Source of the DNA: an uncultured Subdoligranulum sp.
GTDB taxonomy: Bacteria > Bacillota > Clostridia > Christensenellales > CAG-314
NCBI GenBank assembly: GCA_902496185.1
Contig: CABUZX010000001.1
Coordinates: 64,509 to 128,508, forward strand
Reading direction: 5' to 3'
Length of the DNA: 64,000 nucleotides
Part shown: in pieces, positions 1 through 64,000 of the stretch
Layout: the number at the start of each line of letters is the position of its first letter
How positions within the stretch are numbered: the stretch's first letter is position 1
The notes under the pieces: generated by a model
The model's database searches: none
The model's input: only the letters and a program-made list of their open reading frames with translations
Told to the model about the DNA's origin: nothing
Translations under genes and position numbers: made by a program

Positions 1-1
1 C

Positions 2-1039
2 TATTGCAAAATGTCCACAGAGGAACTCTCAAAAAGATTTAAACATCCTTTATTGCAAAAGTTTATTACTTGTTTTTTCGGTAAAAACTTTACTGCGCTT
101 GCTTTACTTGTAACTTTTGCTATTTTTTGTGGGGAAAACGGTGGAATCCCTCAAGGTGGCTCTTTTGCTATGGCGCAAAGAATAGTAAATCGTTTTTTAA
201 GTCTTGGCGGTAAATTGTTGTTAAACAAAGACGCAACGAAAATAAAAATAGAAAATGGCAAAGCAAAATACGTTGTTTTTTCGGACGCTACCATAATAAA
301 CGCTGATTACGTTATTTCTACAGCCGATACTAAAGTTACGTTTGAACAACTACTTGGTCAAAAACTTCCTAAAAATTTGCAAAAATATTATAATAATCCT
401 CAAATGAAGCGTTTTTCTGCATTTCAATGCGCTTTTTCATGTGATACCGACCGAGTACCCTTTTCTGCTGACATGATTTTTGAACTGTCAGAAAAACATA
501 AAAAAAAGCTGTCAATTGACTTTTTGATATTGCGAGAGTTTTCGCATGAAAAATCTTTTGCCCCAAAAGGAAAAACAGTATTGCAAACTCTTATTTTTTG
601 TAATGAAAAAAAGTCAATTGAATTTATAGAATTAAGAAAAAACAAGGAAGCATATACAAAGTTTAAAATTGATTTGGCAAATAAGATTAAAGAAATTATT
701 ATAGAAAAATTTCCTTTATTAAAAGACAAAATTAAATTATTGGACGTATGGACGCCTGCTACTTATCAACGCTATACTAAGGCGGAAATTGGTTCTTTTA
801 TGAGTTTTATTTTGCCAAAAAACAAACTTCCCCTAAGAGTTAAAAGTAAAATAAGAGGCTTAAAAAACGTTTTTTTGGCAACACAATGGCAACAACCGCC
901 GGGAGGTCTCCCTACTGCTGCTCAATTAGGAAAAATAGCTATAGACTGTATAAATAAAAAAGAAAAGAAAAATAAAAATACAAGTGAGTGTGTTTACAAA
1001 AACTCTAAAAAATTTAATGTTAAAGAAAATAGAATATAA
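2..1039 (+). CDS. FAD/NAD(P)-dependent oxidoreductase, phytoene-desaturase (CrtI)/amine-oxidase-like family; C-terminal part, 5' end off-window
   Basis: The frame is open to the window edge. The C-terminal block FLATQWQQPPGGLPTAAQLG resembles the FAD-binding tail of CrtI-like enzymes. It is the only + strand gene in the window. Confidence 0.6.
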   Translation, partial: YCKMSTEELSKRFKHPLLQKFITCFFGKNFTALALLVTFAIFCGENGGIPQGGSFAMAQRIVNRFLSLGGKLLLNKDATKIKIENGKAKYVVFSDATIINADYVISTADTKVTFEQLLGQKLPKNLQKYYNNPQMKRFSAFQCAFSCDTDRVPFSADMIFELSEKHKKKLSIDFLILREFSHEKSFAPKGKTVLQTLIFCNEKKSIEFIELRKNKEAYTKFKIDLANKIKEIIIEKFPLLKDKIKLLDVWTPATYQRYTKAEIGSFMSFILPKNKLPLRVKSKIRGLKNVFLATQWQQPPGGLPTAAQLGKIAIDCINKKEKKNKNTSECVYKNSKKFNVKENRI

Positions 1040-1135
1040 TCAATATTAAAAACTTCCTAATATAAATTATATATAATCATTACGGAGTTTAATATACGCT
1101 AAATCGTGATGACGTGCCATTACTCTGTAATGTAT

Positions 1136-1177
1136 AAAAAAACGACTGCAATTTTTATCAAAATTACAGTCGTTTTT
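1136..1177. terminator. Bidirectional rho-independent terminator between the convergent + strand gene and the tRNA operon
   Basis: A 15-bp stem joins aacgactgcaatttt (1141-1155) and aaaattacagtcgtt (1160-1174). It has one C.A mismatch on +, which becomes G.U on the - strand RNA. It is flanked by an A-run upstream and a T-run downstream. Confidence 0.7.
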
Positions 1178-1262
1178 TGGTGGGAAGAGGTGGATTCGAA
1201 CCACCGAAGTCGGTGACGGCAGATTTACAGTCTGCTCCCTTTAGCCACTCGGGAATCTTCCC
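1178..1262 (-). tRNA. tRNA-Tyr (anticodon GTA), long variable arm, encoded CCA
   Basis: The reverse complement reads GGGAAGATTCCCGAGTGGCTAAAGGGAGCAGACTGTAAATCTGCCGTCACCGACTTCGGTGGTTCGAATCCACCTCTTCCCACCA. The acceptor stem is GGGAAGA/TCTTCCC, the anticodon loop CTGTAAA, and the T arm GGTGG-TTCGAAT-CCACC. Confidence 0.9.
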
Positions 1263-1271
1263 ATATATTCA

Positions 1272-1347
1272 TGGAGCTGGTGAACGGAATCGAACCATCA
1301 ACCTATTGATTACAAATCAATTGCTCTGCCAGTTGAGCTACACCAGC
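1272..1347 (-). tRNA. tRNA-Thr (anticodon TGT), encoded CCA
   Basis: The reverse complement reads GCTGGTGTAGCTCAACTGGCAGAGCAATTGATTTGTAATCAATAGGTTGATGGTTCGATTCCGTTCACCAGCTCCA. It folds as a cloverleaf with anticodon stem ATTGA/TCAAT and loop TTTGTAA. Confidence 0.9.
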
Positions 1348-1364
1348 AAGTATTTTATAAAAAA

Positions 1365-1440
1365 TGGTGCCTCGGGGCGGAATTGAACCACCGACACGGG
1401 GATTTTCAGTCCCCTGCTCTACCAACTGAGCTACCGAGGC
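1365..1440 (-). tRNA. tRNA-Phe (anticodon GAA), encoded CCA
   Basis: The reverse complement reads GCCTCGGTAGCTCAGTTGGTAGAGCAGGGGACTGAAAATCCCCGTGTCGGTGGTTCAATTCCGCCCCGAGGCACCA. The anticodon loop is CTGAAAA. Confidence 0.9.
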
Positions 1441-1444
1441 ATTT

Positions 1445-1521
1445 TGGCGACCTGGAAGGGACTCGAACCCTCGACCTCTAGCGTGACAGGCTAGCGTTCT
1501 AACCAACTGAACTACCAGGCC
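1445..1521 (-). tRNA. tRNA-Asp (anticodon GTC), encoded CCA
   Basis: The reverse complement reads GGCCTGGTAGTTCAGTTGGTTAGAACGCTAGCCTGTCACGCTAGAGGTCGAGGGTTCGAGTCCCTTCCAGGTCGCCA. The anticodon stem is CTAGC/GCTAG and the loop CTGTCAC. Confidence 0.9.
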
Positions 1522-1552
1522 AAAAACTGTTTATATATGCGTTAGGTTGCGT

Positions 1553-1629
1553 TGGTGGGCCTTCAGGGACTCGAACCCCGGACCAATCGGTTATGAGCCG
1601 ACCGCTCTGACCAACTGAGCTAAAGGCCC
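1553..1629 (-). tRNA. tRNA with CAT anticodon (elongator Met or lysidine-modified Ile2; not initiator), encoded CCA
   Basis: The reverse complement reads GGGCCTTTAGCTCAGTTGGTCAGAGCGGTCGGCTCATAACCGATTGGTCCGGGGTTCGAGTCCCTGAAGGCCCACCA. G1-C72 is paired and the anticodon stem has no triple G-C run, so it is not tRNA-fMet. I cannot separate Met from Ile2 by eye. Confidence 0.85.
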
Positions 1630-1634
1630 TCAAA

Positions 1635-1711
1635 TGGTCGGGGTGAAGAGACTCGAACTCCCGACCCCATGGTCCCAAACCACGTGCGCTACCAAACTGC
1701 GCTACACCCCG
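1635..1711 (-). tRNA. tRNA-Pro (anticodon TGG), encoded CCA
   Basis: The reverse complement reads CGGGGTGTAGCGCAGTTTGGTAGCGCACGTGGTTTGGGACCATGGGGTCGGGAGTTCGAGTCTCTTCACCCCGACCA. The acceptor stem is CGGGGTG/CACCCCG and the anticodon loop TTTGGGA. Confidence 0.9.
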
Positions 1712-1744
1712 ATATTGGGCAACCGTTTTGCTAACAGCTTAATT

Positions 1745-1773
1745 AGCATACATTAAATTATTGATTTTGTCAA
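1745..1773 (-). promoter_or_regulatory. Sigma-A type promoter of the tRNA operon
   Basis: On the - strand: TTGACA (1773-1768), a 17-nt spacer, then TATGCT (1750-1745). This is about 33 nt upstream of the tRNA-Pro 5' end. Confidence 0.5.
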
Positions 1774-1832
1774 TAAATTTTAAGCAAAAAATTTAAAAAA
1801 ATTTAAGGTTTTTTTGGTTTTTTATTTCATAT

Positions 1833-1867
1833 AAAAAGCCTTTTTACTACTTATAAAAAGGCTTTTT
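1833..1867 (-). terminator. Rho-independent terminator downstream of the ispH-S1 gene
   Basis: The segment aaaaagccttttta-ctactta-taaaaaggcttttt is a perfect palindrome, placed directly after the stop at 1893. Confidence 0.7.
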
Positions 1868-1892
1868 ACTGATTGAAATAAATTTACAAAAA

Positions 1893-3998
1893 TTATGCTT
1901 CTGCAGGTGTTTCTTCCGCAGGAACTTCCTCTATCGGGTTTGTTTCTTCTACTGATTCCGTATTGGTATCTGCAGATTTTTCAGCCTGAGTTTCTGGCGG
2001 AGTAAGTAAAGCTTTGCGTGACAAAGTAATACGCTTGTTTTCGGTATCACATTCAATAACTTGCAACTCCAATTCGTCGCCTACTTTAATGACCTTGTTG
2101 ATATCTGCCAACCACTCCCAACTGATATTTGAGATATGGAGTAATCCGTCAATATTGTCGCCCAACTCTACAAAAGCACCATACGGCAAAATTCTTGCCA
2201 CTTTTCCCGTAACGATTGCGCCCGCAGGGTATTTTTCAGCCGCCAATTGCCATGGATGAGGTTGAAGTTGTTTATATCCGATAGAAATACGGCTTGTCGC
2301 TCTGTCAAGTTTTAATACTACGAATTCGTAAGTTTTGCCAATTTCCAAAACTTCATCAGGAGTTTTGATTGGAGTCCAAGAAAGATCGCTCAAATGCGCC
2401 AAGCAATCCATACCGCGTACGTTTACAAAAACGCCAAAAGCGGCAAATCTAAGAACTTTTCCTTCTACAATTTCGCCAACTTCGATATTGTTCCAAAAAT
2501 TATCTTCTCTTTCTTGCTTTTCTTTTTCTAAAATAAGTTTATGACTTGCAACGATTTTTCTTTTTGTTTCGTCAATACCGTCGGGCAAAGCAACCAAAGT
2601 CATTTTTTTGCCGACAAATTGCTTGAGATCGTTTACATAACCCATTTTGATATGGCTTGCAGGTATAAATACGGTAAAACTACCTAATTTTGCCAACAAA
2701 CCACCTTTAGAGTCACTCTTAATTGTAACCTCAAAGCGATTGCCTTGTTTGATGCCTTCTACTTGTTCGTCATCTTTATAAAGTTCATCAATTTCTTTTT
2801 TGGAAAGGCTAACGCCTTTATCCGTAGAAATTACAATGCATTCAACTTTATCGCCAATCTTCAATGACGCCTTGACTGCTTCAAAATCGTCGTCCAAACT
2901 CAATTGGTCATTAGGTATAATAGCCTCCTTTTTAGTACCCAAGGAAACAAATACACCCTCAGGGGCGATCTGAACGACCTCTCCTTTAACTTTTTGACCT
3001 TTTTTGAATTGACGCGGGCCTCTGTCAAGTTTTTCTACCGCTCTGGTGAACAACTCTTGTTCCGTCTCTGGTTTAGACGGAGCCTGTTCGGCAGTTTGCT
3101 CTGTCGGGATTTGTGCTTGTTGCTCGATTGCTTGTTGTTCTAAAACCTTAGCGTTGTCTTTTGCGTCTTGAATCATTTTTGATAAAACCTCCTCTGTCAA
3201 CTCTATAGGGGTTGACGCTCCTGCTATAAGACCGATACTTTCATATCCGGAAACGTCAGGCAATTGCGAGACGTTTTCTATCCAGATAGTGTTGGCGTTA
3301 TTTGCCTTTGCAATGGAAAACAGTTTTGTTGTATTGCTACTTTGTTTGCCACCGACTACCACACAAAAGTCACTATTTGATGAAGCGTATTCAGCAAATA
3401 GTTGTCGGCTTTTAGTAGTATAGCAAATTGTATTAAAAAATTCAAGTATTTTTGCATTTGTTTTTGTAATATTCTTTAAAGTTTCATCTACTTTTTCGAT
3501 ATCAAAGGTAGTTTGAAACAGGACAAGGACTTTTTGGGGAGTATCAAGCACTAATTTGCCACTGCCGTCGAAAATAGTTGCAGAATTATTGCACCATCCG
3601 TTTATTCCAATAATTTCAGGATGGTTTTTATTGCCGACCAAAACTATATGATATCCTTTTTCGTAATAGTCTCTTGCTTTAATTTGAATATTTTTTACAA
3701 AAGGGCAAGTTGCGTCCACTACTTCTATTTTATTTTTTTTGCAATAATCAAAAACCCAGGGAGCAGCACCGTGACTGCGAATTATCAACACGTCGCCTTT
3801 GTTTAACAGTTTTAAATCATTGATAACCTTCAAGCCGCGAGAAGTCATTTTGTCTATCACGTTTTGGTTATGTACAATTTCGCCGAAAGAATAAACTTTT
3901 TGCGTGGGTTTTTTTTCAGCAAGCGCTTTTAATGCAAAGTTTACAGCGTTGGTTACTCCGTTGCAAAAACCTCTATTTTTTGATACTATAATTTTCAT
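1893..3998 (-). CDS. ispH: Bifunctional 4-hydroxy-3-methylbut-2-enyl diphosphate reductase (IspH/LytB) fused to four S1 RNA-binding domains
   Basis: The N-terminal ~285 aa are collinear with IspH (MKIIVSKNRGFCNGV...). A Q/E/P-rich linker follows, then four S1 repeats (e.g. GKVLRFAAFGVFV, GKVARILPYGAFVEL). It is one uninterrupted 701-aa frame. The ATG overlaps the plsC stop (ATGA). Confidence 0.9.
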   Translation of the reverse strand: MKIIVSKNRGFCNGVTNAVNFALKALAEKKPTQKVYSFGEIVHNQNVIDKMTSRGLKVINDLKLLNKGDVLIIRSHGAAPWVFDYCKKNKIEVVDATCPFVKNIQIKARDYYEKGYHIVLVGNKNHPEIIGINGWCNNSATIFDGSGKLVLDTPQKVLVLFQTTFDIEKVDETLKNITKTNAKILEFFNTICYTTKSRQLFAEYASSNSDFCVVVGGKQSSNTTKLFSIAKANNANTIWIENVSQLPDVSGYESIGLIAGASTPIELTEEVLSKMIQDAKDNAKVLEQQAIEQQAQIPTEQTAEQAPSKPETEQELFTRAVEKLDRGPRQFKKGQKVKGEVVQIAPEGVFVSLGTKKEAIIPNDQLSLDDDFEAVKASLKIGDKVECIVISTDKGVSLSKKEIDELYKDDEQVEGIKQGNRFEVTIKSDSKGGLLAKLGSFTVFIPASHIKMGYVNDLKQFVGKKMTLVALPDGIDETKRKIVASHKLILEKEKQEREDNFWNNIEVGEIVEGKVLRFAAFGVFVNVRGMDCLAHLSDLSWTPIKTPDEVLEIGKTYEFVVLKLDRATSRISIGYKQLQPHPWQLAAEKYPAGAIVTGKVARILPYGAFVELGDNIDGLLHISNISWEWLADINKVIKVGDELELQVIECDTENKRITLSRKALLTPPETQAEKSADTNTESVEETNPIEEVPAEETPAEA

Positions 3999-4636
3999 TT
4001 ATTTCGCCTTTTGGATTTAATTGCCCTATATTCGTCGCATTGCATTTTTGCGTTGTTAAATTTTTCCAGCAAAAGAGCGTTTGCTTCTTGCAAAATATCT
4101 TTATTTAACGGTTTGTCGTAAAATTGATTCAAATGCAATACTTCACCCACTACGATATAAGATTTGCCGACAATTTTATCTTTTTTATTTCGTGGGTGAA
4201 ATATATAAATAGGCAGTAACGGCGTTTTAGTTTTTATCGCAAGAGAAACAGCGCCCTCTTTAAAAGGTAAAAAACTACCGTCATGAAGGTGGTTTCTTGT
4301 GCCTTCTGGAGCAATAAGTAAGCTTCCGCCTTGTTTAAGTGTTAATATTGATTTTTTTGTTACGTTTAAATCGACCTCGCCTCTATTTACGGGGATATAA
4401 CCGAGTCCGTCTAAAAAATTGCGAAAAAATTTGCTTTTTCTAAATTCTGCTTTATATAAACAAATCGGTGAAATTTTAAAACTTTCCAAAGTTACAACAA
4501 AATCCCAATTTGAAGTATGGTTTATACAATAAATTACACGCTCATCTTTAAGCTTTTTGTTACCCAAAACTTTTACCGGACGAATAATGCGCGAAAGCCA
4601 AGCGCAAAAAAATCTATAAGTTGCTATTTTAGCCAT
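3995..4636 (-). CDS. plsC: 1-acyl-sn-glycerol-3-phosphate acyltransferase
   Basis: It carries the HX4D motif NHTSNWD and the PEGTR block. Confidence 0.85.
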   Translation of the reverse strand: MAKIATYRFFCAWLSRIIRPVKVLGNKKLKDERVIYCINHTSNWDFVVTLESFKISPICLYKAEFRKSKFFRNFLDGLGYIPVNRGEVDLNVTKKSILTLKQGGSLLIAPEGTRNHLHDGSFLPFKEGAVSLAIKTKTPLLPIYIFHPRNKKDKIVGKSYIVVGEVLHLNQFYDKPLNKDILQEANALLLEKFNNAKMQCDEYRAIKSKRRNK

Positions 4637-5303
4637 TAAATATACCTTTTTCTATTAATATTTCGTCTATTTTATTCAATACTTCCTCTATTGACATATA
4701 TGAAGAATCGATTTCAATAGCATCAGCAGCTTTTTTCAAGGGAGCAAAGGCTCGCGTCATATCGTTTTTATCACGCTGATTTATATCGTCAAGAACGGTT
4801 TGTTTGTCAACTTTTTGTCCTTTTTCTAAAAGTTCCTTATATCGCCTTTCAGCTCTTGTTTCGGGACTGGCAGTTAAAAATATTTTTATATTTGCGTCGG
4901 GCAAGACGTAAGTACCTATATCCCTACCGTCCAAAACGCAATTTGTTTTTTTTGCAATTTTGCGTTGAAGGTCTACTAATTTGAGCCTGCAACTCGGAAT
5001 TGCCGATACGTCGCTTGCCAATTTGCTTACGTGATGTTCTCTGATCTCTTTACTGACGTCTTTTTTTTCCAAAAAAACGTGTTGTTCTCCGTCAATATAC
5101 TTTATTTCCAAGTCAAGGTTTTTAAGAATATCGTCAAGTTGTTTTTCATCATACATATCGGCTTTTGTCAAAAAAACCTTTAAACCTACGACTCTGTACA
5201 TTGCGCCCGTATCAAGGTACGTTATATTATATTTTTTTGCTATACTTTTTGCAATGGTACTTTTTCCTGCGCCACTTGGCCCGTCAATTGCTATATTTAT
5301 CAT
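4629..5303 (-). CDS. cmk: Cytidylate kinase
   Basis: It has the P-loop IAIDGPSGAGKST and a full-length Cmk-like layout. The SD GGGAGG lies upstream of the ATG. Confidence 0.92.
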   Translation of the reverse strand: MINIAIDGPSGAGKSTIAKSIAKKYNITYLDTGAMYRVVGLKVFLTKADMYDEKQLDDILKNLDLEIKYIDGEQHVFLEKKDVSKEIREHHVSKLASDVSAIPSCRLKLVDLQRKIAKKTNCVLDGRDIGTYVLPDANIKIFLTASPETRAERRYKELLEKGQKVDKQTVLDDINQRDKNDMTRAFAPLKKAADAIEIDSSYMSIEEVLNKIDEILIEKGIFNG

Positions 5304-5652
5304 TTAAGTCCTCCCTAAGTACTTTGGCATTGTTTAAATAAACGTGATGCACTTCATCAATTTTTTGATTTGTCATAAGCATTATTCTTATGCAAAATTT
5401 TAAAGCGCCGTCATATTCATGATGAGCTAAACAAAGCAACGGAATATCGGCAACTTTCTTAATTTTTATTCTTAAACAAGTTGCTGGATTTGCGCAAGTT
5501 AAATCCTGAGTACAAGCAAAAATTATGCAACAAATTTGGTTTAAATCAAGATTGTTTTTTTGAACCAAGGTTTCGAACATTTGCAATACTGCAACTTGCA
5601 TTTCTTCTTTGATATTATTGTTGATGGTTGTTGCTGCTCTTAATACAGTCAT
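5284..5652 (-). CDS. aroH: Monofunctional chorismate mutase, AroH type
   Basis: It is collinear with B. subtilis AroH (RAATT, CIRIMLMT, HVYLNNAKVLREDL). The length of ~120 aa fits. Confidence 0.8.
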   Translation of the reverse strand: MTVLRAATTINNNIKEEMQVAVLQMFETLVQKNNLDLNQICCIIFACTQDLTCANPATCLRIKIKKVADIPLLCLAHHEYDGALKFCIRIMLMTNQKIDEVHHVYLNNAKVLREDLNDKYSN

Positions 5653-5655
5653 AAT

Positions 5656-6876
5656 TTACTCCATTACCGCGCTTTTACCTGCAAGAGCACCTGTTGATAA
5701 AGCAATTTGAATATTGAATCCGCCCGTAAACGCGTCAACGTCCAAAAGTTCGCCACAAACGTACAATCCGTCGATAATTTTGCTTTGCATTGTCTTTGGG
5801 GTAATTTCTTTTGTATCAATTCCACCTCTTGTCACTATTGCGCTATCGGCGTTATCAACGGCTTGTATGTCAAAAGTTAAAAATTTTATCAAATTTAACA
5901 AACTTTTTCTTTCCGCTTGAGTGACAGAATTTGCTTGTTTTGCAGGATTAATTTTGCTTTGTTCTATTATATATTTTGCTAAAGATGCAGGTAAAAGATT
6001 ATTTAAACAATTTTTAAATTCCTTATTAAGTTGTTGATTAAAGTCTCTTAAGATTCGTTTGTCGAGAGTATCTTCGTCTAAAGCCGGTTTTAAATCAATA
6101 AAAACTTTATAATTTCCTTTTTGAGCGTCATAACGGGTTGAAAGAGTCAAAACCGTAGGACCGGAAATTCCTTTGTGGGTAAACAATAATTCACCAAATT
6201 CTTCCGCAACTTTTTTCCCGTTGCAAAAAAGCGACGCTGAAATATTTTTTAGAGTTAAGCCTGCCAAGTCGTGTTTTTGCTTGGTAATAAATCCTACAAG
6301 CGACGGCTTTGGTTGAATAATTTTGTGACCGAATTTTTCTGCAAACAAGTATCCGTCACCGGTACTGCCCGTTGCCTGATAATAGTTTCCGCCCGTTGCC
6401 AAAACAAGTTTATCAGCATAAAAATAACCTTTATTTGTCTTTAAAACAAATTGATTATTTTCTTTTGTAACGGTAATAACGTTTGTTTCTAAATGAATTT
6501 TTATATTGTACTCTTTAAGCTTTTTTTCAAGACATTTAATTATGTCTGAAGATTTGTCCGAAACAGGAAAGACTCTATTGCCTCGTTCTGTCTTTAGAAG
6601 ACACCCGTTTTGATTAAAAAAGCGTATCGTATCTTGACAATCAAAAGCAGACAATGGCGCAAACATGAATTTTGAATTTGTTACAACGGAGTTCATAAAA
6701 ATTTCCCTTGTACAATCGTTTGTTACGTTGCATCTGCCTTTGCCGGTAATAAATAACTTTTTGCCTAATTTTTCGTTTTTTTCCAATAAAATTACGTCAG
6801 CATATTTATTGGTTAGTTTTGCTTGTATGGCTGACATCATACCGGCAGGTCCACCACCGACAATTACTAATCTCAT
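5656..6876 (-). CDS. NAD(P)/FAD-dependent oxidoreductase, HI0933/YhiN/BaiN family
   Basis: It has the dinucleotide fold VIVGGGPAGMM and the GRCNVTN motif. The ORF-track start at 6918 looks like an extension. The ATG at 6876 overlaps the surE stop as TAATG. Confidence 0.85.
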   Translation of the reverse strand: MRLVIVGGGPAGMMSAIQAKLTNKYADVILLEKNEKLGKKLFITGKGRCNVTNDCTREIFMNSVVTNSKFMFAPLSAFDCQDTIRFFNQNGCLLKTERGNRVFPVSDKSSDIIKCLEKKLKEYNIKIHLETNVITVTKENNQFVLKTNKGYFYADKLVLATGGNYYQATGSTGDGYLFAEKFGHKIIQPKPSLVGFITKQKHDLAGLTLKNISASLFCNGKKVAEEFGELLFTHKGISGPTVLTLSTRYDAQKGNYKVFIDLKPALDEDTLDKRILRDFNQQLNKEFKNCLNNLLPASLAKYIIEQSKINPAKQANSVTQAERKSLLNLIKFLTFDIQAVDNADSAIVTRGGIDTKEITPKTMQSKIIDGLYVCGELLDVDAFTGGFNIQIALSTGALAGKSAVME

Positions 6877-7634
6877 TAAAATTTTTCCTTTAATATTTTT
6901 AGTAATTCGTGATCGCAAATATCAAGTTTGAGAGGTGTTACGGTTATGTAATTTTGACCTATATAATAAGCGTCGGTTTCTTCCGGCATATCAAAAGCTA
7001 TGAAATCACCTTCAAGCGAAAAACCTTTTTTGTTGTTTACGAGGTCTAAATGCTCCTCGTAAACGTCTTCAAACATTTTGGTGCCGTATGGGACTACTTT
7101 TACGCCTTTTATTTCTTCTTTTTTTGCGCATGGTACGTTTACGTTAAATACAGTACCGCTTTTGTGCGAGGAATAAAACTTATTTATATTTTGTTCCAAA
7201 AAATCACAAGTAGCGTCAAAATCAAGTAAATTTTCATCAATATGTTTACAAGCGTATGACAAAGCTATTGAGGGTTTGCCTAAAATTGCACCTTCGCTTG
7301 CTGCTCCAACCGTGCCGGAATAATAGACGTCTACAGTCAAATTAGGACCGATATTAGGGCCTGCAACAACCATATCAATATCAAGATTTAAACATTTGAG
7401 AGCAAATCTCACACAGTCTCCCGGTGAACCTGTCAAAGAAAAAGCTTGCTTTGCACCTTTTACGAAAACTTCTTGCATATACATTGGGCGTCTAAAAGTC
7501 ATACTGTGGCTAAATCCCGAACGTTGGCTGTCGGGAGCAACAACGTAAACTTCGTTGCTTTTTGATAAATAATCTACAAGAGTTTTTAGTCCTTTGCTTT
7601 GAATTCCATCGTCATTTGTTACTAATATCTTCAT
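6876..7634 (-). CDS. surE: 5'/3'-nucleotidase SurE
   Basis: It has the N-terminal signature MKILVTNDDGI and a typical length. Confidence 0.9.
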   Translation of the reverse strand: MKILVTNDDGIQSKGLKTLVDYLSKSNEVYVVAPDSQRSGFSHSMTFRRPMYMQEVFVKGAKQAFSLTGSPGDCVRFALKCLNLDIDMVVAGPNIGPNLTVDVYYSGTVGAASEGAILGKPSIALSYACKHIDENLLDFDATCDFLEQNINKFYSSHKSGTVFNVNVPCAKKEEIKGVKVVPYGTKMFEDVYEEHLDLVNNKKGFSLEGDFIAFDMPEETDAYYIGQNYITVTPLKLDICDHELLKILKEKF

Positions 7635-7642
7635 GATTTTAC

Positions 7643-8347
7643 CTACAAATTTAATAAATAATTTATTTCCTTGTCGTTAAGAAATCTATATTTGCCACGC
7701 GTTAAACCGCCAAGCTTTATATCGCCTTCGGCAGTACGTTTTAAAAACACGACAGTTTTGCCTATGCTTTCCAACATTTTGCGAACCTGACGGTTTCTGC
7801 CTTCCGTGATAATTATTTCCACTCGTGAAAATTTTTCGTCGCTTTCAATAAGCTTTGCTTTGGCTGGTGCTGTCTTTTTGCCGTCCAACAAAATACCACT
7901 ACGCAATTTTTGTAAGTCAGCTTCGGATATTTCTCCTTCAATTTTTGCAACGTAAGTTTTTGTTACTTTACTTTTGGGATGCGTTAATTTTTGCGCTACG
8001 TCGCCGTTTGTAGTAAGTAATAACAAGCCTTCCGTATCGTAATCTAATCTACCAACGGTAAATAAGCGTGTTTTTAGGTCAATAAGATCCATTACAGTCT
8101 TTCTTCCAAGTTCATCTTTTGCCGTGCAAACGTAGCCTTTAGGCTTGTGCAACATTATATAATAATCTCGACTTTTATAATGTACTCTTTTGCCTTCAAC
8201 GGTTACGGAATCATTGTATTCGTCAACGTCAAATCCCATCTCTGTTACTAAAATACCGTTAACTTTGACTTTTTTTCCCGCAACAAGTAGATCTGCTCCA
8301 CGTCTGCCCGACACTCCACACCCTGCTAAATATTTGTTTATTCTCAT
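7643..8347 (-). CDS. rluB: Pseudouridine synthase, RsuA/RluB family
   Basis: It has an S4 domain (MRINKYLAGCGVSGRRGAD) and the catalytic block GRLDYDTEGLLLLTTNGD. The ATG at 8347 is preceded by AGGTGG. The ORF-track start at 8380 is an upstream extension. Confidence 0.88.
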   Translation of the reverse strand: MRINKYLAGCGVSGRRGADLLVAGKKVKVNGILVTEMGFDVDEYNDSVTVEGKRVHYKSRDYYIMLHKPKGYVCTAKDELGRKTVMDLIDLKTRLFTVGRLDYDTEGLLLLTTNGDVAQKLTHPKSKVTKTYVAKIEGEISEADLQKLRSGILLDGKKTAPAKAKLIESDEKFSRVEIIITEGRNRQVRKMLESIGKTVVFLKRTAEGDIKLGGLTRGKYRFLNDKEINYLLNL

Positions 8348-8379
8348 AAAACCACCTAAAAAAGGCAGTGCTATCAGCA

Positions 8380-9417
8380 CTACCTTTTAATAATACTTAA
8401 TTTTTGAGAAAAAAGCAACTTATTGGCAAACAATATTTTTAATTCAGGATTATTTATATCATCTGATTCAATCGTTGTATCTATTAAATCGTTTTCACTT
8501 CCGTCAATTTTTAAAACCGCTTGTAAGGTTTTGTCACATCTATAAAAAACGTTTTTATAATTTTCGGATGTGTAAATTTTATTTTTAGGCACGATAGTTT
8601 GTAAAGAGTAGTTACTAAATCCGTATTCAAGTAAGGTCTTTGTCTCTTCAAACATTGGTCCGCAGTTTAAAACAACACATACCAATTGCATACCATTTTT
8701 TGTTGCACTACCGACAAAACATCTACCGGATTTTTTTGTATAACCGGTTTTTACGCCGTCGGCAAATTCAAAATTATTTAAAAGTTTATTTTTGTTATAC
8801 AAAACACGATAATTTTCTCTATCAGTACTACCTATTTTTGCCGATTTTGAGCTTACTATGTCACAAAAAGTATCATTAGTTAAAGCATAACAAGTAATTA
8901 TAGCAAGATCATAAGGTGTCGTATAGTGTTCATTTGCGTCTAATCCGTGCGGTGTTACAAAATTACTATTTGTTGCCCCTATTGAAACGGCTTTTTGATT
9001 CATCATTTTGGCGAAATTTTCGAGAGAACCTGCAACGTGTAAAGCTAAAGCAACAGCGCAATCATTTCCGCTCCTTAACATTAATCCGTATAGTAATTCC
9101 AAAACAGTCAATTCTTCATTGGGTTTTAAATATATGCTACTACCTTCCACTCCGACAGCCTCTTTTGGTATAATGACAATGTCTTCCTGATTGCAATTAT
9201 CCAAAACAGTGATAGCCGTCAATATTTTAGTACAGCTTGCCATAGGCATTTTTTTATCTTTATTTTTTTCAAATAAAATTCTTTTAGATGTTTTTTCCAT
9301 CAAAACTGCCCCGGAAGCACTTGTAGAAATGCTACTCGCACAAACCTTTTTAGCAAAAAAATTAAACGTTATGCCTATTGAAAAAACCAATAAAAGGATT
9401 ATAAATAATTTTTTCAT
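8380..9417 (-). CDS. D-alanyl-D-alanine carboxypeptidase (low-MW PBP, S11 family)
   Basis: It has a signal peptide plus SxxK (ASCTK), SxN (SGND) and KTG (KTGYT). Confidence 0.88.
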   Translation of the reverse strand: MKKLFIILLLVFSIGITFNFFAKKVCASSISTSASGAVLMEKTSKRILFEKNKDKKMPMASCTKILTAITVLDNCNQEDIVIIPKEAVGVEGSSIYLKPNEELTVLELLYGLMLRSGNDCAVALALHVAGSLENFAKMMNQKAVSIGATNSNFVTPHGLDANEHYTTPYDLAIITCYALTNDTFCDIVSSKSAKIGSTDRENYRVLYNKNKLLNNFEFADGVKTGYTKKSGRCFVGSATKNGMQLVCVVLNCGPMFEETKTLLEYGFSNYSLQTIVPKNKIYTSENYKNVFYRCDKTLQAVLKIDGSENDLIDTTIESDDINNPELKILFANKLLFSQKLSIIKR

Positions 9418-9422
9418 ATAAT

Positions 9423-9797
9423 TTATTTTTTTAAGGCGTCAATCAAAGACCCTGCAACGTCAACTACTTTTTCAAGAGCACTTTCTTCTTCGAATTTAAT
9501 CAATTTTATTCCGTCTTTGTTTGTGATTAAAAAGCCAACGGGACTTAACGTTGCGCCACCACCGCTACCGCCTGCAAAATTTGAATCACCTTCAGTTTGT
9601 TTTTTCTTTTTATCGTACTCTCCGCCACCAGCAACAAATGCGAAAGATACTTGCGATATCGGCAAAATCGTACTTCCGTCAGAGCTGATAAATGGTTGCC
9701 CCAAAATAGTATTTGTTTCCGCTGCTTTTTTGATATTAATGATAGACGATTCAACTATTTGTTCAATTGGATTTTGAGTATAATTTTGAACTTGCAT
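9423..9797 (-). CDS. ytfJ: Sporulation protein YtfJ (GerW family)
   Basis: It has the glycine-rich core GGSGGGATLSPVGFLI typical of YtfJ/GerW. The SD AAGGAGAG lies upstream. Confidence 0.85.
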   Translation of the reverse strand: MQVQNYTQNPIEQIVESSIINIKKAAETNTILGQPFISSDGSTILPISQVSFAFVAGGGEYDKKKKQTEGDSNFAGGSGGGATLSPVGFLITNKDGIKLIKFEEESALEKVVDVAGSLIDALKK

Positions 9798-10362
9798 TTT
9801 TCTCTCCTTGTTTATTACTTAATTGATGTTTAATCCATTCCTTTATTAATAAGAATATTGAACTATACACAGATAAGTACATTGATATTTTTGAATAATA
9901 ATTATTAACCTTAATCTTCATCTTAGTATTTGTAAAATAATTTTTTAAACCGACTTCTGCCATGTACAAAACTGCACAAAGAGCGCTAATTCCTTTAACG
10001 TATTTTGAGTATTCTATTAAATCTATATCAACGTTTATTATAGAAGTAATACCCCTTATTGCTTTGATTATCCAAGTGTTTTTCGGTTTTGAAAACTTAA
10101 TTTCATCAAACTTAATTAATTTTTTTTTGATTGTATATATTTCTATTTGCTTATTGTTTAGATCAACTTTTATATTTGCTAAATTTATTATAAAAAATAT
10201 TTTTAACTGTAAATATAACGTATTATTTTGCTTTTCAAAGCTGATTCGTAAATTGGCAACAATAGGCACTACTAAAAATATTATTGAAAATATTAACAGT
10301 ATCATACTATTAGTTTTTTTAAAAGCAAAAAAAATATGCGTTAAATTTAGCGCATATTTCAA
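9763..10362 (-). CDS. Membrane-anchored hypothetical protein, probably YtfI-like (DUF2953)
   Basis: It has one N-terminal TM segment and an Ile/Lys/Asn-rich body. It lies directly upstream of ytfJ, as ytfI does in B. subtilis. The family call rests on context and architecture only. The ORF-track start is TTG, and an ATG at 10305 is the alternative. Confidence 0.55.
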   Translation of the reverse strand: MKYALNLTHIFFAFKKTNSMILLIFSIIFLVVPIVANLRISFEKQNNTLYLQLKIFFIINLANIKVDLNNKQIEIYTIKKKLIKFDEIKFSKPKNTWIIKAIRGITSIINVDIDLIEYSKYVKGISALCAVLYMAEVGLKNYFTNTKMKIKVNNYYSKISMYLSVYSSIFLLIKEWIKHQLSNKQGEKNASSKLYSKSN

Positions 10363-10387
10363 TTTGTTTTTAATTTTTATGTTTTTA

Positions 10388-11041
10388 TTATTCTACGACA
10401 ATAACGTCGTTTTCATCTTGCAAAAATTCAGGTAAATCATCTTTGTCTATGTTAAAGTTTTTATCCCTATTGCTATTATAAAAATCACCTTGTACAGTTT
10501 GCCCTATTACGGAAATTTCTTTCAAGCGGTCGATAAGATCTTCATATTTTGGCAATTGTTCAACGCTGACAAGGTCAAAACGCTTTAAAAATTCATCAGT
10601 AGTACCAAATAATAACGGTTTACCTATAGAATCTTTACGACCAAGAATTTTTATCATATTGAGTTTTGAAAGATTACTTACAGCGTAAGAACAATCCACC
10701 CCTCTCATTTCCTCAACTTCAAGCCTTGTAATGGGTTGCTTGTAGGCAATAATAGCCAAAGTTTCCAACATGGCTTTTGTGAGCTCCTTTTCTCTAATAG
10801 GATTTAATACCATAGAAACTTCATTGACGTATTTTGAGTTTGATGCAAATTGTAATTTGCCGTTAAATCGCATCAAATTTATACCACAGTCATCAGTATA
10901 TCTTTGCGCAAGAATTTCTACTGCTTGCAAAAGTTCATCTTCCGTAATTTCTAACTTTTCGCAAATATCTTTTTCTTCAACGGCATTTCCTGCGACGAAC
11001 AAAATAGATTCAATTATATTAGCTAACTTCGTTATATTCAA
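10388..11041 (-). CDS. scpB: Segregation and condensation protein B
   Basis: The N-terminus has IESILFVAG, followed by tandem winged-helix layout. It follows scpA. Confidence 0.9.
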   Translation of the reverse strand: MNITKLANIIESILFVAGNAVEEKDICEKLEITEDELLQAVEILAQRYTDDCGINLMRFNGKLQFASNSKYVNEVSMVLNPIREKELTKAMLETLAIIAYKQPITRLEVEEMRGVDCSYAVSNLSKLNMIKILGRKDSIGKPLLFGTTDEFLKRFDLVSVEQLPKYEDLIDRLKEISVIGQTVQGDFYNSNRDKNFNIDKDDLPEFLQDENDVIVVE

Positions 11042-11852
11042 AATTTATACCTTCCTCGCCATCTTCAAAATTTTTAATTACAAAAATATCAGTAAAATGA
11101 TCTTTTTGATTTGTTCGTATAAGTTGATGTTTTGCAAGCTCTAAAACGGCTGAAAAAGTCACAACAATTTCACTACGCGTAGTATCTTCTGAAAACAATT
11201 CAAAAAAACTCACCTCATTTTGCCTGCGTAATTTATCTACCAAAAAAGTTATTTTGTCTTTTACAGAAAAACTTTCTTTTTTGATTTCTCTGATAACGTT
11301 TTTATCAATTTCTCTTAATTCTACTTTATTGAGAATGGATGCAAATGCATTAAGTAAATTATTTAAGGAAAAATCTTTTAAGCTATATCTTACCTCTTCT
11401 GATTGTTTACTGGGTTCTTTAAACAATCTATCGGGATTTTCGATAGTTTTTAATTCTTCCGCAGCTTCCTTAAGCAACTTATATTCTTCCAACTGCCTTA
11501 TAAAGAGTTTTTTTGGCGAATCATAATCATTTTCTTCCAGACCAGGCATTATTGGCAACATATCGTGTGATTTAATTTCCATAAGAGTTGCGGCAATAAA
11601 CATATATTCACTTGCCTTATCTATGTCAAGAAAATCCACTTGATCCAAATATTGCAAAAATTGGTCCGTAACCTCTGAAATAAATATATCTTTTATTTCT
11701 ATTTTTGCATCATTTACTAATTTGAGCAATAAATCCATCGGGCCCGAAAAGTTTTTTATGTTTAAGGAAAGAGAATTTTTTGCTGTAAATTCTCCCATAT
11801 CTTCAACTTCTTCCACTTGTTGCTGTTCAATGAGGCTATCATTATCTTTCAT
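11019..11852 (-). CDS. scpA: Segregation and condensation protein A (kleisin)
   Basis: It has the FSGPMDLLLKLV motif. The ATG at 11852 is preceded by GGAG. The ORF-track start at 11864 is TTG. Confidence 0.9.
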   Translation of the reverse strand: MKDNDSLIEQQQVEEVEDMGEFTAKNSLSLNIKNFSGPMDLLLKLVNDAKIEIKDIFISEVTDQFLQYLDQVDFLDIDKASEYMFIAATLMEIKSHDMLPIMPGLEENDYDSPKKLFIRQLEEYKLLKEAAEELKTIENPDRLFKEPSKQSEEVRYSLKDFSLNNLLNAFASILNKVELREIDKNVIREIKKESFSVKDKITFLVDKLRRQNEVSFFELFSEDTTRSEIVVTFSAVLELAKHQLIRTNQKDHFTDIFVIKNFEDGEEGINFEYNEVS

Positions 11853-11874
11853 ACAAAACTCCAACTCTATTTAA

Positions 11875-12621
11875 TTATAAACCAAACAAACCCCAAAAAG
11901 ACATCAATCCATTTCGTATCCAAGTTCCGACATACGAAACATATAAGGTCAGCGGAGATAAATCCATACCAAAAATTCGTTCTGTCACATAACCAAACAA
12001 AATTAATCCCATAAGAATTATTCCGCCGTTTCTACGCAAAAATTCTACTATTCCGTTTGCAGGAAACAAGGTATCCAACAATCTGAAACCGTCCAATGGG
12101 TACAGCGGAATAAGATTGAAAAGGAAAAAATTTATATTGAATATCATTCCATAAAAAAGGAAGTATTCTAATAATAGGTAGACGTAAAACCAAGCATTAT
12201 AATCAACGGGCATTGGTAATAAATGAAACAAACTATATAGCAAGGAAAATATTATTGCAAAAATAATATTGGTAGTAACGCCTGCTATTGACGTTTCTAT
12301 CATGCCTTTTTTTCTATTTTCAAAATTATTAGGGTCGATAGGTACGGGTTTTGCCCAACCAAATCCAACCAAAAACATCATTATTATACCTATGGGGTCA
12401 AAGTGTTTAAACGGATTAGGCGTCAATCTACCGGCGTATTGAGCGGTAAAATCCCCGTTTTTTTTGGCGGCAAAAGCGTGCGCCATTTCATGAAATGATA
12501 ATGCAATCATTAAGGCAAAACAAAAAGCCAATACTGACAAAACCATACAAAGTATAGCTTCAAAATTTGATAAATATTTAGAATAATAATTTAAAGTATC
12601 AACAGCTAAAGATATTACCAT
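11875..12621 (-). CDS. Site-2 protease family (M50) integral membrane zinc metalloprotease
   Basis: HEMAHAF (HExxH) lies in a TM helix. A second motif, LIPLYPLDGF, is also present. The protein is multi-pass. Confidence 0.85.
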   Translation of the reverse strand: MVISLAVDTLNYYSKYLSNFEAILCMVLSVLAFCFALMIALSFHEMAHAFAAKKNGDFTAQYAGRLTPNPFKHFDPIGIIMMFLVGFGWAKPVPIDPNNFENRKKGMIETSIAGVTTNIIFAIIFSLLYSLFHLLPMPVDYNAWFYVYLLLEYFLFYGMIFNINFFLFNLIPLYPLDGFRLLDTLFPANGIVEFLRRNGGIILMGLILFGYVTERIFGMDLSPLTLYVSYVGTWIRNGLMSFWGLFGL

Positions 12622-12627
12622 AAAATT

Positions 12628-12656
12628 ATTATAACCAAAACAATATTTTTTTGCAA
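12628..12656 (-). promoter_or_regulatory. Sigma-A type promoter directly abutting the M50 protease start codon
   Basis: On the - strand: TTGCAA (12656-12651), 17 nt, TATAAT (12633-12628), AATTTT, then ATG (12621). No SD is present. Confidence 0.5.
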
Positions 12657-12697
12657 CTATTTAAAAGGAATAATCCATAATTCAAAAAAAGTAACAA

Positions 12698-12731
12698 AAA
12701 AAAGTATCAAAAACTTTAAGATACTTTTTTT
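12698..12731 (-). terminator. Rho-independent terminator after the carboxypeptidase gene
   Basis: The stem aaaagtatc/gatactttt has an 11-nt loop and is followed by a T-run on the - strand. Confidence 0.6.
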
Positions 12732-12741
12732 GCTTGTATTA

Positions 12742-13911
12742 TTACCATTGTTTTATTATTTCTTCTATAGAATCAAAATAAGATTTCTTTTTAACGTCCA
12801 TTGTCGAAATAAGTGGTGTTTGAGCGATAACTTCTCCTTTTTTAATCAAAAATGCAGTTCCGACTGTTTCTCCAAGATAAAAAGGTGCGGACGTTTTATT
12901 AAATTCTGTTACAACTGAAATTTCTTCCCCTGTTTCGCCTTTCTTTAAAAAAGCAGTTAAATTGTTTTGTGGTTTAACTTCCAAAACCTTTGATTTTCCG
13001 TTGTTGATTTTTGTTTCAATAACTGTTTCTTTGTTTAAATATACCTTAGTATTGAAATTTGCAAAACCGTAATTAAACATTTGAGAAACTTCAGCGAATC
13101 TTGTTTTGCTGTCGGGTTCTGCCAGCACGCAAGCAATTAAACGTGTGTCTCCACGTTTTGCAGTAGCGCAAAGACAATGATGGGCTTCGTTGGTATATCC
13201 TGTTTTGCCACCGTCGCATCCTTCATAAAATTTAACAAGTTTGTTTGTATTTGTCAAAGAAGTTATACGTCCTGACGGATGTTGAAAATCATCCATCCAA
13301 ATGGTGCTGTAGTCAAAATAGTTATTGTTTTGATGAATTAAAGCAAAAAACATTTTTACGCAGTCTATAGCGCATGAATATTGGTTTAAAGCAGGCAGTC
13401 CCGTACAATTTACAAAATTAGTAGCTTTTAAGTCAAGTTGAAGTGCTTTTTTGTTCATTTCAGATACAAAGTTTTCAACATCGCCATAAAGATGTTCGGC
13501 AAGAGCAACACAACTGTCGTTTGCAGATGCAACTACTATAGTTTTTATAAGATCGCCAACCTTGTGAACACTTTGCGCGTCTAAAAATGCTTGACTTCCT
13601 CCCATCCCTGCAGCAGTTTGACTTACGGTTACTTCGTCGTCAAGTTTTAGTTTTCCTGCGTTTATATTATCATAAATTACTAACAAGGTCATTATTTTTG
13701 TCATACTTGCAATCGGTCGCTTGTCAGTTGCGTTTTTTTGATAAATAATATAACCCGTATCTCCGTCTGCAAGTACGCACGATACAGCGTTTTGCCCCAA
13801 AACAAAAGTAGACTCATTAGATGTTTTGGCAAAAACTTCTTTTTGTGGTAAAAAACAAGTCAAACAAATTGCAAATAAAAGCGCAAAAAATGCTATGCTG
13901 ATTTTTTTCAT
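12742..13911 (-). CDS. D-alanyl-D-alanine carboxypeptidase (PBP5/DacF-like, with C-terminal beta domain)
   Basis: It has a signal peptide plus SxxK (ASMTK), SxN (SANDS) and KTG (KTGYT). The SD AAAGGAG lies upstream. Confidence 0.88.
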   Translation of the reverse strand: MKKISIAFFALLFAICLTCFLPQKEVFAKTSNESTFVLGQNAVSCVLADGDTGYIIYQKNATDKRPIASMTKIMTLLVIYDNINAGKLKLDDEVTVSQTAAGMGGSQAFLDAQSVHKVGDLIKTIVVASANDSCVALAEHLYGDVENFVSEMNKKALQLDLKATNFVNCTGLPALNQYSCAIDCVKMFFALIHQNNNYFDYSTIWMDDFQHPSGRITSLTNTNKLVKFYEGCDGGKTGYTNEAHHCLCATAKRGDTRLIACVLAEPDSKTRFAEVSQMFNYGFANFNTKVYLNKETVIETKINNGKSKVLEVKPQNNLTAFLKKGETGEEISVVTEFNKTSAPFYLGETVGTAFLIKKGEVIAQTPLISTMDVKKKSYFDSIEEIIKQW

Positions 13912-13973
13912 TAATAAACTCCTTTTTGCTTTTAGTGTTTACAACTGACAAAAATTTATGTGCTTTTATATTA

Positions 13974-14582
13974 TTAAATTAATGAAAAAAGAGTCCTAAT
14001 AAGTAAAAATATCACTAAAGTAAATATCAAAGATAAAATCAACATTACAATTAAAACAATTAAATAAAACTTTATCAGACATAGTATTTCGTATTTCTCA
14101 GCAATAAAAGAACAGGGTTGGTTTTCTCCACTAAAGCAAAATGAAAGGTAGGTAAAAAATACTAAGCTAAAAAATATAATTAAAGCTACGAGCAAATACC
14201 CCAACCCTATTATCCCCAAAACTGAAAATACCGATACTATTAAAATTGCAAAGCTTATTCCGTTACAAAGAGTAATGACAAACATACCCCAGCGAAAGTT
14301 TTTAAATATACTTAGCAGAAAAATGCATATAAGAATTTTTAGGTATAACAAAAAAACTTTTATAAAATAAGGAAAAAAACCTGTTTCTTTAACAATAAAC
14401 AGATTTCCGTCCTTACCTCCCCAAAAAAGCCAATCAGCATTTAACAAGGTATCGCTAAAAATAAACCCAAGCACTAATCCAATCAAAAAAACTACCGCAA
14501 AAATTATTAAATAAATAATATTATTAAATACAATTTGCTTTACGTCTTCTATCCAACATTTGATCTTAGTTTTAATATTCAT
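13974..14582 (-). CDS. Multi-pass membrane protein of unknown function (SpoIIM-like topology, not verified)
   Basis: A short cytoplasmic N-terminus is followed by about five hydrophobic helices. No motif is diagnostic. The SpoIIM resemblance is by size and topology only. Confidence 0.6.
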   Translation of the reverse strand: MNIKTKIKCWIEDVKQIVFNNIIYLIIFAVVFLIGLVLGFIFSDTLLNADWLFWGGKDGNLFIVKETGFFPYFIKVFLLYLKILICIFLLSIFKNFRWGMFVITLCNGISFAILIVSVFSVLGIIGLGYLLVALIIFFSLVFFTYLSFCFSGENQPCSFIAEKYEILCLIKFYLIVLIVMLILSLIFTLVIFLLIRTLFSLI

Positions 14583-14621
14583 ATAAAAAAGTATGAATTA
14601 ATTAAAAGGATTATGCAATAT

Positions 14622-15815
14622 TTAGTTGTTTTTTGTAATATTATTTAATGTTTGCAACATCCACTCCGCATAAATTCCATATCCTTTTGTTGGATCATTT
14701 ACAAATACGTGAGTTACTGCACCGACTAGTTTGCCGTTTTGAATAATAGGACTACCACTCATACCCTGAACTATTCCACCGGTTAATTCTAATAATTTAT
14801 CGTCAACCACCCTCAAGACTAACCCTTTGTCTTGAATATTGCTTTGTGTGGAAGCTTTTATGATTTCTATTTCATACTCTTGAGGAATACTATTATCTAA
14901 AGTGCAAAAAATCGTTGCTTTACCCGGGACAACCTCGCCAACAGTAGCTACGTCAATCAATTTTTTCTTGTTAAATATTTGGTTTTGGTTTTTAAAAAAA
15001 TAACCGTATACTCCAAAATTATTGTTTTGATATATTTCACCGATTTTATTTTGATTGTCAATCACGCCACGTAACTCGCCCGCTTTACCTCGTACGCCCC
15101 TTTCTATGCTCAATATATTGCAAGTGTAAATACCGCCCCCGTCTGCTTTTACAATATTTCCGTTTTTGCTATCAATTACGGGATGTCCAAGACTAGCAAA
15201 GTTTCCGTCTTGCATTACAAACGACACGGTACCTATTCCGCTACTTGCATCCTTTACCCAAAGCCCCAACTTGTACGTTTTAGATATAATATCAAACTTT
15301 GAAGTAATTTTTTTCTCCAATAATGCAGAACCGCGTTTTGTTTTTATTAATATAGTTTTTTCACCAATTATCTGCAACGTTTCAGTCAATACCGACGAAT
15401 TAGTAATTTTTTTACCATCAATTTCGGTAATAACATCACCTATTTCAATATTGCTTTCAAGCGCGGGGCTAACCAATCCCTCATTAGACAAAAATTCGTT
15501 TATACCAATAACAACAGCGCCTTCGGCATCAAAGGACATACCAATAGCTTGTCCGCCCAAGTAAACTTTTGTGTTTAGTTGAGAGTTTTTTTTAGAAAAC
15601 AAAAGCTCCGAAAAAACCTCGGGAAAATTCAATTTATCTTCGCCTGATACTGAAGCGTTTTCTGTGTTTGTAGATGCGTAAACCGTCTGTTTATTGTATG
15701 AATTAAAAAAATTTACGTTAGCAGGTTTAATTTTGCTAAAATTTACGCAAATCAACCCTATACCAATAATAAATGCAAATAATAAAAATAAAAAAAATCC
15801 GTTGTTTCTTTTCAT
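14622..15815 (-). CDS. spoIVB: SpoIVB signalling serine peptidase (S55) with PDZ domain
   Basis: It has an N-terminal TM segment, a PDZ domain (IEIGDVITEIDGKKI) and S55 blocks (GIGTVSFV, GHPV, GMSGSPII). It lies downstream of recN, as in Bacillus. Confidence 0.9.
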   Translation of the reverse strand: MKRNNGFFLFLLFAFIIGIGLICVNFSKIKPANVNFFNSYNKQTVYASTNTENASVSGEDKLNFPEVFSELLFSKKNSQLNTKVYLGGQAIGMSFDAEGAVVIGINEFLSNEGLVSPALESNIEIGDVITEIDGKKITNSSVLTETLQIIGEKTILIKTKRGSALLEKKITSKFDIISKTYKLGLWVKDASSGIGTVSFVMQDGNFASLGHPVIDSKNGNIVKADGGGIYTCNILSIERGVRGKAGELRGVIDNQNKIGEIYQNNNFGVYGYFFKNQNQIFNKKKLIDVATVGEVVPGKATIFCTLDNSIPQEYEIEIIKASTQSNIQDKGLVLRVVDDKLLELTGGIVQGMSGSPIIQNGKLVGAVTHVFVNDPTKGYGIYAEWMLQTLNNITKNN

Positions 15816-15875
15816 AAAAAATCCTCAAACCATAGGATTAGTTTGAGAAATTTTATTATTTTTATTACATTGTAA

Positions 15876-17567
15876 TTAATTTGTTTTATTTTTATAATTT
15901 TCAGCCCAAGCAATCATTTCTTCCGCATGTTTTTTTGAGTACTCGCCTATATTTTCGCCACCCATAAGTCTTTCAACTTCTTTAATTTTAAGCCGGTAGT
16001 CGGCTAAAACAACCGAAGTATAAGTTTTGTCTTCACGTACTGATTTTTCTATCAAATAATTGCTATCTCCCATTGACGCAACTTGTGGCAAATGCGTAAT
16101 GACAATACATTGATACTGCCGACTAATATTGGCTAATTTTTTTGCAACCATCTGCGCAATATTACCCGACAAACCAACGTCAATTTCATCAAAAATCATA
16201 GTTGAGATATTCTCTATGCGCGCAGTTACGTTTTTAACGGCAAGTAGAAATCGAGACATTTCACCGCCAGAAATAACTTTAGAGAGTTGTTTTTCCGGCT
16301 CACCCTTGTTTGCTGAAAACATAAATTCGGGATTATCATATCCTTTTTCCGAAGGAATAAACTCTTCAAAATCAGGAGGTGGAGCAAAATAGGTAGAAAA
16401 AGTCGCGTCTTTCATTCCCAAATCAGTTAATTCTTGTTGGATTTGCCTACAAAATTCTTCTGAAGATTTTTGTCTAAAACAACTTAATTTTTCGCTTAAA
16501 CGATAAGCTTCATCTTTTAGTTTTGTCAATTTTTTGTTGATTATTTCAATCTTTGTTGTTGATTCAATCAAATCCGTATATTTTTGTTCTGACTCTGCCA
16601 AATAATTTAAAATGTCTTCAATAGTAGCGCCATATTTGCGTTTGAGTCGTTTTATATCATCTATGCGCGTAATAATATTATCTATTTCTACGGGATTATA
16701 ATCACACTCTGATAGTTTATCATCTAAAACGCCTATTAAATCATCAATTTCGTATTTTACATTTTGCAAACGGTTAAAACAATCTTCAATATCTTTATCA
16801 TAGTGCAAAACCGACTGCAAAGAGATGCTTGCAAGCCAAATTTCAGAAGCAATATTTGTTGTTTCTGTTAAATGTGATAAGCTATTTTTTAAAGCGCCTG
16901 CTATTTTTTCAACGTTTGCAACCTTTGCTTTTACGGACAAAAGTTTTTCTTCTTCATCACAAGATAAATTTGCATTTTTTATTTCGTTAATTTCATATTC
17001 AATTAGGCTTAATGCTCTAGCTCGTTCTTCGTCCGTGCCACCAAAGCGGTTCAATTCAGCTCTTTGTTGTTTATATTCTGCAACTACGTTTTCTAATTCT
17101 GCAATCAAGTTTGATTTTTTAAATTTGTCTATAATTTCAAGATGTGCTTCTTTTCGCAAAAAATTAACGTGTTCGCTTTGCCCAAAAATATCAACTAAAG
17201 TATTGGCAATTGTTTTTAAAACAGATAAAGCGCAGATCCTGCCGTTTAGACGACATTCATTTTTTCCCTGAAGATTCATTGCTCTAAATAAAACTATAGT
17301 CGTATCAGGTTCATAACCAAGTTCTTTTAACAAAAGATAAGGCAATGAAGTTTCTTCCACTTCAAAAACGGCTTCAACAATTGCCTTTTCTTCGCCTGAT
17401 TTAATAAGATTTTTGTCAGCTTTTCCCCCAATAACAAAAGCAAGACTATCCACTATTATACTTTTACCTGCGCCGGTTTCACCTGTCAAAACGCAAAGAT
17501 TTTCTCCAAAATCAACTGTTAAGTTTGCGATCAGCGCAATATTTTTAATCGTTAAATTTTTTAACAT
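15876..17567 (-). CDS. recN: DNA repair protein RecN
   Basis: It has Walker A GETGAGKS, a long coiled-coil, the signature SGGEMSR and Walker B MIFDEID. Confidence 0.93.
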   Translation of the reverse strand: MLKNLTIKNIALIANLTVDFGENLCVLTGETGAGKSIIVDSLAFVIGGKADKNLIKSGEEKAIVEAVFEVEETSLPYLLLKELGYEPDTTIVLFRAMNLQGKNECRLNGRICALSVLKTIANTLVDIFGQSEHVNFLRKEAHLEIIDKFKKSNLIAELENVVAEYKQQRAELNRFGGTDEERARALSLIEYEINEIKNANLSCDEEEKLLSVKAKVANVEKIAGALKNSLSHLTETTNIASEIWLASISLQSVLHYDKDIEDCFNRLQNVKYEIDDLIGVLDDKLSECDYNPVEIDNIITRIDDIKRLKRKYGATIEDILNYLAESEQKYTDLIESTTKIEIINKKLTKLKDEAYRLSEKLSCFRQKSSEEFCRQIQQELTDLGMKDATFSTYFAPPPDFEEFIPSEKGYDNPEFMFSANKGEPEKQLSKVISGGEMSRFLLAVKNVTARIENISTMIFDEIDVGLSGNIAQMVAKKLANISRQYQCIVITHLPQVASMGDSNYLIEKSVREDKTYTSVVLADYRLKIKEVERLMGGENIGEYSKKHAEEMIAWAENYKNKTN

Positions 17568-17586
17568 TTTTTCCTACGTAATGTAG

Positions 17587-18039
17587 TTAACCTACAATTG
17601 TTTCTAATTTATTTTTAAGAGATATTGCATCTTCGGGGGTTTGAGTTACCATCAAAATCGTATCATAACCACTCACGCATCCAACAAGTTCAGGTATGTT
17701 TAACTGTTCGACTACCATACCTACGTTAGTCGAGCACCCTGACAAAGTTTTTACTACAACCATATTATTAGCGGTAGCAAAACTCACGACAGCTTCTTTA
17801 AATACGTTAATAAGTTTTGTTGAAATAATATAATCGACAGATTTTATTGTAACGTAACGAGAGCTCCCTCCTTCGGTTGCTGCCTTTATCAACCCCAAAT
17901 CCTTAATATCACGACTAATGGTTGCTTGTGTTACTTTAAAACCATTGTTGGACAATTCCTTAACTAAATCATCTTGAGTTTCAATAGAGCCACTATTGAT
18001 AATTTCTAATATTTTTGATTGTCTTTTTGCTCTTGACAT
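17587..18039 (-). CDS. argR: Arginine repressor
   Basis: It has a winged-helix N-terminus (QDDLVKELSNNGFKVTQATISRDIKDLGL) and a C-terminal oligomerisation domain. Confidence 0.9.
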   Translation of the reverse strand: MSRAKRQSKILEIINSGSIETQDDLVKELSNNGFKVTQATISRDIKDLGLIKAATEGGSSRYVTIKSVDYIISTKLINVFKEAVVSFATANNMVVVKTLSGCSTNVGMVVEQLNIPELVGCVSGYDTILMVTQTPEDAISLKNKLETIVG

Positions 18040-18042
18040 TTA

Positions 18043-18870
18043 TTAGTTTACCTCCGACTCGGGATTATTCCAAATGCTTAATTTTTTAAATAACTTACTA
18101 AAAAAGGTGGAATGTTGAAATTTTATAAATTTTGCAACGCGTTTACTTTTTGAAACAAAAACAGGCGCTCCTCGCTCAATTTCCCAATCAAGAAAAACAC
18201 CGTCAATATAACATTCTGAATTTTGATTTGATTCTATCTTGACGCTGGTTTTGCCAGAAAAAACAATTGGACAATGCCGTAAAGAATGAGCGCATAAAGG
18301 AGTTAACAACGTTACGTCCAAATCAGGATAAACAATAGGACCGCCCGCTGACAAAGAATAGGCAGTACTGCCGGTTGGGGTAGATAAAATTACTCCATCA
18401 CCCACGTAGGTATCAACAAATTCAGAACCAACGGAAACGTTTAACGAAATTGTCCCCTTTCGCTCTTTATTACACAAAATAACTTCGTTTAAAGCCTCTA
18501 CGGAATATTTTTTGTAATCGACTTGCAACATAGTACGAACATCTAAAAAATATTTACCCTTTGATAATAATTCAAGCCCTTTGCTTAAGTCGTGTAATTC
18601 CAATTGTGACAAAAAACCTATTTTTCCCATATTGATGGCAAGCATAGGGATATCGTATTTGGAACATACGGGAGAATAAGACAACATTGTGCCGTCGCCA
18701 CCAAATACTGCAACACAATCAAAACCACCTAATATTAACAAACTCTCCAACTCATGCAAATCTTTTGCAAAAGTAACTTCAATATCAAAATCCGTCGCAT
18801 ATTTAAAAAAGGAATCATAAATGGATTTTTCAATATTTTTTTTAATATTTTTCGCAAGAATAACTTTCAT
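18043..18870 (-). CDS. nadK: NAD kinase
   Basis: It has the GGDGT motif and TPTGSTAYSLSAGGP. Confidence 0.9.
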   Translation of the reverse strand: MKVILAKNIKKNIEKSIYDSFFKYATDFDIEVTFAKDLHELESLLILGGFDCVAVFGGDGTMLSYSPVCSKYDIPMLAINMGKIGFLSQLELHDLSKGLELLSKGKYFLDVRTMLQVDYKKYSVEALNEVILCNKERKGTISLNVSVGSEFVDTYVGDGVILSTPTGSTAYSLSAGGPIVYPDLDVTLLTPLCAHSLRHCPIVFSGKTSVKIESNQNSECYIDGVFLDWEIERGAPVFVSKSKRVAKFIKFQHSTFFSKLFKKLSIWNNPESEVN

Positions 18871-18899
18871 AATTTACCCATGAATTATTATACATTAAA

Positions 18900-18936
18900 G
18901 TAAGAAATTATGCAAATGTTTTGCATAATCTCTTAC
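18900..18936 (-). terminator. Hairpin between dxs and nadK (weak terminator/attenuator), followed by a TGTATAAT extended -10
   Basis: The stem is gtaaga-a-attatgcaa ... ttgcataat-c-tcttac. On the - strand it is followed by TTTAATGTATAAT. Confidence 0.45.
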
Positions 18937-18948
18937 CAAGTAATTTAT

Positions 18949-20775
18949 TTAGATATTGTTTTTTATTAAGTTAATTAAATTTTCCGAAGTAATCCCAAAT
19001 TGTTTTAATTGCTCTAAAACAGTAGCATGTTTTACGAATTTGTTATTTACGCCAAGATGAATAATTTTTTTAGGATAAAAATTTTTATTTGAAAAATACG
19101 TATCAATCATTGAACCAAATCCAGAAGTTAACATTCCTTCTTCAATCGTAATAATCAATTTAGCATTTTTTAAAGTTTGTAGCAAGTATTCGTCAAGCGG
19201 TTTTACAAAATAAGCATCTACTACACATAGGGAAATTTTTTCATTTTTCAATTCTTCCATTGCATTGATAGACGCTAATAATGCATTATTACCTACTGCT
19301 AATATAACAAAATCAGCATATTTGTCTCCAAAAACAGCCCAATGATTTGCATCAAAATCAGCCGAAAATTCTTTTGGCAAAAGCATTTCGCTTTTAGGAT
19401 ATCTTATTGCAATGGGTGAATACTGCGTTGCGCTCCAAATTAATATTTGTTTTAACTGCTTTGATGAAGATGGAGCCAAAATTTTGATGTTAGGAATAGA
19501 AGACAAGAAACATATATCAAACAACCCCTGATGGGTTTGACCATCTTCTCCTACAAATCCAGCTCTATCGATACAAAAGGTTACTGGTAAATTTTGTAAA
19601 CATACGTCGTGTATTATTTGGTCGTATGCTCGTTGCAAAAAAGTAGAATATATGGCAACGTAAGGTTTCATTCCTTGTACTGCAAGCCCCGCAGAAAAGG
19701 TAACTGCATGTTCTTCGGCTATACCTACGTCAAAAAATTTATCAGGAAATTTTGTCCTAAAATCCGCAGTGCCCGTTCCGTCAGCCATAGCTGCCGTAAT
19801 TACCGTTATTTTTGGGTTGTCAACCGCCAAATCACACAAAGTAGAGCCAACTATTTTTGACATAGTAATTGATGATAATGCATTTTTTGATGATATGCCA
19901 TGAAATTTGTTAGGTTCATTTTCTGCCGGGAGATATCCTTTCCCTTTTTTTGTAATGACGTGTAAAACAGTAGGTTTATCAATATTATTTTTGATTTCTC
20001 TTAAATAAAATATAAGCTCCTTTACGTCATGACCGTTAACGGGACCAATATAGCGTATATTAAAATTCTCAAAATAAATATTATGCAATTTCTTCAAACG
20101 GATATTTCTAACCATTTTTGTCCCCATTTTTAACAAGGGTTTGCCAATCAATGGTAATTTACTTAAAAACTTTTTAGTATTTTTCTTTAAACGCAAGTAT
20201 TTTTTACTTACTCTAACTTTAGAAAGATTTTTTGTAGCGCTACCCACGTTTTTATCTATTGCCATATTGTTATCATTTAAGACAATGAACATTTTTGTGT
20301 CGCCAATAGAATTTAAACCTTCGTACGATAGTCCACCTGTCAATGAACCGTCACCTACGACAGCAACGACGTCGAAAGAATGATTTTGTATATCGCGCGC
20401 TTTAGCAATACCTAACCCTGCAGATATTGCAGTACTGGCGTGCCCTACCCCAAAAACATCATATATAGACTCTTCTATTGTGGGAAATCCTGATATTCCA
20501 TCCTTTTTTCGTAAAGTAGCAAACTCTTTTTCTCTACCCGTTAAAAGTTTATGAACGTAAGCTTGGTGTCCTACGTCCCATACTATTTTGTCAACATCAT
20601 CAAAAACGTAGTGAAGTGCTACAGTTAACTCCACTACGCCCAAATTGCTTGCCAAATGCCCGCCGTTGTCCATTACTGTCGTCAAAAGTTTTTCACGAAT
20701 TTCACTACAAAGTTCGGGCAATTGATTAATATTTATTTTTTTTAAATCGGTAGAACTTAAAATATTTTCTAACAT
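18949..20775 (-). CDS. dxs: 1-deoxy-D-xylulose-5-phosphate synthase
   Basis: It has thiamine-diphosphate motifs (GHASTAISAGLG, GDGSLTGG) over a full-length Dxs layout. The ATG overlaps the upstream stop as TAATG. Confidence 0.93.
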   Translation of the reverse strand: MLENILSSTDLKKININQLPELCSEIREKLLTTVMDNGGHLASNLGVVELTVALHYVFDDVDKIVWDVGHQAYVHKLLTGREKEFATLRKKDGISGFPTIEESIYDVFGVGHASTAISAGLGIAKARDIQNHSFDVVAVVGDGSLTGGLSYEGLNSIGDTKMFIVLNDNNMAIDKNVGSATKNLSKVRVSKKYLRLKKNTKKFLSKLPLIGKPLLKMGTKMVRNIRLKKLHNIYFENFNIRYIGPVNGHDVKELIFYLREIKNNIDKPTVLHVITKKGKGYLPAENEPNKFHGISSKNALSSITMSKIVGSTLCDLAVDNPKITVITAAMADGTGTADFRTKFPDKFFDVGIAEEHAVTFSAGLAVQGMKPYVAIYSTFLQRAYDQIIHDVCLQNLPVTFCIDRAGFVGEDGQTHQGLFDICFLSSIPNIKILAPSSSKQLKQILIWSATQYSPIAIRYPKSEMLLPKEFSADFDANHWAVFGDKYADFVILAVGNNALLASINAMEELKNEKISLCVVDAYFVKPLDEYLLQTLKNAKLIITIEEGMLTSGFGSMIDTYFSNKNFYPKKIIHLGVNNKFVKHATVLEQLKQFGITSENLINLIKNNI

Positions 20776-21470
20776 TATTTTTTAGAAAAAACTGATAATA
20801 CTTTTGCAAGTGAAAGTATTATTTTGGTAGCGTTTTTAATTGCTAATTTCTTACCTAACGCCTTGCCTGTAATCATTACTGCAGCAATTAGAGTGCTACA
20901 CAATACGCTTATTATCAAATATTGAGTTTGGTGTTGAATTGCCATTACCGCCACTATTGCCGCACCACAGGCGCCGGAAATAATACCGCAAATATCCCCT
21001 ATCACGTCACAACAAATACTGCTTACAACGTTTGCATTTTTTGCTAATTTAACAGCAAGTTTTGCACCTTTAAGTTTTCGTGCTGACATAGCCAAAAACG
21101 GTTCTGGATCGCAAGAAGTTGATGCTACGCCAATCATATCAGAGATTATTGATACTACAACGATCAGTATAATTAATATATACGCAATAAAAACGTTTTT
21201 TGCATCAATTTCACCAATAACCAACTGTGAAAGAATACCAAATAAAAAAGATAAAATAATTGTCATCAAACATACTGTTAAAATCCAAGGTATTTTAATT
21301 TTTTTTTGATGTTTCTTTTGGTTTAATTGTCGTGGTTTTTTTAATAACGCACCTTCTTGTTTAATGTTTTTTGTTTGTTTTTTTATTTCGGAAAAATCCC
21401 CCGTACCACTCGGAGGATTACCGTCACTTGTGTCTGTCAATTCTTGTGTTTCTTTTTTTTGCGTATTCAT
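20775..21470 (-). CDS. oapA: Four-TM membrane protein in the position of OLE-associated protein A (OapA)
   Basis: A Lys/Gln-rich hydrophilic N-terminus of about 60 aa precedes four hydrophobic helices (e.g. VVSSICCDVIGDICGIISGACGAAIVAV). It lies immediately downstream of the OLE-like RNA and is translationally coupled to dxs. The family call is by context and architecture. Confidence 0.7.
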   Translation of the reverse strand: MNTQKKETQELTDTSDGNPPSGTGDFSEIKKQTKNIKQEGALLKKPRQLNQKKHQKKIKIPWILTVCLMTIILSFLFGILSQLVIGEIDAKNVFIAYILIILIVVVSIISDMIGVASTSCDPEPFLAMSARKLKGAKLAVKLAKNANVVSSICCDVIGDICGIISGACGAAIVAVMAIQHQTQYLIISVLCSTLIAAVMITGKALGKKLAIKNATKIILSLAKVLSVFSKK

Positions 21471-21494
21471 ATTTCAAACTATTAATAAACAAAT

Positions 21495-22090
21495 TTTATT
21501 TGGTGGTAACAAAATAAGTAAACCTTACGGCATAAGGTTCAGTAGGATTTCCCCCTCGAATACTCTCCGTCGCCAGAAAAAAGCAGTTTCCTTTTAAATC
21601 CAAGGATGCGTCGTCACCTAACGCACAACTGAATCGCCACTAAGTCCGTACTATAATCCCTATTTTGTCTCTAAAAAACAGTCTAGAAGTTTTCCTTAAC
21701 AAATTGTAAATCATCTATCTTCTTTTGCAATATCAATTTCATTAAGCAATCTCAATATCAAATCGGCCAACTCAATATTTTGTGTTCTTAAATCCCAAGA
21801 CATCACTCAAAGCAGGCTACTCTGTACACAGCTTTTTATTCACCGCATAGCAGGTTTAATCTCAATCAGTAATTTCGCTTAAAACTACTCTTACCAAATT
21901 AAGTCTCCACGAACAACGGGATAGGAAATATGCCATTAAATCTTACCCATAATTCTTAACTCCCAGCACCACCCCCTGTTTGGGCAACAGAGGGAAGCAC
22001 AAGAAACTTCATCGATGTGCCCTTTGACGATAATTTATCCCCGCCTTCAATGATTTAGTATTTGACTAGAATACTGCACCACCAATTCAT
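21495..22090 (-). ncRNA. ole: OLE (ornate, large, extremophilic) RNA candidate
   Basis: The gap between ispA (stop 22140) and oapA (start 21470) is 669 nt and free of credible ORFs. It is locally G+C-rich (33 of 60 in 21961-22020). It contains many hairpins (22057-22075, 21972-21994, 21606-21626, 21521-21539). An 8-bp long-range helix joins TTGGTGGT (22085-22078) and ACCACCAA (21507-21500). The genomic context is the one published for OLE. The ends are approximate. Confidence 0.75.
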
Positions 22091-22095
22091 ATTTT

Positions 22096-22124
22096 ATATT
22101 AACATATTTTTTTTATTTTTGCAA
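22096..22124 (-). promoter_or_regulatory. Sigma-A type promoter immediately upstream of the OLE-like RNA
   Basis: On the - strand: TTGCAA (22124-22119), 17 nt, TGT-TAATAT (22101-22096). The predicted start near 22089 is just 5' of the closing helix. Confidence 0.5.
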
Positions 22125-22139
22125 GTATTAATTATCCAA

Positions 22140-22967
22140 TTAGTCAAAAATCCTTTTTAAAACTTCATCTAGCCTTGTTTTGAGAAAATTAAAGGTATTT
22201 TTTGAAAAGTTGTCATTTAATTTATTTAGCAAAATATTTGCTTCTTTTGCGATTATAAATATTACTTCTTTTGCCTTTTCATAACTAAAAAAAGTTAAAA
22301 TTGAAGTTTTTTGCGTATCTTCATCTTTATCGAATAAATCGTCAACAAATTGGTAAATCAAACCTAATTTAACACAAAATTCAGCCAATAATTTTTTTGT
22401 ATCATTTGTTGCCCCTGCCAATATAGCTTGAGAAACGACGGAAGCGCAAATTAATTGCGAGGTTTTTAATTTCGATAATTTTTTATATTCATCAAAAGTC
22501 AAATTTTCGTTTAATACGTCTATTGATTGGCCGTAAATCATACCTCCAAATCCTGCGCACTTAAAAATATACTTTGACGCATCAAAATAATTTTGTTCCG
22601 CTTTTCCACCTACAATTATTTCTATAGCAGAAGTTAATAGTCCGTCACCAGCCAAAACCGCTTGCGTATCTCCAAATTTTTTTTGACAAGATGGTAAACC
22701 GCGGCGCTCATCAGCATTATCCATACAAGGTAAATCATCATGAATCAGTGAATAATTGTGTATCAATTCCACAGCTACAGCCAAGCGATGCGCATTTTTA
22801 TTGGTTGCGTTTTTAAAAGCTTTAGCCGTATCTAAAGAAAGCAAAAACCTAAAACGCTTTCCTCCAGCAGATATTGCATATAGTCCTGCATTTAACGCAA
22901 TACAGTCGGTAGGATAATTTTTGCCGGCCATTTGACTATACATTTTTTCAAAATTTAATTCAATCAT
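22140..22967 (-). CDS. ispA: Polyprenyl (farnesyl/geranyl) diphosphate synthase
   Basis: The first Asp-rich motif is LIHDDLPCMDNADERRG and the second Asp-rich region is YQFVDDLFD. It follows xseB, as in Bacillus. Confidence 0.88.
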   Translation of the reverse strand: MIELNFEKMYSQMAGKNYPTDCIALNAGLYAISAGGKRFRFLLSLDTAKAFKNATNKNAHRLAVAVELIHNYSLIHDDLPCMDNADERRGLPSCQKKFGDTQAVLAGDGLLTSAIEIIVGGKAEQNYFDASKYIFKCAGFGGMIYGQSIDVLNENLTFDEYKKLSKLKTSQLICASVVSQAILAGATNDTKKLLAEFCVKLGLIYQFVDDLFDKDEDTQKTSILTFFSYEKAKEVIFIIAKEANILLNKLNDNFSKNTFNFLKTRLDEVLKRIFD

Positions 22968-23172
22968 TTGTCTCTATCCTACTTTGTAATTCAACCCATT
23001 GCGATTTCAAATCTTGCAATCGTTGAGAATATTTTTCCAAAATTTCTGAACATTGGGTTGAAATTTTTAATCCCTCATCAAATAACTCAAAACTTTGTTC
23101 AAGCGTAGTGTTTTTATCTTCCAACTTATTGGCTATTTCGTTTAATTTTGTAAGCAATTCTTCAAAATCCAT
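22960..23172 (-). CDS. xseB: Exodeoxyribonuclease VII small subunit
   Basis: It is a small helical protein (FEELLTKLNEIANKLED...LEQSFELFDEGLKL-like). The ATG at 23172 has the SD GAGGT. The ORF-track start at 23184 is 4 codons upstream. Confidence 0.88.
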   Translation of the reverse strand: MDFEELLTKLNEIANKLEDKNTTLEQSFELFDEGLKISTQCSEILEKYSQRLQDLKSQWVELQSRIETND

Positions 23173-24334
23173 GTTTAACCTCATCTACCGTCGTTTTAAT
23201 ACTTCCATCTGATAAATATATCGTAAGTTTATCTCCCATATTAACATTAGCAACTTCAGAAATTCTTTGTTCGTCTTTAAAAATTAGACCTTTGCCGTTT
23301 TTTAAGGCATTTTGCGGTGAAGTTAGCTCTATCTTTTTTCGCAAAAAATAAAATTCCGAAATCTTTGCTTCAAATTTATTTTGCAACAAAAAGGAAGTTC
23401 GTTCCATCAATAAACTTAAATATGCGCTTATTTTTTCTACTTTGTTTAGCATAGTACTATTCAATTTATTAATAATATTATTATATATACCATTTTTATT
23501 ATAAAACTTTTCAAGAAAAGCATTATATAATCTTTTTAATAACTCTGACAAATCATTATCGACGTTAAAATTGGTAACAATTTCTGCCGCAATTGAAGGC
23601 GTGCCGGCACGTAAATCAGCGCAAAAATCGCAAATAGAAAAATCAGTTTCGTGCCCTACCGCTGAAATTGTTGGTTTTGAACAATCTTTTAGCGCTAAAG
23701 CAATTTCCTCGCTATCAAAAGCAGATAAATCTTCTTTACTACCTCCTCCGCGAGCAATAATTATTACATCAACGTCTTGCAAGTCTAAATATCTTATTCC
23801 GTTAGCAATTTGAGTACTTGCGTTTTCACCCTGCACACGTACGTCGTATAAAAATAATTTAGCATATTTATTTCGGCGTGTTACAACGTTAAAAATATCG
23901 TGTAGCACTGCCCCTTTTGCCGAAGTAATAACACCAATATTAAAAATATATTTTGGTAAAGCTTTTTTTCTATCCTCATCAAAAAAACCGAGTGTTTTTA
24001 ACTTTTGTTTTAATTCAGTCAATTTTTTAAATTGGGCACCTTCTTCTTCTGTAAACGTTATTTTATTTACAAAAAAACTAACTTTACCAGATTTAAGATA
24101 AGTGGCACTTCCCTCAACTATTACTTCACAACCGTTTTTTAATCCCGAAATTAACTTGTCTAAATATGCAAAACAATCCATTTGACAAAAAGCATCTTTT
24201 AATGAAAAAAAGATGCTTTCATCTGTAAAACGTAAATTTGAAACTTCACCACAAATACTGACCTTTGCCAACATTGGCTCATTATCAATAAGAGCTTTTA
24301 AAAAATTGTTGTATTGCGAAACGTTAATTATCAT
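23162..24334 (-). CDS. xseA: Exodeoxyribonuclease VII large subunit
   Basis: It has an N-terminal OB fold (VSICGEVSN) and a catalytic region (IIIARGGGSKEDL, GHETD). Confidence 0.9.
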   Translation of the reverse strand: MIINVSQYNNFLKALIDNEPMLAKVSICGEVSNLRFTDESIFFSLKDAFCQMDCFAYLDKLISGLKNGCEVIVEGSATYLKSGKVSFFVNKITFTEEEGAQFKKLTELKQKLKTLGFFDEDRKKALPKYIFNIGVITSAKGAVLHDIFNVVTRRNKYAKLFLYDVRVQGENASTQIANGIRYLDLQDVDVIIIARGGGSKEDLSAFDSEEIALALKDCSKPTISAVGHETDFSICDFCADLRAGTPSIAAEIVTNFNVDNDLSELLKRLYNAFLEKFYNKNGIYNNIINKLNSTMLNKVEKISAYLSLLMERTSFLLQNKFEAKISEFYFLRKKIELTSPQNALKNGKGLIFKDEQRISEVANVNMGDKLTIYLSDGSIKTTVDEVKHGF

Positions 24335-25195
24335 TTATTTTATTTTGTATTGTCTTTTTGCTGATTTAACTATATTTTCCAACATTATACCGGTAGTCAT
24401 TGGACCACAGCCACCCGGCACTGGCGAAATTGCCGATACAAAATTTGAGAGCTCGTCAAATTTTGCATCTCCAACAACTTTGCCGTCAACAAAATTAGTG
24501 CCAATATCCAAAACGATAGATTCCTCTCTTACCATACTTTTATCGAGAAGCCCCGCTTTGCCGGCGCAAAGAATAATTATATCTGCATTTTTGCATGCTG
24601 ATCGCAAATTTTTAGTGTGAGTATGACAAACCGTAACGGTTGCATTGGCATTTAACAACATCATCATTAAAGGTTTACCTACTACAGTACTTCTACCAAC
24701 GATAGTAACGTTTTTCCCATCAAGTTCAATATTATATTTTTTTAATAATCGCATTGCGCCATAAGGAGTGCAAGGATAGAAAGTATCGTTTTGATTTTTA
24801 TTAGTGTACAAATCTGCAATACATTTAGGGGTTTGTCCATCAACGTCTTTTTCCGGCGCAATAGCAAGATTTACTTTTGACGCATCAATATGCTTTGGAA
24901 AAGGTGCAAGCAACATAATACCGTTTACTTCAGGGTTAGTATTTAATTCTTGAATTTTTGATACTACTTGCTCCGTTGTGGATTCTTCAGGCAAAACCTC
25001 ATAAGAAGCAAATATGCCTGCTTTTGCGCAAGCGCGTTTATTAGCTAATGCATATTGCAATATTGCATCATTGTCCCCCACGGACAACATAGCAAAACCA
25101 ACCGCATAACCGTTTGAAGCTAATTTACTAACTTGAGCAGTTTGTTCTTCCAAAATCTTTTTGTACTCTTCTCTTCCGTCAAATATTTTTGTCAT
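24335..25195 (-). CDS. folD: Bifunctional methylenetetrahydrofolate dehydrogenase/methenyl-THF cyclohydrolase
   Basis: It has VVGRSTVVGKPL and PVPGGCGPMT motifs. The ATG at 25195 is preceded by GGAGAAAT. The ORF-track start at 25318 runs into nusB and is an extension. Confidence 0.92.
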   Translation of the reverse strand: MTKIFDGREEYKKILEEQTAQVSKLASNGYAVGFAMLSVGDNDAILQYALANKRACAKAGIFASYEVLPEESTTEQVVSKIQELNTNPEVNGIMLLAPFPKHIDASKVNLAIAPEKDVDGQTPKCIADLYTNKNQNDTFYPCTPYGAMRLLKKYNIELDGKNVTIVGRSTVVGKPLMMMLLNANATVTVCHTHTKNLRSACKNADIIILCAGKAGLLDKSMVREESIVLDIGTNFVDGKVVGDAKFDELSNFVSAISPVPGGCGPMTTGIMLENIVKSAKRQYKIK

Positions 25196-25226
25196 ATTGA
25201 TTATTTCTCCAAAGTAAATTATCGAA

Positions 25227-25640
25227 TTATATTTTTTTTGCGTATTCCGCCAAAATTCCGTTGATAAATCCAGAGCTATTTTCCGTTGAATATAATTTGG
25301 CAAGATTAACAGCTTCATTAATTACAACAGGTAGCGGTGTAATCTTTGCTTCAAGTTCAAAAAACGCCATCATCAATATTGCAAAATCAACTTTAAATAG
25401 TCGTTCTTCCCTAAATCCTTTTGCTAATTCTGCAACTTTTTGACGATATTTATCAAAGTTGTCAATTACGTTGTTGTAAACGTCCTTTATATACTCCTTA
25501 TCAGAATCATCAATTTCAAAAACAGTATCATCTGCATCAGTCATTTGAATAAATTGTTCCAACTCCAAATCGTCTTTAGTGTTAGTAAAAAAATACTCGT
25601 ATATCAAACTAAATGCAACCTTTCTCGCATCTTTACGCAT
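25227..25640 (-). CDS. nusB: Transcription antitermination factor NusB
   Basis: It starts MRKDARKVAFSLIYE and ends with FINGIL, a NusB layout. The ATG at 25640 follows GGAGG. Confidence 0.9.
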   Translation of the reverse strand: MRKDARKVAFSLIYEYFFTNTKDDLELEQFIQMTDADDTVFEIDDSDKEYIKDVYNNVIDNFDKYRQKVAELAKGFREERLFKVDFAILMMAFFELEAKITPLPVVINEAVNLAKLYSTENSSGFINGILAEYAKKI

Positions 25641-25710
25641 AATAATGCATTGCCTCCAATGTAAATTCACAAACCCTTTGGCAAAAAAAGCCAAAGGGTT
25701 CCTTTGTTGT

Positions 25711-26055
25711 CTAATCCGGTTTAGTATCCGTTTTTACCTCAATGATATGAACGTTAATTTCTTTAACTTTAAAGTCAACCATTGTATCAAAGGCATTTTT
25801 AATCGCATGTTGAATATTAAACGCAACTTCCGGCACTTTGATATCTGGGCGAACTTTTACGTATACGTCAACGTAAATCAAGTGATTTATGGTTTCGATT
25901 TTAACCATCTTTTGTCTTTTTGCAGATTTAAGATCATTGATGTCAAAATCTACTACGCCATCAACTTCCTTAATGGCGCACAAAACAAGATTATACAATA
26001 TATCGCTACTGTATACAACTTTGCCTTTTTCATCACTTTTAGAAATTACCTTCAT
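25711..26055 (-). CDS. Asp23/Gls24 family envelope stress (alkaline shock) protein
   Basis: It has an Asp23-like pattern (GKVVYSSDILYNLVLCAIKEVDGV ... VHIIEV). The ATG at 26055 has the SD GAGGA. It sits upstream of nusB, as yqhY does in Bacillus. Confidence 0.85.
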   Translation of the reverse strand: MKVISKSDEKGKVVYSSDILYNLVLCAIKEVDGVVDFDINDLKSAKRQKMVKIETINHLIYVDVYVKVRPDIKVPEVAFNIQHAIKNAFDTMVDFKVKEINVHIIEVKTDTKPD

Positions 26056-26073
26056 AAAATTTTCCTCAAGTAA

Positions 26074-26102
26074 ATTATAACACATTTCAGATCAAAATAC
26101 AA
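26074..26102 (-). promoter_or_regulatory. Sigma-A type promoter for asp23-nusB-folD...
   Basis: On the - strand: TTGTAT (26102-26097), 17 nt, TGT-TATAAT (26079-26074). Confidence 0.5.
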
Positions 26103-26112
26103 TCTTTTTAAA

Positions 26113-26598
26113 TCAAATGGATAATATTTTTACATAATCAGGCGAAACGCCTAATTCTTCTACTATTGTATTATAAATTATAGCAGTATCTTGTAAAGTA
26201 AGATTTTCCTTAGAAGCAATGACGTTGACGTTTTGACTATCCACACCAATAGTCACAACAAAATCGTTGTAACCTTTTGCTTTAAGTAAACTTTCAAGCA
26301 AAAGCTCTGTTTCCATTAATTCTACTATTTTTTGTTTTTGAGCAGTTGCATTTGCGCGCGCTTCGGAATATTCGTCGCCCTCTACGGCAATAATGGAATC
26401 AAGATTAGCAATTTCTTCCCTACGCATTTCATCCCAATTTTCTCTGTAGGTAGTAAAGAACGTGCTTGCAGAAACAAGATCATCGCCATCACTGCTACCG
26501 CTTTGCTCGGTTCCAAGCAAAGCAAAGTTGAGATATGCTGCCACAGCCAACACCAACAACATAGTTACAGCCAGAATAATTTTTTTACCTTTTGTCAT
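26113..26598 (-). CDS. spoIIIAH: Stage III sporulation protein AH
   Basis: It has an N-terminal TM segment, an acidic linker and a C-terminal YscJ/FliF-like region. It is the last gene of an eight-gene spoIIIA array. Confidence 0.85.
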   Translation of the reverse strand: MTKGKKIILAVTMLLVLAVAAYLNFALLGTEQSGSSDGDDLVSASTFFTTYRENWDEMRREEIANLDSIIAVEGDEYSEARANATAQKQKIVELMETELLLESLLKAKGYNDFVVTIGVDSQNVNVIASKENLTLQDTAIIYNTIVEELGVSPDYVKILSI

Positions 26599-26611
26599 AA
26601 AAACACCTCCA

Positions 26612-27148
26612 TTACGTTTTAAAAGTAAAAACTTCTATTTTGTCATAGGTTACACCCAACAATATTTGTACCGTTCTAACAATGTTTAAACGAACAACAG
26701 CATTGGACGCTCCCTTTGCAACCACCACTACGCCTTTTATTTCGGGCATTATTTCTTTAAGCACAACAGGTTCTCCTTTGTATAAAATTAATTCTTCAGT
26801 AGTTAAACCGTTTGAAGTTTCCGTTATAGTTTCGTAAGCATAAGATTTTTCAATACCACTCTCAAAAGTAATTGCGACCGTTGCCTTACCAACTCCCTCT
26901 ATATTACTTATCGTATTTGCAAGTTTAGCTTCAAGATTATTTACGTAATCACCAAAAGTTTTAAGGGTTGTAGTTGCCGTTTCTTGCTTATCAAATAAAT
27001 TAAAATCAGAAAGAAAGACTACCAATACAACCGCACAAATAACAACAGCTATCAATATTTCTAAAAACTTTACAGTACTTTTTTTAAATACGGTTTTTCC
27101 ATTAGAAGTTTTAAAATCTTGATTTGGCTTATTTTCATTGTCCGTCAT
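26612..27148 (-). CDS. spoIIIAG: Stage III sporulation protein AG
   Basis: It has a TM anchor and the conserved C-terminal block IKGVVVVAKGASNAVVRLNIVRTVQILLGV. Confidence 0.85.
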   Translation of the reverse strand: MTDNENKPNQDFKTSNGKTVFKKSTVKFLEILIAVVICAVVLVVFLSDFNLFDKQETATTTLKTFGDYVNNLEAKLANTISNIEGVGKATVAITFESGIEKSYAYETITETSNGLTTEELILYKGEPVVLKEIMPEIKGVVVVAKGASNAVVRLNIVRTVQILLGVTYDKIEVFTFKT

Positions 27149-27627
27149 AGAATAAATACCTGCTTTATAGAAACTCCTGCAACATCAGCAACAACCTCAA
27201 TTATCCTTTCTACATCTATTTTATTTCCATTGATTTCCTTTATTACTGCATTGTCCAAATTTATAGTAATTTTTTCTATTTTTAAAAACGTCTCATCATC
27301 TTGCGCAATAATTATTACTTCACAATTAAATACACCGTGTTCCTCTAAAGATTTTTTTAACTGTTCTTCCATCGTTTTTAATCTTATTTCAAAAATAGTA
27401 TTTGATAAATCTGAATCCATTGAGTATTCTTTGTCTGTAAAATAGCTTGATACGTCTATTGTCCCATCAAACAAAGTTGGCAATGGTGAAGCTATCACCA
27501 AAACAGTAATAAAAGCCAAGACTCCTTTTATAACTTTTGAAGTTTGTCCTGTAGGTATAATTATATCGGCAAGGACCGAGAAAACAATCATTCCTACTAT
27601 ACTTAAAATCCATGAAGTTAGATTCAT
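27145..27627 (-). CDS. spoIIIAF: Stage III sporulation protein AF
   Basis: It has two N-terminal TM helices and a soluble C-terminal domain. Its position in the operon fits. Confidence 0.8.
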   Translation of the reverse strand: MNLTSWILSIVGMIVFSVLADIIIPTGQTSKVIKGVLAFITVLVIASPLPTLFDGTIDVSSYFTDKEYSMDSDLSNTIFEIRLKTMEEQLKKSLEEHGVFNCEVIIIAQDDETFLKIEKITINLDNAVIKEINGNKIDVERIIEVVADVAGVSIKQVFIL

Positions 27628-27636
27628 TAATTTACC

Positions 27637-28830
27637 CTAAAAAACGTTTGCAGAAAAAATCATCATCATTATCAATAAAAACAACATAAAGGTTACAGCT
27701 AAAACAGAAGCCAACAAGATAGACAAGCTCTTACAAATATCAACCAAAAAACCCACTATCGACTTGTCTGCGATAGGTTCAGTCAGCGCCGTTACTATAT
27801 TTAATCCAATATTAAAAACAATAATATGGATTATTGGAGACAAAACAATAGACAACACTATCAACAAACCTACGACTCCAAAACTGTTTTTTATAAGTAC
27901 ACAACTTGTCAGAATTAAATCAAAACCGTCGGCAAGATATCCGCCCAATATCGGAATATAAGCTTTTGTAGCAAATTTAGCAGCCCTAATACTAACACCG
28001 TCAATTGTAGCCGCAGTCAAGCCTTGTATTGCCAAAAAACCAGTAAAAACCGTAAAAGTAATGCCGAGTATCCAACTGCTGACTTTTTTAAAAAAATTTG
28101 CTAACTGATGCAATTTTATTTCTTGCGAAAGATTAGAAATTATACAAAATACAACACAAAAAACAAACATGGGCAAAACTACACCAGAAACGATCTCCGT
28201 TACTCCTTCCGACAAAAGCGCTACAGCAGGAGTATAAACCTTAGAACTGACTTTTGCCCCAGTTGCCGTCATTAAGGTTATTAAAATCGGCATAGAAATA
28301 TTTGATAAACCTTTAATAGAATAAATTGCCTCTTTTGCAATGTTATATAAATCCCATACTCCCGTCAAAAGCAAGAGTAAAACGGTAGAGAAAAAGAAAA
28401 AATTTATTAAATTTCCGGTACTTTCATTTAGCAAATTTGATCTTGTTTTTCCTATTACTCCTGACAAAATACAAATTACAGCTATTCCCGTCAATACGGG
28501 AAAAAGATTTTCTAATTTTACTAAAAATATATTTAACAAATATTGCAAAAAAGAAGTTGCATCAGTTGAAAAATTGCCAGATAAAATATCTTTTGTTGTC
28601 GAAAAAATACTCCCATTAAATAATCCGTAATTTTCCTCTGCGTGCTCTTCTAAAAAACTTTGAAAAGTATCCCAATCTATTTCATCTAACTGCTGGTTTA
28701 TCGTATTATCAAGTTCTTCCTCAATATCATTATTTTCTGTAAAAGATTTACCTATTGCTTCCCCCGAAGGCCTACCTAAAAAAAACAGGATACAAAAGAT
28801 AAGCAACAACAAAAAAAGAATTTTTTTCAT
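27637..28830 (-). CDS. spoIIIAE: Stage III sporulation protein AE
   Basis: It has a signal peptide and about seven TM helices. The length of 397 aa is close to B. subtilis SpoIIIAE. Confidence 0.85.
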   Translation of the reverse strand: MKKILFLLLLIFCILFFLGRPSGEAIGKSFTENNDIEEELDNTINQQLDEIDWDTFQSFLEEHAEENYGLFNGSIFSTTKDILSGNFSTDATSFLQYLLNIFLVKLENLFPVLTGIAVICILSGVIGKTRSNLLNESTGNLINFFFFSTVLLLLLTGVWDLYNIAKEAIYSIKGLSNISMPILITLMTATGAKVSSKVYTPAVALLSEGVTEIVSGVVLPMFVFCVVFCIISNLSQEIKLHQLANFFKKVSSWILGITFTVFTGFLAIQGLTAATIDGVSIRAAKFATKAYIPILGGYLADGFDLILTSCVLIKNSFGVVGLLIVLSIVLSPIIHIIVFNIGLNIVTALTEPIADKSIVGFLVDICKSLSILLASVLAVTFMLFLLIMMMIFSANVF

Positions 28831-29213
28831 GGTAAAATCTCCACTATTATATTGACTAACGTTTTAATAATAGGTAACGCCAACACCATTATAGTAACCT
28901 TTCCGGCTAATATAATTTTATTTCCTATGCTTTTGCAATCACTATCTTCACAAATACTATTTCCAAACTCTGCAAGGTAACCTACTCCTATAATTTTTAA
29001 TACATTACTAAAAATACTTTTATTTATATTTGTTGCTTCGGCAATTGAGTAAAAAGAATAAACTACTTCAAACAATTCATCTGCTACCATTAAAATAATT
29101 AAAATGGTTGTCCCAACCCCCAACACCATTGCAAGTTCTGGACGGAGCGGTTTTAATACAACTATAGCTATCACTGCAATCAAGGCAATTGCGATAATTT
29201 TTAACAAATCCAT
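28827..29213 (-). CDS. spoIIIAD: Stage III sporulation protein AD
   Basis: It is a 128-aa four-TM protein, and its order in the operon fits. Confidence 0.85.
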   Translation of the reverse strand: MDLLKIIAIALIAVIAIVVLKPLRPELAMVLGVGTTILIILMVADELFEVVYSFYSIAEATNINKSIFSNVLKIIGVGYLAEFGNSICEDSDCKSIGNKIILAGKVTIMVLALPIIKTLVNIIVEILP

Positions 29214-29416
29214 ATAGGTAAATTCAATTCAAAAAGATCCTTTATCGTATCAAAAAGCTCTATTACCATATCAACTACAATAAATAAAACTAATATCAAC
29301 CCAGCAATCGTAACTAAAGTTGCAATATCATCTCGATCCGATTTTTTTAACAAAATACTTATTATTGCCGTTAAAAGCCCAATAGCGGCAATTTTTAAAA
29401 TTACGTTTATATCCAT
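29201..29416 (-). CDS. spoIIIAC: Stage III sporulation protein AC
   Basis: It is a 71-aa two-TM protein, and its order in the operon fits. Confidence 0.85.
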   Translation of the reverse strand: MDINVILKIAAIGLLTAIISILLKKSDRDDIATLVTIAGLILVLFIVVDMVIELFDTIKDLFELNLPIWIC

Positions 29417-29421
29417 TTTAA

Positions 29422-29922
29422 TTACACCATTAAAATACTCAAAAAAACACCCGTAAGCATCCCCAGTTTACTATACATTTTGCCTTTTTTTTCATAAGTA
29501 CTTTTAGCTTCTTCCAGTTGCTTTAAAAAATAGTATTTATAAGTACTCAATTGGGTTTTTTGACTTATCACGTCGCTTTTACCTAAAACGTTTAAAAAAT
29601 CGTTTATATATCTTGATTGTTCATCTGTTATCAAAGGAATTATATTCTTAAGGACAAATTCGAACTTACTATTTTTTTCATAACATTCACCAAAACCTTT
29701 TTTTAACATAATATCACTAAATTCTTTTGAAGATCCACGAGAAAATTCCACAACAAAACTGTTTAAATCTTTTTGAAAAAATTCAAGATTAGCCTCGTAG
29801 TTATTGCAAAATGTTACAAAATCAAAAAAAAGCACTTCTCGTGACTTGTATCTTTTGCAGACCGCGACCCCCATATATGAGCAAAGGAAAGTCATAATAA
29901 TACATAAAAATACCTTAATCAT
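29422..29922 (-). CDS. spoIIIAB: Stage III sporulation protein AB
   Basis: It is a 166-aa protein with terminal TM helices and a GspF-like soluble core. Confidence 0.85.
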   Translation of the reverse strand: MIKVFLCIIMTFLCSYMGVAVCKRYKSREVLFFDFVTFCNNYEANLEFFQKDLNSFVVEFSRGSSKEFSDIMLKKGFGECYEKNSKFEFVLKNIIPLITDEQSRYINDFLNVLGKSDVISQKTQLSTYKYYFLKQLEEAKSTYEKKGKMYSKLGMLTGVFLSILMV

Positions 29923-30848
29923 AATACCCTTTCTAATTTTTCATCAAAAACACCTTCTATCGTTCCAGCGCCAAGTCTGTCACTAAGCAACACAATAAAA
30001 TCGAAAATAGCTTCAAAGCTTGACAGCTCCAATTTTGTTAATGCGTTAAAAACACTATCGGCATGAATTGAGGCAAAAATTTTTACACCACTTTGCGCAA
30101 CCATTTTAATTAAATCCAAATCATTTTTAAATATTTCGTCACAAACAATCAGTTCTGGCGACATTGACCTAATACCCCATTCAAAGGCAAATTTTTTAGA
30201 GCAGTTCGTCAATACGTCACAAGTATCGTTGAGAGCAAAAGATGATTTACCATCTTTGATTCCCGAAAGTTCTTCTCGTTCATCCACAATAAGAGTATTT
30301 ATTTTTTTATCTCGCAGTTGATAAATCATATCTCTTAAAAAAGTTGTTTTACCACACGACGGTCTCGAAACCACCAAGACGCTTTTTAATGGGTCGGAAA
30401 AATATTTCTTTACTTTAAACGAACAATTTTTTATCTCGTGAGGTATACGAATGTTTATAGAAGAAAAATTTTTAAGACTGATTATCTTTTCGTTGTTTAA
30501 AACTACTTCTCCACAAACTCCTATTCTTGTCCCTCCTAAATAAGGTAAAAAGCCGTTTAAAAGTTGACCTATATATGCATAAACAGATTTATTGCAAGCC
30601 AAAAAAACTATCTCTTCCACTTCTTCTTTACTTGGCAAAACCGCTAATTGCTTGTCCAATACAATTCCGTTTTTGCCTAAAAAGCATTGATTGTTTAAAA
30701 ACTTAAGCAAAATAGGTTGAGCCACTCTGATCCTTATTTCACACAAATCTTTTAGATTGATTTTTTCAAATGCCTTACGCCATTCGTATGGAAAAATTTT
30801 TAAAATATTTTCAATAGCATACAAATTTGCAAAATCGGGTTTGTCCAT
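29919..30848 (-). CDS. spoIIIAA: Stage III sporulation protein AA (secretion-type ATPase)
   Basis: It has Walker A SRPSCGKTTFLRD, Walker B LIVDE and the EIRIRVAQPILL N-terminal block. Confidence 0.9.
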   Translation of the reverse strand: MDKPDFANLYAIENILKIFPYEWRKAFEKINLKDLCEIRIRVAQPILLKFLNNQCFLGKNGIVLDKQLAVLPSKEEVEEIVFLACNKSVYAYIGQLLNGFLPYLGGTRIGVCGEVVLNNEKIISLKNFSSINIRIPHEIKNCSFKVKKYFSDPLKSVLVVSRPSCGKTTFLRDMIYQLRDKKINTLIVDEREELSGIKDGKSSFALNDTCDVLTNCSKKFAFEWGIRSMSPELIVCDEIFKNDLDLIKMVAQSGVKIFASIHADSVFNALTKLELSSFEAIFDFIVLLSDRLGAGTIEGVFDEKLERVL

Positions 30849-30853
30849 AATAA

Positions 30854-30881
30854 ATTGTATTTTTTTTAAACAAGTTTATGA
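30854..30881 (-). promoter_or_regulatory. Candidate sigma-E type promoter of the spoIIIA operon
   Basis: On the - strand: TCATAAA (30881-30875), 13 nt, AATACAAT (30861-30854). The Bacillus sigma-E consensus is kmATAtt-N14-CATACAmT. The ATG at 30848 is only 5 nt downstream. Confidence 0.4.
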
Positions 30882-30895
30882 CAAAAAAAATAATA

Positions 30896-30925
30896 AAAAA
30901 ATCCTTGCATTTGCAAGGATTTTTT
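30896..30925 (-). terminator. Rho-independent terminator after efp
   Basis: The palindrome is aaaaaatccttgcatttgcaaggatttttt, followed by a T-run on the - strand. Confidence 0.7.
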
Positions 30926-30957
30926 CCATCAAAATATTTTTGTATTATTTAATTAAA

Positions 30958-31518
30958 TTACTTTGCTCTTTCCATATATTCGCCAGTACGAGTATCAACG
31001 CGAATAACTTCTCCCTCGTTGATAAACATTGGGACCTGAAGCTCAAAGCCTGTTTCAAGCGTTGCTGGTTTTGTTGCGTTTGTCGCCGTATTACCCGCCA
31101 CGCCCGGTTCACACTTAACGATTTGCAATTCTACAAAATTTGGCGCTTCTACACTAAAAGCCTCTCCTTTATAAAATTTAATCGTTGCTTGCATGTTTTC
31201 CTTCATAAACATAAGGGCGTCTTCGACCTGACCTTTGTTAAGCGGAAGTTGCTCATAAGTTTCCGGATCCATAAAATAGTACAATTCGCCGTCACTATAG
31301 AGATATTCCATTTGTTTTGTTTCGATAATTGCTTTTTCAAACTTTTCAGTTGGGTTAAAAGTTTTTTCAAGCACTGCGCCAGTAACAACGTTTTTGATTT
31401 TTGTTCTAACAAATGCAGAACCTTTACCCGGTTTAACGTGCAAAAAGTCAACTACGATAAAAATATTACCTTCAAAAACAAAAGTAATGCCCTTTCTCAA
31501 ATCACCTGCTAATATCAT
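30958..31518 (-). CDS. efp: Elongation factor P
   Basis: It is collinear with EF-P over its full length ([17 protein letters not shown]). The SD GGAGG lies upstream. Confidence 0.93.
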
Positions 31519-31542
31519 AAAAATCCTCCGATATTGATTATC

Positions 31543-32619
31543 TTATAATATAATAATATTTTTTTCTGAACTTGTCAAATCAATTACTCTATCTTGTTTA
31601 ATAACGAGTAAATCTTCTATCCTTACTCCGCCTACGTTGGGCACGTAAATACCCGGCTCTACAGTCATAAGAACGTTTGGTTGTAAAGTTCCTTCATATT
31701 TTGGACTGAGGCGCGGTTCCTCATGAACGTCAAGACCAAGACTATGACCAAGTCCATGCGTAAAATATTCACCGTAACCGTTTGCTGATATTACTTCTGA
31801 TGCAAGCGCATGTCCTTCTGCACCACTCATTCCGCAAGTAAGATTTTTTATTGCATGAGTTTGAGCCTTTAATACGATTTCATAAATTTCTTTAATTTGC
31901 GGATTTGGTCTACCTACAAAAACGGTACGCGTCATATCACTGCAATATCCCTTATATTTTGCGCCAAAATCCATTGTAATTGCTTCACCTGCAACTATTT
32001 TTTTATCAGTTGGATGAGCATGTGGTTTACTTCCGTTGATTCCGCTTGCTACTATTGTGTCAAACGCCAACCCCGTAGCGCCCAATTTACGCATCCTATA
32101 CTCCAACTCAACGGCAATATCCAACTCGCTTATACCGGGTTTTATTGATTTTAAAACCGCCTTAAATGCATTATCGGTAATACTTTGAGCTTTTGTAATC
32201 AATTCGATTTCATCTTCGGTTTTTATTTTGCGTTGCTCAAGAATACTTTCACCACAACCTACAAACTTAATTTCTTTAAATTTAAGTTTTAAGCTATTAA
32301 ATTCGTTAACCGTTAATTCTGTGTCTTCAAAACCGAGCTTTAAAACCTTATTATCCATCAAGAATTGATAGATTGTTGAATAATTTGAGCCGTTAGCACC
32401 AAAGAGATGTAGTTGAATACGAGCGTCGTTTGCAAAATGTTGTTCTGACATTTCGTAATAACGAGCGTCCGTATAAAAATGCGCTTGTCCGTCTTTTAAA
32501 AATAGTAATATACCAAACGTGCTTGCAAAACCCGTATAATAAAGCCTGTTTTTTTCTGACGTAATGATTATTGCGTCTAAGTCCTTAAGATTCCTAAAAA
32601 TAGACTCTGCTGTTTTCAT
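31543..32619 (-). CDS. pepP: Xaa-Pro aminopeptidase/dipeptidase (M24B)
   Basis: It has the M24 metal-ligand blocks DMTRT, HGLGHSLGLDVHE, VEPGIY and VRIED. Confidence 0.88.
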   Translation of the reverse strand: MKTAESIFRNLKDLDAIIITSEKNRLYYTGFASTFGILLFLKDGQAHFYTDARYYEMSEQHFANDARIQLHLFGANGSNYSTIYQFLMDNKVLKLGFEDTELTVNEFNSLKLKFKEIKFVGCGESILEQRKIKTEDEIELITKAQSITDNAFKAVLKSIKPGISELDIAVELEYRMRKLGATGLAFDTIVASGINGSKPHAHPTDKKIVAGEAITMDFGAKYKGYCSDMTRTVFVGRPNPQIKEIYEIVLKAQTHAIKNLTCGMSGAEGHALASEVISANGYGEYFTHGLGHSLGLDVHEEPRLSPKYEGTLQPNVLMTVEPGIYVPNVGGVRIEDLLVIKQDRVIDLTSSEKNIIIL

Positions 32620-32638
32620 TAACTTTATCTCCTTTTAT

Positions 32639-33490
32639 TTATAATTTTATTGATTCATAATAGTTTTTCATTTGTTGAGCATCTTCCGCTTGAGTTCCAT
32701 CGGATTCACAAATAATAACAGGGCTCAGCTCGTATTGTGAGACGACTTGTAAAAATTTTTCATAAGACGGACCGTATTGCTCATCCGCAAAGGTTAAATG
32801 CTTGACTTCTCCCCCCTTTGAATACTCTATCTTCGAAAAATGAACGTGCAAGTTTTTTGTTTTTTCTTCTCCGATAATATTCATTACGTTGTCTATTACT
32901 CTACGAAAATCATTATCTTCTTTGAGCCCACCGAGAGTACGAGCATTTAAATGTCCAAAATCAATAGTAGGCGTCAAGCATTTGTCCATAGCGCATAAAG
33001 TTGCAATTTCCGTTTCGTCTCCAATTTGATTAATTTTGCCCATTGTTTCGGGACAAAAGGTTAATTCCTGCAAGTTATTAAAGTAAATTGCTTCTAATAA
33101 TTTTTCAAAATTTTTTTTACAAAGCTCAAACGCTTCGTTTCTATTCATTTTACCCAAGGTCGCAGAGTGAAATACAAGCCTTTTTCCACCAAGCATTTGT
33201 AGTTTTTTTGCGCTATTAATAACGTATGATACACTTTTATTTATCATTTCCTCTGATGGATTGGAAAAATTTATGTAATACGGAGCATGAACGGAAATTT
33301 CCACACCATACTTTTCGCTTTGATTACGCATAAGCAAACATTTGACGTCGCTAATATTTATTCCTCTACCAAAACTGTATTCGTAAGCTGTTAATCCTTT
33401 TTGTGACAACCACTTAAAAGCTTGTTCGCTATGTTTATTGCCTTCAGCATAAAAGCTATTACTGTTTCCGCTTGGTCCGAATTTAATCAT
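32639..33490 (-). CDS. Xylose-isomerase-like TIM-barrel protein, endonuclease IV (AP endonuclease 2) family
   Basis: His/Asp/Glu-containing beta-strand ends (SVHAPYYINF, LVFHSAT, CPETMG, DFGHLNA, HVHFS) match the endo IV-type metal site pattern. The exact activity is unknown. Confidence 0.65.
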   Translation of the reverse strand: MIKFGPSGNSNSFYAEGNKHSEQAFKWLSQKGLTAYEYSFGRGINISDVKCLLMRNQSEKYGVEISVHAPYYINFSNPSEEMINKSVSYVINSAKKLQMLGGKRLVFHSATLGKMNRNEAFELCKKNFEKLLEAIYFNNLQELTFCPETMGKINQIGDETEIATLCAMDKCLTPTIDFGHLNARTLGGLKEDNDFRRVIDNVMNIIGEEKTKNLHVHFSKIEYSKGGEVKHLTFADEQYGPSYEKFLQVVSQYELSPVIICESDGTQAEDAQQMKNYYESIKL

Positions 33491-34398
33491 TTTAATAAAG
33501 CTTCCGCCTCCGCCCTGTCTTTTTTTAGTTGCAACGATAATTCTTCTGTCGAAGCAAAACGTTTTTGTTCTCTTAAATATTTTTCAAAATACAAAGTTAT
33601 TTTTTTGCCGTACAAATCACCATCAAAAGATAATAAATGCGCTTCGATTTTTTTTTCAAAATCATTAAAAGTCATACGCGCGCCAATATTAATTATCGCT
33701 TTAAATTTTTTTTCTTCTACCAAACAATAACCCGCATAAACCCCGTCTTTTAACAAAGTAAGATTTGTTTTTATGGGTAAATTAGCAGTAGAAAAACCTA
33801 AATTACGACCAACTGAATATCCGCTACAAACCGTTTCGGTATAACGATAACTCTCTCCTAATAATTGATTTGCAGTCGTCAAATCGCCACTCGTCAAGGA
33901 TTTTGCTATACGTGAAGTACTAATCTTCTTTCCATCAAAAACCATTTTAGGTAATACGTGCAGTTTTATGTTATTTTTTTTGCAAAATTTATCTAAAACT
34001 TCAACGTTTCCTATAGCATTTTTGCCAAAAGTATAATCAAATCCGCAAACAATTGCCATAATATTAAAATTTTTCAATTTATCCAAAAATTGTTTGTCAG
34101 TCAGTTGAGAAAAACTTTTATTAAAAGTTTCATACAAAATATAATCCAAATTTAAGGTATTAAATATGTCGCATCTCGTTTCAAAATCATAAACGAGTTT
34201 TGGTGATTCTTTTAAAAAAAATTCTTTTGGGTTGTTGTCAAAAGAAAACACAGCACTTGATGCGCCTAATTCCTTTGCGCAATTTTTGCATTTTAAAAGC
34301 AATTCCCTATGAGCCAAATGTACGCTATCAAAATGCCCCAAAGCTAATACGATTGGCGCATTGATAATTGAATCGCTAAATCGATAAATTTTCAACAT
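33487..34398 (-). CDS. ribF: Bifunctional riboflavin kinase / FMN adenylyltransferase
   Basis: It has an N-terminal FAD synthetase domain (ALGHFDSVHLAHRELL) and a C-terminal riboflavin kinase domain (GFSTANL, EAHLLSFDGDLYG). Confidence 0.9.
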   Translation of the reverse strand: MLKIYRFSDSIINAPIVLALGHFDSVHLAHRELLLKCKNCAKELGASSAVFSFDNNPKEFFLKESPKLVYDFETRCDIFNTLNLDYILYETFNKSFSQLTDKQFLDKLKNFNIMAIVCGFDYTFGKNAIGNVEVLDKFCKKNNIKLHVLPKMVFDGKKISTSRIAKSLTSGDLTTANQLLGESYRYTETVCSGYSVGRNLGFSTANLPIKTNLTLLKDGVYAGYCLVEEKKFKAIINIGARMTFNDFEKKIEAHLLSFDGDLYGKKITLYFEKYLREQKRFASTEELSLQLKKDRAEAEALLK

Positions 34399-34406
34399 TA
34401 TCCCCT

Positions 34407-35279
34407 TTAATCAATTAAACGGTAATTTAAAACTAATTTATTATCCACAAACTTACCAAGGCCAAAAAATTCATCTTTACAGTACACTTTATACTGTACT
34501 ATGTCTGCCATATTAGATGACAAATCGCAAATATTAGATATTTTAACCCCATTATAGAGCATTTTATAATATTTTTGTGGAACGTCTAATCGTAAAAAAT
34601 CTCCCAAAGGATATTCCAAATTTAATACTGCAGAATTAGGATCTAAAGATATTTCCTCAATTGTTTTAGCGTTAGATATTTCAAATGCTCCGCTTGACAA
34701 CCTTATCAAGCAACTCATATAAGCTACGGTATTCAGCTTTTCAGCCAAATCACGCGCAATACTGCGCATATAGGTACCGCCACTACAAGTTATATCAAAA
34801 CACCACGTATTACAAGAAACCTGTCGAACAATTTCAAAAGAAAATATTTCCACCTCTCTTACAGGTAAGTCCAATTTTTTACCTTCTCTTGCTAAATCAT
34901 ATGCGCGTCTGCCGTTTATCGACAAAGCGGAATACATTGGTGGAACTTGGTTAATTTTACCTATAAACTTTTCCGTTTCTTTTTTTAAAGCATCAAAATC
35001 AAAAGAAAAATCCTTTGTTTCGGTAACTTTACCGTAAGAATCTAAAGTATCGGTAGTTTTGCCAAAAGTAAAAAAAACTCGATACTTTTTTGTTTTAAAT
35101 GTTAATAAATCAAAAAGTTTCGTACCTTTACCCAATGCCACAGGCAATACTCCGGACGCGCCGGGATCAAGGGTTCCCAAATGTCCTATTTTTTTTTGTC
35201 CGAAAATGCCTTTTAAACGTACTACAATGTCGCTTGCGGTTGGCCCTGAAGGCTTTAAGACGTTTATGAATCCGTCCAT
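34407..35279 (-). CDS. truB: tRNA pseudouridine(55) synthase
   Basis: It has the GHLGTLDPGASGVL catalytic Asp block and QVPPMYSA. Confidence 0.92.
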   Translation of the reverse strand: MDGFINVLKPSGPTASDIVVRLKGIFGQKKIGHLGTLDPGASGVLPVALGKGTKLFDLLTFKTKKYRVFFTFGKTTDTLDSYGKVTETKDFSFDFDALKKETEKFIGKINQVPPMYSALSINGRRAYDLAREGKKLDLPVREVEIFSFEIVRQVSCNTWCFDITCSGGTYMRSIARDLAEKLNTVAYMSCLIRLSSGAFEISNAKTIEEISLDPNSAVLNLEYPLGDFLRLDVPQKYYKMLYNGVKISNICDLSSNMADIVQYKVYCKDEFFGLGKFVDNKLVLNYRLID

Positions 35280-36235
35280 TGTAAGTCCTCTACTGCTCTA
35301 ACGATTTTATCTATTACGTCTTCTAAAAATCCGCATAAAACACATCCTGACGCTTGCTTATGTCCACCACCGCCGAAAAATTTACAAATTTCCGAAACGT
35401 CAAGCTTTTTACTTCGCATACTGATTTTAAATGAATTAGCGTTATTTTGGCTAATACATACGCCAATTTGCGCAGTATCTACACTGATTGCATAATCCGT
35501 AAAACCTTCCGTATAAGTTATGTCAGCATTGCAATCTTTAAAATCTTTTTCAGTAACGTACATAATACAAAGTTTACCGTCAAAATATCTACGCATATTT
35601 GATAAACTTTTACCCAAAAGTTTTAATCGAATATAAGAAGTTTCATTATAAAGTTTTCTATTAATTTCTGCAATATCTATACCAAAAGAAATCAACTGTC
35701 TTGCGCATAAAAACGAATTTTCATTAGTATTACTATGTTTAAAATTACCCGTATCCGTGGATAAGCCAACAAATAAAGCCGTTGCAATTTCCTTATCAAG
35801 AGGGATATTCAAATCATTGATTATTTTTAATACAATTTCACAAGTGCTTGAATAACCTAAAACAAACGTGTTTTCACAAAAATCTTCGTGCGTAATATGA
35901 TGATCTATCGCTAACGTATTTTTATTGTTTATAAACTTATTATAAAAAGCGCCTAGTCGTCCCAAATCTCCACAGTCGATTGCAACATATAGATCAAAAT
36001 TTTTAATTTTTTCCTTAAGTTCAATATAAAAATGCTTATCAAAACCAAAATTTAAAAACTTTGACGGCACTTTTTCGTCACAAAAAATCTTTACCGTTTT
36101 TCCTTTCTTTGATAAAGCAAGTTTTAAAGCAAGAGCCGCCCCCAAAGTATCTCCATCCGGGCGGGTATGACAAAATAACGCAATATTATTTGCGTTATTT
36201 AAAATATTTTTGCATTTATCAAAGTCTATCCTCAT
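35264..36235 (-). CDS. nrnA: DHH/DHHA1 phosphoesterase (NrnA-type oligoribonuclease / pAp phosphatase)
   Basis: It has the motifs HTRPDGD, AIDCGD, IDHH and GGGGHKQASG. Confidence 0.85.
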   Translation of the reverse strand: MRIDFDKCKNILNNANNIALFCHTRPDGDTLGAALALKLALSKKGKTVKIFCDEKVPSKFLNFGFDKHFYIELKEKIKNFDLYVAIDCGDLGRLGAFYNKFINNKNTLAIDHHITHEDFCENTFVLGYSSTCEIVLKIINDLNIPLDKEIATALFVGLSTDTGNFKHSNTNENSFLCARQLISFGIDIAEINRKLYNETSYIRLKLLGKSLSNMRRYFDGKLCIMYVTEKDFKDCNADITYTEGFTDYAISVDTAQIGVCISQNNANSFKISMRSKKLDVSEICKFFGGGGHKQASGCVLCGFLEDVIDKIVRAVEDLQWTDS

Positions 36236-36239
36236 AAAA

Positions 36240-36596
36240 TTAATCCTTGTTTTTTGACAAACTATCTAAAATTTCGTCTATTTTTTGACTATATTGAGAT
36301 GCTTCGTCACGATAAAAAGTTAGTTGAGGAACGGTACGTATGCGCATCATTTTGTAAAGATTAGTTCTCACAAAATTTGCGCTATTTTGTATGGCGTCAA
36401 ATGTTTCGTCAGATTTATTTTTGTTTGTTGAAAAAATACTAACGTAAACCTTTGCAACGGTTAACTCTTTATCGACTGAAACCTGCGTAATAGTAAACAT
36501 TTCAGTCAGGCGTGGATCTTTTACTTTTTTTGATAAAATTTCATATATATTTTTTTGCAACTCGGCATTTATTTTGCCTGCTCTATTGTTTGCCAT
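36240..36596 (-). CDS. rbfA: Ribosome-binding factor A
   Basis: It is a KH-like RbfA (KDPRL...VTITQV-like, VPQLTFYRD). Confidence 0.9.
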   Translation of the reverse strand: MANNRAGKINAELQKNIYEILSKKVKDPRLTEMFTITQVSVDKELTVAKVYVSIFSTNKNKSDETFDAIQNSANFVRTNLYKMMRIRTVPQLTFYRDEASQYSQKIDEILDSLSKNKD

Positions 36597-36610
36597 AATT
36601 AACCCGTAAT

Positions 36611-46317: not shown

Positions 46318-47217
46318 TTACAAAATTATCCCAAAAACTAATGCAATAAATACAGAATTAAACATTACGCCATCAAATCTATCCATAACCCCACCGTGCA
46401 CCCCAAGCAAAGAGGAATAATCTTTTATTCCGCAATATCTTTTAACAACACTTGCAACCAAATCTCCAATTTGTGTAAACATACTACCAAAAATTCCTAT
46501 AATTACGTATATTGAGATTTTTAAAGCAATAGGCAAAGGTAATCCGCAATCCACAAAAATAGCAAAGGGCGTTTCAAACAACAAATAAACTATTCCTGCA
46601 CCGATTAAACCGCCCACAAGTCCACCTATTGAACCTTCAATTGTTTTTTTGGGACTAATATGCGGTACAAGCTTATGTCTACCAAACAAAACACCAAAGA
46701 AATAAGCAAACATATCAGTAAAACAAGATACCAAAAACGCCAAACTTAACGCTACGGTATTGTATGGAGTAAGCGCGCCTGTTGTAGTATCTTGCGCTTT
46801 GTTCAAAAAGAAAAGCGTTGACATAATAAGCGTAGGGTAAACCAATAAAAAGGCAAAATTCATTAGAGTTTCCGCAATATTTTCATCCGCTACAATCAAG
46901 ACAATCAAACATCCAATTACAAATGTGGCTAAAGTAAACAAAACCATGCCTGTAAAACCGTACAAAAAATAGCTCGGTCCATACAAACATGCAAAAATCC
47001 ATATCAAAACACCCAATCGTTTTGAAATTCTGTCGCCCAATGCAAACCTGACTTCTAATATACATATAGCAACTACTATGCACAAAAAATAGCTCATAAT
47101 TGCCCTGTCAACAAAGTAGCCAAGCAATATAGCCACAACGTAAGTTATGCCAATAAGCACCCCAATAAGAGTGCGACTAAGCATTGTATTTAATTGACCT
47201 TTAGTTAACTTTGCCAA
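46318..47217 (-). CDS. cdsA: Phosphatidate cytidylyltransferase
   Basis: It is a multi-pass membrane protein with the C-terminal signature SVVKRYCGIKDYSSLLGVHGGVMDRFD. The TTG start lies 9 nt after AGAGGA. Confidence 0.88.
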   Translation of the reverse strand: MAKLTKGQLNTMLSRTLIGVLIGITYVVAILLGYFVDRAIMSYFLCIVVAICILEVRFALGDRISKRLGVLIWIFACLYGPSYFLYGFTGMVLFTLATFVIGCLIVLIVADENIAETLMNFAFLLVYPTLIMSTLFFLNKAQDTTTGALTPYNTVALSLAFLVSCFTDMFAYFFGVLFGRHKLVPHISPKKTIEGSIGGLVGGLIGAGIVYLLFETPFAIFVDCGLPLPIALKISIYVIIGIFGSMFTQIGDLVASVVKRYCGIKDYSSLLGVHGGVMDRFDGVMFNSVFIALVFGIIL

Positions 47218-47881
47218 AATTTCTTATCCTCTTCTTAAACGCGTTTAAAACACCTAAAAGATCTTCTTCCGTTAAGTCAGGCCACAAAACGTCAGAAAAA
47301 AATAATTCCGTATAGGCCGATTGAAACATCAAAAAATTACTTAACCTAACCTGCCCGCCTGTTCGTAAAATCAAATCAGGACAAGGCAAATCTTGATACA
47401 TTTCTTTTAAAAAATCATCTTCAGTGGCGTTTTTCAATTTATTTTTTTCCGCAAGAAGTTTAGCGGCCCTTAAAATTTCTGCTCTACCACCATAATTTAA
47501 GCATAAATTTAATGTAATATTCTTGCAATGTTGAGTTTTTTTAGTACATTCTTCCATTTTTTCCGTCAAGTCTTTAGGTAAGCCATCAAAAGCAGAAGAA
47601 AATACAACTTTTACTCCTTTAGAAACAAACTCATCAATACGCGAAATATATTGTCGCGCAAGCGAAAAAAGTCCTGATATTTCTATCGAAGAACGACGCC
47701 AGTTTTCAGTAGAAAAAACGTATAAACTTACTACGGAAATCTCACCACATTTTAAACAAAAATCAACCACACGCGAGGCTGTTTCTACCCCTTTGATATG
47801 GCCGTTTTTTCGTGGTATACCACGCAATTTTGCCCAACGACCGTTGCCGTCCATAATAAACGCCCAATGCAATTTATCCAC
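47201..47881 (-). CDS. uppS: Isoprenyl transferase (undecaprenyl diphosphate synthase)
   Basis: It has IMDGNGRWA, FSTENWRR and RTGGQVRLSNF motifs. The GTG start overlaps the upstream stop. Confidence 0.92.
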   Translation of the reverse strand: MDKLHWAFIMDGNGRWAKLRGIPRKNGHIKGVETASRVVDFCLKCGEISVVSLYVFSTENWRRSSIEISGLFSLARQYISRIDEFVSKGVKVVFSSAFDGLPKDLTEKMEECTKKTQHCKNITLNLCLNYGGRAEILRAAKLLAEKNKLKNATEDDFLKEMYQDLPCPDLILRTGGQVRLSNFLMFQSAYTELFFSDVLWPDLTEEDLLGVLNAFKKRIRNFGKVN

Positions 47882-48084
47882 TAAATATCCTCCTTTACGT
47901 TTAACAAAAAGCGACCGACAACTAAAATAATTTTATCAACGGTCGCTCTAACTGCAACAACAAGTTTGTCGTTGCCAATCGTTTTTTTATCTTGAGTGTA
48001 AAGGAGGGCAAAAGGCAAATTATTTTCATTGCAAAAATTAATTGCAAATTCTTCCGTATTGCCCACCAAAAAAGAATAGTCCAT
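47881..48084 (-). CDS. Hypothetical 67-aa protein, translationally coupled between frr and uppS
   Basis: Its ATG overlaps the frr stop (TAATG), and its TAG overlaps the uppS GTG. I recognise no family. Confidence 0.5.
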   Translation of the reverse strand: MDYSFLVGNTEEFAINFCNENNLPFALLYTQDKKTIGNDKLVVAVRATVDKIILVVGRFLLNVKEDI

Positions 48085-48659
48085 TAAACAGACATAACCT
48101 CTTTTTCTTTTTGTTTGCAGGCCACGTCAACTTCTTCTATATTCTTTGAAATAATTTTTTCAATTTCAGCCTCAAAATCATTAATACTATCTTCTGAAAC
48201 GAGCTTGTCAGCCTTGACCTTTTTCATCATTTCAAGAGCTTCTCTACGAGTATTGCGCATTGCAACTTTTGCATCTTCTGCCAATTTTTTGACTGTTTTA
48301 ACGGATTCTTTACGTCTTTCTTCCGTCATCTCAGGAAATACCAATCTAATAATTGTACCATCGTTAGCCGGAGTAACACCGATATTAGCTGCCAATATAG
48401 CTTTTTCTATTTTTCCGAGCATACTCTTGTCCCATGGAGTAATTACTATCATACGCGCTTCAGGGACGTTTATATTTGCCGTTTGCGAAATAGGAGTATT
48501 TGTGCCATAGTAGTCTACAAAAACTTTATCAAGTAATTTTGGATTAGCGCGACCAACTTTAAGCAAGGCATATTCCGAGCGCATATACTCAAAAGATTTT
48601 TCCAGTTTTGATTCAAGATTTAAAAAAATTTCCTCTACTTGCGGTATCTGATAATTCAT
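48084..48659 (-). CDS. frr: Ribosome recycling factor
   Basis: It has a full-length RRF layout (LLDKVFVDYYG, ITPWD, PEMTEERRKE). Confidence 0.93.
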   Translation of the reverse strand: MNYQIPQVEEIFLNLESKLEKSFEYMRSEYALLKVGRANPKLLDKVFVDYYGTNTPISQTANINVPEARMIVITPWDKSMLGKIEKAILAANIGVTPANDGTIIRLVFPEMTEERRKESVKTVKKLAEDAKVAMRNTRREALEMMKKVKADKLVSEDSINDFEAEIEKIISKNIEEVDVACKQKEKEVMSV

Positions 48660-48671
48660 AATTTTTCTCCT

Positions 48672-49373
48672 TTAATAAATAATTGTACCGATATTTTTGC
48701 CGTTTACAGCGTCAATAATTGATCCGTCTCTATGTCCGTCAAAAACCAATACCGGAATATTGTTTTCTTTACACATTGAAATAGCAGTAAGATCCATAGC
48801 TTTTAAATCCCTATTGATAACGTCCATAAATCTAATTTTATCAATTTTTACTGCGTTTTTATTAATTTTTGGGTCGCTGTCATAAACTCCGTCAACACTT
48901 TTTGCGCAAAGTAAAATGTCAGCTTTAATCTCAGCCGCGCGTAATGCCGCGGTAGTATCCGTTGAAAAGTAAGGATTACCCGTGCCTGCGCCAAATATAA
49001 CTACTCTACCGTTTTCAAGATGAGCAAGAGCTTTTCTTAAAATATAGGGTTCAGCCACTCTCGTAATAGTTAATGACGTCTGAACACGCGTTACAACTCC
49101 TTTTTGCTCCAAAGCATCTTGCAAAGCCAAAGCATTGATAACCGTTGCCAACATACCCATATGGTCAGCAGTTGACCTTTCCATATTAGTACCTTGTCTG
49201 CCCCGCCAAAAGTTTCCACCGCCAAGCACGATACCTATTTGCACGCCTTCCTTCCATAATTGTTCGATTTGCTTCGTCAACATTGCAATACTTTCTTCAC
49301 AAAGACCAAATCCTGCCTTGCCTGCTAATGCTTCTCCGCTAATTTTAATAAGAATACGTTTGTATGATTTCAC
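48672..49373 (-). CDS. pyrH: UMP kinase
   Basis: It has [13 protein letters not shown] and GGGNFWRG motifs. The GTG at 49373 lies 6 nt after AGAGG. The ORF-track start at 49406 is an extension. Confidence 0.92.
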
Positions 49374-49394
49374 AAAACACCTCTGATTATAAAA

Positions 49395-49428
49395 ATGGGG
49401 AATCAATCTTAAATAGATTGTCCCCCAT
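49395..49428 (-). terminator. Hairpin/terminator between tsf and pyrH
   Basis: On the - strand: ATGGGGGACAATCT-ATTTA-AGATTGATTCCCCAT. It has an internal mismatch and is followed by TTTTTATAAT. Confidence 0.55.
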
Positions 49429-49441
49429 TCTAAACAAAAAA

Positions 49442-50110
49442 TTACTTATTGAGTTGTTCCATTTGGGAAGCAATCTCGTCAACAAAATTGTCTTTACGTT
49501 TTTCAAGACCTTCACCCATTTCATAACGAACAAAACGACGTACAGTAATCTTTTCGCCGATTGCTGCTACTGCTTGAGTAATAAGCTCTTTAACCGTAAT
49601 AGAAGGATCTTTTACGTATTCTTGTTCTAACAAGCAAACTTCCTTGTAGTATTTTTGAATTCTTCCTTCTACCATTTTTTCAATAACGTTTTGAGGTTTG
49701 TTTCCACCTTGGTTTTGAGCTTGAGCAAGCAAAATTTCCCTTTCTGCGGCAACTTTTGCAGGATCAACTTCTTCAATTGAAACTACTTCAGGCTTTGCAG
49801 CGGCAATTTGCATTGTCAAATTGTGTACAAGATCCAAAAATTGGTCACTACGTGCGACAAAGTCCGTTTCACAATTAACTTCGATCAAAACGCCGATTTT
49901 GCCACCCATGTGAATATAACTGTCAACCACGCCTTCAGCTGCAACACGGTCTGCTTTTTTTGCGGCGGAAGCCATACCCTTTTCTCTAAGATATTTGATT
50001 GCTTCTTCCATATTACCGTCAACAGCAACTAAAGCCTTTTTGCAATCCATCATACCTACGCCGGTTTTTTCGCGAAGTTTCATGACGTCAGCATTGGTAA
50101 AATTTGCCAT
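49442..50110 (-). CDS. tsf: Elongation factor Ts (short form)
   Basis: It has a UBA-like N-terminus ([19 protein letters not shown]) and a dimerisation core. Confidence 0.92.
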
Positions 50111-50158
50111 AATATTTTCTCCTTTATATTGATAATCTTAAACTTTTGCAATAATTTA

Positions 50159-51049
50159 TTATTCTTCGGTTTTAACTTCTTCTTTTGCAATTTCTTGCTT
50201 TATTGCATCTTGTTGTTTAAGTTCTTCGATTTTTTTGTCTTCAACGTTATCAAAGTACTTTCTTTTTTTGCCTTTATTATTGGTTTGTGTTTTTTCTTCC
50301 GCTGCGGCTACTGCTTCGATATTTGCCGCTTCTGCCAAAACTTCTTCAGTATTGATACTGAGTACAACACCCTCTTTTGCCTCAATAACTGCGTTTGCAA
50401 TAATAGCGGCCATAATTTTAACAGCGCCGATAGCATCGTCGTTTCCGGGAATGACGTAATCTACTTCGTCAGGGTCACAGTTTGTATCAACCGTTGCAAC
50501 GATTGGAATACCCATCTTGTGAGCTTCTGCTACTGCAATAGCCTCTTTTTTGGGATCAACCACAAACATAACGCCCGGCATACCACGCATTTCCTTAATA
50601 CCACCAAGGTTTAGCTCCAGCTTGTCACGTTCAGCCTTTAAACCTGAAACTTCCTTTTTGGGGAGAAGTTCAAACTCACCCATTTTTTCCATTTGGTTGA
50701 TTCTGTTCAATCTCTCGATACGACTGCGAATAGTCTTAAAGTTAGTAAGCGTACCACCCAACCAACGGTTGTTGACAAAATACATACCACAACGTTCAGC
50801 TTCTTGCTTGATTGCTGCTTGTGCTTGTTTTTTTGTGCCTACAAACAAAACCGTTTTGCCTTCAGCAACTACGTTGCGTACAAAATTGTACGCTTCCTCT
50901 GCAAGTACAACTGTTTGTTGCAAGTCAATGATATGGATATCATTACGAGCCGAATAGATGTACTTCTTCATTTTTGGATTCCATCTTCTTGTTTGGTGAC
51001 CAAAGTGCACGCCAGCTTCAAGAAGTTGTTTCATAGAAACCACTGCCAT
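50159..51049 (-). CDS. rpsB: 30S ribosomal protein S2 with a ~60-aa charged C-terminal extension
   Basis: It has [19 protein letters not shown] and a full S2 core. The tail is rich in E/K/A. Confidence 0.93.
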
Positions 51050-51170
51050 TTTAAATACTCTCCTTTATTTTATTGTTTTTATTCCTCCCTACGTCGTCTA
51101 TACTTTGATTTCTTCCTTTTTTAAGGCACAACCATCAAATAGAGCATAGGTGTGTAATAAACCATTGAAA

Positions 51171-51199
51171 ATTATAACATAAAAGTTTTTATTTGGCAA
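51171..51199 (-). promoter_or_regulatory. Sigma-A type promoter of rpsB-tsf
   Basis: On the - strand: TTGCCA (51199-51194), 17 nt, TGT-TATAAT (51176-51171). The leader is about 115 nt. Confidence 0.55.
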
Positions 51200-51248
51200 A
51201 TAATTATTTATATTTTTATTAATAAATTTAAATTTTTTATAAAAAATA

Positions 51249-51281
51249 GTGAGAACGTCCCAATCAATGAAACGTTCTCAC
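51249..51281 (-). terminator. Rho-independent terminator after the DUF1292 gene
   Basis: The 10-bp stem is gtgagaacgt/acgttctcac, followed on the - strand by TATTTTTTAT. Confidence 0.75.
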
Positions 51282-51306
51282 AAATATATTAAATTTTTTA
51301 ATTGTT

Positions 51307-51681
51307 TTAACAACCACAATCGCATCCGTTATCATCTGAATGACAGCAAGAGCAATCTTCATGCTCACAACCGCAATCGCATTCCATTTCTTCATCATAG
51401 CGACGACAATATTCACCATAAACTTCTTCCAAAAGAGCCTCGTCCTCTATTGGATTAAGCATAAATTCTTCGCCCGACTCATCTACTTCGTAAATAAGAA
51501 GCTCGCCCTCATTGATATCTTCCATTTGCTCTGCAGGGCTTATACAAAAATACTTTTTACCTTTGTAGTCAAACTCATCTTCAAAGTAAAAATTCTTTTG
51601 AGTGCCGTCGTCCATAGTCAATACAATATAATCAGCATCTTCTTGAAGTTCTAAATTTTCATTAATTTTTTCGTTTTCCAT
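51307..51681 (-). CDS. DUF1292 family protein with Cys/His-rich C-terminal tail
   Basis: The core (YIVLTMDDGTQKNFYFEDEF...GELLIYEV) is like B. subtilis YrzB, which also follows ruvX. The tail reads CDCGCEHEDCSCCHSDDNGCDCGC. The ATG at 51681 follows GGAGGA. The ORF-track start is TTG at 51693. Confidence 0.8.
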   Translation of the reverse strand: MENEKINENLELQEDADYIVLTMDDGTQKNFYFEDEFDYKGKKYFCISPAEQMEDINEGELLIYEVDESGEEFMLNPIEDEALLEEVYGEYCRRYDEEMECDCGCEHEDCSCCHSDDNGCDCGC

Positions 51682-51703
51682 AAATTCCTCCAAAATATGT
51701 ATA

Positions 51704-52120
51704 TTACTTGTGGTAATAATCTAAATAATTTTGCAAAATAATAGTAGCCGCAACCTTATCGATAACTTGCTTTCTATTTTCGCGACTAACCCCTCCTTCA
51801 ATCAAAACCTTTTCAGCCGAAACAGTCGTCAACCTTTCATCAATAAATTTAATTGGCAAGTCTGTTCTTTTAGCAAGTTCCTGAATAAAAAAACGAGTTT
51901 TTTCAGTTTGTTCTGTTTCTTTTGCAGATAGACTGCGAGGCAATCCGCTAACAATCAGCTCAACTTCTTTATCTCTAATAACATTAAGCAAGTAATCTAT
52001 ATCCCTATTTAGAGTTGTTCTAAATAGCGTTTCAAAAGGATTAGCAATCATTTTTAAAGGATCAGACAATGCAATACCTATGCGTTTGTCCCCTACGTCC
52101 AAAGCCATAATTCTTCCCAT
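51704..52120 (-). CDS. ruvX: Putative pre-16S rRNA nuclease / Holliday junction resolvase-like YqgF
   Basis: It has RIMALDVGDKRIGIALSD and a DERLTT block. The start is ATG 52120 or ATG 52108. The ORF-track start at 52138 is TTG. Confidence 0.88.
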   Translation of the reverse strand: MGRIMALDVGDKRIGIALSDPLKMIANPFETLFRTTLNRDIDYLLNVIRDKEVELIVSGLPRSLSAKETEQTEKTRFFIQELAKRTDLPIKFIDERLTTVSAEKVLIEGGVSRENRKQVIDKVAATIILQNYLDYYHK

Positions 52121-52126
52121 GGGGAT

Positions 52127-52154
52127 ATTGTAACACAAAACAGCACAAATGCAA
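52127..52154 (-). promoter_or_regulatory. Sigma-A type promoter abutting the ruvX start
   Basis: On the - strand: TTGCAT (52154-52149), 16 nt, TGT-TACAAT (52132-52127), ATCCCC, then ATG (52120). Confidence 0.5.
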
Positions 52155-52165
52155 CGTATTTTAAC

Positions 52166-52199
52166 AAAAAAGAGAAGATTTTTTTTCTTCTCTTTTTTT
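52166..52199 (-). terminator. Rho-independent terminator after the 42-aa ORF
   Basis: The stem agagaag/cttctct has A/T extensions and a T-run. Confidence 0.6.
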
Positions 52200-52200
52200 G

Positions 52201-52329
52201 TTAATTTTTTTTACTTAACATTTGCTTGCCTTTGTCTACCATTTGCTTAAATGCGGGACAAAATTCCATTGCCACTAAACCACCGGTAAAACCGATAGTC
52301 ATAGCTAACATAACTTGTGAAAATTTCAT
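52201..52329 (-). CDS. Small (42 aa) hydrophobic protein, not in the ORF track
   Basis: The sequence is MKFSQVMLAMTIGFTGGLVAMEFCPAFKQMVDKGKQMLSKKN. A strong SD, AAGGAGGTG, lies 6 nt upstream of the ATG at 52329. The stop is TAA at 52201, and its own terminator follows. Confidence 0.6.
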   Translation of the reverse strand: MKFSQVMLAMTIGFTGGLVAMEFCPAFKQMVDKGKQMLSKKN

Positions 52330-52395
52330 TACCTACACCTCCTTAAAGTAGTGTAAGTAATTTTGTATAATTTAAGCAAAAAACACAAAAAAACG

Positions 52396-52767
52396 CTATT
52401 TATCTTGTTTTTGACGATAATCTTCTATTGCCTTTTTTATCGCTTCTTCCGCCAAAACGGAACAATGCAACTTTTGCGGTGGCAAACCCTCAAGCTCCTC
52501 AACTACTTGAGAATTGGTAATCTTTAAAGCTTCGTCAAGAGTTTTACCTATTACCATATCGGTTGCAGTACTGCTTGTTGCTATTGCCGCAGTACATCCA
52601 AAGGTTTGAAATTTTGCATCAATAATTACGTCATTTTCTATTTTTAAAGTTATTTTCATTATATCGCCACAGGTAGGATTACCTACTGTACCCTCTCCGT
52701 CGGCATTTTCAATTACCCCAACATTATGTGGATTTGCAAAAACTTTTAAAACTTTTTCATTATACAT
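52396..52767 (-). CDS. iscU: Fe-S cluster assembly scaffold (IscU/NifU N-terminal type)
   Basis: It has NPTCGD, FGCTAAIA and LHCSVLAEEA cysteine blocks. Confidence 0.92.
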   Translation of the reverse strand: MYNEKVLKVFANPHNVGVIENADGEGTVGNPTCGDIMKITLKIENDVIIDAKFQTFGCTAAIATSSTATDMVIGKTLDEALKITNSQVVEELEGLPPQKLHCSVLAEEAIKKAIEDYRQKQDK

Positions 52768-54364
52768 TTTTTATTTCTCCTTCCTTCAAAGCAAATAACG
52801 GCGACATCATTCTTAATTTTTCGATTATTGCCTTTAATTTATCAACCGTATAATCTATTTGAGACATAGTATTATGCTTTCCTATGGAAAAGCGAATAGT
52901 TCCGTGTGAAATTTCTATAGGAACACCCATAGATAGCAAAACGTGTGACGGATCTAAGCTACCACTACTGCACGCAGAACCACTTGAAACTGCGATTCCT
53001 TCAAAATCCAGCAACATTAAAATGCTTTCACCTTCAATAAATTCAAAACTAAAACTTGCGTTACTCGGCAATCTTTCCGTAGGATGACCATTGTAGTGCG
53101 CGTAGAGAATTTCCTCTTTAACGCGCTTAACAAAAGCATCTCTTAAGGACTTGATATGTTGATTGTTTATTTGCATATCTTTTACTGCTTTTTCTATGGC
53201 AAACCCCATGCCGACCACTGCCGGCGTATTGGTTGTTCCGCCTCGCATACTTCGCTCTTGTCCACCGCCAAGAATCATTTTTTGAATTCGTATACCGTTT
53301 TTAATATATAACGCGCCAACGCCTTTTGGTCCATAAAACTTGTGCGCAGAAAGACTGAGTAAATCAACGTCAAGATCTTTAACGTCAACAGGTATAGAAC
53401 CAACAGCCTGAACCGCGTCAACATGGAAGATAACCTTATGCTTGTGAGCAACCTCGACAAGCTGTTTAATGGGTTGTATAGTACCCACCTCGTTATTTGC
53501 GTACATTATACTGACAAGCGTTGTATCGGGCCGAATTGCTCTTTCAAGCTCGTCAACAGAAACCATTCCGTACTTATCCACCGGTAATATTGTAACCTCA
53601 AATCCGTTATTCTTTAACCAATCAACTGAATTCAAAACGGCATGATGCTCAATAGCGCTTGTTATAACGTGTTTGCCTACTGATGCTTTTTGTAATGCAA
53701 TACCCTTTATGGCCCAATTGTCAGCCTCTGTTCCGCTACCGACAAAATAAATTTCAGACGGCTGAGCGTTTATAGCTTCTGCTACCTGCTTTCTCGCTTT
53801 ATCAACACCAGCCATTGCTTCCCTACCGAAAAAATGCTGACTATGGCTATTTCCATAAATATCCGTCATATATGGCAACATCGCCCTTAAAACGTCATTA
53901 TCAAGAGGTGTAGTTGCCGCATGATCCAAATAAATACGTTTATTTTCCTGTGAGGCGTCAATTAGTTGCTGAAGGCTAATTCCATCAAGATATAAATTTA
54001 TATGATTGTAAAGATTTTGCCAAAGACCACGCGAAATACATGAACACTGCGAAACACAATTACATTGTACTTTTGTATTTGTACTTAAGCAATCTACAAT
54101 TTCAAGATTGTCTTCGACTGACCTTAAAATTTTACCCACGCTTATATTAAGTGGCTTATCGGTTAATTTATATCCACCCATAGCCCCTCTTTGACTAACA
54201 ACTATTCCTTCCTTTTTTAGCTTTGCAATAATTTGCTCTAAATAGCCGTCACTTACGCCTATTTCATTAGCCAAATCCACCGTACTGATAAAATCTTCAC
54301 CATACCTTTCGGCAAGTTTTATACATGCGTATAAACCATATCTGGCTTTTGTTGACATTTTCAT
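52760..54364 (-). CDS. Fusion protein: Rrf2-family (IscR-like) transcriptional regulator + NifS/IscS-type cysteine desulfurase
   Basis: Residues 1 to ~140 are Rrf2 (MSTKARYGLYACIKL, wHTH, Cys cluster VQCNCVSQCSC). From ~142 the sequence is a class V aminotransferase (IYLDHAATTP, PLP Lys in SAHKFYGPKG, active Cys in SSGSACSSG). It is a single 534-aa frame with no stop. Confidence 0.85.
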   Translation of the reverse strand: MKMSTKARYGLYACIKLAERYGEDFISTVDLANEIGVSDGYLEQIIAKLKKEGIVVSQRGAMGGYKLTDKPLNISVGKILRSVEDNLEIVDCLSTNTKVQCNCVSQCSCISRGLWQNLYNHINLYLDGISLQQLIDASQENKRIYLDHAATTPLDNDVLRAMLPYMTDIYGNSHSQHFFGREAMAGVDKARKQVAEAINAQPSEIYFVGSGTEADNWAIKGIALQKASVGKHVITSAIEHHAVLNSVDWLKNNGFEVTILPVDKYGMVSVDELERAIRPDTTLVSIMYANNEVGTIQPIKQLVEVAHKHKVIFHVDAVQAVGSIPVDVKDLDVDLLSLSAHKFYGPKGVGALYIKNGIRIQKMILGGGQERSMRGGTTNTPAVVGMGFAIEKAVKDMQINNQHIKSLRDAFVKRVKEEILYAHYNGHPTERLPSNASFSFEFIEGESILMLLDFEGIAVSSGSACSSGSLDPSHVLLSMGVPIEISHGTIRFSIGKHNTMSQIDYTVDKLKAIIEKLRMMSPLFALKEGEIKNV

Positions 54365-54380
54365 ATTTTACCTCACAATA

Positions 54381-54403
54381 ATTCCTATTGTTTTGATAGG
54401 AAT
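54381..54403 (-). promoter_or_regulatory. Palindromic operator candidate (ATTCCTAT-N7-ATAGGAAT) at the transcription start of the Rrf2-NifS gene
   Basis: The inverted repeat is a perfect 8+8 bp. It sits immediately downstream of the -10 box and upstream of the SD. Confidence 0.5.
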
Positions 54404-54432
54404 AATATATCACTATATAAATGTTTAGTCAA
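54404..54432 (-). promoter_or_regulatory. Sigma-A type promoter of the Rrf2-nifS/iscU operon
   Basis: On the - strand: TTGACT (54432-54427), 17 nt, TGA-TATATT (54409-54404). Confidence 0.55.
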
Positions 54433-54494
54433 TAGATTTTTGACAAAATAATAATTTTTTATTTTCACACAAAAAAATAATTATCTTAAAAAAA

Positions 54495-54535
54495 TAAAGA
54501 CGCGTATTGAATAAAAATCAATACGCGTCTTTTTT
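54495..54535 (-). terminator. Rho-independent terminator after glyA
   Basis: The 14-bp stem is aagacgcgtattga/tcaatacgcgtctt, with T-runs on both sides. Confidence 0.8.
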
Positions 54536-54549
54536 AAAAAATTAAAAAC

Positions 54550-64000: not shown

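Follow-up and report, generated by a model that had tools for sequence, protein, structure and literature searches.

According to Block et al. (2011), cited in PMC12265935, OapA, the OLE-associated protein A, binds the RNA OLE in a cooperative manner and brings it to the membrane. In B. halodurans the RNA is transcribed from a promoter of its own and is both highly abundant and stable (PMC3413148). The published signature of OapA is a DxxxD motif, which sets the protein apart from CNNM domains, and OapB and OapC are reported missing from the TANB77 and RF39 clades (PMC11332333). An ASD/SD mimic in the P6 stem of OLE is bound by bS21 (PMC12054373). OapA alone among proteins is always found with the OLE RNA. 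The locus described here lies on the minus strand of a 64,000-nt stretch of DNA (the whole stretch analysed, hereafter the window, in whose positions all coordinates are given). The finding is ordinary as far as protein annotation goes; its one unexpected feature, and a new one, is a conserved RNA hairpin inside the tail codons of oapA. The explanation as a whole, namely OapA identity, a start at ATG 21470, a disordered tail and a hairpin conserved as RNA, we regard as highly probable.

The OLE RNA occupies 21487..22098 (RF01071, 407 bits, full length, model positions 1–616). A promoter-like site for it, with TTGCAA, a 17-nt spacing and the extended −10 TGnTAATAT, is found at 22096..22124; its position and sequence are conserved in 12 relatives, and the consensus promoter scan did not list it. 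At the corresponding position in B. halodurans, a promoter has been demonstrated experimentally (PMC3413148). A promoter-like TTTACT-18-TAAAAT inside the OLE 3' end (21522..21493) carries no weight, because 28 such matches were found and 31 are expected by chance; the 10-nt repeat AAATATGAAT, which flanks OLE on its 5' side and recurs where oapA starts, is likewise put down to chance since relatives do not conserve it. OLE is directly upstream of an oapA homologue in all 20 of the related loci examined, and the order folD-xseA-xseB-ispA-OLE-oapA-dxs-nadK-argR is conserved in relatives. A metagenome scan gave 20 loci when the alignment served as query, and nothing with the single protein.

The oapA ORF (20775..21470, 231 aa, ATG start) has 1125 homologues and a predicted CorB/CorC-like fold. 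Its assignment to OapA, as an ordinary member of the family, is supported by OLE directly upstream, four predicted helices, the DxxxD motif and the CorB/CNNM-like fold of the model. The motif, D155-V-I-G-D159 in TM2 (20994..21008), has D155, G158 and D159 invariant across the 102-sequence alignment. A second conserved element is a loop with a positive cluster of R131, K132, K134, K137, K141 and K144 (21039..21080), modelled by AlphaFold2 with short helices at 123–130 and 136–144: K132, G135 and K144 are invariant and R131 is at least 90% conserved in a 40-sequence alignment, and K132 is nearly invariant also among the 102 aligned sequences. From the positive-inside pattern and by analogy with CorB, R131, K132 and K144 would lie on the cytoplasmic face. 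OapA is described as lacking the conserved proline of CNNM domains. As read from the homologue alignments, P124, in the loop, is the sole nearly invariant proline, with none in helices 146–212, and TM3 ends in GKALGK.

In Pfam, CNNM (PF01595) matches residues 99–230 at E = 4.6e-4 and 20.3 bits, under the cut-off of 28.4 bits. Pfam and NCBIfam gave no other domain (the NCBIfam search had no meaningful match), and the protein stops at residue 231, just past the juxtamembrane helix. A sequence profile of 102 homologues found no relative in the PDB; the best four Foldseek matches to the AlphaFold2 model are MtCorB and TpCorC (7m1t, 7m1u, 7cff). The model has four long hydrophobic helices (62–85, 90–119, 146–178 and 182–212) and an amphipathic helix (214–228), with a core pLDDT of 80–95. 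OapA would thus be built as a CNNM/CorB-like three-helix core with a juxtamembrane helix and, in front, an extra helix, TM0 (62–85). The earlier note had called the gene OapA from its place directly 3' of OLE and its four hydrophobic helices, and both hold: OLE ends 16 nt before the ATG by the Rfam model, the four helices are those listed, and the motif, the basic cluster, the weak CNNM match and the fold agree with the call. The lack of similarity to the family that would have spoken against it is contradicted by the 1125 homologues. The note's TAATG overlap with dxs is likewise present (20773..20777, read as 20777..20773), the final A of the TAA stop being the first base of the dxs ATG; it recurs in relatives, where the gene coordinates abut.

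In front of TM0 stands a hydrophilic N-terminal tail, codons 1–61 (21288..21470), disordered by its pLDDT of 45–56 and lack of secondary structure; 13 of its 61 residues are Lys and 7 are Gln, and its frame is open in 14 lineages. It had been described as hydrophilic and strongly basic; hydrophilic it is, but not uniformly basic, the net charge of +7 being divided between −4 in residues 1–28 and +11 in residues 29–61. The comparison of N-terminal lengths proposed at that time gives a family median of 32 aa, 56–80 aa in this clade and 61 aa here, in the upper quartile. In the window's clade, tail dN/dS is 0.6–1.3 against 0.04–0.09 in the core, and the middle of the tail there shows no sign of selection on the protein sequence (dN/dS about 1). 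On these sequence and model data the 61-aa tail is a lineage-specific disordered extension of nearly neutral sequence.

One part of it is of wider standing. A K/R-rich segment ahead of the tryptophan is present in essentially all homologues, with a median net charge of +4 over the last 12 residues. The last 12–30 residues or so of the tail form the Lys-rich positive-inside segment common to every OapA before the invariant Trp; this segment would orient TM0 and bring positive charge to the presumed OLE-binding face, and the rest of the tail is a lineage-specific expansion, its amino-acid sequence drifting almost neutrally. By the positive-inside rule and by analogy with CorB, the tail is predicted to be cytoplasmic, so contact between tail and RNA is topologically allowed.

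Whether the tail is in fact an RNA-binding arm, its Lys-rich half touching OLE electrostatically and perhaps compensating for OapB/OapC, we rather doubt, although this would be compatible with our preferred explanation. By prediction residues 29–61, with their net charge of +11, and the R131/K132/K144 cluster are on one side of the membrane, and the Lys-rich segment before the Trp is universal in the family; a short basic segment beside a membrane helix is, however, what the positive-inside rule alone would lead one to expect. The reported absence of OapB and OapC in TANB77 and RF39 would fit such compensation, the closest named genome being Subdoligranulum sp. CAG:314, which we take to be TANB77 in GTDB; yet RF39-type “Bacilli” loci, said to lack the two proteins as well, have tails of only about 28–35 aa. 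Furthermore, the extra length in this clade is acidic/polar rather than basic and evolves neutrally, and the near-neutral evolution (dN/dS about 1) argues against a sequence-specific contact. What the locus shows is a family-wide N-terminal segment that is a short Lys-rich anchor before an extra conserved membrane helix, with long OapA tails as lineage-specific disordered add-ons.

More unexpected is the RNA encoding the tail. Tail codons 16–28 (21389..21423) contain a hairpin, recognised by folding, by its rarity on the strand and by frozen synonymous sites: in codons 18–26, AAUCCUCCG (21419..21411) pairs with CGGGGGAUU (21403..21395) around a 7-nt loop, giving a 9-bp CCUCC/GGGGG stem with five G-C pairs and −11.8 kcal/mol, followed by AUUUUUCC. 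A run of five U follows the stem and reaches 21392, and an optional outer stem, CGG/CCG, can be added. The predicted pairing probability is about 1, and only 10 hairpins of comparable strength, this one included, exist on the minus strand of the 64 kb. It is present in seven lineages (that of the window, WIN, and L081, L082, L088, L084, L109 and L110), replaced in L086 and L111 by another stem, CCCCUAA/UUAGGGG, at the same place, and lost in the L085/L112 lineage.

Our best guess is that the hairpin acts as a weak intrinsic terminator or attenuator, or as a 3'-end stabiliser, which would let the strongly promoted OLE RNA build up far above the oapA-dxs message. Counted for this are the conserved extended −10 before OLE, the abundance and stability of OLE in B. 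halodurans, where it has a separate promoter, and the sister clade, where a hairpin with U6 stands within the OLE-oapA spacer. The consensus terminator scan of the window did not call the oapA hairpin, the stem of which (9 bp, about −12 kcal/mol) is short against the 12–15 bp of the evident intergenic terminators in the window, and three outer base pairs are able to enclose part of the U run. Two further points run against a terminator: L085/L112 have no hairpin, and termination within it would yield stop-less oapA fragments. A terminator downstream of OLE throughout the family is unsupported, a lenient scan there giving a density of 2.97 per kb, no higher than the control value of 3.28 per kb. 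Somewhat more broadly, we tentatively entertain a dual use of the segment: in this clade of gut Clostridia the opening ~80 nt of oapA may carry a selected cis-RNA element (a CCUCC/GGRGG hairpin with a U tract) that either terminates or attenuates the OLE transcript or recruits bS21/30S, the peptide being largely a passenger. Such an element would set the OLE:OapA ratio or couple OLE to the translation of OapA.

That the hairpin is no terminator at all and serves as a protein- or ribosome-binding element, either as an ASD/SD-type duplex resembling the P6 site of OLE that bS21 binds or as a partner for the single-stranded OLE junction GGGGGAAAUCCU, seems unlikely to us. The stem does pair AUCCUCC with GGAGGAU or GGGGGAU, that is, a sequence like the 16S tail with an SD-like one, which is the kind of mimic that bS21 binds in P6 (PMC12054373); the OLE junction GGGGAAAUCCU, unpaired in the Rfam consensus, holds the same two words in reversed order, and oapA itself has no SD. 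This is a resemblance only, however: the variant stem CCCCUAA/UUAGGGG of L086/L111 is not SD-like, no conserved start codon follows the SD-like arm, and the OLE junction is invariant, so that covariation with the hairpin is uninformative. Should the hairpin define the OLE 3' end or bind bS21, it would offer a handle on the large excess of OLE over operon mRNA and be relevant to the connection that has been reported between OLE and the ribosome.

Selection on the RNA is deduced from frozen synonymous sites rather than from covariation; strict base-pair covariation cannot be demonstrated, as a single U.G to U-A change is all the variation in the main stem, and the other stem type pairs in a shifted register. 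In the seven lineages all five of the hairpin codons that are invariant in amino acid are invariant as codons also, against 4/84 in the core (0/33 at four-fold sites), and, given the codon usage of the window, the codons that make up the hairpin would be chosen jointly with a probability of about 5e-4. This indicates selection at the nucleotide level, with the RNA conserved rather than the peptide: codons 18–26 would be kept for the 9-bp CCUCC/GGGGG hairpin and the U run behind it. A mere by-product of a conserved peptide motif, N-P-P-S-x-T-G-D-F, free of any RNA function, is a much less probable origin. Pro19 is invariant, Pro-Pro is retained even in lineages lacking the hairpin (EPPS, QPPS), and Pro (CCN) and Gly (GGN) codons naturally pair; but a peptide motif would not freeze synonymous positions on the rarer codons CCG, ACG and GGG. 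Nor would it predict that Gly24 may become Glu where pairing is preserved (GGG to GAG, which turns the U.G pair into U-A), that L086/L111 form their hairpin from a different peptide, TPKNKLGDS, or that the 3-nt insertion of L109 sits in the loop and leaves the stem unharmed. In one clade, then, RNA just past OLE is itself under selection.

TM0 (residues 62–85, 21216..21287), an extra N-terminal membrane helix in the AlphaFold2 model, starts with W62, which is invariant in the 102 sequences, and includes Met69 and F77, the latter at least 90% conserved. As the Pfam CNNM match begins only at residue 99, past TM0, and the VIG-E after the helix could by eye suit the −3/−1 rule, one may ask whether TM0 serves as a signal peptide that is cleaved off, which has been implied for the OapA of C. 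botulinum; the tail would then be removed and be absent from the mature OLE particle. We think this quite improbable. A Sec-type cleavable signal peptide has a short basic n-region, an h-region of 7–15 residues and a conserved small-x-small cleavage site; on inspection TM0 has 61 residues ahead of its hydrophobic stretch and a helix of 24 residues, both far outside the usual range, and the residues past it are not conserved as small-x-small. Trp62, Thr70, Ser74 and Phe77 are invariant or nearly so, unusual for a signal peptide, and the helix is modelled with a pLDDT of about 80. Models that drop the OapA N-terminus as a “signal sequence” may be dropping a conserved helix.

Finally, the start of translation. 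ATG 21470 stands 31 nt past the ACCACC 3' strand of the RNA closing helix (21507..21502) and 16 nt past the end of the Rfam model. The 31-nt spacer from the ACCACC strand to the ATG (21471..21501) is A/U-rich and without SD: the scan found no pairing (0 kcal/mol) in the 18–20 nt before ATG 21470, likewise before the TTG of codon 11, and none was seen by eye before ATG 21266 (Met69). The earlier note had estimated the distance at about 30 nt and had recognised no SD at either ATG, and here it was right. No close relative has an SD at its oapA start. A missing SD is not exceptional in this genome (15–25% of window genes are alike in this): among the 55 ORFs of at least 150 aa in the window, 14 lack one at the first ATG and 8 at any candidate start, the latter including the neighbours folD, xseA and dxs.

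An in-frame stop two codons ahead of ATG 21470 means that no earlier start is possible. Downstream of the ATG, the tail frame (56–80 codons) has no in-frame stop in 14 diverged lineages, the other two frames having 1–14 stops each; its probability of being open by shuffling is 0.012 in the window and 0.002–0.07 per lineage. The N-terminal peptide MNxxKKExxE aligns from Met1 across relatives, and in the sister clade tail dN/dS is 0.11. Translation therefore most likely starts at ATG 21470, which settles what the earlier note had left undecided. Initiation would proceed without SD pairing, by an SD-independent mechanism, in A/U-rich sequence that is predicted to be of average accessibility: the start site has a mean unpaired probability of 0.51, or 0.48 with the entire OLE included, and the median over 43 genes is 0.49. 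On these values we reject both masking and unusual exposure of the start codon by RNA structure, and for the dependence on the OLE fold that had been raised we found no evidence in this predicted accessibility. The TTG of codon 11 is excluded as a start by TTA in relatives. Also rejected was an internal start that would use the SD-like GGGGGA arm: the in-frame AUA 10 nt downstream occurs only in the window and L084, and no other start codon there is conserved. Nor does conservation begin at Met69, which is excluded as well: most orthologues have Ile or Leu at this position, and Trp62, which precedes it, does not vary among the 102 sequences. That the tail is untranslated, with a start at TTG 21269 or ATG 21266 behind a 5' leader of 200 nt, is scarcely credible, since its supports (ATG 21470 without SD, a tail dN/dS of about 1 in the window's clade and some short public gene calls in the sister clade, starting one codon before Pro-Trp, P0022) are outweighed by the stop-free frame, the sister-clade dN/dS, the unconserved Met69, which lacks an SD too, and the absence of any start codon between codons 11 and 68 in the window sequence.

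Compared with known systems, the locus touches four. With the CNNM/DUF21 Mg2+ transporters MpfA, CorB and CorC (PDB 7M1T, 7M1U, 7CFF) the protein shares a core, about residues 90–230, which superposes over some 140 columns with a probability of 0.95–1.0. It differs from them in scoring 20.3 bits against the CNNM gathering score of 28.4, in having neither the CBS pair nor CorC_HlyC, in its added TM0 and tail, in its DxxxD and in the lack of a PDB relative by sequence profile. With intrinsic (Rho-independent) terminators or attenuators between a highly expressed RNA gene and an mRNA, the oapA hairpin shares a G+C-rich stem, a 7-nt loop and AUUUUU, as well as a position behind a stable RNA whose promoter is conserved and looks strong; unlike them it lies inside an ORF, with a short stem and only 5 U, is uncalled by the consensus scan and has no family-wide enrichment. 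With the ASD/SD-mimic stem of OLE P6, the bS21 site, it shares a stem in which CCUCC-type and GGAGG-type strands pair, and it too is carried by the OLE transcript, but it is found about 90 nt past the OLE 3' end, in oapA codons, with the strand order reversed and in one clade, the bS21 likeness being one of sequence only.

Closest is OapA of Halalkalibacterium halodurans and other Bacillota, with which the window protein shares a gene directly 3' of ole, a small four-helix membrane protein, DxxxD and the basic cluster, together with the family's weak CNNM similarity (sub-threshold, as published), CorB-like predicted fold and neighbourhood of ispA, dxs, xseA/B, nadK, argR and recN. At 231 aa and about 25.5 kDa it exceeds the published OapA (21 kDa), the difference being the 61-aa disordered tail, and it has no SD where many distant oapA genes carry GGAG at −9 to −12. 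What sets this gene apart from known OapA is the RNA hairpin, under selection, in its 5' coding region.

The oapA reading frame (20775..21470, (-)) begins with an ATG and encodes 231 aa; at its end, the TAA stop codon and the start codon of dxs (608 aa) overlap as TAATG. Upstream lies the OLE RNA, the large RNA whose membrane partner is OapA (RF01071; 21487..22098, (-)), found full length by Rfam at 407 bits over model positions 1–616. The oapA ATG is 16 nt past the end of the OLE model and 31 nt past its ACCACC 3′ strand, so both this distance and the dxs overlap are as described in the earlier note. The order folD-xseA-xseB-ispA-(OLE gap)-oapA-dxs-nadK-argR is common to seven close relatives, and OLE directly precedes the homologue in all 20 of the 20 loci scanned. 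Just upstream of OLE is a promoter-like site at 22096..22124 (-), composed of TTGCAA, a 17-nt spacer and an extended −10 element (TGnTAATAT); as TTGCAA-17-TGnTAnnAT, it is kept at the same position in the window and 12 relatives, while the flanks differ. With an 8/12 match, it escaped a consensus promoter scan. Elsewhere in the window, six tRNA genes are clustered at 1181..1711 (-).

Whether translation starts at ATG 21470 had been left open; the comparative evidence answers yes. No earlier start exists, since an in-frame TGA lies two codons upstream. The frame of the tail (codons 1–61) is stop-free in 14 diverged lineages (56–80 codons, about 50% A), with 1–14 stops in each of the other two frames; by shuffling, the probability of an open frame is 0.012 for the window and 0.002–0.07 for the other lineages. 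The tail peptides align from Met1 (MNxxKKExxE), and the sister-clade tail has a dN/dS of 0.11 (locus L087 versus L001). Neither later candidate is conserved: TTG codon 11 is TTA in relatives, and Met69 (ATG 21266) is Ile/Leu in most orthologues, while Trp62, seven residues upstream, is invariant, so that conservation is not limited to Met69 onward. Together, these observations place the start at 21470. Public oapA gene calls differ at the 5′ end (protein records P0003/P0006, L082:3001-3024, among the entries concerned): some reach back into the 3′ strand of OLE (MLPPYYKT...), and one sister-clade call starts at a GTG just before Pro-Trp, with AAGGG upstream (P0022 among the entries concerned).

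The Shine–Dalgarno (SD) sequence reported missing is indeed absent: no pairing to the 16S tail was found in the 18–20 nt upstream of ATG 21470, nor at TTG codon 11, and none was seen by eye before ATG 21266. Such absence is not rare in the window: of 55 ORFs with 150 aa or more, 14 lack an SD at the first ATG and eight lack one at every candidate start. Four of these eight are folD, xseA, oapA and dxs, all within the ole neighbourhood (18949..25318, (-)). An SD is missing from all 21 oapA loci in the window's clade and the sister clade, whereas many distant oapA genes carry GGAG at −9 to −12 (SD pairing of −6 kcal/mol or lower at 15 of 47 oapA loci in total); the missing SD is thus a trait of the clade, not of the family. 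Most of the SD-less neighbours touch or overlap the gene ahead of them and so could be translationally coupled to it; with OLE as its upstream neighbour, oapA does not have that option. By prediction the start region is of average accessibility: its mean unpaired probability is 0.51, or 0.48 when the whole OLE is folded along with it, and the median over 43 genes is 0.49. This gives no sign of the OLE fold masking or exposing the start.

The tail had been described as strongly basic and Lys/Gln-rich. As a whole it contains 13 Lys and 7 Gln, but its charge is bipartite, residues 29–61 being net +11 and residues 1–28 net −4. Practically every homologue has a hydrophilic, Lys/Arg-rich segment ahead of the invariant Trp; across 102 sequences its median length is 32 (interquartile range 25–59.5, maximum 88), and its last 12 residues have a median net charge of +4. 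Comparison of N-terminal lengths, as earlier proposed, makes the long tail a clade feature: 56–80 aa in the window's clade versus about 28–35 aa in 'Bacilli' (RF39-like) MAGs. In the window's clade dN/dS is 0.6–1.3 for the tail versus 0.04–0.09 for the core, and the added, clade-specific length is acidic/polar, with neutral evolution. At one CAG:314-like locus (L101, ERZ780168 contig), an unrelated N-terminal sequence, MKKIVLFYGSDRAF..., is fused in frame just before KKKKGKKVPW, possibly through rearrangement or chimeric assembly.

What merits follow-up is a hairpin within the tail codons. Codons 18–26 (AAT CCT CCG AGT GGT ACG GGG GAT T) form a stem of 9 bp in which AAUCCUCCG (21419..21411, (-)) pairs with CGGGGGAUU (21403..21395) around a 7-nt loop, with a U run to 21392; the predicted pairing probability of the arms is about 1. 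Only 10 hairpins of such strength, this one included, occur on the strand in 64 kb, most of the others being intergenic terminators. (Also among the 10 strongest perfect hairpins of this strand is one of 14 bp with a 10-nt loop at 20604..20641 (-), within the dxs 5′ coding region, about 135 nt past the start.) The same type recurs in related loci L081, L082, L088, L084, L109 and L110: in L084 and L110 GGG becomes GAG (Gly to Glu), turning a U.G pair into U-A, and the 3-nt insertion in L109 affects the loop only. In L086 and L111 the peptide is different (TPKNKLGDS), yet a CCCCUAA/UUAGGGG stem followed by AUUCUUU occupies the same place. L085 and L112 have lost the hairpin; both have another, 7-bp hairpin about 20 nt upstream (GCAGGUC-AAAGY-GAUCUGC; L085:3040-3060, oapA codons 12–18), with no U run. 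Among the seven main-type lineages all five amino-acid-invariant hairpin codons (CCT, CCG, AGT, GAT, TTT) are also codon-invariant, compared with 4 of 84 in the core (0 of 33 four-fold sites); the joint probability of the hairpin codon choice is about 5e-4 under window codon usage, and pS is 0.27 in the tail versus 0.58 in the core (window versus L081). This is good evidence that the hairpin RNA is under selection; it does not amount to classical covariation, since in the second stem type the pairing register is shifted.

What is selected may be an element following OLE that acts as a weak terminator, an attenuator or a stabiliser of the 3′ end, which would explain a hairpin with a U run at this position. 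In B. halodurans OLE has its own strong promoter and is seen as one band, of a very stable and abundant RNA (PMC3413148); nothing has been published on its 3′-end formation there. The conserved promoter-like site before OLE offers a suitable context, as does the weak hairpin with U6 that the sister clade has instead in the OLE–oapA spacer. The latter, AUUCUAAACC-GAAA-GGCUUAGAAU, is conserved in L087, L001 and L090-L102 (Subdoligranulum sp. CAG:314-like), lies about 45 nt past the OLE 3′ strand and stops about 14 nt short of the oapA ATG. Against this reading of the tail hairpin, a consensus scan made no call at it, and it is weaker than the real terminators of the window; part of its U run can be enclosed by outer base pairs, and a lenient scan found no family-wide enrichment. 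Alternatively, the CCUCC/GGGGG stem may be a duplex of anti-SD/SD type, similar to the mimic in OLE P6 bound by bS21 (PMC12054373), though this is a likeness only; both stem words recur in reversed order in a conserved unpaired junction of the OLE 3′ domain (GGGGAAAUCCU / GGGGGAAAUCCU, 21530..21542, (-)), so that alternative pairing of this junction with the hairpin arms is possible on paper.

As a protein, the gene product has a lineage-specific disordered tail (residues 1–60, AlphaFold2 pLDDT 45–56) ahead of a conserved extra helix. Its basic regions are the tail, loop 120–145 and the C-terminus; the short loops 86–89 and 179–181 are not basic. This distribution fits an N-in, C-in topology, which by the positive-inside rule and analogy with CorB would have the tail face the same side of the membrane as the conserved basic cluster, and the basic half of the tail could thus contact RNA. 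A 2025 paper treated the N-terminus of C. botulinum OapA as a signal sequence; here, the 61-aa preceding segment, the 24-residue length of the extra helix (62–85) and the invariance or near-invariance of W62, T70, S74 and F77 argue for a retained fourth helix.

The attribution to OapA in the earlier note was correct, and the gene is a regular, mostly ordinary member: OLE upstream, the DxxxD residues, the helices and the CNNM-type similarity all fit. Homologues of 167–256 aa numbered 1125 in a protein search, confirming the expected similarity to orthologues. W62, D111, D155, G158, D159, K203 and K207 are invariant in alignments of both 40 and 102 homologues; K132, G135 and K144 are invariant among the 40, and K132 and G135 still nearly so (at least 90%) among the 102. 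AlphaFold2, run on the 102-sequence alignment (mean pLDDT 78), predicts helices at 62–85, 90–119, 123–130, 136–144, 146–178, 182–212 and 214–228, and the best four PDB matches of the model, spanning about 140 columns, are the CNNM proteins MtCorB (7m1t, 7m1u) and TpCorC (7cff); a sequence profile search against the PDB found no relative. The Pfam CNNM/DUF21 match (residues 99–230) is sub-threshold, at 20.3 bits against a 28.4-bit cut-off, and an NCBIfam search returned nothing, which is the behaviour published for OapA, with its weak CNNM homology, DxxxD motif, lack of the CNNM proline, four TM helices and conserved basic cluster (PMC11332333). In contrast to a full MpfA/CorB transporter, whose above-threshold score, CBS and CorC domains the oapA product lacks, it has every feature of OapA that could be checked here.

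Follow-up and report, generated by a model that had tools for sequence, protein, structure and literature searches.

The spacer between ispA and the next gene on the minus strand almost certainly holds a bona fide full-length ole gene, which encodes OLE RNA (RF01071), accompanied by its partner gene oapA in what appears to be a gut Christensenellales host. The window analyzed here is a 64,000-nt stretch of DNA whose first-pass annotation had called this spacer an OLE RNA candidate and had proposed a covariance-model search of the minus strand as the check. Run on the window, RF01071 (gathering score, 50 bits) matches positions 22098 to 21487 of the minus strand with 407.1 bits and E = 3.9e-116. 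The 612 nt matched span model positions 1–616 of 616 without truncation, and the call is borne out by this full-length match as well as by the gene context, the hallmarks of OapA, and covariation. Besides OLE, the Rfam scan of the window found only tRNAs. When the model structure is mapped onto the window sequence, 135 of the 155 pairs are canonical, the 20 non-canonical ones lying chiefly in P7, P8, and distal P9, and the window agrees with the consensus at 220 of the 249 highly conserved (upper-case) positions (88%). The element and its immediate surroundings are as follows:

22140–22967, minus strand: ispA (farnesyl diphosphate synthase family, from Pfam and NCBIfam), the upstream neighbor
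22096–22124, minus strand: proximal sigma-A-type ole promoter, with −35 TTGCAA at 22124–22119, a 17-nt spacer, and −10 TAATAT at 22101–22096
21487–22098, minus strand: OLE RNA gene (RF01071 match), 407.1 bits, model positions 1–616 of 616
20775–21470, minus strand: oapA, assigned from its sequence, a 231-aa four-segment membrane protein directly downstream of OLE

Pfam and NCBIfam place the element in a minus-strand run of spoIIIAA-AH, an asp23-family gene, nusB, folD, xseA, xseB, ispA, OLE, the 231-aa membrane protein, dxs, nadK, argR, recN, and spoIVB. The order predicted for an OLE locus, nusB-folD-xseA-xseB-ispA-OLE-oapA-dxs-nadK-argR-recN, is thus reproduced gene for gene. The first-pass annotation was also right to treat the class as a known one, and the standard Rfam model finds the locus. 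OLE RNA was described in 2006, and thousands of representatives have been catalogued, including some from MAGs labelled Christensenella or Christensenellaceae; the class, its operon, promoter, and partner have all been published already, as has its presence in uncultured gut Bacillota. There is nothing new in the kind of element, and in practice the annotation can be updated to ole for the spacer and to oapA for the hypothetical protein downstream.

All of the sequence strings quoted in the first-pass annotation are present at the positions given there. The spacer, from the ispA stop (22140) to the oapA start (21470), is 669 nt long and was rightly singled out as unusual: with ORFs chosen greedily, the other gaps in the window are at most about 260 nt, except for 1040–1892, which contains six tRNA genes. 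The description of the segment as far more G+C-rich than its surroundings was overstated. The count of 33 G+C in the 60 nt from 21961 to 22020 is right and is matched by just 0.8% of 60-nt windows, but over the whole OLE segment G+C is 37.4%, compared with 34.7% in the full window, and 23% of windows of the segment's size equal or exceed it. Nor can the host be called unusually AT-rich at 35% G+C. Folded alone, 22090–21495 reaches −158.5 kcal/mol (z = −2.1); 4 of 100 shuffles equal or better this, and the minimum-energy fold of the segment joins both ends. Together with the Rfam E-value and the conservation of the spacer in the clade described below, this z-score marks the structure as more than chance.

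The promoter TTGCAA-17-TAATAT, noted earlier just upstream of the element, is present, and its position and core bases are kept in all nine loci of the clade described below despite a low score. It scores 8 of 12, under the threshold of a consensus scan in which promoter-like sites were not in excess over shuffles. The −10 element is TG-extended (TGTTAATAT, 22104–22096, with TG at 22104–22103), and in the nine clade loci TTGCA and T.T..TA..AT are invariant, as is their spacing, whereas the flanking spacer varies. When the 80 nt upstream of 113 OLE loci were scanned, a promoter-like site with a score of 10 of 13 or better turned up in 73%, compared with 3.7% of shuffles, and the −10 element mostly ends 14–18 nt before the GGUGGUG anchor. 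A proximal promoter has been shown experimentally in B. halodurans, where it drives high OLE expression, and the 5′ ends reported for OLE fall close to where P1 begins (PMC3413148). The window's promoter would start ole transcription at about 22090–22088, just before P1. The mature RNA probably runs from about 22090 to 21500, which is shorter than the Rfam match because the first ~8 model positions overlap the −10 box.

The 3′ side of the element bears on whether the region acts mainly in cis, as a long structured 5′ leader through which the oapA-dxs message is regulated in its translation or stability, or as a free-standing RNA. No intrinsic terminator was found between OLE and oapA, the sole minus-strand terminator-like site being the P13 hairpin. 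The oapA start codon lies 16 nt past the end of the Rfam match and only 29 nt past P1, no clear Shine–Dalgarno sequence is visible before it, and, being directly upstream, the conserved promoter would drive oapA too. All of this would suit a leader. Against it, this is a full-length member of a family whose RNA has been shown in other species to accumulate as one highly stable, abundant molecule working within a ribonucleoprotein (PMC3413148), and conservation over ~590 nt and some 25 helices far exceeds what a leader needs. We regard the leader as very improbable and the free-standing OLE RNA as the reading to carry forward.

Support for the structure comes from a MAFFT alignment of the window with 112 OLE sequences (113 in all; median identity to the window, 61%). 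A conserved 19-mer had retrieved at least 120 OLE loci from species genomes, a sample of the family in which the loci listed include no genome of the window's species. Across the 113 sequences, canonical pairing in the Rfam helices is 76–100%, and double (compensatory) changes are numerous; only distal P9 lies lower, at 53%. Because this whole-RNA test used MAFFT and not a covariance model, variable stems such as distal P9 are under-scored, and we attribute the 53% to misalignment of a length-variable stem. Apart from P1 and P13, helix names are taken from text descriptions in the literature and not from figures. In the window, the parts of the RNA are as follows, in order from the 5′ end:

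22078–22085, minus strand: 5′ strand of P1, UUGGUGGU, pairing with 21507–21500
22066–22077, minus strand: 5′ strand of a long-range helix, G-CAGU-[AUU]-CUAG, pairing with CUAGACUGU at 21686–21678
22050–22064, minus strand: 5′ strands of P3 (CAAAU) and P3.1 (AAAUCAU), pairing with 21714–21700 (AUGAUUU..AUUUG)
22026–22045, minus strand: P4 hairpin, with loop L4 reading GAUAAAUU in place of the usual [G/C]CUAAAAA; stem 98% canonical
21960–22006, minus strand: P5 long hairpin of 20 bp, loop GCCCA; 97% canonical, 14 pairs with double changes
21911–21955, minus strand: P6/P6.1 hairpin, loop AAUGGCAU, whose GGCA is complementary to UGCC in L5
21903–21861, minus strand: P7 hairpin; 76% canonical, 17 pairs with double changes
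21853–21822, minus strand: P8 hairpin; 83% canonical, 11 pairs with double changes
21718–21813, minus strand: P9, a long arm whose loop contains the palindromic tetranucleotide GGCC at 21768–21765
21508–21697, minus strand: 3′ domain, P10–P15; helices 93–100% canonical with double changes
21500–21507, minus strand: 3′ strand of P1, ACCACCAA, pairing with 22085–22078

The long-range helices P1, P2, and P3/P3.1, which close the molecule, are absent from the Rfam consensus structure and were recovered by covariation, which makes the locus a worked example of such recovery. The two ends of the RNA had been proposed to pair through UUGGUGGU and ACCACCAA, and this pairing is real: it corresponds to the covarying P1 stem, 94.8% canonical over the 113 sequences with 192 double-change cells, against 30–64% for controls in which the partner strand was slid. 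The pairing of CAGU-[AUU]-CUAG with CUAGACUG (positions 22–33 with 413–421) is 99.7% canonical and near-invariant (slid controls, 22–46%), and we infer that this helix is P2. P3 (35–39 with 395–399) is 89.7% canonical with 51 double-change cells, and P3.1 (43–49 with 385–391) is 87.0% canonical with 262. Taken over P1, P2, P3, and P3.1, the slid-partner controls mostly fall at 22–64%, with one at 70%. In the window, P3 and P3.1 contribute 5 and 7 bp, 12 bp together, which is the published length of a helix that has been proposed, and only proposed, to span the membrane (PMC12265935).

Four local hairpins had also been put forward, and two of these stand. That formed by CCCUCUGUU and AACAGGGGG (21994–21972) is the inner part of P5, with 98.3% canonical pairs, 193 double-change cells, and slid controls at 29–58%, and GUGCGU/ACGCAU (21626–21606) is P13, with 92.2%, 282, and 27–47%, respectively. 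The other two are not conserved outside the clade. AGUAUU/AAUACU (22075–22057) is 51% canonical with a single double-change cell (slid controls, 12–75%) and was rejected: its 5′ arm is part of the putative P2, and its 3′ arm is part of P3. Where the bases concerned change from A to G within the clade, the compensating change occurs in P3 and not in the hairpin. AACCUUA/UAAGGUU (21539–21521) is 64% canonical with no double-change cells (slid controls, 11–55%) and was rejected as a family feature, as it clashes with two helices that are 99–100% canonical. It is invariant within the clade, and the clade data are therefore uninformative on it.

Several loops of OLE RNA are known as sites of dimer or protein contact. 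In cryo-EM structures, L4 forms an A-A dimer bridge, B1, with four inter-chain A-A pairs. This A-rich loop is highly conserved in OLE RNA without being one of its defining features: it reads CUAAAAAU in 101 of the 113 sequences, and five adenines in a row are present in 103. The window's GAUAAAUU has three adenines in a row, and its clade relatives have AAAAU, AAACU, or AAAUU. With this loop, the published set of four A-A pairs in B1 could not be complete, and any such bridge would probably differ. The L5/L6 kissing contact is bridge B2 in OLE dimers, and the complementarity of L5 UGCC and L6 GGCA is kept in the window; P6.1 is shortened to two or three A-U pairs, and because its closing pair is U-A instead of C-G, the bS21-associated “CAA” motif reads UAA. 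The GGCC loop of P9 (L9.3), which is present, makes the symmetric kissing contact of bridge B3. The kink-turn junction nucleotides are identical to the consensus. In the 3′ domain, the P13 hairpin (21626–21606) has a GUGA tetraloop at 21617–21614 and a nine-base 5′ strand opposite an eight-base 3′ strand, the exact bulged base being ambiguous (1 or 3 nt from the loop), and P14.1 carries a GCGA tetraloop. As the OapB site has been described as a GNRA loop closing P13 plus a single-nucleotide bulge (PMC7936274), the GUGA tetraloop with its one extra 5′-strand base is, by sequence, the predicted OapB site of this RNA.

Three sequence features identify the 231-aa protein encoded directly downstream as OapA, namely four hydrophobic segments, a DxxxD motif that is invariant, and a weak resemblance to CNNM. 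A hydropathy scan (not a topology predictor) places the segments at residues ~60–82, 92–114, 148–178, and 184–203, with clusters of basic residues in the loop 119–150 (6 K/R) and in the C-terminal tail (8 K/R). PF01595 (CNNM) matches weakly, with E 4.6e-4 and 20.3 bits, under the cutoff of 28.4, and there are no CBS or CorC domains. OapA has been described as distantly CNNM-like, and the DxxxD motif reportedly distinguishes it from CNNM domains. Here the motif is DVIGD (residues 155–159), and its two aspartates are present in every one of the 101 ORFs directly downstream of OLE; in the 100 other loci, the first ORF after OLE aligns with the window's OapA. The protein has 1125 homologues, many of ~190 aa, many annotated DUF21, and many with PF01595. 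No candidate for oapB, whose product is KOW-like, or oapC, whose product is of L7Ae type, was found among the 40 ORFs of the 64-kb window scanned with Pfam; the same 40 ORFs include no L7Ae-type protein, and there is no gene between ylxR and infB, the position of ylxQ.

Homologues of OapA led to eight OLE loci of the same lineage, all with the ispA-gap-oapA layout. Related-cluster OapA proteins (51–66% identical) carry the names of Christensenellales, Eubacteriales, or Clostridiales MAG proteins, and those contig names of relatives that state a source give human gut metagenome. The sample labels of other relatives resemble gut-study codes. No record matched the window's OapA exactly, and the window's EF-P occurs only on metagenome contigs. 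The window itself contains spoIIIAA-AH, spoIVB, and ytfJ. The host would thus be an uncultured, spore-forming gut Christensenellales lineage, its taxonomy being drawn from the names of homologous proteins. By its sporulation genes and homologue names, it fits the anaerobic or extremophilic Bacillota that are usual for OLE.

The OLE RNA of this lineage is of the full-length type and somewhat divergent. The eight lineage OLEs score 411–458 bits and the window 407. Eight full-length OLEs taken from beyond both the clade and its two nearest MAGs reach 481–558 bits; six of them come from cultured strains (Clostridium, Alkaliphilus, Caloramator, Alicyclobacillus, and others). Could the element then be a decaying, non-functional OLE remnant in a host-associated genome? 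Its bit score is below those of the eight more distant sequences, 20 model pairs are broken, L4 is altered, P6.1 is shortened, and reduced OLE variants are known from gut lineages. The pattern of change within the lineage points the other way. OLE DNA is 80–94% identical to that of the window, compared with 64–82% for ispA, oapA, and dxs, so that across the nine clade loci the non-coding stretch is more conserved than its flanking genes; it is the most constrained part of the locus and is under purifying selection. Moreover, clade substitutions are compensatory in P3/P3.1; none of P7, P8, P9, and the P13 tetraloop is missing; and both oapA, which is intact, and the promoter are conserved. Decay is accordingly even less probable than a leader, and a constrained, full-length OLE RNA remains the preferred reading.

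The least probable explanation, a small protein-coding gene or pseudogene hidden in the spacer, we put at next to nothing: the candidates are a 77-aa plus-strand ORF (21364–21597), which extends antisense into oapA, and several minus-strand ORFs of 22–35 aa within the spacer (the longest, 35 aa), none spans more than one sixth of the region, and variation follows paired helices and not third codon positions. The earlier statement that there is no credible ORF is therefore confirmed, and a search of homologous loci for a conserved coding frame found none, the helices showing compensatory changes instead.

We propose the following course of events for this locus, by extension from Halalkalibacterium (Bacillus) halodurans and two Clostridium species. 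The ole RNA would be made from its own promoter (~22090) as well as by operon read-through; without a terminator, transcription would continue into oapA-dxs, with a stable RNA of ~590 nt bounded by P1. By analogy, the 5′ domain, P3–P9, would homodimerize through L4, the L5/L6 contact, and the GGCC loop of P9, and the RNA would bind dimers of the four-helix, CNNM-like OapA and be held at the membrane, where the 12-bp P3/P3.1 helix might cross the bilayer. The resulting ribonucleoprotein may help the cell to withstand stress from cold, excess Mg2+, short-chain alcohols, and poor carbon sources, perhaps in concert with CNNM-like transport by OapA.

Compared with the studied representative, OLE of H. 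halodurans (Bacillus), the window's RNA belongs to the same family and length class, occupies the same position between ispA and oapA, and has a proximal promoter before P1; its P13 has the same GUGA loop with a one-base bulge, and its P14.1 the same GCGA loop. The two differ in host, H. halodurans being an alkaliphile and the window's host putatively an anaerobic gut Christensenellales MAG lineage, in L4, and in the P13 bulge, which is 2 nt from the loop in H. halodurans and 1 or 3 nt (ambiguous) in the window. The window also lacks a tlyA/rrmJ-type gene between dxs and nadK, where we take such a gene to sit in H. halodurans. With the OLE RNAs of C. acetobutylicum and C. botulinum, seen as dimers by cryo-EM (PDB 9MCW and 9LCR), it shares the 5′ domain P3–P9, L5 UGCC and L6 GGCA, the GGCC loop, the 12 bp of P3 plus P3.1, and consensus kink-turn junction nucleotides; it differs in L4 (GAUAAAUU in place of CUAAAAA) and in its reduced P6.1 with a U-A closing pair. 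OLE variant 1 (TANB77) and variant 2 (RF39) likewise come from uncultured gut Bacillota and are known from metagenomes only (Fernando and Breaker 2024). Given that P7, P8, a long P9, and the OapB-site tetraloop are present and that the match is 612 nt long, the window's RNA is of the full-length type and neither variant 1 nor variant 2. On the protein side, the closest counterparts are OapA and the CNNM-domain Mg2+ transporters MpfA and CorB: the window's protein has four hydrophobic segments, a DxxxD motif, basic cytoplasmic clusters, and a sub-threshold PF01595 match like that described for OapA, and it differs in having no CBS or CorC domains within its total length of 231 aa.

The clade has changed L4 from CUAAAAAU to GAUAAA[A/C/U]UA, and in the window the three adenines adjoin the self-complementary AAUU. 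In addition, OapA has a lysine-rich N-terminal extension of 54–78 aa with a conserved PPS motif in the window and in seven of the eight clade loci whose ORF call is complete, compared with a median of 12 residues before the first hydrophobic segment in 91 OapA proteins whose OLE keeps the consensus L4. These two are the only unusual features of the locus. The lineage may have a distinct subtype of OLE particle, with the altered L4 and the extended OapA as support, although we consider this unlikely. Were the two changes linked, the particle would be built differently at its dimer or membrane interface. Such a link was considered and is confounded by shared ancestry; the two features also come apart, since in one locus (L105) a variant L4 goes with an OapA whose first hydrophobic segment is preceded by only 17 residues, and in another (L001) a long extension goes with a consensus L4. 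The altered L4 and extended OapA of the clade could provide natural variants for testing the dimer and membrane-spanning models of OLE. A metagenome scan for variant L4 returned only 16 loci, all with four adenines (AAAAU), and the wider group of L4 variants mostly keeps four adenines.

The OLE RNA of the window carries a variant of L4, the loop of hairpin P4 that makes the A-A dimer bridge B1 in published cryo-EM structures, and the OapA protein encoded beside it carries an extension at its N terminus.

22026-22045, minus strand: variant L4 loop of OLE, also present in the OLE-bearing loci L105, L121, L123-L130 and L136-L151
20775-21470, minus strand: oapA, with an N-terminal extension (residues 1-58) also present in L123 and L126-L130

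In this lineage of gut Christensenellales, the L4 sequence is GAUAAA[A/C/U]UA, the near-universal form elsewhere being CUAAAAAU. In the metagenome collection the variant pattern was matched just 16 times, and AAAAU is present in 16 of the 16. The lineage extension of OapA, 54-78 aa in length, is hydrophilic and rich in lysine, and it contains a conserved PPS motif (e.g., DGNPPSGTGDF). By comparison, a median of only 12 residues precedes the first hydrophobic segment in the 91 proteins paired with a consensus-L4 OLE.

Among the OLE 19-mer matches listed from the genome contigs are four (L034, L079, L100 and L118) whose labels read Streptomyces, Succinivibrio, Pseudomonas and candidate division TA06; the sequence extracted for L100 contains a full-length OLE. 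Transfer or mis-binning has been offered as the explanation for such matches outside Bacillota (Fernando and Breaker 2024).

The site at which a gene for the L7Ae-type partner protein OapC might be sought lies in the rimP-nusA-ylxR-infB-rbfA operon, and a 541-aa ORF lies just upstream of rimP.

36611-41363, minus strand: rimP-nusA-ylxR-infB-rbfA operon
39494-39748, minus strand: ylxR
36611-39481, minus strand: infB
41462-43087, minus strand: 541-aa ORF, flanked by ispG (43047-44099) and rimP (40893-41363)

The L7Ae-type gene ylxQ of Bacillus sits between ylxR and infB. Inspection of the operon in the window revealed no gene in this interval, and thus the site offers no OapC-like candidate.

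Firmicute gene order would presumably place polC where the 541-aa ORF is found. An OB fold and a DEDD exonuclease are the sole domains of this ORF, which has rimP 98 nt downstream. It aligns to positions 408-586 of the 1445 in the PolC model, and there is no space for a polymerase domain.

Three further features are recorded.

13974-14582, minus strand: 202-aa ORF within the sporulation and segregation gene run
9763-10362, minus strand: 199-aa ORF within the same run
1181-1711, minus strand: array of six tRNA genes

Neither ORF matched Pfam or NCBIfam at E <= 1e-5. The tRNA array occupies the only long inter-ORF gap in the window other than the OLE spacer.

Follow-up and report, generated by a model that had tools for sequence, protein, structure and literature searches.

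An in-frame fusion of an Rrf2 (IscR-like) regulator to the cysteine desulfurase NifS

Architecture of the rrf2–nifS locus

According to the ORF list of the window (the whole 64-kb stretch of DNA analysed here), the minus strand at 52760..54364 carries a single uninterrupted frame that starts with ATG and encodes 534 aa, a predicted 59-kDa product, with an Rrf2 domain at its N terminus and a NifS cysteine desulfurase at its C terminus. An earlier note on this DNA had claimed such an in-frame fusion; its coordinates, strand and length of 534 aa proved exact, and both domains are complete. The features of the transcription unit, in the direction of transcription, are as follows.

54496..54532, minus strand: intrinsic terminator past the upstream SHMT gene (15-bp stem with 6 GC pairs, T-run)
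54404..54432, minus strand: predicted sigma-70-type promoter, −35 TTGACT, 17-nt spacer, TG-extended −10 TATATT (10/12 matches, with TG)
54381..54403, minus strand: predicted operator ATTCCTAT-CAAAACA-ATAGGAAT, core TTCCTA-N9-TAGGAA, one base past the −10 box
54371..54374, minus strand: Shine–Dalgarno sequence GAGG, 6 nt ahead of the ATG, from sequence reading
53957..54364, minus strand: Rrf2 (IscR-like) winged helix–turn–helix (wHTH) domain, residues 1–136, from profile and PDB matches and the wing motif
54038..54091, minus strand: Cys loop, residues 92–109, with putative Fe–S ligands C92, C103 and C109, from the alignment of fused homologues
53936..53956, minus strand: linker, residues 137–143 (DASQENK), about 7 aa, in place of the ancestral overlapping stop/start junction
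52763..53935, minus strand: NifS cysteine desulfurase domain, residues 144–534, from TIGR03402 above its cut-off and invariant catalytic residues
52396..52767, minus strand: nifU/iscU scaffold gene (TIGR03419 NifU_clost, 199.8 bits against a cut-off of 187.9)
52201..52329, minus strand: conserved small hydrophobic ORF of 42 aa, last gene of the unit (fused and unfused loci alike have an ORF of 42–47 aa after nifU)
52166..52198, no strand assigned: palindromic terminator-like hairpin closing the unit, found on the plus strand

The Pfam Rrf2 match covers residues 3–136 (E = 2.7e-33; profile positions 1–131 of 132), and scores of 115.3 bits on PF02082 (cut-off 30) and 110 bits on TIGR00738 (cut-off 73.3) place this part in the Rrf2 family. 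Aminotran_5 spans residues 144–505 (E = 1.9e-89; profile positions 1–370 of 371), and the NCBIfam model TIGR03402 (NifS) is covered from end to end (1–379 of 379) at 545.1 bits, above its equivalog cut-off of 530.75. The PLP lysine K342 lies at 53339–53341 and the catalytic C465 at 52970–52972 (minus strand). H341 and K342 of the S-x-H-K motif and the S460–C465 loop (SSGSAC) are invariant in 18 sequences, and the full catalytic set of H341, K342, C465 and R491 is likewise invariant. Foldseek matched the NifS part to IscS and NFS1 chains with target-normalised TM-scores of 0.89–0.95 and returned no solved chain with both Rrf2 and NifS domains. The junction is spanned by LIDASQENKR/IYLDHAATTPLDNDVLR, and the AF2 monomer model has low pLDDT over residues 138–151. 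As parts of one polypeptide, regulator and desulfurase occur in a fixed 1:1 ratio, with the sensor covalently attached to the enzyme. Within the 64-kb window, neither a second Rrf2 nor a second NifS was found.

The overlap of the IscU gene with the 3′ end of the fusion, also claimed earlier, amounts to 8 nt: the nifU ATG overlaps the last 8 nt of the fusion gene, stop included, as ATGTATAA, with a Shine–Dalgarno sequence inside the nifS 3′ end. Judged from this junction, nifU is translationally coupled to the fusion gene. The arrangement GAAGGAGAAA..ATGTATAA is kept in the window and in the loci L091, L090, L092 and L007; in L004 the variant CAAGGAGGAAA takes its place, and in L089 the two genes do not overlap.

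Upstream, the terminator at 54496..54532 is predicted to isolate the rrf2–nifS transcription unit from the SHMT gene. The promoter at 54404..54432 is the best minus-strand match of the region, and the same architecture recurs in L091, L092 and L001; an internal promoter-like match at 54023–53995 was weak, within chance expectation, and was rejected. The palindrome that had been cited at 54381–54403 is present on the minus strand, perfect and unique in the window: its 21-nt core occurs once at 0 mismatches, and further copies above chance were not found in the 64 kb. It occupies the same position in the fused L091 and L092 and the unfused L001, L093 and L094, and is only partly kept in L090 and L007. 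The predicted operator thus sits at the promoter of the fusion's own Fe–S biogenesis operon, as for an IscR-type regulator. At the other end of the unit, the hairpin at 52166..52198 has a symmetric A-run, stem and T-run and would also serve the minus strand.

The helix-3/wing motif Lx3Gx6Gx2GGx2L, a conserved Rrf2 feature (PMC9338935), reads L49-KKE-G53-IVVSQR-G60-AM-GG-YK-L67 in the fusion, and R59 corresponds to the wing arginine R59 of E. coli IscR. Invariant in 13 fused proteins are Y41, E43, Q44, R59, G60, G63, G64, L67, C92, C103 and C109. The Cys-rich stretch quoted in the earlier note does hold five Cys (92, 101, 103, 107 and 109), but only C92, C103 and C109 are invariant in fused homologues: C101 lies within a 6-residue insertion specific to the lineage of the window, and C107 is kept in only part of the clade. 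In the alignment, the three invariant Cys fall on the positions mutated from Cys to Ser in T. potens IscR (4CIC), and they answer to the ligands C92, C98 and C104 of E. coli IscR, with a longer spacing than in E. coli; this loop probably binds an Fe–S cluster. Its pLDDT in the AF2 monomer is below 50, low confidence being expected of a loop that needs a cofactor. The fourth ligand of the E. coli type, His107, is absent; a nearly invariant R112 stands 3 residues past the third Cys. Among distant fused clusters, P0131, P0135, P0197, P0220 and P0246 have C-x2-H, and P0222 has a degenerate Rrf2 domain without the Cys loop. The best PDB match of the Rrf2 part is 4CIC (E = 1.5e-21), followed in second to fourth place by CymR structures. 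The label of IscR calls for some qualification: the domain comes nearest to the Gram-positive form (4CIC) and does without the His107-type fourth ligand of E. coli. The IscR equivalogs TIGR02010 (106.4 bits against 207.55) and NF008110 (69.8 against 275) and the CymR equivalog NF047409 (94.4 against 195) all score below cut-off, which leaves the sensed signal uncertain.

Spread and origin of the fusion

The usual arrangement had been described as three genes, and this order was seen in L001, L093 and L094, in 79 of 80 GTDB loci and in C. perfringens (cpe1786-iscS-iscU; PMC2940859). L001, L093 and L094 are the closest unfused relatives and are syntenic with the fused locus. In them an Rrf2 of 132–134 aa overlaps NifS by 1 or 4 nt (TGATG or ATGA); in L001, GGAGG lies upstream of the NifS ATG and the overlap is TGATG, GGAGGAAATTTGATG. 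At the Rrf2–NifS junction of the fused loci examined, we found no conserved Shine–Dalgarno sequence or start codon, unlike at the nifS–nifU junction, whose signal is retained in group-A loci; internal initiation yielding free NifS was rejected on this ground. We suggest that the fusion arose when the overlapping stop/start (TGATG or ATGA, with a Shine–Dalgarno sequence before it) was lost, leaving one frame and a joint of about 7 residues.

A search of related genomes, which the earlier note had proposed, found the fused architecture, and not all relatives have two genes. Rrf2 plus Aminotran_5 occurs in at least 16 clusters at 52–99% identity and, farther away, in at least nine 50%-identity clusters; in one of these nine, a 90% cluster counts 1875 members. 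Among the 80 GTDB loci that were ORF-checked, which come from the matches listed and undersample the taxonomic range, L007 is the only fused one; many GTDB tblastn matches spanned the junction, and in 79 of the 80 the ORF check revealed separate genes that the search had joined. A profile search of 90% clusters with the N-terminal 195 residues, whose word prefilter favoured short proteins and which is no census of fusions, returned stand-alone Rrf2 proteins and only truncated fused fragments; in this search, biased as it is to short proteins, the unfused 134-aa Rrf2 predominates.

Because the ancestral genes overlap by 1–4 nt in different frames, one erroneous indel could give the appearance of a fusion, and a sequencing error that removed the stop/start junction was a concern raised in the earlier note. 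That explanation is effectively refuted. The identical 534-aa protein occurs in separate assemblies (ENA ERZ27260661 and Logan ERR1110322), about 31 contigs carry the 11 full-length members of its 90% cluster, and a stop or frameshift artefact is thereby excluded; fused orthologues at 52–82% identity have in-frame linkers of varying length, and the junction lacks both a Shine–Dalgarno sequence and a start codon. The fusion is genuine and conserved.

In a second fused clade, group B, the neighbouring genes differ and the operator resembles the E. coli type-1 IscR box, matching it at 21–22 of 25 positions, whereas the group-A operator matches the type-1 consensus at 18 of 25 at most, which is not significant. 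The different neighbours and the type-1-like box of group B argue for separate origins, indicating that groups A and B are separate and that the fusion arose more than once; monophyly of group A itself has bootstrap values of 31% on NifS and 0% on Rrf2.

Both domains are under purifying selection. Within-clade identity is 68–81% for Rrf2 and 66–84% for NifS, and in the pairs with unsaturated dS (3 usable estimates for Rrf2 and 6 for NifS, dS being saturated for most pairs) dN/dS is 0.056–0.079 for Rrf2 and 0.025–0.116 for NifS, the latter as low as in free NifS.

Public records label the fused proteins 'cysteine desulfurase NifS/IscS' only and leave the regulator part unnamed. The regulator being hidden by the desulfurase annotation, regulon reconstructions in such gut Clostridia would miss IscR. 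In the literature searched, no paper on an Rrf2–NifS fusion was found.

Predicted function and rival readings

We consider it probable that the product is an obligate, bifunctional fusion, in which a self-repressing IscR-type Rrf2 is combined with a competent NifS desulfurase working with NifU. The N-terminal part would be a repressor of the Gram-positive IscR type, its three-Cys loop probably holding an Fe–S cluster, and the C-terminal part a fully competent desulfurase whose partner would be the translationally coupled NifU scaffold. The Rrf2 part would still recognise the ancestral operator, TTCCTA-N9-TAGGAA, which lies immediately past the −10 box of its own promoter, and through that operator the enzyme would repress the production of both itself and NifU. 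A Cys loop occupied by a cluster from the tethered NifS–NifU pair would most likely give the strongest repression. In this model we infer that the protein binds DNA and a cluster, that the cluster is loaded in cis, and in which direction regulation runs.

The regulator might instead sense cysteine or persulfide, with the catalytic state of NifS controlling DNA binding either allosterically or by sulfuration of the Cys loop, so that the fusion would be a covalent analogue of CymR–CysK. The CymR and IscR models give the Rrf2 domain nearly the same score (94 versus 106 bits), CymR structures follow directly on 4CIC among the PDB matches, and ATAGGAATT, the right half-site of the operator, appears similar to the CymR box. 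The Rrf2–iscSU operon of C. perfringens is, moreover, induced by cysteine limitation (PMC2940859). However, the CymR equivalog cut-off is missed, the three invariant Cys are in register with the IscR ligand positions, and unfused relatives of the ancestral type use the same operator without a NifS tether; we regard cysteine sensing as unlikely. In another reading, the Rrf2 part would no longer bind DNA and would serve, as an Fe–S module or through dimerisation, to modulate or stabilise the enzyme, the palindrome being a relic or bound by another factor. The degenerate domain of cluster P0222, without a Cys loop, shows that some fused lineages have lost regulator function, and L090 and L007 have a weak operator. 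Yet the residues of the recognition helix and the wing do not vary, dN/dS stands at about 0.06–0.08, and the operator stands at its ancestral position in the window, L091 and L092, all of which makes this reading clearly improbable.

The roles could also be reversed, with NifS as a non-catalytic sensor and a separate desulfurase doing the enzymatic work, by analogy with MocR/GabR regulators, in which a wHTH is followed by a fold-type-I PLP domain. To this we give hardly any credence: the NifS part scores above the TIGR03402 equivalog cut-off with every catalytic residue invariant, its dN/dS is as low as that of free NifS, the coupling to nifU is retained, and the 64-kb window holds no other desulfurase.

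If the protein is the bifunctional repressor–desulfurase that we favour, what the covalent link itself brings about we can only infer. The earlier note had proposed that it could allow direct cluster hand-off to the sensor or DNA tethering of the enzyme, the dimeric states of Rrf2 proteins and NifS being taken as compatible. A sensor held at the NifS–NifU site might be loaded in cis or persulfurated by the mobile C465 loop, and its readout would then be what the machine produces, not what the cell demands, so that the fusion would alter the logic of Fe–S homeostasis. Through its shortness, the linker may also drive the desulfurase into higher-order or DNA-tethered assemblies, and the repeated origin, in clades that differ in operator and ligand scheme, would reflect a selectable regulatory advantage. 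This elaboration we hold to be doubtful. Cluster acquisition by IscR-type sensors has been argued from indirect evidence, with the sensors seen as low-priority demand reporters or as direct IscS–IscU clients. A natural, conserved and repeatedly evolved IscR–NifS protein makes the question testable, through comparison of the fused protein with a split version (the TGATG junction of L001) in cluster loading, repression kinetics and fitness.

Relation to known systems

Clostridial IscR–IscS–IscU operons have the gene order of the fusion locus, Rrf2 first and NifU/IscU after, and their operator lies, like the predicted one here, at the regulator's own promoter; synteny with the unfused L001 and L093 extends over the entire neighbourhood. 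The closest solved Rrf2 structure, the Gram-positive IscR of T. potens (4CIC), has its three Cys in register with those of the fusion. In C. perfringens, Cpe1786 (Rrf2) is co-transcribed and co-regulated with iscSU (PMC2940859), and a later report, cited in PMC6599224, describes it as an IscR repressor. The fusion differs from these operons in being one polypeptide, with the inter-gene Shine–Dalgarno sequence and start codon lost.

With E. coli IscR the fusion has in common the Rrf2 fold, E43, Q44, R59 and a Cys triad starting at C92, and E. coli IscR autoregulates its Fe–S biogenesis operon (PMC6599224, PMC9338935), as predicted for the fusion. The E. coli protein binds [2Fe–2S] through Cys92, Cys98, Cys104 and His107 and acts on type-1 and type-2 sites, whereas the fusion has R112 for the His and misses the IscR equivalog cut-off; the group-A operator is not of type 1, and that of group B is type-1-like. 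CymR of B. subtilis and S. aureus resembles the fusion in pairing an Rrf2 regulator of sulfur metabolism with a PLP enzyme, its co-repressor CysK, and in Bacillaceae loci among the GTDB matches listed cymR adjoins a nifS-like gene. CymR binds CysK non-covalently, and B. subtilis CymR is not known to have the Cys triad of the fusion.

A DNA-binding domain and an enzyme from the pathway under its control are also combined in one polypeptide in the enzyme–repressor 'trigger enzymes' PutA, BirA and NadR, and MocR/GabR proteins join a wHTH to an enzyme-like PLP domain that acts mainly as a sensor. The DNA-binding families of these proteins are RHH, BirA-type HTH and GntR, and they are not known to use an Fe–S sensing loop. 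In the fusion, Pfam finds Rrf2, not GntR, and the PLP domain is of class V and, in contrast to the MocR family, keeps every catalytic residue. To the small set of enzyme–repressor fusions it would add an Fe–S-sensing member. The Rrf2–NifS fusion is a new form of a known system.

The fused protein and its occurrence

The fusion of an Rrf2 (IscR-like) regulator to a NifS cysteine desulfurase is encoded by an ORF at 52760..54364 of the window (minus strand, ATG start, 534 aa), exactly as the earlier note had read it, and both Pfam domains are complete, Rrf2 at residues 3-136 and the class-V aminotransferase at 144-505. Against TIGR03402, the model for the cysteine desulfurase NifS, the C-terminal part scored 545.1 bits, which exceeds the 530.75 equivalog cut-off; for the N-terminal part only the Rrf2 superfamily model passed, and the cut-offs of the IscR (106 vs 207.55) and CymR (94 vs 195) models were not reached. 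The next ORF, 52396..52767, encodes a clostridial-type NifU (TIGR03419, above cut-off) which, from its ATG on, shares 8 nt with the 3' end of the fusion; this bears out the proposed overlap. An AF2 model (mean pLDDT 78.9) folded both domains, with low confidence for residues 87-107, the Cys loop, and 138-151, the region of the linker; neither sequence search nor fold search found a PDB chain spanning Rrf2 and NifS domains.

A sequencing error at the junction, considered in the earlier note, is excluded: the identical 534-aa sequence is present in NCBI, ENA and Logan, including the independent assemblies ENA ERZ27260661 and Logan ERR1110322, and its 90% cluster holds 11 full-length members, which occur on ~31 contigs. 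The architecture also recurs in relatives. A whole-protein search returned 16 clusters with both Pfam domains (493-534 aa, identity from 99% down to 52%), and residues 1-200, run exhaustively with HMMER against the library of 50%-identity representatives, added at least 9 full-length, Pfam-confirmed fused clusters of 504-538 aa, one of which has 1875 members in its 90% cluster. The alignment shows the C-terminal Rrf2 helix (…ISLQQL…) followed by a variable stretch of 5-9 residues and then by R-[IV]-Y-L-D-H-A-A-T-T, the extreme N-terminus of unfused NifS (P0013, an unfused NifS cluster, begins MRVYLDHAATT). Five distant fused clusters (P0131, P0135, P0197, P0220 and P0246) join an IscR domain with canonical Cys3-His spacing (C…C…C-x2-H) to an IscS-like or divergent desulfurase, through much longer linkers of ~20-25 residues in P0220 and P0246; in another, P0222, the Rrf2 domain is degenerate.

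Within group A, the fused clade of the window, identity is 68-81% for the Rrf2 domain and 66-84% for the NifS domain, with dN/dS of 0.056-0.079 and 0.025-0.116, respectively (unsaturated-dS pairs only). Across 13 fused proteins from two clades, Y41, E43, Q44, R59, G60, G63, G64, L67, C92, C103 and C109 are invariant, and the fusion carries the family-wide wing motif Lx3Gx6Gx2GGx2L and minor-groove Arg (PMC9338935). In the enzyme half, H341-K342 (with the PLP lysine), R491, the loop SSGSAC465 and the MSPLF motif at the C-terminus do not vary among fused and unfused sequences. Both halves are, judged by these patterns, maintained.

Junction and operator in fused and unfused relatives

Separate genes are the majority state (79/80 GTDB loci among the matches listed in a junction-profile search), and stand-alone 134-aa Rrf2 proteins form ~100 clusters at 53-61% identity. 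The regulator and desulfurase are likewise unfused in C. perfringens cpe1786-iscS-iscU-trmU (PMC2940859), in agreement with the three-gene arrangement that the earlier note took as usual for clostridia. The closest unfused NifS, P0013 (71% identical), comes from a Eubacteriales MAG whose locus, L001, is syntenic with the window in the order RseC, thioredoxin, SHMT, Rrf2, NifS, NifU, small ORF, RuvX, DUF1292, S2, EF-Ts; its 132-aa Rrf2 is 52% identical to the Rrf2 domain of the window.

At the L001 junction the Rrf2 TGA overlaps the NifS ATG as TGATG, with GGAGG 8 nt upstream, and in the unfused loci L093 and L094 the overlap is ATGA. These overlaps place the two genes in different frames, so that one small indel would be enough for fusion. 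Leaky read-through would be the alternative to an obligate fusion. The fused junctions show no conserved SD and no canonical start codon, and the nifS-nifU junction signal GAAGGAGAAA…ATGTATAA is kept in group-A loci; because start signals were lost at one junction and retained at the other, the fusion is predicted to be obligate. A separate 525-aa protein, P0097 (Aminotran_5 + NifU_N), joins NifS to NifU at that other overlapping junction (…TEGENIMYNQK…); it comes from a single 3.5-kb contig and could be a real fusion or a frameshift error.

Downstream of a strong terminator behind the SHMT gene lie the following elements.

Predicted control elements of the fusion
54432-54404, minus strand: promoter, -35 TTGACT, 17-nt spacer, TG-extended -10 TATATT; best match in the region
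54403-54381, minus strand: predicted operator palindrome ATTCCTAT-N7-ATAGGAAT, beginning one base past the -10 box

The palindrome had been noted earlier at this position, and it adjoins the -10 box. TTCCTA-N9-TAGGAA has its sole perfect copy within 64 kb here. Among the fused loci, L091 and L092 carry this palindrome at the same position, L090 has a weaker version and L007 only a half-site; the unfused L001, L093 (ATCCTAGCAAAACAATAGGAA) and L094 have it there too. By this shared position the fused regulator appears to have kept its ancestor's target, and this retention is the main argument that it would still bind DNA.

A second fused clade and neighbouring genes

Group B (P0011, P0016, P0121 and others) has neighbours unlike those of group A. 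Its NifS domain branches outside a cluster that unites group A with unfused NifS (bootstrap 82%), and a single fused clade of A and B received 0% bootstrap. The group-B promoter box ACTTGACTAAAAAGGTAGGGTAT agrees with the E. coli type-1 IscR consensus (PMC6599224) at 21-22/25 positions, a score that none of 500 shuffles reached, whereas the group A operator has no match to that consensus; the group-B boxes overlap the ribosome-binding region, and the group A operator instead adjoins the -10 box.

IscR-type boxes of group B
L004 3972-3996: 22/25 to the type-1 consensus, 29 nt upstream of the fused gene
L089 2974-2998: 21/25 to the type-1 consensus, 27 nt upstream of the fused gene

These differences in neighbours, tree position and promoter box indicate that the fusion arose more than once; with the distant IscR-desulfurase pairings, the architecture is rare but recurrent.

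Several neighbouring genes deserve mention. In group-B genomes (L004 1924-3407), two further genes immediately precede the fused gene, one encoding a second class-V aminotransferase (374 aa) and one of the Se_S_carrier family; they flank a divergent promoter region and may form a module of their own for mobilising sulfur or selenium. In all loci of both groups, with or without the fusion, nifU is followed by an ORF of 42-47 aa (M-K-x…G…E…GK…) that combines a hydrophobic, Gly-rich segment with a basic tail; it has no Pfam match on record and is probably a small membrane protein, conserved in the Fe-S operon but so far unannotated. Two genes downstream, a DUF1292 protein ends in an acidic tail with 10-13 Cys among its last 40 residues (CDCGC / CxC repeats). 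This tail, kept in fused and unfused relatives but nearly absent in L094 (3 Cys), is a candidate metal- or cluster-binding extension adjoining the operon. The thioredoxin-RseC/MucC pair is syntenic with the operon in most group-A and unfused relatives.

Neighbouring genes
Window 52201-52329, minus strand: small ORF (also L001 5680-5814, L093 4150-4290, L004 6031-6168, L089 5126-5269)
Window 51307-51693, minus strand: DUF1292 protein (also L091 5661-6065, L090 5695-6162, L092 3611-4027, L001 6345-6752)
Window 55856-56609, minus strand: thioredoxin (106 aa) and RseC/MucC-family gene (146 aa), mutually overlapping, just upstream of SHMT

Proposed function and known systems

The best-supported reading is that the fusion would act as a bifunctional, self-repressing cysteine desulfurase. 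We suggest that the NifS half would provide sulfur to NifU, and that the regulator half would bind the operator at +1 and switch off the rrf2-nifS/nifU/small-ORF unit, probably according to how far the three-Cys loop is occupied by an Fe-S cluster. As translational coupling already linked the ancestral genes, fusion alters proximity more than stoichiometry. The interest lies in what this proximity does, with cluster loading in cis, persulfide sensing and DNA-tethered or higher-order assemblies as candidate outcomes, and in how two dimerising modules are fitted across a 7-residue linker.

A full-text literature search did not find such a regulator-desulfurase fusion, and the named public records of fused proteins read cysteine desulfurase (NifS or IscS subfamily). 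Among solved Rrf2 structures the closest is that of Thermincola potens IscR (4CIC, E 1.5e-21), whose engineered Cys-to-Ser substitutions fall at the positions aligned with C92, C103 and C109 of the fusion; structures of CymR and E. coli IscR are the next matches. The components and the regulatory logic are all known already; the covalent arrangement is the new part.
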